This document shows positions 1-30,057 of a DNA stretch of 30,057 nt, in pieces. Source of the DNA: Folioceros fuciformis (Eukaryota); the NCBI GenBank assembly GCA_049999805.1, contig JBNGIO010006274.1, forward strand, positions 267,818 to 297,874. Direction: 5' to 3'. The notes under the pieces were generated by a model that ran no database searches, was not told the origin of the DNA, and worked only from the letters and a program-made list of their open reading frames with translations. Made by a program: the position numbers and the translations under genes. The first letter of the stretch is position 1; each line of letters opens with the position of its first letter.

Positions 1-197
1 TTTGTTGTCAAGAAATAGACTGACTTTACTACTCAAGGCCACCACTGCACTGCTCTGCTCTGCACTCATCGGGTTTTTGCAGTTGGCAGTCGAGTCTGCG
101 AGTCTGGAGGGAAGGAGGGAGGGCCGCTTTGCGGGGTTGCCGGGAAGCACTCGCACCACTGACTGACCGACCGGCATGCAGGGAAGCTCGGCTGAGG

Positions 198-388
198 ATG
201 CGGATGCGGATGCGGCTTCCGGCTTGGGGCTTCGGGTCCCGTCCCGGCTTGGGTCAGGTCAGCGAAGCCGTCGCTCCCGCCTACCGCTGCTTCTCGTTGT
301 GTGCGCACACTGCAGCAGGTCATCCTAAGAGCAAGAGCGACGGGGGCGGAGGCTGGCCACTGCAGTTGCAGCTGCAACTGGCTGGCAG
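198..388 (+). CDS. Candidate first coding exon of a host gene (organelle transit-peptide-like N-terminus); downstream exons not identified in the window
   Basis: ATG at 198 opens MRMRMRLPAWGFGSRPGLGQVSEAVAPAYRCFSLCAH...QLAG, Arg-rich and acid-poor, with an RCFS motif like a mitochondrial presequence cleavage site. The frame runs into a perfect donor CAG|GTAAG at 386-393. It lies in a GC/CpG-rich island unlike the rest of the window. Confidence 0.4.
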
Positions 389-404
389 GTAAGCCGGCCA
401 AGCA

Positions 405-690
405 CGCAGGCCCGAGGCAGGCGGGCAGGCAGGCAGTCAGTCAGGCAGTCAGGCAGGCAGGCACGCGATCTTGTTGTCTGCGTTGCTGCTGTTGCTGCTA
501 CTGCCGCACCCTTGCGTCGCATCGCCTAGTTGCCATTGCCATCTCTTCCTTCGGACACCGGTTCGGGGTCCGGGCTCAGGTTCGGGCCGCGTCGGGTCGG
601 GGTCGGTTCGGTTCGGTTCGGTTGAACCGTCTCCTGTCTGTCTGCCTGCCTGCTCGCCCGCCTGCCAGCCTGCCCGCCTGCCCACCTGCC
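405..690. repeat. Simple-repeat block: (GCAG)n at ~405-463, (CGGTT/CGGGT)n at ~560-625, (CTGC)n at ~633-690
   Basis: Directly visible; 416-430 GGCAGGCGGGCAGGC is the exact reverse complement of 668-682. Confidence 0.85.
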
Positions 691-1422
691 GTTGCGTTGT
701 TTCGCTTTGCCCTTGCGTTTCTCTTGGCAACCCTCTTCTTCCCGGATCGTCTTACCGTCTGTTTACCACCCCAACCTCAACTTTACTGCTCTGTACTCCA
801 TTCCGTTTTCCACTATTCATACGGATATACTTTTTTTATGTGCCAGGGCGGCCTCTGCCTGCCTCTTGGACCTTCCGCCACGCTCTCACTCGTGCCCTTG
901 CCAAACTTGTTGTTAGCCCTTCAGATAGCGCTTGCGACATCCCCAATTCCCAACCCACTATCCCCCGCGCCCACGCATACCACCGCTCGGTTTACGCTTC
1001 CCGAACTCGCCGTATTTAGTGCGCTCGTGGCCCCTTCGTCACCAAAATGGCAAATCCACCGGCTGTGCTGCCCTCATGCACTCTGTCACGACAAATGTCT
1101 CAACCTCACCTCCCGTCGGGTCCTTGTCTATTTCCGAACCTTCATCACTTACACGCCATCTCTTTTGGCATCTCGTAATCTCATGTTTGATCATTGGGCA
1201 TGCAATTGGAAATCGCGATACCTTTTGAACCACGGGAAAATAGTGTCACTTCCTACTGCTATTGATGACTAAACATATGCCGAGGAATATTTGTCCCCTA
1301 ACCAAATCAAGGACCAGCAAGTTAAAAAAGAAAAAGAAAAAGGCACATACACAATGAAAGCTACCATTCAATCCTTGATTTTACCAAGTCATGACCAAGG
1401 TCAATGACCTTACATGATCCAA

Positions 1423-1960
1423 TGTCACCTTTTCTTTACTATCTACTAATTGACTAACTAATGGTCCAAGTTTACTAGTTTTCAAAGCTAGGACTCAAAG
1501 CTCACTCGTACAACAAATAGAACTTTTCTTCTATCTCTATACATATATGCAACATTGGTGTACTAATCTATGAAGGTCTATGCAATATCACATTTTATTG
1601 AAGGAACCAAAACAAGCTTAAAGTTTAGGGTTTAGGGTCTAGTCACACTAAATAACTACCAAACCCATCATGTTGTAATTGCTACTCATCACTCTTGCTC
1701 TTGTGCATGTTCTTCTTGTTGTTAACAAGCTCAAATGTACCTCATCCTAAGTAATCCACAATACCCTCTCAAGTCCACTCCTTTATAGGTTGGATAGACT
1801 TTTATCCCTTGCCATGGAGACCCACAAGTCCATGTGCAAGGCATTTTCCAAGTTTCAGAAGACTCGCACCAAAGGGAAGGTGTTTCATACTAGAAAATAT
1901 GTGCTTGGTCTTGAAAAAACAAAAAACCTAAGTCCTATTCCAAGTGTCTAGTAGTATGAT
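1423..1960 (-). mobile_element. Probable LTR remnant in minus orientation (right boundary uncertain)
   Basis: TGTCAC at 1423 (typical LTR terminus). On the minus strand, CCTATAAAGG (TATA-like, ~1780-1789) is followed ~190 nt later by CAATAAAATG (polyA signal-like, 1591-1600). No partner LTR or TSD found. Confidence 0.3.
1624..1637 (+). repeat. Two plant telomere units (TTTAGGG)2 / telo-box
   Basis: TTTAGGGTTTAGGG seen directly. Confidence 0.8.
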
Positions 1961-1999
1961 TCTGCCAAAAGCAAGCTAATGGTTGTCACTGAGCCTTAA

Positions 2000-4165
2000 T
2001 GAGAAGGTAGCGGTGTGGGCGAAGTGGGGCCAAGGGAAGACGGCACTGGAAGGGATCTTGTGGGCGGGGTGGGCCCAGGAGGAGATTATGCTCTGCCGAT
2101 GGCGATTGGCAAATTAGCTGAGCCAACGTGAGGCGACCGGTCTAGTAACTAGCAATTTGGAGAAGTAGGTCTGGCAATTTGAGGCTCCGGACTGCTTGGT
2201 GCTATGCGTTTGCTAGAGGGAGGTGCCAGAGTCGCTGAAGCCACCACAGCCTCCACGATCTCACTTAAGACCTAGAGGGCTTTGCCATGGAAGGATGCAT
2301 GGCTGTCATCCAATTGCTGAATAGCATCTACTACCATCCGCCAGAGTGTTCGATACTTCGGCCGCCATCTGGCCTCCGGTAGGTTGTCGTGTTGTATTGT
2401 GGCTGTGGTGACGTACCTCCAAAGTTCTTCGAGGGCCGTGAATGCGATCATGGCCGACTCTCTCATACGAAGGTCAGAGACAGCCTCAGTCTAGGCTTGG
2501 AGCAATGTCACCTCCTGATGATCTTCCTGAGCCTCAAAGTCCGCCAACTGGGCCTATAATTCCTCCGCTTTGGCCCGGAAGTCGTTGGCCCATCCTTCCA
2601 GTGTTTTCTAACTGAGTTGCTAACTAAGTCATCCTTCTTCTAAGGGTAACATTTTTGCCCTCCCGGGCTGCTACCTGTCGGAAGGACCATGCTAGCCCCT
2701 CCGACACTTGTAATGTTGCCTTCGACTGCTTGTGTGGCTCCTTCTGCCATAGCTCCAGTGTAAAACTAGTAGTTTGGAGGCACTTGTGCCCTCCCGAAGG
2801 ACGTTTAGATAGCCCTTCTCATGGCTTCTGGGTTCGTAATACCTGTGTCGATGAGGTCTTCTAGGACTATGGACCGCGGCAGTGCCCTGTGACGGTCGAC
2901 CTCCTCTTGGGCCAGGTTGGGAGCTGGTCTGGGGGCCAAAGTTGGGATCACTCCAGTGGTAAACTAGGAGAGCGGGGTCCCCGCCCCTTCTTCCTTCCAT
3001 GGGGTGAGGGTGGTTGTTTAACTCCAGACAACCCGATCCCGTGCTATTTGTTGAAGTCTAGTTGCACTACCATCTATGTGGTCTGCCTCTTCCCTAGACC
3101 TCGGTGCTCCTCCTATTCCTTGTACCAAAGCCAAGAAGTCCTTCGCCTCCGAACTGGTGGTTGGCGGGGCACTCCGCAATGGGAGCCATTTTCCCGCTCT
3201 AGAAATGCCCCTAATGTTCCTCAGCTTGGGCGAAGGGGCTTGGCCGGTGGCACTCTTGCTTTCCTCTTCGAAGGCGGGCTAGTTGGGGAGTTGGGGGCAA
3301 CGGGCATGGATGGCGACTCCGGCGTTCCTCCGCGGCTATCCTCTAAGGGGTCTGAAACCGATAGAGGTACTGGCGTGGTAGGGAGAGCCTTGGGTTGTGT
3401 GGCCAACGCCGAGTTTTCTTCTTGGGGGCCGATGGAGGGCCGACGGAGGAGGAGGGTATCAGGGTGGATGACAAGTGAGAAAGTGATGCTTTCTCTAAAT
3501 CTGTTAGGACCTTACAGTGGTCCAATATGTGGAAAAGGAAAGGAGAGAGGCTTGAGGCAGGTGGCTTCTCCTTCTTGAGTTTCCTAACGTTGAACTAGAT
3601 CCGATGTGCCACAACCTTTCCCCAATCCACTAGGGTCCCTTGTGCCAATCCCTAGAGAAGTAACAAAACTCTATCTGCTACACGGTCAATTTGTGTCACC
3701 AAAAGTTAGTTGATGATAAAGCGGGCCACACCTCTGATTCTCAAGTCCTACGATGTTATGAATCAATCACCTGATGGTGGTCTTGGTGGAATCCTCCATC
3801 AAGAGCATGGCTATCGCCTCCTTCACCAACTCCTTGTTACGCTGGGAATTAAGCTAAAGTCCTCTACGTTCTTCCGCCGGATGCCGATAGACTTCCCGCA
3901 TCATCTGGACAATCCACAATGTGGGGTTGTCCTTAATCTTGAAGGAGCGGTCTTGCCCCGAACAAAGCATAGTCCGGGTGAATTCCTAAACGATCATTGT
4001 TGAGTTGGTGGCCTAGGGGAACTGGAAAATTATCAACTTCCACTACTCCATGAGGTCTCCCGCTGTTGCTATCCAAGGCACAAAATTGGGATAGGAGCAT
4101 GTTTGGATTTGCTCCACATTGAGTCTTCCGGTGTTGTCGACTTCAAGGAACTATCTTGGTGCCAT
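2000..4165 (-). pseudogene. Decayed accessory ORF of an LTR retrotransposon (Athila/Tat-type 'putative plant transposon protein'-like N-terminal domain, low-complexity linker, coiled-coil C-terminus)
   Basis: Reading through stops from ATG 4165 gives MAPR*FLEVDNTG...IV*EFTRT..., then after a frameshift ...LL*GLAQGTLVDWGKVVAHRI*FNVRKLKK (VDWG motif typical of such ORFs). A Pro/Ser/Lys-rich stretch (3221-3406) and a helical AKAEEL..QLADFEAQ..ALEELWRY region (2272-2580) follow. The 3' end is approximate. Confidence 0.5.
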
Positions 4166-4443
4166 AGCGAAGGAGTCCTAAGTGCTAAAAAAAAAAGAAG
4201 GGAGGGAGGTAGCAAAGGGTTACAGAGCACTAGGTTCCTTAAGGTGCCAGAAGGAATACGAGGGATGGGAAGGGAGCAAGAATGTCGTAGGGCGCTGGAA
4301 GACGAGGTGGGGTGGAGGAGTGGAGTGAGAAAGTCGGAATGATTCTCAAGAGCGATGGTAGGAGGGAGAGAGAGTGGAGTGGGGCGTATTGGTTGGTGTG
4401 AGAGAATCCTAGCAGTAGCATTGTGTAGCATGCGTTTAGGCCA

Positions 4444-4606
4444 TGATTCCAGGTGTATTTGCATTAATTAGAAAAAAGGTATACAAAGAGTGTTCTTATA
4501 GCCGGTGCCCATTTATGAAGGGGCACACCCGTTCATGGTGACCTATCCCTATGAATGGTAACTATATTACGAGCAGGGTTATGGGTAGATTATCCGTTCT
4601 GTAACA
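4444..4606 (-). mobile_element. Short 3' LTR (~163 bp) of Copia #1
   Basis: On the minus strand it begins TGTTAC immediately after the polypurine tract, contains TATAAG (4500-4495) and ends ...GAATCA at 4444. The end is inferred because no 5' LTR is available for comparison. Confidence 0.6.
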
Positions 4607-4615
4607 CTCCCGCTT
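4607..4615 (-). other. Polypurine tract (PPT) of Copia #1
   Basis: Minus strand AAGCGGGAG directly abuts the TG of the LTR, ~100 nt after the RNase H stop. Confidence 0.7.
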
Positions 4616-4715
4616 AAGTTGCACGTAGCATGGCTAGTGACGAAGACTATCTCCCGTCGGACGCGACACTGCTCTATGGTGCGCTCCCTCTGAAGGCCAA
4701 GTCTTCTCTCTTGTC

Positions 4716-7700
4716 TCAGGTTACGGCAAGTTGAGGTGAAAAATCGATTAGACCTAGCTTATGCATGTGTTGGTAGTGGCGTAGCTTGGGTAGGCCTTTG
4801 GTTAATATGTCTGCAATGTTGTCCTTTGTTGAGACATAGGTAGCCTTCACTATGCCTTGCTCAACAACATCCCGTATGTAGTGATGTTGAATCTCGATGT
4901 GCTTCGTCTAGGCATGGAACTTGGGATTTGCAACAAGAGCCAGGGCTGACATGTTGTCACAGTGAGGGGCGTAGGATTTTCTCGCTTCACGTCGATATCG
5001 GCAAGAAAGGCTCTCTCCCACTCTGCGTCCTTTGTAGCATCGCTAAGTGATTTGTACTTTGCTTTAGTGGAGGAGAGGGCGATGGAGGCTGGCTTCTTGC
5101 AACTCCAGTTCACAGTTGCGGAAGACAAAAGGAAACAATGTGGGCTAAGGCTCTTTCGTGAGTCAGGGTCGGAGGCCCAGTTTGTGTCAGTGTATCCTAC
5201 AAGTGACAACTTCCCTGTGCCTTTGCATCTGTACGTTAGGCCATAGGTAAGGGTCTCCTTAAGGTAGAGGAAGACTCTTTTTACGGCTGCCTAGTGCGCC
5301 CTTCCAGGTGACTCTAAAAATTGTGATACTATGGAAATAGAGTACTAGATGTCGGGTCTGGTCCATCTGCTGACAAAGATATGGCTGCCCACAGCGTGGC
5401 GGTAGAGACTGATTCCATCTCCTTGGCCTCCTCTGTTGATTGCGGGCACTGATTAGCTGTAAGCTTGTGCCGATAGCATAGAGGGTGTTGACAGGCCTAG
5501 CTTGGTCTAACTTGAATCTCGCTAGTATTTCTTTGATGTACTTGTGCTAGTGGATGACCATGCTACCTTCAGCCTTGTTTTTAAGAATTTGCATTCCAAG
5601 GTAGAACCGGAGTTTGCCTATGTCTTTCATCTCGAAACGGGTGCTCAGTTGCTTCACCTCTTCTAGCATAGCTTGGCTATTTGCGGTGAGGATGAGGTCA
5701 TCCACATAGAGGGCGAGGAGGATGAAGTGGAGTCCCCGAGATAGCCTGTAAATGTTCCTATTTGCCAAACTTTGGACAAAAGAGACACTAAGCAAATAAG
5801 AGTGCACGGTAGTGTACTAGACATGGCCACTCTATTTGAGGCCGTAGATGCACTTCTTCTATCTCAATACTTTGTGTGGGAACTATTTGCTGACGTAGCC
5901 CTCGGGCTGGTCCATACAAAGCTCCTTGTTGTGTGCTCCGTAAAAGTATGTTGTGCACACATCCATCTGGTGCAGCTCTAGATCGATTTCTACGTATTGG
6001 GCTTGCACGACGGGGGAGAAGGTTTCTTGGTAGTCAAGTCCTTTGACTTGGGAGTAGCCTCGGGCTACCACACGGGCCTTGAAGTGGGTGACCTAACCTT
6101 AGGCGTTAAGCTTGAGCTTGAACGTCCATTTGAAGCTAATCAGTTTCCTTCCAAGGGGCGAATCGACTAACTCCTAGGTCTTGTTCTTCACAAGGTTTTG
6201 GTACTCATCCTCCACTGCGAGCCGCCACTTGGAGGATTCAAGGCTAGAGAAAGCTCGGGTGAGAGTGGTGAGCTCCTCTGGCAAGGTAGGTTTTGAGGTA
6301 TGTGCTGTAAAGGGTGGGTTGAAGGAGCTCCTAAAATCAATAGATTTGTAAGGAGGCTCAACCCACTATTCTTGTAGTGGGCGATGACAAGTATTGCGAC
6401 GTAGGCCAAGAGGGGGCCCAGCCTTTAGGAGGCGGCACCTCGTTGACGAGCAGCTTGGGTAGAGGCATGTCAGCAACAGTCTCATCTGGAGCGGGGGGAT
6501 CAACTGGTAGGGGATCCAGGGGCACTTCAGCAAATTGTTGATTTGTTGGAGGAGCAATTGTAGCATCTTCTCCCTCCACGTGTGGCAAGGGTGGGAGGTC
6601 ATTGTCCTCATCCTCGGAGTTAGTGTCCTCCAAGGCTGGTAGCAATCCTTGTCAAGCAATGATGTGGCCACAACTCCCTCTAAGGCTGGCCATGTGGGTT
6701 CCAGGAAGGTAATGCTACGGACCAGGATAATGCTGTGATCTTCAAGATCAAATAGTTTGTAAGCTTTCACATTCTCACTGTATCCAACCAGCACGAGCTT
6801 TCACAACCTATCCTCCAACTTTCGGTGCTTGGTCTTTGGTATATAGGCATAGGCCGTGGAACGTAAGACTCAAAGGTGGACGATGCTAGGTTTTTTATGC
6901 TAGAAAACCTCATATGGAAAACGCCCAAGGACAACACCAGTGATGAGTTGATTGACAATATAGGTCGCGCTCACAATGGCTTCTACTTAGAAGCCCTGAG
7001 GAAGGCCAGCCCATAACAACATGCTTTGGTTCATTGAGAGTAGGGTCTGATTTTTGCACTCTAAAACCCTGTTTTGCTGTGGGGTGTAGGGTACGCTTAG
7101 CTGCCTCTCAATATCTTGCTCCCATAGGAAGTCGTCAAAGGTGTTATTGACAAATTCTGTTCTGTTGTCGCTTCTCAAAATATTCAGCTGATGATATGTG
7201 TGTCTCTTGGCAACGGACAACCAGTCTCAGAAGTAGATGAACATATCACTCTTCAGGTGCATTGGAAGTCCATGAGTACCCACTAAAGTCATTTGTGTCG
7301 TGAGGTAGTAGCGTGCTCCACTTAGTGAGAGTTGTCCTTGAGATGTCAACATGGACTAACTCCAAGGTTGTGGTCTCCCTTTGGGCATGCTTGGGAAAGG
7401 GAAGTTCTTTCTACTTCGCCAACACGTAGGATTCGCACACAGGGAGATGCTTGAAGCACTTGAGTAGGGGCTCTTCATACAGGTCTTGTGACATCATAGA
7501 TATAAGCTTGTTTTTGTTAATGTGTCCCAACCTGGCGTGCCACAGAAAAGTTAGGTTGTCAAGAGATGACGGCAGTGCTCCAATTGCAAGGGCAGAAGGT
7601 TCACTCACGCTGGAAAAAGAGAGCCTCTACAAGCCGTTCTAAGGTGTGGCAATGAAGAGGCACAAGTTAGGATTTGTGGTCCTGAAAAAATAGCATGACC

Positions 7701-7797
7701 CCCTTGAAGCAAGCATCTCTAGATCGCCTTGCTTTAGCAACTGGGTCATGGAGACCGGGTTCTTGCTTATTTGCAGGACGAGGAGCACATGCTCCAA
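4716..7797 (-). pseudogene. pol: Ty1/Copia #1 pol (end of protease, GAG-pre-integrase, integrase, SH3, RT, RNase H); 5'-truncated, many stops and frameshifts
   Basis: LWHARLGH + CESYVLAK; LRSDNRTEF, PYTPQQN; GYSENVKAYKLFD; VARGYSQVKGLDYQETFSP, HQMDV, LALYVDDL; GYTDTNWASD; NIADILTKGLP. Order PR-IN-RT-RH defines Copia. Confidence 0.95.
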
Positions 7798-7829
7798 GCT
7801 ACACACCAAACTATTTCAAAGAGGAAATT

Positions 7830-8724
7830 CGCAAGTGCCTTGTCCCATGATAGGAGGTGCCCACCTACAATCAATACATTCCTAACACTCAAAGTAATCA
7901 CAAGCTCCATGCACAACCAGCCCTGTTCTAGTCCCCAATGCGGGATAATCCCCAAGAACGTGCAAAACTACAAACCCGTATAGTGAAGTGATGAGACGGA
8001 TCATCTATTGGCTTAGAGAAATCCTCCACCTCCATACCTATGACCCACAGATCATGCAGCTCTTCCAGCAAGGGCTCCATGTACACGTCAAATTTTTTAA
8101 TGATGTTTGGGCCTGGAACAATGAGTGGCATCAACATGTGTTTAGGCTTTGTGGTTGCCCATGGTGGAAGGTTGTGAACAAACAATAAGATTGACCACAT
8201 TGATCTCGCTGTGGACTTGTGACCAAATGGGTTAAATCCATCTGATGCCAAGCCTAAACACACATTTTGTGGTTCACTGCCAAAACCATCTAAGGTATCC
8301 AACATTTGCCATGCGGAACTATCCGCCATCATTCCCATGTGCCCATCTGTACTTCGCAAGTGATGTCTACACTCCACAAAGGCGTCTCAGCCATAGCACG
8401 ACATCAGGTTGCCACAACTATTCCACAAGTGTTGTTTATCCCATTTAGAAGGTCAAGCATCACCTCTGCCTCCCTATCTTCTACGTTGGTGTTAGAAGGG
8501 CAATCACTCTCACTAGCATCTTCTCTTGACTGACCATCTTGTGAAGTTGTCATGTCGAACGAGTTCACTACGTTTTCCTCATTAAGCTCGTTGGCACTTG
8601 TGGATGAAATTCTGTGTCCGAGGACACAATGAGGGCCATGTTCACCTTCTATGTCGTTATAGTCCTAGGATTTGATCCCAAGGGAATGGTTCGTGTCAAG
8701 TTGTTCAAAATTTACAACTTCTAG
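7830..8724 (-). pseudogene. tnp2: CACTA/En-Spm Tnp2-family (Transposase_21-like) transposase fragment with internal deletion
   Basis: ADSSAW, VCLGLASDGFNPFG, SMWSILLFVHNLPPW, PGP, DVYMEPLLEELHDLW and, after a frameshift, GDYPA (7939-7950) are Tnp2 core motifs. An upstream acidic stretch ending in AETPLW (8374-8391) resembles the A..PLY motif. Confidence 0.9.
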
Positions 8725-8734
8725 ACTATTTATT

Positions 8735-8905
8735 GTTAGTTCCTACCCGGACGTACTCCACCACCATACCCAAGTCTAATACCATCGTCCCCAACTCTGC
8801 CACGGTAGGGAATTCCACCATCCCCGTAGTGGATTCAGCCATTGCGGTAGTGGGCCCCACCACCACCGTGGTGGGTGAACGTGAATGTTCACCACGTCCG
8901 TCCCG
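8735..8905. repeat. Degenerate ~21-bp repeats and small hairpins between the transposase and Copia #2
   Basis: Recurrent CCACCATxCCC and CGGTAG/CGTAGTGG units; GGTGAAC...GTTCACC hairpin at ~8874-8893. An open minus-strand frame (8726-8932) has heptad-like repetition. Confidence 0.4.
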
Positions 8906-8907
8906 TT

Positions 8908-10986
8908 CAGCTGAGATCTGGACACGCCTCAAGCAACTATATGTAGGGCAAAATATGGTTAGTGCAATGACTGCCTTGAGGAACTTCCAAAATTTGAGAA
9001 TGAGGGAAGGTAATCGATTCAGTGGAGAAGCACGTGAATACCTTCAGGATTCTAGCCTCAAGATTGGAAGGAGCTTCAAACGTTAGTATGACTGATGACG
9101 AAATGGTGATGAGGCTCATGCTCTCCCTTCCTGAATCCTGGTCTCATTTCGTGACATCACACACTACTCCTCAAACACAAGCGGCACTTCTAGCTCAGCA
9201 ATAGGGAGTAGACATGCCAATTATGTCCTTCTCACAACTTATTAGTTCTATGCTACAAGAGGAAGCTAGTAGGATGACTCACAGGTGAGTAGGCAAGCAA
9301 TAGGCCTTGTATACCTCTAATCAAGGAAGAGGAGATAGAAGATTTTCTCCAAAAGGAAGTAGTGGGAATTTTTCAAAAGCAGGCAGTTCGCAAGGAGTAG
9401 CCTCAACTATAAAGAAGACAAAAAGGACAGGTACATGCAATTGTTGTAAGTTACTTGGTCATTGGGAGCGTGAGTGTCGCAAAAAGCAAGCTGGAGTCCC
9501 TCGCAAGGAAGGATCCAGTGCTGCGACACATGTGGTGGTGAAGCAAGTAAACAGACCATCAACTTTGACAGTCGGGACAAGAATGTTTTCAGGTCCACTG
9601 TTGATTCCCACTTGTCTCTCTACCAAAGCCAATGTTAAACCCACATCAGAGTGGTATTTAGATACAGGTGCAACTGCTCACATTTGTTTTGATAGACATG
9701 CTTTCAAAACATATAGGTCAGTTCCAGATCAATACATTTACCTTGGAGATGATAGATCTCTAGTTGCACCAGGTCGAGGCACAATTGAGTTTTCAGTCCC
9801 ACCTAGCATCACATTAGTGCCAAAGGATATCTACAATGTGCCTAAGATGACTAGGAACCTTGTTTCAGTCAAGAGATTAAATGCTGATAACAACAGTCAC
9901 GTTGTTCTTACTAGAACATACTCTCAGATTGTAGATGCATTTGACCCTAGCAAAGTACTTGCATTTGGATTCTCTGACCATGACCTTTATCGTCTTGATC
10001 TTCATCGAGGAATAGCTGATACTAACCAGTCACCAGCTATTTCTTTAGCCTTTGCACAACAAGTAGCAAAGTCTAAGTTGTGGCATGCACGTCTGGGTCA
10101 CCCTCACATGGCAAAATTGCATAAATTGGCCGTGAGTAGCTTGTATCAAGATGGGCCCATTGGATCATTAGTTGATACTCCTCTATGTGAAGCTTGTGTA
10201 TTATCTAAGAAACACCAAGCAGCTTTCAAGAATAAAGCACCTTATCGTGCCTCAAATCTCCTTGAGCTTATACGTATAGACTTGTGTGGACCCTTATCTC
10301 AAGAGTCCATAGGAGGTGGGTGTTATTTTCTATTGTTTACTGATGACAAAAGTCGTTTTGTCACCACCTATATCATGAACAACAATAATGAATGTTTTTC
10401 CTACTTTAAGGAATACATTAAGTTTGATGAACGCTGGACAGGTAAACAGCTCAAGACACTTAGATCTGATAATGGCGGAGAATTCATATCTAATGAATTT
10501 CAGAACTTTTGTAAGGACAAAGGCATTAGTCGTGAACTCAAAGTTGTTTATACTCCACAGCAGAATGGAGTTGCAGAGTGTTTGAACCTTACTCTAAAGG
10601 AAATGGTTTCTTCTTTGGTGCATGATGCTATGCTGCCACTCCCTTATTGGGCTGAGGCCTTGATTACTTCAACTTATCTGCGCAATAGATTGCCAACAAG
10701 TGCAGTTGCAGATAAGATCCCTTATGAAGCCTTTACAGGCAGAAAGCCATCAATACAACGTTTGAGGACTTTCGATTGCCTAGCTTATGTCGTTATCCCT
10801 AAACAGAAGAGAGCTAAACTCTCAGGTGAAGCACGTAAGCTCCTTAAGCTAGGCTATACAGAAGGGATAAAAGCCTATAAGCTATATGATGTTCCATCTA
10901 ATAGAGTAATCTATGCTTGGGGTGTTACCTTTGATGAAACAAGGACTTGAGCTTCAGTGGGAGCTCATCCTATTTATACTAGACTC
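8908..10986 (+). pseudogene. gag-pol: Copia #2 gag-protease-integrase (ORF 9307-10950 is still open for 547 aa)
   Basis: AEIWTRLKQLY...LRMREG and LMLSLPESW (gag); CNCCKLLGHWEREC zinc knuckle; WYLDTGATAH protease; LWHARLGH/CEACVLSK; DLCGP, LRSDNGGEF, PQQNGVAE integrase; GYTEGIKAYKLYD SH3. Confidence 0.95.
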
Positions 10987-12242
10987 TGATGATGCAGAGA
11001 ACTCATTGGAGATTTCCCATTTGATCTCACAGACCATATGTGGACTCCACATGCTGAATAGGTCCTTGGAAAATGGTAGGATTTCTCTTTTTGGGAATTT
11101 CTAAGTGAACCCTGTGGTGAAATGGTTAAAAGATTAGGTTAGATTAGTAGCTAGATTAATGGTGAGGCGAGACGCGTCTTTGAAGGGTTGCTAGAATGAT
11201 CTGAGAGAAGGGATGGAATGATTTGAGAGAGGAGGGAAAGTGTTGAGAGGCACTGACCATTTTGGTAGTCTTGAGAGGTTGGTCAATTTTGGTAAGGGCA
11301 CCTAGTGGTGTCCATGGGACACAACCCCTATTAGGTCAGAACTAGGTTTGGGTCAAAGTTAGGGTTAGGTCAGAGTTAGGTTTAGGTCAGAATTAGGGGT
11401 GGCTTAGGTCAGAGAGAGATTGCTGGGTGTTTGATTGAGGCTAACCCTAATAGATAGAGATGGAGGTTTGGGCCAAGGTAGTATAAGAGGCTAGACCTAC
11501 CATTGAGGAGGGGGCTGTCTACGGTGTGATTTCCCTGGACCTTGGGTGCAGAACTCCTGGCTTAGGGCGCTGAGCTGGCTGAGACTAAACCAAGGTCCTG
11601 ATTTCCCTTGCCACTAGGGGAACGTGGAGGATCCCAAGACTGCCAAGATTCGTGTGGCCGGATCCGCAATAGCTGACCACCTTGCATGCTGGCTGAGGTG
11701 AGGTTGCAGGGCTATGAGCCAATGAGGCTACCCAGCCCTAGGCCTCGCCTCTGCGTTGAAGGCTGCAAGAGGGAAGGCTGTTGTGTTCCAAATTGCAGGT
11801 GAGAAGGGTTGAGTTGCAGATTTTGGAAGTGGAAGTGTTGAATTGAGGAGTTGAGCTGAAGTTGAGGTTCTCGTTCAACTGCGGAGGTAGCTAGCACTAG
11901 GTGCTGAGAGTTGGCGGCCAGACTTGGGGCTGGAGCCTCCTCTCAGCACTGAAGTGATTGATACTTGGAGCTAGAAACGAGGGCTGAAGACAATGCTGGA
12001 GTTCTCATTTTGTTGAGGCTGGGGTTGGTGTTGTGGTAGGAGTCGAAGACAGGACCAAGAATTCTGGTCTATTGCTGTAGCACTTGGTATATGCTAATAG
12101 ATAGGGTGAGATTAGGGGGATGTAGGTAACCTTGACATTAGTTCACTCCCTTGGGAGCGAATCATAAGACTGCAACGATAATAAGGGGAAGTGTGGCCCC
12201 TTGGTGGTTCTTGGGTGTGCAAGAAATCACTCCACACCATAG
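10987..12242 (+). mobile_element. ~1.25 kb solo LTR (probably Ty3/Gypsy) nested in the IN-RT linker of Copia #2
   Basis: Non-coding, G-rich insert starting TGATG at 10987, flanked by the direct repeat GACTC (10982-10986 and 12243-12247). It contains TATAAGA at 11482, and Copia coding resumes immediately after. The 3' terminus is imperfect (CACCATAG). Confidence 0.75.
11331..11413 (+). repeat. 17-bp tandem repeat (4 copies plus a partial), telomere-like
   Basis: TTAGGTCAGAACTAGGT / TTGGGTCAAAGTTAGGG / TTAGGTCAGAGTTAGGT / TTAGGTCAGAATTAGGG, then TTAGGTCAGA. Confidence 0.9.
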
Positions 12243-14187
12243 GACTCAGAATTCTAATGTATCTCCTGCAAAGGGGGACACACCAGCCATTGTTACAAAG
12301 TCAGAAGATGCACCTTTGTTGACTGACTCTGACCAACCCGTTATGTAGGACCTGCATCCTCATCAAGACATATTACCTGATCCCCTACTTGATAGTGAAA
12401 CATCAGAGCCTAAAGAGTTGCCAGATTCTGTTGATCCCACTTATGAGATTGCATCAACTCCTGTGCCAACCCCTGAACTTGCTCGTCATTATCCCACACG
12501 AGAATGGCGACCTCCTGACTTCTATAGTGCGCCTGATTTTTGTCCATCTTCTGCTCATATTCGGGCATATGCTGCTATCTCACTTGATCCTGTTGAACCG
12601 CAGTCTTATGCTGAGGCTTTGAGCATACCTGATCATCAAGAATGGAAAAAGGTCATACAGTCAAGATACGACTCTCTCATTGAGAATGGCACTTGGGAGT
12701 TAGCTAAATTACCTCTTAGCAGGAAGATGGTCTCATGCAACTAGGTGTTTAAACTCAAAGTCAAAGCAGATGGCACATTTAATAGGTATAAGGCTAGACT
12801 TGTACCAAGAGGCTTTTCACCAATTCCAGGTGTGGATTACTTGGAGACTTATGCTCCTGTGGTCAAGCTACCAACCCTACGAGCCATTTGTGCAATATAA
12901 GAATATAAGCATTTAAGAATTATGAGTTGGAGATGTTTAATGTCAAAACAACATTTTTGAATGGTAAGCTTGACACAGAGATTTATATGCAACAACCTCC
13001 TAGTTTTGAAGTAAAGGGGAAGGAGGATTATGTTTGTAAATTGAATAAAACTTTATATGGCTTGAAGCAGTCTGCCATGGCTTGGAATGCAGTGCTAAAT
13101 GCTGAACTTTTAGCTTTTGATTTCACCAAGATCCAATCAGATGGAAGCCTGTACGTTTACAACAAGAATGATATTGTGTGTTATCTAGCAGTATATTTAG
13201 ATGATCTAATTCTGTCCAGCAACAATCAAGCTTTCATCATAACTATTACAGATTTGCTGGCCACAAAGTTTAAGATGTCTAGACTTGGCCCTCTACAGAG
13301 TTGTCTTAGCATCTATGTACAGCGCAATAGAGAAAAGGGGTCATAACTCTTACGCAACCAAGATATTTGCTAACTAGCATAGAGTAGCTAGGTCTGAAAG
13401 ATGCAAAACCAAGTGCAACACCCTTACCTTCTGGTTTGAAGTTGAGTAATGGAATGTCACCTCAGACAGATGCTGAAAAAGCAAAAATGGTTCCAGTTCC
13501 TTCTAGACAAGCCATTGGTAAGTTGATTTATGCTGCTAATGCCACCCATCCATAAGTAGCCTTTGCAACAAGCTCTCTCTCACAATTTCTTGAAACTCCT
13601 GGTCAAGAGCATTGGACATGTGTTAAGAGAGTGTTTAGATATTTCAAAGGAACTCTCAACAGAGGCATTCAATATGTTATACACCTGGACAACAGCTTGA
13701 GCTTAAGGTCTATACTGACTCAGATTATGCAGGCAACATAGACCACTGAAAGTTAGTTTCCGGTTATGTTGTTAGTCTTGTTGGTGGGTCAATTTGCTGG
13801 ACGAGTAAGAAACAACCCACAGTAGCACTCTCAAGTACATAAGCTGAGTACAGGGTACTTACAGCAGCAACACAGGAAGTCATCTAGTGCACATTGCTAT
13901 TGAGTGAGATGGGTATAGTTTTACCAACTTGTACAGTGATTCGCACAGATAATCAAGGCTCGATGTTACTGGCTCAGAACCCTGTCTTCCATGCCAGAAC
14001 AAAGCATGTAGAGGTAGAATACCACTTCACTCGTGACCTCGTCAAAGCTGGAAAGATCAGTCTGGAATACATTCCAACACAAGAGAATCCAGCAGATATT
14101 TTAACTAAAGCTCTTGGAAAGGAGCTTCATGAAAGACATTTTAAACGTTTGGGCTTAGGAGACTCGTCGGAGCTCATAGGCAATTGA
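12243..14187 (+). pseudogene. pol: Copia #2 linker, reverse transcriptase and RNase H (stops and frameshifts)
   Basis: EPQSYAEAL, ENGTWEL, RYKARLV, VKTTFLNG, LYGLKQS, VYLDDL; YTDSDYAG, SKKQPTVALSS, DNQG, NPVFHARTKH, ENPADILTKAL. Confidence 0.95.
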
Positions 14188-14222
14188 GCTGAAAATTGAC
14201 AAGACATAAGTGGCAGAGGGTC

Positions 14223-15243
14223 CTAGCTACGGCGGCTGAAGGAAGAGCTCTCTTCCTCAGAATGGTCATTCAAGAAAGAACCAGAGCCAGAGTCAGATTC
14301 TCCGGATTGAGGACTGTCTTCATCTGTTTTGGACGAATCTGGCGTATGTGGACTGAACGGAGATTTGATTCTCTTCTTCTCTCTTTTTCTTGCTTGACCA
14401 GAGAGATAGTAGGCTACTAGAAGCTTCTTCCTCCATCCGTGTGGTAGACCCTGCCACAAGCAATTGGAGCTTAGAATGCTTCCTGCTTCATAGCTCAACA
14501 TAGTGAAGAAATGTAATTTCAAACATATCAGCAGCCAAAGCCAAGCACAAGCTTTCAGACTTGCAACTTACTAGAGGTGCTAACAAGGTGCCCCAGAAAC
14601 AGCCAACAGTTTTCAACCTTATGTGCTCCATAGTCAATTTGATGCAGCCCACATCAACGTTGTACCAAAGAGGGCTGCGTGGATGCTTGATGGAACCAAA
14701 TGTGACAATCTGTGTTTCCTCAGCCAGGCTTGGTGGGACAAGAAAGCTCAGATGTTGATTTTGGTCAGTCTCAAATTCCCAAGAAGGAAGTTTTCCACTC
14801 ACAGCTTTGGTCGGCGGAACCTGTCTTGCAACCTTAGGCGCCGTGCTGGTTGGACGAGGTGTTGAAGATCCTCCCATGGAGCTTTGAGATGCAGGCGGGT
14901 TCTTGCGGCGCTGAAGAATTCTTGTGGCGGCGCTCTGAGGGCTCCTAGGTCTTTGCTTCCTGTAGGCGCTGCTGCCTGTTGTTCCAGAAGACGTTGCTTT
15001 TCTCTTGTTGCAGGCAGCTGCTCCAGTGGTGGCAAACCGCCCTAGGGCGTCCCGTGCCTGGCATCGACGCTTGGTCGGCGCTCCGTCAGCAGAAGTATCA
15101 ATCTCGCAAAGCTCAGCTAGTTTCTGGTCCAAAAGGCTTATGAACAAGATGCTGAGGGCGTAAAGGAGAATAAAGATGGGAGCAAACCTATATTTAGGCC
15201 CCGATTTTGAGCTGTTATTGCACTCCATATCCAAAGATGCCAT
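14223..15243 (-). CDS. Antisense accessory ORF of Copia #2, unknown function; one stop or frameshift near 14490
   Basis: The 278-codon ORF 14488-15324 (first ATG 15243) and overlapping ORF 14223-14522 fill nearly all the space between the pol stop (14187) and the PPT (15369). Layout: hydrophobic 19-mer, basic low-complexity region, globular-looking domain, acidic Ser-rich tail. Confidence 0.6.
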
Positions 15244-15368
15244 GAAGAGGTGCTGGCGCAACGCAATGCTTACTCTGCAGCGGTGGCCGTTTGCGGATCT
15301 GAAGCTCAAGGGAGACAGTCTCACGAATAGCTCACGGCGGCTACGACTGTCCTTGAATCTTAATCAGC

Positions 15369-15377
15369 AAGTGGGAG
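15369..15377 (+). other. PPT of Copia #2
   Basis: AAGTGGGAG, 3 nt before the TG of the LTR. Confidence 0.75.
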
Positions 15378-15380
15378 CAA

Positions 15381-15620
15381 TGATAAATAGTGCTGATAAT
15401 GATAAAAGGGTTTATGTTGTTAAGATAAGATATGTTGAGTTACGTTTACAATGTTTAAGTGACATTATATAAGAGTCATGGCTTAAGTGAACAACTACAA
15501 TGTTTCAGTTAGTTTAAGTTGTGTTTTATGTTTCATAAACTCTAATTCTTTTCTTGAACCAATAATGAAAATCTGAATGTTTTGATATAATTTCTTTGCA
15601 TTTACCTCCATAATTTGTCA
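15381..15620 (+). mobile_element. 3' LTR of Copia #2 (240 bp)
   Basis: TGATAAAT...ATTTGTCA terminal inverted repeat (7/8), TATATAA at 15466-15472, preceded by the PPT; sharp composition change at 15621. Confidence 0.8.
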
Positions 15621-15763
15621 GATGGCACCCTCGGACTTGGTGAGTCGGGACGAGGTTGCTACTGCTTGCTCCTTTGCTAGGCTCTTCCTTCTCTTCGCCA
15701 CCCTCCTTGTGTCTTGAGGGACAAGGGTAGATGAATAATGGTTCATGGGCAAAGCAACTCCAA

Positions 15764-16819
15764 CTAGTGTTGGGCCATGGTTAGGCAATGATGGTTCATG
15801 GCCATAGAAGCTTGAATTGGTATTGGCTCATGCGTAGTAGGTCCCACCGGTATTTCCATCCTATGGTTAGGCTCATGATGATATACATCATCGGTCGCAT
15901 CATCTTTCACAAGCATTAACCCGCGCACCATGTCGATACGCAGAGCAGCTCTAATTTCTGTTGTTCTAGCAAAGGTGGCCGCTAACCTGTTCCTACGGTT
16001 TTGTTTTTGCTCTGCAAAATTTACGTATAGAGGTTTTGAATTCATAGCCACTATTCGTCCATTCATTTCTCTTTTTGCACGATTGGCATTCTCGTAGTTC
16101 GAAAATGAGACAAATCCCACACCCTTACTCAAACCCTCTTGGTTTTTGAGTACCTGGCATGAGATTATCGTGCCAAAATGTGCAAACCACTCTCTCAAAC
16201 TATCATCATTTATGGTGTCGTCCAAATGCTTTATGTATAGGCTCACACCTCGATGAAGTTCCGCAAGCTCTACAGCTCTCTCATCTTTCGTTTGGGCTCT
16301 TGCAACATACAATACATTGTTATTCCACTTCTTTCCATTGAGCTCTGCAATGGCTCGAATGGCATCCTCTGCATGTTCAAAGTTAACAAAACCAAAGCAT
16401 CTTGATCTTCCATCATTGTCATGCATCACAATACTACTAGTGATGTTGCCATAAGGTGCAAAGATGTTTTGCAACTCCTCAGTGCTTAAGCTTTCAGGGA
16501 AGTTCTTCACGTATACATTGGTGAATATCTCTGGATTTTGAATGTTGTTTTCACGTCGAATAAATTTGGTCACAAACAATTGTTTGCCATTGAATAATTT
16601 ACCATTCATTTCCGTTATGGCACGTTCGGCATCTTCGTCCTCTTGAAATTGCACAAACCCAAACCCTTTAGATTGGCCTAAACTGTTGATGGTTACCTCA
16701 CATAATAAAATTGGCCCAAAGTTGGAGAATGCTTCATGGAGAATTGTGTTATCAATTGACAGGTCTAGACCTTTCACAAAAATCTTGGCAGCTTCGCTCA
16801 TCTCAATATCATTGTCCAT
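15764..16819 (-). CDS. PABP: Intronless polyadenylate-binding protein-derived ORF: three RRMs (PABP RRM2, RRM3, RRM4) plus an unrelated tail; no RRM1 or MLLE/PABC
   Basis: 351 aa from ATG 16819. KIFVKGLDLSID...GQSKGFGFVQF matches RRM2; FTNVYVKNF...GRSRCFGFVNFE...ARAQTKDER matches RRM3; LYIKHLDDTINDD...SKGVGFVSF...MNG...SKPLYVNFAEQKQNRRNRL matches RRM4. No internal stops. Confidence 0.9.
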   Translation of the reverse strand: MDNDIEMSEAAKIFVKGLDLSIDNTILHEAFSNFGPILLCEVTINSLGQSKGFGFVQFQEDEDAERAITEMNGKLFNGKQLFVTKFIRRENNIQNPEIFTNVYVKNFPESLSTEELQNIFAPYGNITSSIVMHDNDGRSRCFGFVNFEHAEDAIRAIAELNGKKWNNNVLYVARAQTKDERAVELAELHRGVSLYIKHLDDTINDDSLREWFAHFGTIISCQVLKNQEGLSKGVGFVSFSNYENANRAKREMNGRIVAMNSKPLYVNFAEQKQNRRNRLAATFARTTEIRAALRIDMVRGLMLVKDDATDDVYHHEPNHRMEIPVGPTTHEPIPIQASMAMNHHCLTMAQH

Positions 16820-16841
16820 ATTGAAATATAAAATTAAAAAC

Positions 16842-17042
16842 AAACCCTAAGCTAAAGGGTAGAAGAATATGTAGTAGCGATCACTCCTTACTTAGATAAA
16901 GATTCTTGAAGAATAATGTAGAGGCTCACAATTGAGTCCCTAGCTTGACAAATGACAAATTGCTTTCGATGGATGAGTAAGAAGAGGCCTTTGCTGCTTT
17001 CGATGGATGAGTAAGAAGGAGCCTTTGCTTTAGCCTATATAG
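16842..17042 (-). promoter_or_regulatory. Putative promoter/5' UTR of the PABP-like ORF: TATA-like box and telo-box
   Basis: Minus-strand CTATATAG at ~17035-17042, ~220 nt upstream of the ATG; AAACCCTAA telo-box at 16842-16850. Confidence 0.5.
16961..17028. repeat. 34-bp tandem duplication
   Basis: TGCTTTCGATGGATGAGTAAGAAG(AG/GA)GCCTTTGC x2, 2 mismatches. Confidence 0.95.
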
Positions 17043-17199
17043 AATTGCTAACAAAGCTCTTCGTAGAGATAGGAACACAAGATAATGATTGATGATAGTT
17101 CTTGGTCTAGCCAAATATATAGCTTGGAGGCTAACTTTAACTAGGCAATAGCTAATACAGGTATCCATAAACACCACACATTTCTAAATTTTGACATAT

Positions 17200-17770
17200 A
17201 AAATCTTTCTAATTTGAATTATTCACAGTAGATGGATTTATTAAATACTAATTTGAATTATTATTGGGTGGTCCATTTCTTAATAGTAATCTCTACTATT
17301 GTTGTTTATTGTCCACGGTTTAGTATTATTTTTATTATTACTCATTGCTTAGTTTTTAATACTCATTTCAATTCATATTAGTAGGTTCAACACTAATTTC
17401 ATCTATGATTGGTTGGTCCATTTTTTAATGCTAATTTCAACTAGTATTGGCAGGTCTTTGTCTTCCCACATATTAGAAGATCTCTAATTTTAACCAATCA
17501 GGGTTAATGGNNNNNNNNNNNNNNNNNNNNNNNNNNNNNNNNNNNNNNNNNNNNNNNNNNNNNNNNNNNNNNNNNNNNNNNNNNNNNNNNNNNNNNNNNN
17601 NNNNNNNNNNCATATTAGAAGATCTCTAATTTTAACCAATCAGGGTTAATGGATTTCTTAACTACTAATTTCATTTTATGGTGGATTCTTTTACTACTTT
17701 CAACTACTAATAGTTAGTGGATTTTTTTAATATTAATTTCAACTATCTATAATTATTGTTGGTCAAAATT
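17200..17770. repeat. AT-rich degenerate repeat array (approximate unit TTAATACTAATTTCAACTA..TTGGTxGGTCCATTT)
   Basis: Recurrent ACTAATTTC/CTAATTTCAACTA and GGTGGTCCATTT/GGTTGGTCCATTT motifs at irregular ~35-40 nt spacing. Confidence 0.6.
17511..17610. other. Assembly gap (100 N) flanked by an identical 42-bp sequence
   Basis: 17469-17510 is identical to 17611-17652. Confidence 0.98.
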
Positions 17771-18266
17771 TCTTGAAATAGCATTGATCGGTTCAAAACG
17801 AGAGCCATTAGAGGTCCTCATTTACGACAACCTTGGAAATTATGGGATTTTCTAATTATTAATTTCACCTGCTTGTTAGGTGGGTCTAAGGTTTAGGGTT
17901 GCCTTCTTAGCGAGGTCGATGCATATTTTCTTGCTTATTGTGCAAGTCAAAGCAAGTAGTGCGCTCAACATGCGTATAGATACCCATCTTGTGTTTTGTA
18001 TTATTGCGATGAGTAGATGGATATATAGGATGGTATTTATTTCACAAGTCCTCATATTGCGGCCATCTTGGGGACCTCACTTATATGAATGTGTCTGCAA
18101 GGCAAATGAGATTTTCATGCTAGTGAAAGAATAGAGTAGCGAGTCATCTTCTTAGATATATGGCCATCTTCCATGTTGCACCCAAGTCTCATATCCATAA
18201 ACCCTTTATGTATGAATACTAGTCACAAGTCCAACATCCTATAGATATCGTGTAGTGTTGTTGATC

Positions 18267-18300
18267 GTAGGAACACTAAGGTTGTAGGAACACTAAGGTT
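18267..18300. repeat. Perfect 17-bp tandem duplication
   Basis: GTAGGAACACTAAGGTT x2. Confidence 0.95.
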
Positions 18301-19210
18301 CTTAACACAACTTGGTGCTCAAGTGGATCACAAGGAACGAGGTAGGCTGCACTTAGCTAATCCTCATTCTCTAGATTGCACTTAGCTAAGTCCCATTATC
18401 TTGGAAGGAACATGTATAAAGTATTACCAATCAATTGAAGAAAGAACATGGAATTGTTGTTCATAACATGAAAGCTAAGACAATGATCTTCGATTAGTAT
18501 TGAACAATATAGGTATTAGAAGAAGAAGCTTCAGTTGTCAAGTTAAGTCAAATATTGTGTCATGGAAGAGGACTTGCAAAACTTACTACTGAAAATGTTG
18601 GTGACCATGGTGAATGAAACATGTACTATTTTCATGTTAATTAATATGACACGTAAATAATTTGTGATACAATGATTTATTTAGGGGACCAAGGTAGAGA
18701 AACCAAACTAATAGCCAATTATTACTGGTTGGTTAGGGCATTCTCACTCAGGTGGTTGTCATGATGCCTTGTGGTTGTGGGCCAATTAGAACTCACTTTG
18801 ATGGTGACCTAGCTTAGCACTAAATTGGCCAAACCGGTAGTTTGTATGCACTCTAGAAGTAGTTTGATTGCGTGGTATTGTGTAAAGGAATTATGTAAGA
18901 AAAGATCGGTTACTTCATGCTTCCATGTTTTTTTTTTATCAAAAGTTTGTTTTGGTTGTTTTGACCCTTTTTTACATAGTGTTTAAGTGTGAATACGACT
19001 TCATCTTATCTGTGAGTTCATCTTGGATTCCTATTTTTTTTAACAAAGTTTGTCAAAAGAATAGGAATCCATCTTAGCTTTGAGCTATACTACTAAGGTT
19101 TGGTGTAAGGGTAGACAACCTTTCATCTTTGCCTACAAGTGCCATTATTTGAGATACAAAAGACCCTTCCACATGTTCTACTTAGATCTTTGACTATCCT
19201 AATTAGTTGG

Positions 19211-19415
19211 TGTTGGCGAGTAACCGCACTCGCATAGGATTAATTACCTAGGTTAGTTGTGGTCATCTTATATTAATGTTAATTAGTGAAGGGGTGCGTA
19301 GCCTAGTGGATGGTCATATATTCACTTACATGACTCTTTCTTGTTGATGTGTCATTCATATAATATATGTTTTGTTTTCCTTATGCTCTCTTCTCACGCT
19401 CTACCATTTCGGACA
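19211..19415 (+). mobile_element. Probable short 5' LTR (~205 bp)
   Basis: TGTTGG at 19211 to ...GGACA at 19415, directly followed by a PBS; the start is inferred. Confidence 0.55.
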
Positions 19416-19427
19416 TGGTATGAGAGT
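19416..19427 (+). other. Primer-binding site complementary to tRNA-iMet
   Basis: TGGTATGAGAGT matches canonical TGGTATCAGAGC at 10/12. It directly follows CA, and the TTCCGCTGC motif common in retroelement leaders lies ~30 nt downstream. Confidence 0.75.
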
Positions 19428-19745
19428 CATGCTTTGGGACATAGATCTTAATTAATTCCGCTGCATAGAAGAAGCATGTAGGAATCCATGAAAAATTAAT
19501 TATATAATAATTTTTCAATGACTTTATTGACAAAGGATTGACAATTGATGTAGAGGAAGAACAATAGGGACTTCAACAAATTCACATAATTATTCTTTAA
19601 TAATTATGGAAGTATGCTCAAGCCCACATTGCCTTCCCTGCACACAATTCTCAGTTACAAAATTCTGAGGAATAATGAATTAACAATTTAAATTCATACT
19701 CTCTGGAAATGCCTTCAGTCTAATGTCGCTGCTTAGCATGTCAAC

Positions 19746-20081
19746 TTGGATGATACTGTGGAGATTGATTCTCCACAAATACCAGAGATACATGATGCTC
19801 ATCAATACCTAGTTGAGCGCATTAATAATTTGGAGGATACCATGTTACAAGTCTTGGCCATACAATGTCAACAATCCTTGGCGCAAAATTCAAGGGCAAT
19901 TAGTAAACTTGAGTCAAGCTCTACAGAGATTAATGGGTGCCTTCAACAACTGTTCCAAGAACTTTTACACACACATCTAGTGACTCCTCCAGACATGTCA
20001 ATTTCTGTGGTGCAACCTGTTGTTGGGATGTTTCTCCCAACCCTGCTTCCACCCCCTAAAAAAACGGGAGAAGACAATTAG
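19746..20081 (+). pseudogene. Short coiled-coil-like ORF, possibly the N-terminal gag remnant of another LTR element
   Basis: 111 codons, non-ATG start, heptad-like LVERINNLEDTM / ISKLESSSTEI; no diagnostic motif. Confidence 0.3.
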
Positions 20082-20268
20082 GATTCCGGTTCATGTGAAA
20101 GGGAATATCAAAGTTAGGGTTTAGATATTCACCTCTGTAGAATATCGTTTCGACAAGTAGGTTTCGTTTCGAGTCACCTCTTAGTTTTTGTGTCTCTCTA
20201 CACGCTTGCTTCTTTACAGCTGCAAATCCTGCATAGACACCAACACATAAAAACAAAAACGGATAAGC

Positions 20269-23200
20269 ATGTCAGCAACTCCTCCTCCCCCACCTCTCCC
20301 TCCTGGCACTTACAATCCTGTCTTTACATCTGAGTTAAAAGAGAAGGACAGATTTACTGGTCAGAAATATGAGGTGTGCAGAGGTCGACTTTGTTGGCTA
20401 GAGGAGTCTGGGGCATTGTAGATGGCTCCATCCCTGAACCTCCTCGGACTGCCCTTAAGGGAGAGAGGGATAGATGGGATCATGCAAACAGCATAGGCAT
20501 AGCCCTTCTTGTCTCTGGCCTGTATGAGGATGTTATTCCTCCCATAGCATTTCTAACTAAGGCTAGTGAGATATGGTCACAATTAGAGAGCCAGTACAAG
20601 GTTAGTAATGTCCTTAAACTATGTGCATTACACACGGAGTGTTATGGACTAAAAATGCGAGAAGGAGACAAAGTTCTTGCTCACACCAGCAAACTTAGAC
20701 ACCTTCGAGCCCAACTTACCTCTCTTGGCACTGTGATGGATGAAGTGGACGTGATTGCTCAGCTACTCACCGGCCTGCCACCCATTTACCAAAGTTTTGT
20801 ATTTGCACATAATGTCCCTATCCGACAGAATATCGCTGCCGGTGCTGCAAGGAGACAAGTCACTATCACCTTAGACGAGGTGATAGGTGCACTCTTCTAG
20901 GAAGAGCAGGGCAAGCTCATGTCAGGGTTTGGAAAATCCAAAGCTAACAGAGTTCGAACCGCTTTCCGTGGAAGAGGGGCACAAAAAGACAAGATGCGGA
21001 TGTAGTCCTCATACCAGGGAAACAGAAATGAAGGTCAATGCAATGATGCAGGGCCTTCCACAAAACGCACTGAAAACTGTAACTGGTGTGGCAAACCTTG
21101 GCATTGGGCTAATGAATGTAGGAAAAAGAAAGCCGGGGAGCCACGCAAACCTTCTTGCTCTACTGTTAGTGTTGTTGTGTGTGACAAGCCTGCAGATTCC
21201 AATAAGCTAGTAGTTAAGATTCTAACAGTCTGCTTGTCTACCTTAACAGGGGATGAAGCAGCCTGGTACCTGGATTTTGGGGGCTATAACCCATATATGC
21301 AGGGATGAGTCCCTCTTCACATCCCTAACTCCCTCTTCTAGTATAGAGAGAGTGTACTTAGGTGATGAACGTAATACCACTAGCCTGCAGATATTAGGAC
21401 ATGGTTCCTATATGTTCATGCTTAGTGATGGGTCTACCTTAACTCTGACAGAGGTTTTATATGTGCCTAGTATGGCCAAAAAAGTGCTCTCACTAAGTGG
21501 ACTTCTCAAGCTCAGAAGCTTCCAGCTGACAGCTGAAGAAGGCTCATGTTGCTTCTCCCGAAAGGACTCACCCTCCGTATGTGTGTTCAAGGCTTTACCT
21601 GAACATGACCTTTACTGTCTTGACTTCACAGCCTTGCTGGGGGAAAGCATCAAGCCCATTCTACAAGTGCAGGAAACCTTTCCGCCAAACAGCAGTCTAT
21701 ACTCTGGCATGCATGGCTTGGCCATTTGAATTGCAAAGCTTTAGCATCCCTCAGGCTATCGTGAGCCCCTTCCTACTCACCTCAAGGCACTTACTCTTTG
21801 TGAGACATGTGCCCTTGCTAAGCAGAAGGAGCAACCCTTCCCAACAAGCCCAACTCGCAGATCTTCCCAACCCCTAGAACTAGTGCATGCTGACATATCT
21901 AGTCGTCAGACTATTCCTTCACCATTACAGACGATTACACAAGGTATACTTGGACATTCCCCATGAAGAGGAAAAACGAGACTTTCCCTTTGTTCCAAAC
22001 TTAGCTAGCCACGGTGCAGCACCAAACTAGCTACCTCCTAAAGATCTTTAGATCTGACAATGGCACAGAATTTGTGAATCAGTCCTTCGAAACCCTCTTC
22101 ACCACACAAGGGATCATCCACCAATTAATCGTGCCTTATACGCAACAAGAAAATGGCGTTGCTGAAAGGAAAAATCAAACCTTAATAATCATGACCCAAG
22201 CGATGCTATTGTGGTTAGGCCTCCCATCCCCTTACAGGGCAGAAGCAGTGGTCACCTCAACTTATATATTAAATATGTGGCCCACCAGCTCACTCGTTCC
22301 TAACACAACACCGTTCGAGCTGTTCTGGAAACGCAAGCCTAGCCTCCTTCATCTTCAAATTTTTGGCTCTAAAGCCTATGCATGTAAAGGCATAATACCT
22401 GCAGATAAACAACGGAAGTTAGAGAATCGCTCAAAGCGCCTTATTTTTGTGGATTACAATGAAACAGTAAAGGCATATAAGCTAATTGATCCAATTTCTA
22501 GGCAACCTGTCCTTGCTAGAAGTGTCACATTTTTGGAATCCTTACAGTTTGCCCCGTTGAGAGATGAACTATCTAACCCTTTCGAGCAGCCAGATGATTC
22601 TAATGACATAGTCTCTTGTCTTTGTATCCCTTGGATGTTGGTGGCATTGCCCATAATACACCAACAGATAATCCAGGACCAGATCCTGTTAATCCAGGCC
22701 TTGTTGCTGATGGCAATGTTCATAACCTGCCACATCTCTTGGCACCTGAAGCAGACTTGAACCATTCGAATTATGTTCCAGTTCGATACGATGTAGGAAA
22801 TCTAGAGGACGACTTGGGATTTTTAGATAATCTTGATGCACAGTTAATGGATGACATACCTAATGCTGTTGATGAGCTCCCTCAGCCTGACCTAGTTGTA
22901 GTTGAACTAGCTCAAGACGCTATTGAAGATGCTGGCCCATGTCGCTCTACAAGACACAGACCTTCCCCTTTCGGGTGGAGTGAACCTCCATACTCTAGTA
23001 TTGACTTCAGACATCATGCCGCCTCAGTAGTTTCCTCTCCTCCAGATGTGCCTCCAGAGCCAACTTCTCTTACAGAAGCTCTTACTGGACCAGACAAGGA
23101 CAAATGGAAATTCGTTGTTGATGACGAATACAACAACTGTATTAAAAATGGTACTTGGCGTTTGGTTCCTAGGCTTGCAAACAGGAAAGCTATAACCTAT

Positions 23201-24455
23201 AAGTGGGTGTTTAGCATAAACTTAATGCACAAGGACACATAGCATGTTACAAAGCTAGGCTGTGTGCAAGAGGATATACCCAGGTTGCTGGCTTGGATTA
23301 CCAAGAAACGTTTTCTCCAATTGTACGTGCTCACTCCATCCAGATTATTTTGGCTCTTGCTGCGGAGTATGACCTGGAATTGCAGCAAATGGAAGTTTGC
23401 ACAGCTTTTCTCCATGGTATTCTTGAGGAAGAACTGTACATGGAGCAGCCAAAAGGCTATGTAGACCCTGCACACCCTAATCATGTATGTCAGTTAATCA
23501 AATGCCTGTATGGACTAAAACAGAGTGCAGAACGCTGGTACAAAAGGTGTGATACTGCCTTGAAGTCTCTGGGTTTCACACAATGCAAAGCTTATTCGAA
23601 TGTATATATGTTTCAAGATGGCATGTGTCATCCTCTACCTATGTCATCCTTGCACTTTACATCAATGATGCAATCCTTGCAGCCAGTAACCCTGCAATCC
23701 TGTCACATGTGAAGACCTTGTCAAGGAACACCTTCGAAACGACGGACAGTGGTGACCTACTATTTTGTTTAGGAATCCAGATTTTAAGTGTTAGATCAGA
23801 GGGGCTGCTAATCATCCATCAACACAAGTACATAGCAAAGATTTTACACAGGTTTAATATGACACAGGCCCATCCAACTACTACTTCAGGTGCTGTAGGC
23901 ACGAAACTCACAAGATACGAGTCTCTAGTGATAGAGGCTAATAAGCAGGACATGCTTGATGTGCCATATCATCAGGCTGTTGGCAGCCTGATCTTCGTCA
24001 GCAACTAGACAAGACCAGATGTTCAGCTCTCGGTTAATACTATCTCACAATTCCTAGATAATCCAGGATGTGCGCATTGGACAGCTGTGAAAAGAGTCTT
24101 CCGCTATCTTAAAGGCACACATTATTTTGGTCTATGCTATAGGCGTAGAGGACAGTCGAACCTTGTGCTTGAGGGGTACACGGATGTAGATTGGGCCTCC
24201 GATAGTGACTCACGCAAGACTCTCTCTACATATGCTTTCCTTTTAGAACATGCCACCATCAATTCGAGCTGTAAAAAGCAGACAAGTATTGCCCTGTCCA
24301 ATATAGAGGCCGAATATAAGTCCTTAACGGATGCTACGAAAGAAGTGGAATGGGAGCGGTCCTTCTTACATGATCTTGGGCAGACACAACTTGGTCCTAC
24401 TCACCTATACTACGATAATCAATCTGCGATTGCTCGTGTTGCCAATCCTCGCTTC
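20269..24455 (+). pseudogene. gag-pol: Ty1/Copia #3 gag-pol, decayed and truncated within RNase H (no PPT or 3' LTR)
   Basis: ATG 20269; WGIVDGS, ASEIWSQL, LKMREG, LLTGLPP (gag); CNWCGKPWHWANEC knuckle; WYLD..A.TH protease; LWHAWLGH/CETCALAK; FRSDNGTEF, ENGVAERKN; KNGTW, YKARLCARG, LYGLKQS, LYIND; GYTDVDWASD, DNQSAI..ANPRF, then an abrupt end. Confidence 0.95.
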
Positions 24456-24591
24456 AGTCAGGTTGAAGTGTCACCTGACGTCTGCTTGGCTCTCGTGACG
24501 GCTATGGCCGACAAGCACCAACTGATCTAATGCCGTTCCCACCACCAAGGCATGTCACAAGCCAACAACTGCAAGTCAATTGTCGATCAAT

Positions 24592-27500
24592 TGGGATATC
24601 TTTTGTGTCTAGGAGCACAAGCTAGATGCAAGAAAGGTGCAGGACCGTGCACTGAAACGGCTGTACATCCAGAGGTAGACCTTCTGGGCCCCTGCCCAAG
24701 GATCCAAAGGAGGGCGGGAAATCACAATCCACCAGTCACTACAGGATAAAATCCGGGAGCACGGCACGGACCCGGATTTCTGCTTCCAATGGGTGTCACT
24801 GCACCTCCCGTGCGGGGTGGTTGGGGTGTGCAATGTTTATGCCCCAACGACACCTTGCCTTCGAGTTGCGACATGGAGAAGGATGAAGGACCGTCTAAAC
24901 CCTGCTATTAGTTGGCTAGTGGCAGGGGATTTTAATTTTGTGGAGAGTCCTGAGGATCGCAAGGGTGGCAGCTCAGTAGGTCAACTTCACACATGCAGAA
25001 GATGGACTAAACTCAAGGACTTGCACCTAAATGTGGAGGATCCTTGGAGAACTGTTCCGGCTTTGCGGCACTTGGGCTCTCTTGCGTTTAGCTAGTCAAA
25101 CCAACAAAGCAGCCCCATCCTGAGAAAATTGGACCGTATCTATATCCAGTCCCCTCTGTTTGCCCGTGTGCAAACCTTTGCCATCATTCTTGGTACCGCG
25201 CTATTGGATCATGCCCCTGTCCTGCTAAGCTTTTGCTGTTCGGAATCAGGTAACACCCCTACTGGCTATGTAGGGAAGTTCTTCAGGATGAATACCTCTT
25301 TGCTCAAACGTCCGGGGGTGTGTTTAGACATCAAGGATATCTTCACCAATTTCTACAGTGATCCCAGATACGATCCGCAAGACAAGTTTCTCAAAGCATG
25401 TAGGGAATCATCTCGGTACCTCCGCAACCTAAGACCCAAGGTCAAGTAGGAGGAAAGACGCCAGGAACAAGAGATTAGGGAGGTACTTGGTTCCTTGCAA
25501 AGACGGGCTGAAACTCAATAGCTCTCCCCAGAAGAATTCCAACAGCTGCAAGACACTCTCTTCGCGGTGGATTTGTTTGAGGAACAAAAAGCTCAAGGCT
25601 GGTACAAACGGGCCAAGGTGAAGTGGACAGTGGAAGGTGATCTGCCGAGATGTTTCTTCTTCAACACACTGCACCAAAACCGCAGGAAAACCACCATCCC
25701 CCCTCTCCGGGATGCACAGGGCAACAAAATCTTTGATCCACGACTGTTAAGACAGTTCATTGCTGGAAACTTCAAGGATTTTTTCTTTTCCCAAGGCTCC
25801 TTCAATGGCTGGGAGGATAGGTGGACTCGCTCCTATGGGAGCTACATGAGGAAAATCTCTGAAGTCCAAAGTCGTGAGCTGGAAAGCCCTCTCAGTGTGG
25901 AAGAGCTTCACCGGGCTTTGCTGTACATGCCGCCAGATAAATCCCCAAGACCAAACGGAATTTCCAAGGAATTCTTTGTATGGGGCTGGAGATTCATGGA
26001 AAGCCCACTACAAGCTGCGGTAGGGGACATTTGGGAAAGGGGCTCCATGGGACCGTCTGTCAACAAAAGTCTCATCACCTTATTACCCAAGGTGCAGGCT
26101 TTAGAGTCTATTCTCAACTGGCATCCGATCAGTCTTCTCAACACACTGTACAAACAACTTGCTAAGGTCCTCTCTAATCGCATCTGACATCTGCTTCATG
26201 GCTTGATTGAGCCAGAACAGAGGGGATTTATCAAGAAACAGTGCATACTTGACAGTCTTCTTCTCGTCAAGGACGCCAAGTGGTGGATCCGATACTCCAA
26301 GATGCCAGCCGTCATTATATCCCTCGACTTTCAAAAAGCGTATGACTCTATTGAATGGAACTTTCTCTAGAAAACTCTCAAGCACTTCGGGTTCGGGGAG
26401 AACTTCTTTCGCTGGGTGGTTATTCTGACCAAAGATGCTGGTGCCAAAGTGGCGGTGAATGGTGAAATCTCGGAGCGCTTCCCCATCACCCGATCTGTGA
26501 GGCAAGGATGTCCTCTGGCCCTAGCTCTTTTCTCCATCCTTAGTGATTTACTCATATGGAGAATCAACTCACACCCTGAAGTAGATGGCATCAGAGATCC
26601 ACTCGGCAAAGAATGCAGGATCTCTTGTTTGGCTGACGACACGATGCTGTTGCCAGGGTTGATGAAAGATCGTTGCAAGCCATGATGTAGGTCATTGAGG
26701 AGTTTGGCGTATTATCGGGGTGTAAAGTTAACTCGGCCAAAACAAAGATGATATGCCTAAACACAGGTGACAGAATCCCCATCCCGGTGATCCATATTGA
26801 GCGCATCTGTCAAAACCACCAGTTCCACAAATAACTTGGTATCCCTCTACAGGAGGGGGAGGAGGATGGGGAAATCAGGAAGTATATTGTTTCAAGGTTC
26901 ATCAGGAAAGCTCAAGCCCTTCAAATATTACAGCTCTCCATGGTGGCCAGGATAGTTGCCATAAACTACATCCTGACAGCAATGTTATGGTATTTCCTAT
27001 TCGTTTGGTCCCCGTCTCGAGCGAACATTGCCAGGCTAAAACAAACCATCAGACAAATCTTATGGAGTGGGCCAGTGGAGGGGGAAGGCAACTGCCAAAA
27101 AGTAGCTTGGGATCTCCTAACTCAACCCAAACTTCATGGTGGCCTAGCCTTAGTGGACCCAGTCCTCAAGACCCAGGCTCTTCACGCACAGTATGGGTCA
27201 AAGCTATGGGTCCTCTGGACTTCCCATGGAAGAACTTCATTGCTAGACTCCATAGTGCCCAACTTAGCAAGATGGATCAACAGGGCATAGTGCATGTTCT
27301 TGCAGACCGCGTCCCGTTCGCTCAAGGGGAAGGGTCACCACTATGGCACTCCATTTGAAGTAGTTTCCGCAAGGCTCTGGCTCGCTGGCAACACCCGGAT
27401 AAACGTTCAGAAGCTCTGGCATTACCTCTGTAGGGTCTACCCCACATGTGGTCACCAGAGCAAGCAAGCACGCAAGATCAGAAAGTCCCAACACTTTCGG

Positions 27501-27940
27501 AATGCTGGACTGAGGGGCATAGTGTTCTTGCGAGACGTTTGGGACTGGGAACAAGAGTCATGGAAATCTCCCTTCCAACTTCAAATGTAGTTTGGACTCT
27601 TTGCAACCTGTGCGAGAGTCATCCTAAACACTATACGCAGGGATTTGTTGGCTAGCCTAAGAGAAGTGATATCTCAAGCAGCCCCCAGACAAGCGGGGGT
27701 TTCTGTTATAGTGGAAGCACCCACTAGACTTCCCGGATCCCCGCTCAATAGTACGTCAGTTTTTCAGCTGGGTGGGGCCTCCGGGTCTAGAGTTGGAGCA
27801 AGGAGATGAATACCGGATCAAGTCGAGCTTGGGAGACCTCAGACTAGTTGCACAGAGGCAAGACATCAGGGAGTTCCTTGTCTCCCCTGTCACAGTTCTC
27901 TTTGGCTCTGCGAATGGCAGATGTTGGCGGCTGTAGGACG
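24592..27940 (+). mobile_element. L1-clade LINE ORF2 (APE endonuclease + reverse transcriptase), decayed and truncated at both ends
   Basis: DIFCV*E, NVYAP, GDFN, LDRIY, DHAPV (endonuclease); KSPRPNG..EFF, PISLLNTLYK, QRGFI, LDFQKAYD, VRQGCPL, LADD, K*LG, VAWD..TQPK..GGL (RT and downstream). No polyA tail seen; the 3' end is approximate. Confidence 0.93.
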
Positions 27941-28217
27941 AGATCCTGTGCTCCCCCTCATGTTGGGGAGGGGACACCGTCTAGTGGGAACAGTGCCGGA
28001 CACATGAGTTGCAGTTCTCAACCAGCTGCTAGAGATGGCCGGCCAAGCTTGATCGTCCAGGTGACCCTAAACCCTAAACCCATAGGCCAAAACCCCATAG
28101 CCGCAAGGTATCGCCCTTCAAAAACACTAGGAGCATTCTTTAATCCAAATGGAATAACAATACACTATCATAGGCATTTATTGCCCCAAAAAGAAATCTT
28201 CTTATCCTCCTCCTCCA

Positions 28218-28570
28218 TCATATCTCATTCAATGACCTATAATCCCCACATATTGTCTTCTCTTTCCAATTACCATATACATCTTTTTTGGGTGGAAGTA
28301 CTGTAGTGACTACATGCTTTGACTCTAGGAACCTAATCAATCCTGCCTCCAACAATTCATGACACTTTTTGTCTACAATCTCATTCTCTACCTTTCTCAA
28401 GCGGTATGGCCTTCTAAAAATTGATTATGAAGTTTGAAGATAAATTGTAAACTTAAACGTCTTATGTCTATCCAATTCTTTATTGGAAAAAGCAAACACT
28501 TGCCTTCTATCCTCCATAATCTTTGCAAAGTCTTCCCTATCATTAGTACTCATTTCCTCATACACATCCC
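28218..28570 (-). pseudogene. pol: Ty3/Gypsy reverse transcriptase N-terminal fragment
   Basis: VFAFSNKEL..H..F.I.L....IFRRPYRL...E...V...C.ELLEAGLI...S....TVLPPKKD..GNW.EK.ICGDYRSLN, the Gypsy RT start up to DYRxLN, then lost. Confidence 0.85.
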
Positions 28571-30057
28571 ACTGGAAATCCGCATGCTCTTTTTTCTCAC
28601 AAATGTTCTGACTATCAACCAAACTGGCACTATTTCTTCCCCCTCCTGCAACTTCTACAATCTTTTCACTAGTCTTCATTTGCTTGCTTCTTTTCAAACC
28701 ACTACTAAAAGTGTCATCACTTCCTCTCATCCTCTTGGTTGCGCCCCCTGTGGCGGCAAAACCTCGGGCACTGATTGCCAATGAGGTCAACCTTTAGTGG
28801 CCACACTGATCCCATTGTCGTTGAGTCATTGGGTTTCATTCCCACGAAGGAGTGATGAGGTTCCTCACTACTATGGATGGAGGTCGGACTGAATTGACTC
28901 GATAACAGATTTGAGGGCTGCCCTCCAGCTCCTATCAGACGTGGGACAGTCCTCGCTGTCCAACAGTCAATTGCACCTCTCTCGGTGCCCACAAATGCAC
29001 TCTAGTCACTACAACGACACTAAGCTCTCAGATCTGCGACTTTCCTCACTCACTTACTTCACTCACTCACTCACTCCCACACCAACAATCAGCAAGAACA
29101 CCACTACCTTCTACACTTCCCTATCAACTCTCCCACTCGGCAAGAGTCACTAGACCTACTCCAAAGAAGAGCATGACATCACCCACGATCCTACCAAACA
29201 CCATGCAAGCATGGTCGGCACACACTCCAGCCTTGCGAGGAAACGAGAATGACAGATCATGGGGACACGACACGGAGAGCACAATCAAGAATTAAAGGGA
29301 CCTAGCCCTTAACCTTGGCCACCACTTCTCAAAGCTTGACCAGACGCTGGACACATGCATAGTAGGCACACACTGCTATATCTAAGCAGGAACAGCCTGA
29401 GAGAGCCCGGAAAGTGATAACCTGCCTCCTATAGGCTCACTCCATCTTATAGGAGCATGTCTCTCTCTTACCTCACCTCTCTCTAGCTTGAAAATTATTA
29501 TTTTAATAAGACCATTAGCCTAGCCGGCTGTCACCAGCCACTTATTTAGACTTCCTTGGCACATTCTGCCGCCAATATTGATAACCTGGCCCGACAACTT
29601 GCTGACCCTACCAGCACAAGTATCCACCACCTATTAAACTATTCTAAGACCTTGAAGGATGCTTGATCTTCAAAGATCTTGCGGACGCCGCCTCTTTCTT
29701 CCTGGATAGCTGCTCGCAAAGCCTTCCCCTGCAACTGTTCCCCTTGGCGGCTGAGCTTGCCTCCATGGGAGAAGTATGAGCAGTGGGAAAAGAAAGGGAA
29801 GAGGTGAGAAGAAGTGTGATTAGCAGCCAGAACCGGGCCAGAAATCAGCAACTTATTCAATAGAATCGGCTTCTAGCCGATTCGGTTCCTCGGCCATTGA
29901 AAACTGATTCTAGGGTCCAGGGACAGTTCAAACCATCGACCAAGTGAGATAGGTAAGGGTCATACTTTCTAGAATTATCTCCCAAAAAATAGCAAAGAAA
30001 AGGAAAAAAATTAAAGGAAATGGGAAAAAGGGGAGGAAGGCGGGATGAGCAGCTCTC

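Follow-up and report, generated by a model that had tools for sequence, protein, structure and literature searches.

Plant class II PABPs, those of the PAB2/PAB4/PAB8 type, are described in PMC4252990 as carrying four RRMs, a linker, MLLE and eight introns, and the same account traces these eight introns from moss to the class II genes. It further describes how, in plant PABP, RRM1 alone suffices for the binding of eIF4G, how the sites for eIFiso4G and eIF4B overlap there, and how PAM2 partners require PABC (PMC4252990). Trimmed and retro-copied members of the family are already known. Arabidopsis thaliana PAB1 (At1g34140) and its Brassicaceae orthologues are without RRM1 and PABC/MLLE and consist of RRM2-3-4; in the account given in PMC4252990, PAB1 is highly divergent, occurs in a few Brassicaceae only, has no known function, is predicted not to bind eIF4G, eIFiso4G, eIF4B or PAM2 partners, and is a recent duplicate of the class I genes PAB3/PAB5 that keeps introns in a pattern of its own. 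PAB6 is without PABC. Human PABPC5, according to PMC12873600, is an RRM-only cytoplasmic PABP without linker and MLLE that keeps four RRMs at about 65% identity to PABPC1, and when overexpressed it still opposes Pumilio-directed repression, an effect that the authors credit to the RRMs. PABPC3 and mouse Pabpc2 and Pabpc6 are described as functional paralogues from intronless genes (PMC12151635), and the mammalian intronless PABPs are given as full length, PABPC3 being 92% identical to PABPC1 (PMC12873600).

The locus analysed here lies in a window of 30,057 nucleotides (the whole stretch of DNA that was analysed) and holds an ORF related to these proteins. Its architecture is not new: a preliminary description overstated the novelty of a domain-trimmed PABP, given that PAB1 is described without RRM1 and PABC (PMC4252990) and PABPC5 without linker and MLLE (PMC12873600). 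The ORF has the RRM2-3-4 content of PAB1, with RRM1 and PABC both absent, the missing linker and MLLE of PABPC5, and the intronless state of PABPC3, Pabpc2 and Pabpc6. Nevertheless, it differs from each of them. PAB1 keeps introns whereas the ORF is without four canonical ones; PABPC5 keeps RRM1 and is closer to PABPC1, whereas the ORF is without RRM1 and shares only about 50% identity with any PABP; and the mammalian intronless PABPs are full length, whereas the ORF has diverged far more and is cut at both ends. Its origin was probably independent of PAB1, to which it is likened here through the published description of that gene. Class II PABPs are its best matches, at 49-52% identity among the matches listed, and share with it the RRM2-RRM3-RRM4 order and an RNP1 of RRM3 that carries a plant-type Cys. 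Canonical PABPC membership fails on two defining features, RRM1 and MLLE. We hold it slightly likelier than an even chance that the locus derives, as a processed copy, from a plant cytoplasmic PABP of class I/II type and has evolved very fast, but as coding sequence, and hence is, or was until recently, a gene. The features that make up the locus, in window coordinates, are as follows.

15764..16819, minus strand: PABP-derived RRM2-RRM3-RRM4 ORF; 351 codons, ATG to TAG, stop codon at 15764-15766
16556..16789, minus strand: RRM2, residues 11-88; the most altered domain, with 23/35 deeply conserved sites kept
16286..16522, minus strand: RRM3, residues 100-178; the best kept domain, with 24/25 deeply conserved sites
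16004..16246, minus strand: RRM4, residues 192-272; 26/33 deeply conserved sites kept, and a 2-residue in-frame insertion
15767..15952, minus strand: C-terminal tail, residues 290-351; without significant likeness to the PABP linker or MLLE, pLDDT below 50 from residue 296
16820..16864, minus strand: remnant of the last strand of RRM1, a weak in-frame likeness early in canonical exon 2, interrupted by TAG at 16847-16849

From stop to stop the frame runs over 15764-16846 (360 codons), the second longest in six frames of the whole window (548, 360, 358 and so on). The domain content was observed directly. Against Pfam the ORF matches RRM_1 (PF00076) in three stretches (E 8.4e-61, 202.2 bits against a gathering cut-off of 20.7). 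The best solved-structure match of ORF residues 8-289 is residues 127-421 of yeast Pab1 (6r5k_D; E 1.6e-67), and residues 92-177 of human PABPC1, its RRM2, align with ORF residues 4-90; the three domains are therefore RRM2, RRM3 and RRM4 of PABP. In tblastn searches with seven PABPs these domains are orthologous one by one, at E 1e-76 to 6e-96.

The searches for the missing parts agree with this assignment. PF00658 (PABP/MLLE) is absent among the 11 Pfam families listed for the ORF at E<=0.1, and tblastn with seven full-length PABPs (E<=10) found neither the body of RRM1 nor MLLE in the 30 kb; apart from the locus itself and the RRM-to-RRM cross-matches inside it, these searches returned one 29-residue match. 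That match (E 0.006), at 23455-23541 inside the reverse transcriptase (RT) of a copia element and the sole other one below E 0.1, was judged spurious. When the C-terminal parts of 11 PABPs were searched against the window for linker and MLLE, a single match fell near the locus, at E=32, and an apparent in-frame likeness to the moss linker beyond the ORF stop proved not to be significant in these separate C-terminal searches. All that is left of RRM1 is the remnant listed above, about 15 weakly similar codons broken by the stop.

Within the domains, the aromatic residues of RNP1 and RNP2 are all present, but the Asn of RNP2 is replaced by G in RRM2 and by H in RRM4, and two beta-2 surface residues of RRM2 are changed as well. 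The changed residues of RRM2 (the RNP2 Asn and the two of strand beta-2) lie on what we take to be the adenine-contacting sheet of the PABP-poly(A) crystal structure. The RRM3-4 linker, which precedes RRM4, has 11 residues fewer than its class II counterparts. An AlphaFold2 model gives three complete RRM folds, with pLDDT of at least 90 for 219/351 residues and below 50 at residues 1-7, 90-96 and 296-351; it was built on a 25-row alignment, and where homologues are aligned such confidence does not tell a gene from a pseudogene. Overall, these results uphold most of what had been reported of the ORF from its letters, namely an intact frame of 351 codons with three RRMs (on the minus strand, which had gone unstated), a start about 11 residues before RRM2 (the first strand of which begins at residue 12), the identity of the RRMs and the absence of MLLE, the shortened RRM3-4 linker, and a tail with nothing significantly PABP-like from about residue 290. 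The claim of intact RNP1 and RNP2 motifs stands for the aromatic residues and not for the two replaced Asn residues. At position 16202, the third base of codon 206 on the minus strand, all contigs of run X1 have C while the window and run X2, from the same sample, have A; the C would turn Asp into Glu, and an allele or a difference between copies are both possible.

The intron evidence is central to the origin of the copy. A profile scan of metagenome contigs gave 80 PABP loci, including three, L058, L067 and L046, on contigs of plant genomic DNA whose exons match Vitis PABP2 at up to 82-89% identity. All of these contigs (3/3) contain the IFIK and SCK introns named in the preliminary description, and L058 has GT..AG introns after Vitis PABP2 residues 85/86, 125 (IFIK), 345 (SCK), about 371, 400 (RLQ) and 427. 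The breakpoints seen in gene models at 85/86, about 370, 400 and 427 match these genomic introns; two further 'boundaries' at 280 and 323, taken from the single gene model P0094, are contradicted by the genomic contigs and were withdrawn. PABP and the ORF stay colinear over residues 125, 345, about 371 and 400, and the ORF thus reads through four canonical intron positions, for all of which the GT/AG sites were confirmed in one contig, L058. Because four conserved introns are absent together, copying of the ORF from a spliced mRNA is the best explanation, and a processed, mRNA-derived origin is well supported; the retro-derivation proposed earlier from IFIK and SCK gains two further positions.

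Homology to PABP starts at about 16864, some nine codons past the canonical exon 1/2 junction, and ends near ORF residue 285-290. On the 5' side, public plant gene models that begin in exon 2 are instructive: in five (P0045, P0054, P0056, P0059 and P0068) the exon 1/2 junction, at residue 86, is where a foreign N-terminus is attached, and three begin at Met106 (P0037, P0043 and P0063, one of them a Physcomitrium isoform), so that RRM1-less isoforms are predicted in several plants. Such models make a source transcript without exon 1 possible; chance 5' truncation or a later deletion explains the 5' edge equally well. On the 3' side, no poly(A) run or flanking direct repeat was found at the locus, where the copy lacks its 3' part. 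Since the homology stops at about residue 290 and a repeat abuts at 15620, the loss of this part accounts for a poly(A) tract and target-site duplication not being seen.

The divergence of the ORF is as marked as its trimming. Its identity to plant PABPs lies at 50-54% in all comparisons and at 50-53% over RRM2-4, where animal PABPs reach 49-50%; Vitis PABP2 is 76.5% identical to its moss, 73.6% to its lycophyte and 79.4% to its rice counterpart, and 59-60% to those of animals. In a collection of 5.8 billion proteins, matches of the 'near' length class reach 39-51% identity (best 120 of 1902) and those of the 'longer' class 33-52% (best 120 of 2874), and among the matches listed in these two classes no protein is closer to the ORF than 52%. 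A scan of metagenomes with the ORF alone gave 79 pattern matches, 0 of which were confirmed. In a quick maximum-likelihood tree of 38 rows the end branch of the ORF measures 1.88 against a median of 0.13, and in a quick tree of 29 rows restricted to RRM2-4 it measures 1.3 against 0.099; the end branches of class II PABPs are about 13-14 times shorter. Both quick trees place the ORF inside the land-plant group of class I, class II and progenitor PABPs (SH-aLRT 96-100). The first sets it within angiosperm class II (SH-aLRT 100), and the second leaves it among class I, class II and bryophyte PABPs with no finer placement; as its place differs between the two, no parent class is named. Camellia PABP-like proteins (779-1052 aa, without MLLE and with a short RRM3-4 linker) were considered as relatives and dropped, as they do not group with the ORF in the tree. 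These models, P0242-P0246, have two PABP-like units each; in P0242, the one model aligned, the first unit has the shortened linker, and P0242 and P0246, the two of these five models placed in the tree, fall within eudicot class II on a branch 0.6 long.

How far a sequence so diverged could have kept its frame by chance was addressed by a neutral simulation, substitution-only and started from the ORF, with 4000 copies per identity level. The copies without a stop numbered 708/4000 at 90% amino-acid identity, 126/4000 at 80%, 18/4000 at 70%, 3/4000 at 60% and 2/4000 at 52%, counts that indels would cut further; the decisiveness of the simulation rests on a change of about 30% or more since the parent, which is itself an estimate. 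Against class II PABPs the ORF has three indels (-2, -11 and +2 residues), all in frame. Moreover, deeply conserved sites are kept at 81/105 (77%) and class-II-only sites at 17/33 (52%), a difference with a Fisher p of 0.0077 that is not overwhelming (the class II state being at least 90% fixed at all sites tested, and 'deep' sites being also conserved in bryophytes, a lycophyte and animals). The open frame at high divergence, the in-frame indels and the retention of deep sites together argue that most of the divergence accumulated under coding constraint, in this copy or in a direct ancestor, and that purifying selection probably acted on the lineage leading to the ORF. The loss of 12 of 35 deeply conserved sites from RRM2 points to relaxed constraint on part of the protein. 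This evidence concerns the lineage leading to the ORF and says nothing firm on the present-day life of this copy; within that scope it supports the earlier remark that the ORF is not a simple pseudogene.

The alternative that survives best is that the locus is dead, either a processed pseudogene or a young duplicate of some diverged relative that functions elsewhere, with a frame left open by chance and no functional product; we consider it unlikely though by no means negligible. It fits a setting of decayed copia, CACTA and LINE-like sequence, a homology cut at both ends, and in-frame stops just outside the ORF: besides the one at 16847-16849 upstream, four more fall within 70 codons after 15764. 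The eroded sites of RRM2 favour it too, as do the absence of the protein from the protein collection and of any relative above 54% identity among the matches listed. A copy silenced for only 10% of amino-acid change would be stop-free in 708/4000 neutral simulations; however, the divergence from every known PABP is far greater than 10%, and the preferential retention of deep sites (81/105 against 17/33) and the frame of all three indels (3/3) speak against death as the main explanation of the sequence.

The region upstream of the start codon, which bears on the same question, contains two features.

16820..17165, minus strand: ATG-free leader, 346 nt upstream of the start codon; start context CAATATGG
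17034-17043, minus strand: TATA-like TCTATATAGG, by consensus resemblance only

Positions -3 and +4 of the start context are A and G. The leader was noticed post hoc; by chance, an ATG-free stretch of its 346 nt occurs in 59/20000 shuffles, in 21/2343 tiles of the window and in 0/485 GC-matched tiles. Such a leader would be unexpected in dead DNA and counts as a fourth argument for coding constraint. A tandem pair of units of about 31 nt lies at 16957-17040 on the minus strand, in the putative leader or promoter between the TATA-like motif and the ORF. In run X3, one 185-nt contig is identical to 16705-16889 and spans the ATG, and nothing was found on the other 6.3 kb compared, repeated transposon sequence included; X3 is labelled RNA by guess and may be DNA, and the contig is a weak hint that the ORF is transcribed. 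Of the four runs compared, X6 gave nothing, and none of the runs listed for the locus is on record as RNA.

The DNA runs X1 and X2, both of one sample, contain a second related sequence, about 87% identical over 16463-16892, the existence of which also suits a dead duplicate. Its 513-nt contig matches 16463-16620 with 13 differences and 4 gaps and 16637-16892 with 36 differences, and between these aligned blocks 97 letters take the place of 16 in the window, a net gain of 81 nt that is in frame; the likeness reaches 73 nt upstream of the ATG. The second copy may be a paralogue or a homeologue, and the live copy could be either of the two.

Introns in large plant genomes can be very long. This allows a reading in which an ordinary full PAB gene contributes the ORF as a single large exon, its RRM1 and linker/MLLE exons lying outside the window or across transposon-filled introns, and the start of homology about nine codons past the canonical exon 1/2 junction would suit it, as would the upstream TAG, which sits within CTTAG|G after a pyrimidine-rich run and is readable as a splice acceptor. 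We nevertheless regard it as very improbable. Four canonical introns of RRM2-4 are absent, unlike in the class I, II and III genes as described in PMC4252990, neither RRM1 nor MLLE occurs within 13 kb upstream or 15 kb downstream of the ORF, and its stop follows a 62-residue tail unrelated to PABP. The X3 contig, of uncertain nature, is likewise unspliced across the putative acceptor to 16889.

The ORF lies among transposon remains; 9/17 of the larger window frames scanned match transposon families, and the following elements and repeat surround it.

8676-13346, plus strand: copia gag, integrase and RT, in an element from 8676 to about 14200
7928-8386, minus strand: Tnp2 transposase piece (CACTA), by family match
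6366-6800, minus strand: SH3_retrovirus piece, by family match
20373-23712, plus strand: second copia, by family match
15379..15620, no strand assigned: repeated sequence bounding the 3' side of the locus

Since these elements are split over different frames they are read as decayed, in line with the earlier statement that all flanking transposons carry stops or frameshifts, with one exception: a copia protease-integrase frame of 548 aa at 9304-10950 (plus strand) is still open, the rest of its element being broken. The best matches of this frame are 30-44% identical, full-length polyproteins falling outside the lengths searched. Contigs of other copies of the repeat diverge at 15379 and 15620, which places it directly against the 3' side of the locus. 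That the ORF is a host-gene fragment carried and spread as a passenger of a transposable element (an LTR-retrotransposon chimera or a Pack-MULE, CACTA or Helitron capture) is the least probable reading, for although the ORF adjoins this repeat and the copia element at 8676 to about 14200 and the sample contains at least one other related copy, the ORF is not enclosed by an LTR pair or terminal inverted repeats (the repeat search found only a 42-nt scaffold duplicate and a GC-rich inverted repeat at 416-682), its strand is opposite to both copia elements, and the neighbouring 17400-19100 has low contig depth, which is not copy number, and few diverged contigs.

Several other observations concern the neighbourhood. 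Directly downstream of the ORF and on the same strand, 14488-15363 (minus) is a frame of 291 codons with no Pfam family, covered by many diverged contigs; it is probably not a gene but repeat or LTR sequence. A run of 100 N at 17511-17610, some 700 nt upstream of the ORF, lies between identical 42-nt copies (17469-17510 and 17611-17652); contigs of X1 and X2 join 17494 directly to 17641, so the gap and one 42-mer look like a scaffolding artefact. The first 1000 positions of the window are a GC-rich (61%) stretch of GGCA/GTCA-like short repeats, unlike the AT-richer remainder, and include a 53-nt imperfect inverted repeat with arms at 416-468 and 630-682.

If the locus is a processed PABP copy that evolved as coding sequence, the copy would start near the beginning of canonical exon 2 and end just past RRM4, and its product would be a soluble protein of 351 aa with three folded RRMs and a disordered tail of about 60 residues. 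Judged from its residues, this protein may contact single-stranded RNA chiefly by RRM3 and RRM4, its well-kept domains. As for high-affinity binding of poly(A), the aromatic RNP residues are kept and several conserved residues of the RRM2 sheet are replaced, and with the surface of RRM2 altered, specificity for poly(A) is probably relaxed. The preliminary description had assigned contact with eIF4G to RRM2. In plants RRM1 alone is described as binding eIF4G (PMC4252990), and RRM2 is the most eroded domain of the ORF; the link to eIF4G is therefore probably lost. With RRM1 and PABC absent, docking to eIF4G, eIFiso4G, eIF4B and PAM2 proteins would be lost together, and the likeliest activity would be RNA binding by RRM3-4 uncoupled from initiation factors and PAM2 proteins. 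The suggested effect as a competitor or protector of tails may follow from such an activity, and the experimental parallel for it is PABPC5.

A bolder form of this account makes the ORF a selected, lineage-specific retrogene, an RRM2-3-4 'decoy' PABP that would sit on poly(A) or A/U-rich RNA, uncoupled from eIF4G/eIF4B and from PAM2 partners such as eRF3 and deadenylase adaptors, and retune translation or decay, having arisen independently of PAB1. Its targets would be a subset of mRNAs, possibly transposon or viral RNAs of a transposon-rich genome. We regard this form as doubtful. Were it true, loss of RRM1 and MLLE would be a recurrent evolutionary solution in plants.

The significance of the locus depends on whether the copy is live. 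A dead copy would be a processed pseudogene of the ordinary kind whose surviving frame is unusually long. A live one would be the second plant PABP reduced to RRM2-4 and of independent origin, by way of retroposition where PAB1 came by DNA duplication, and such recurrence would hint that plants profit from an RNA binder uncoupled from eIF4G and PAM2 partners. A live copy would further provide a natural separation-of-function allele for RRM3-4 acting alone.
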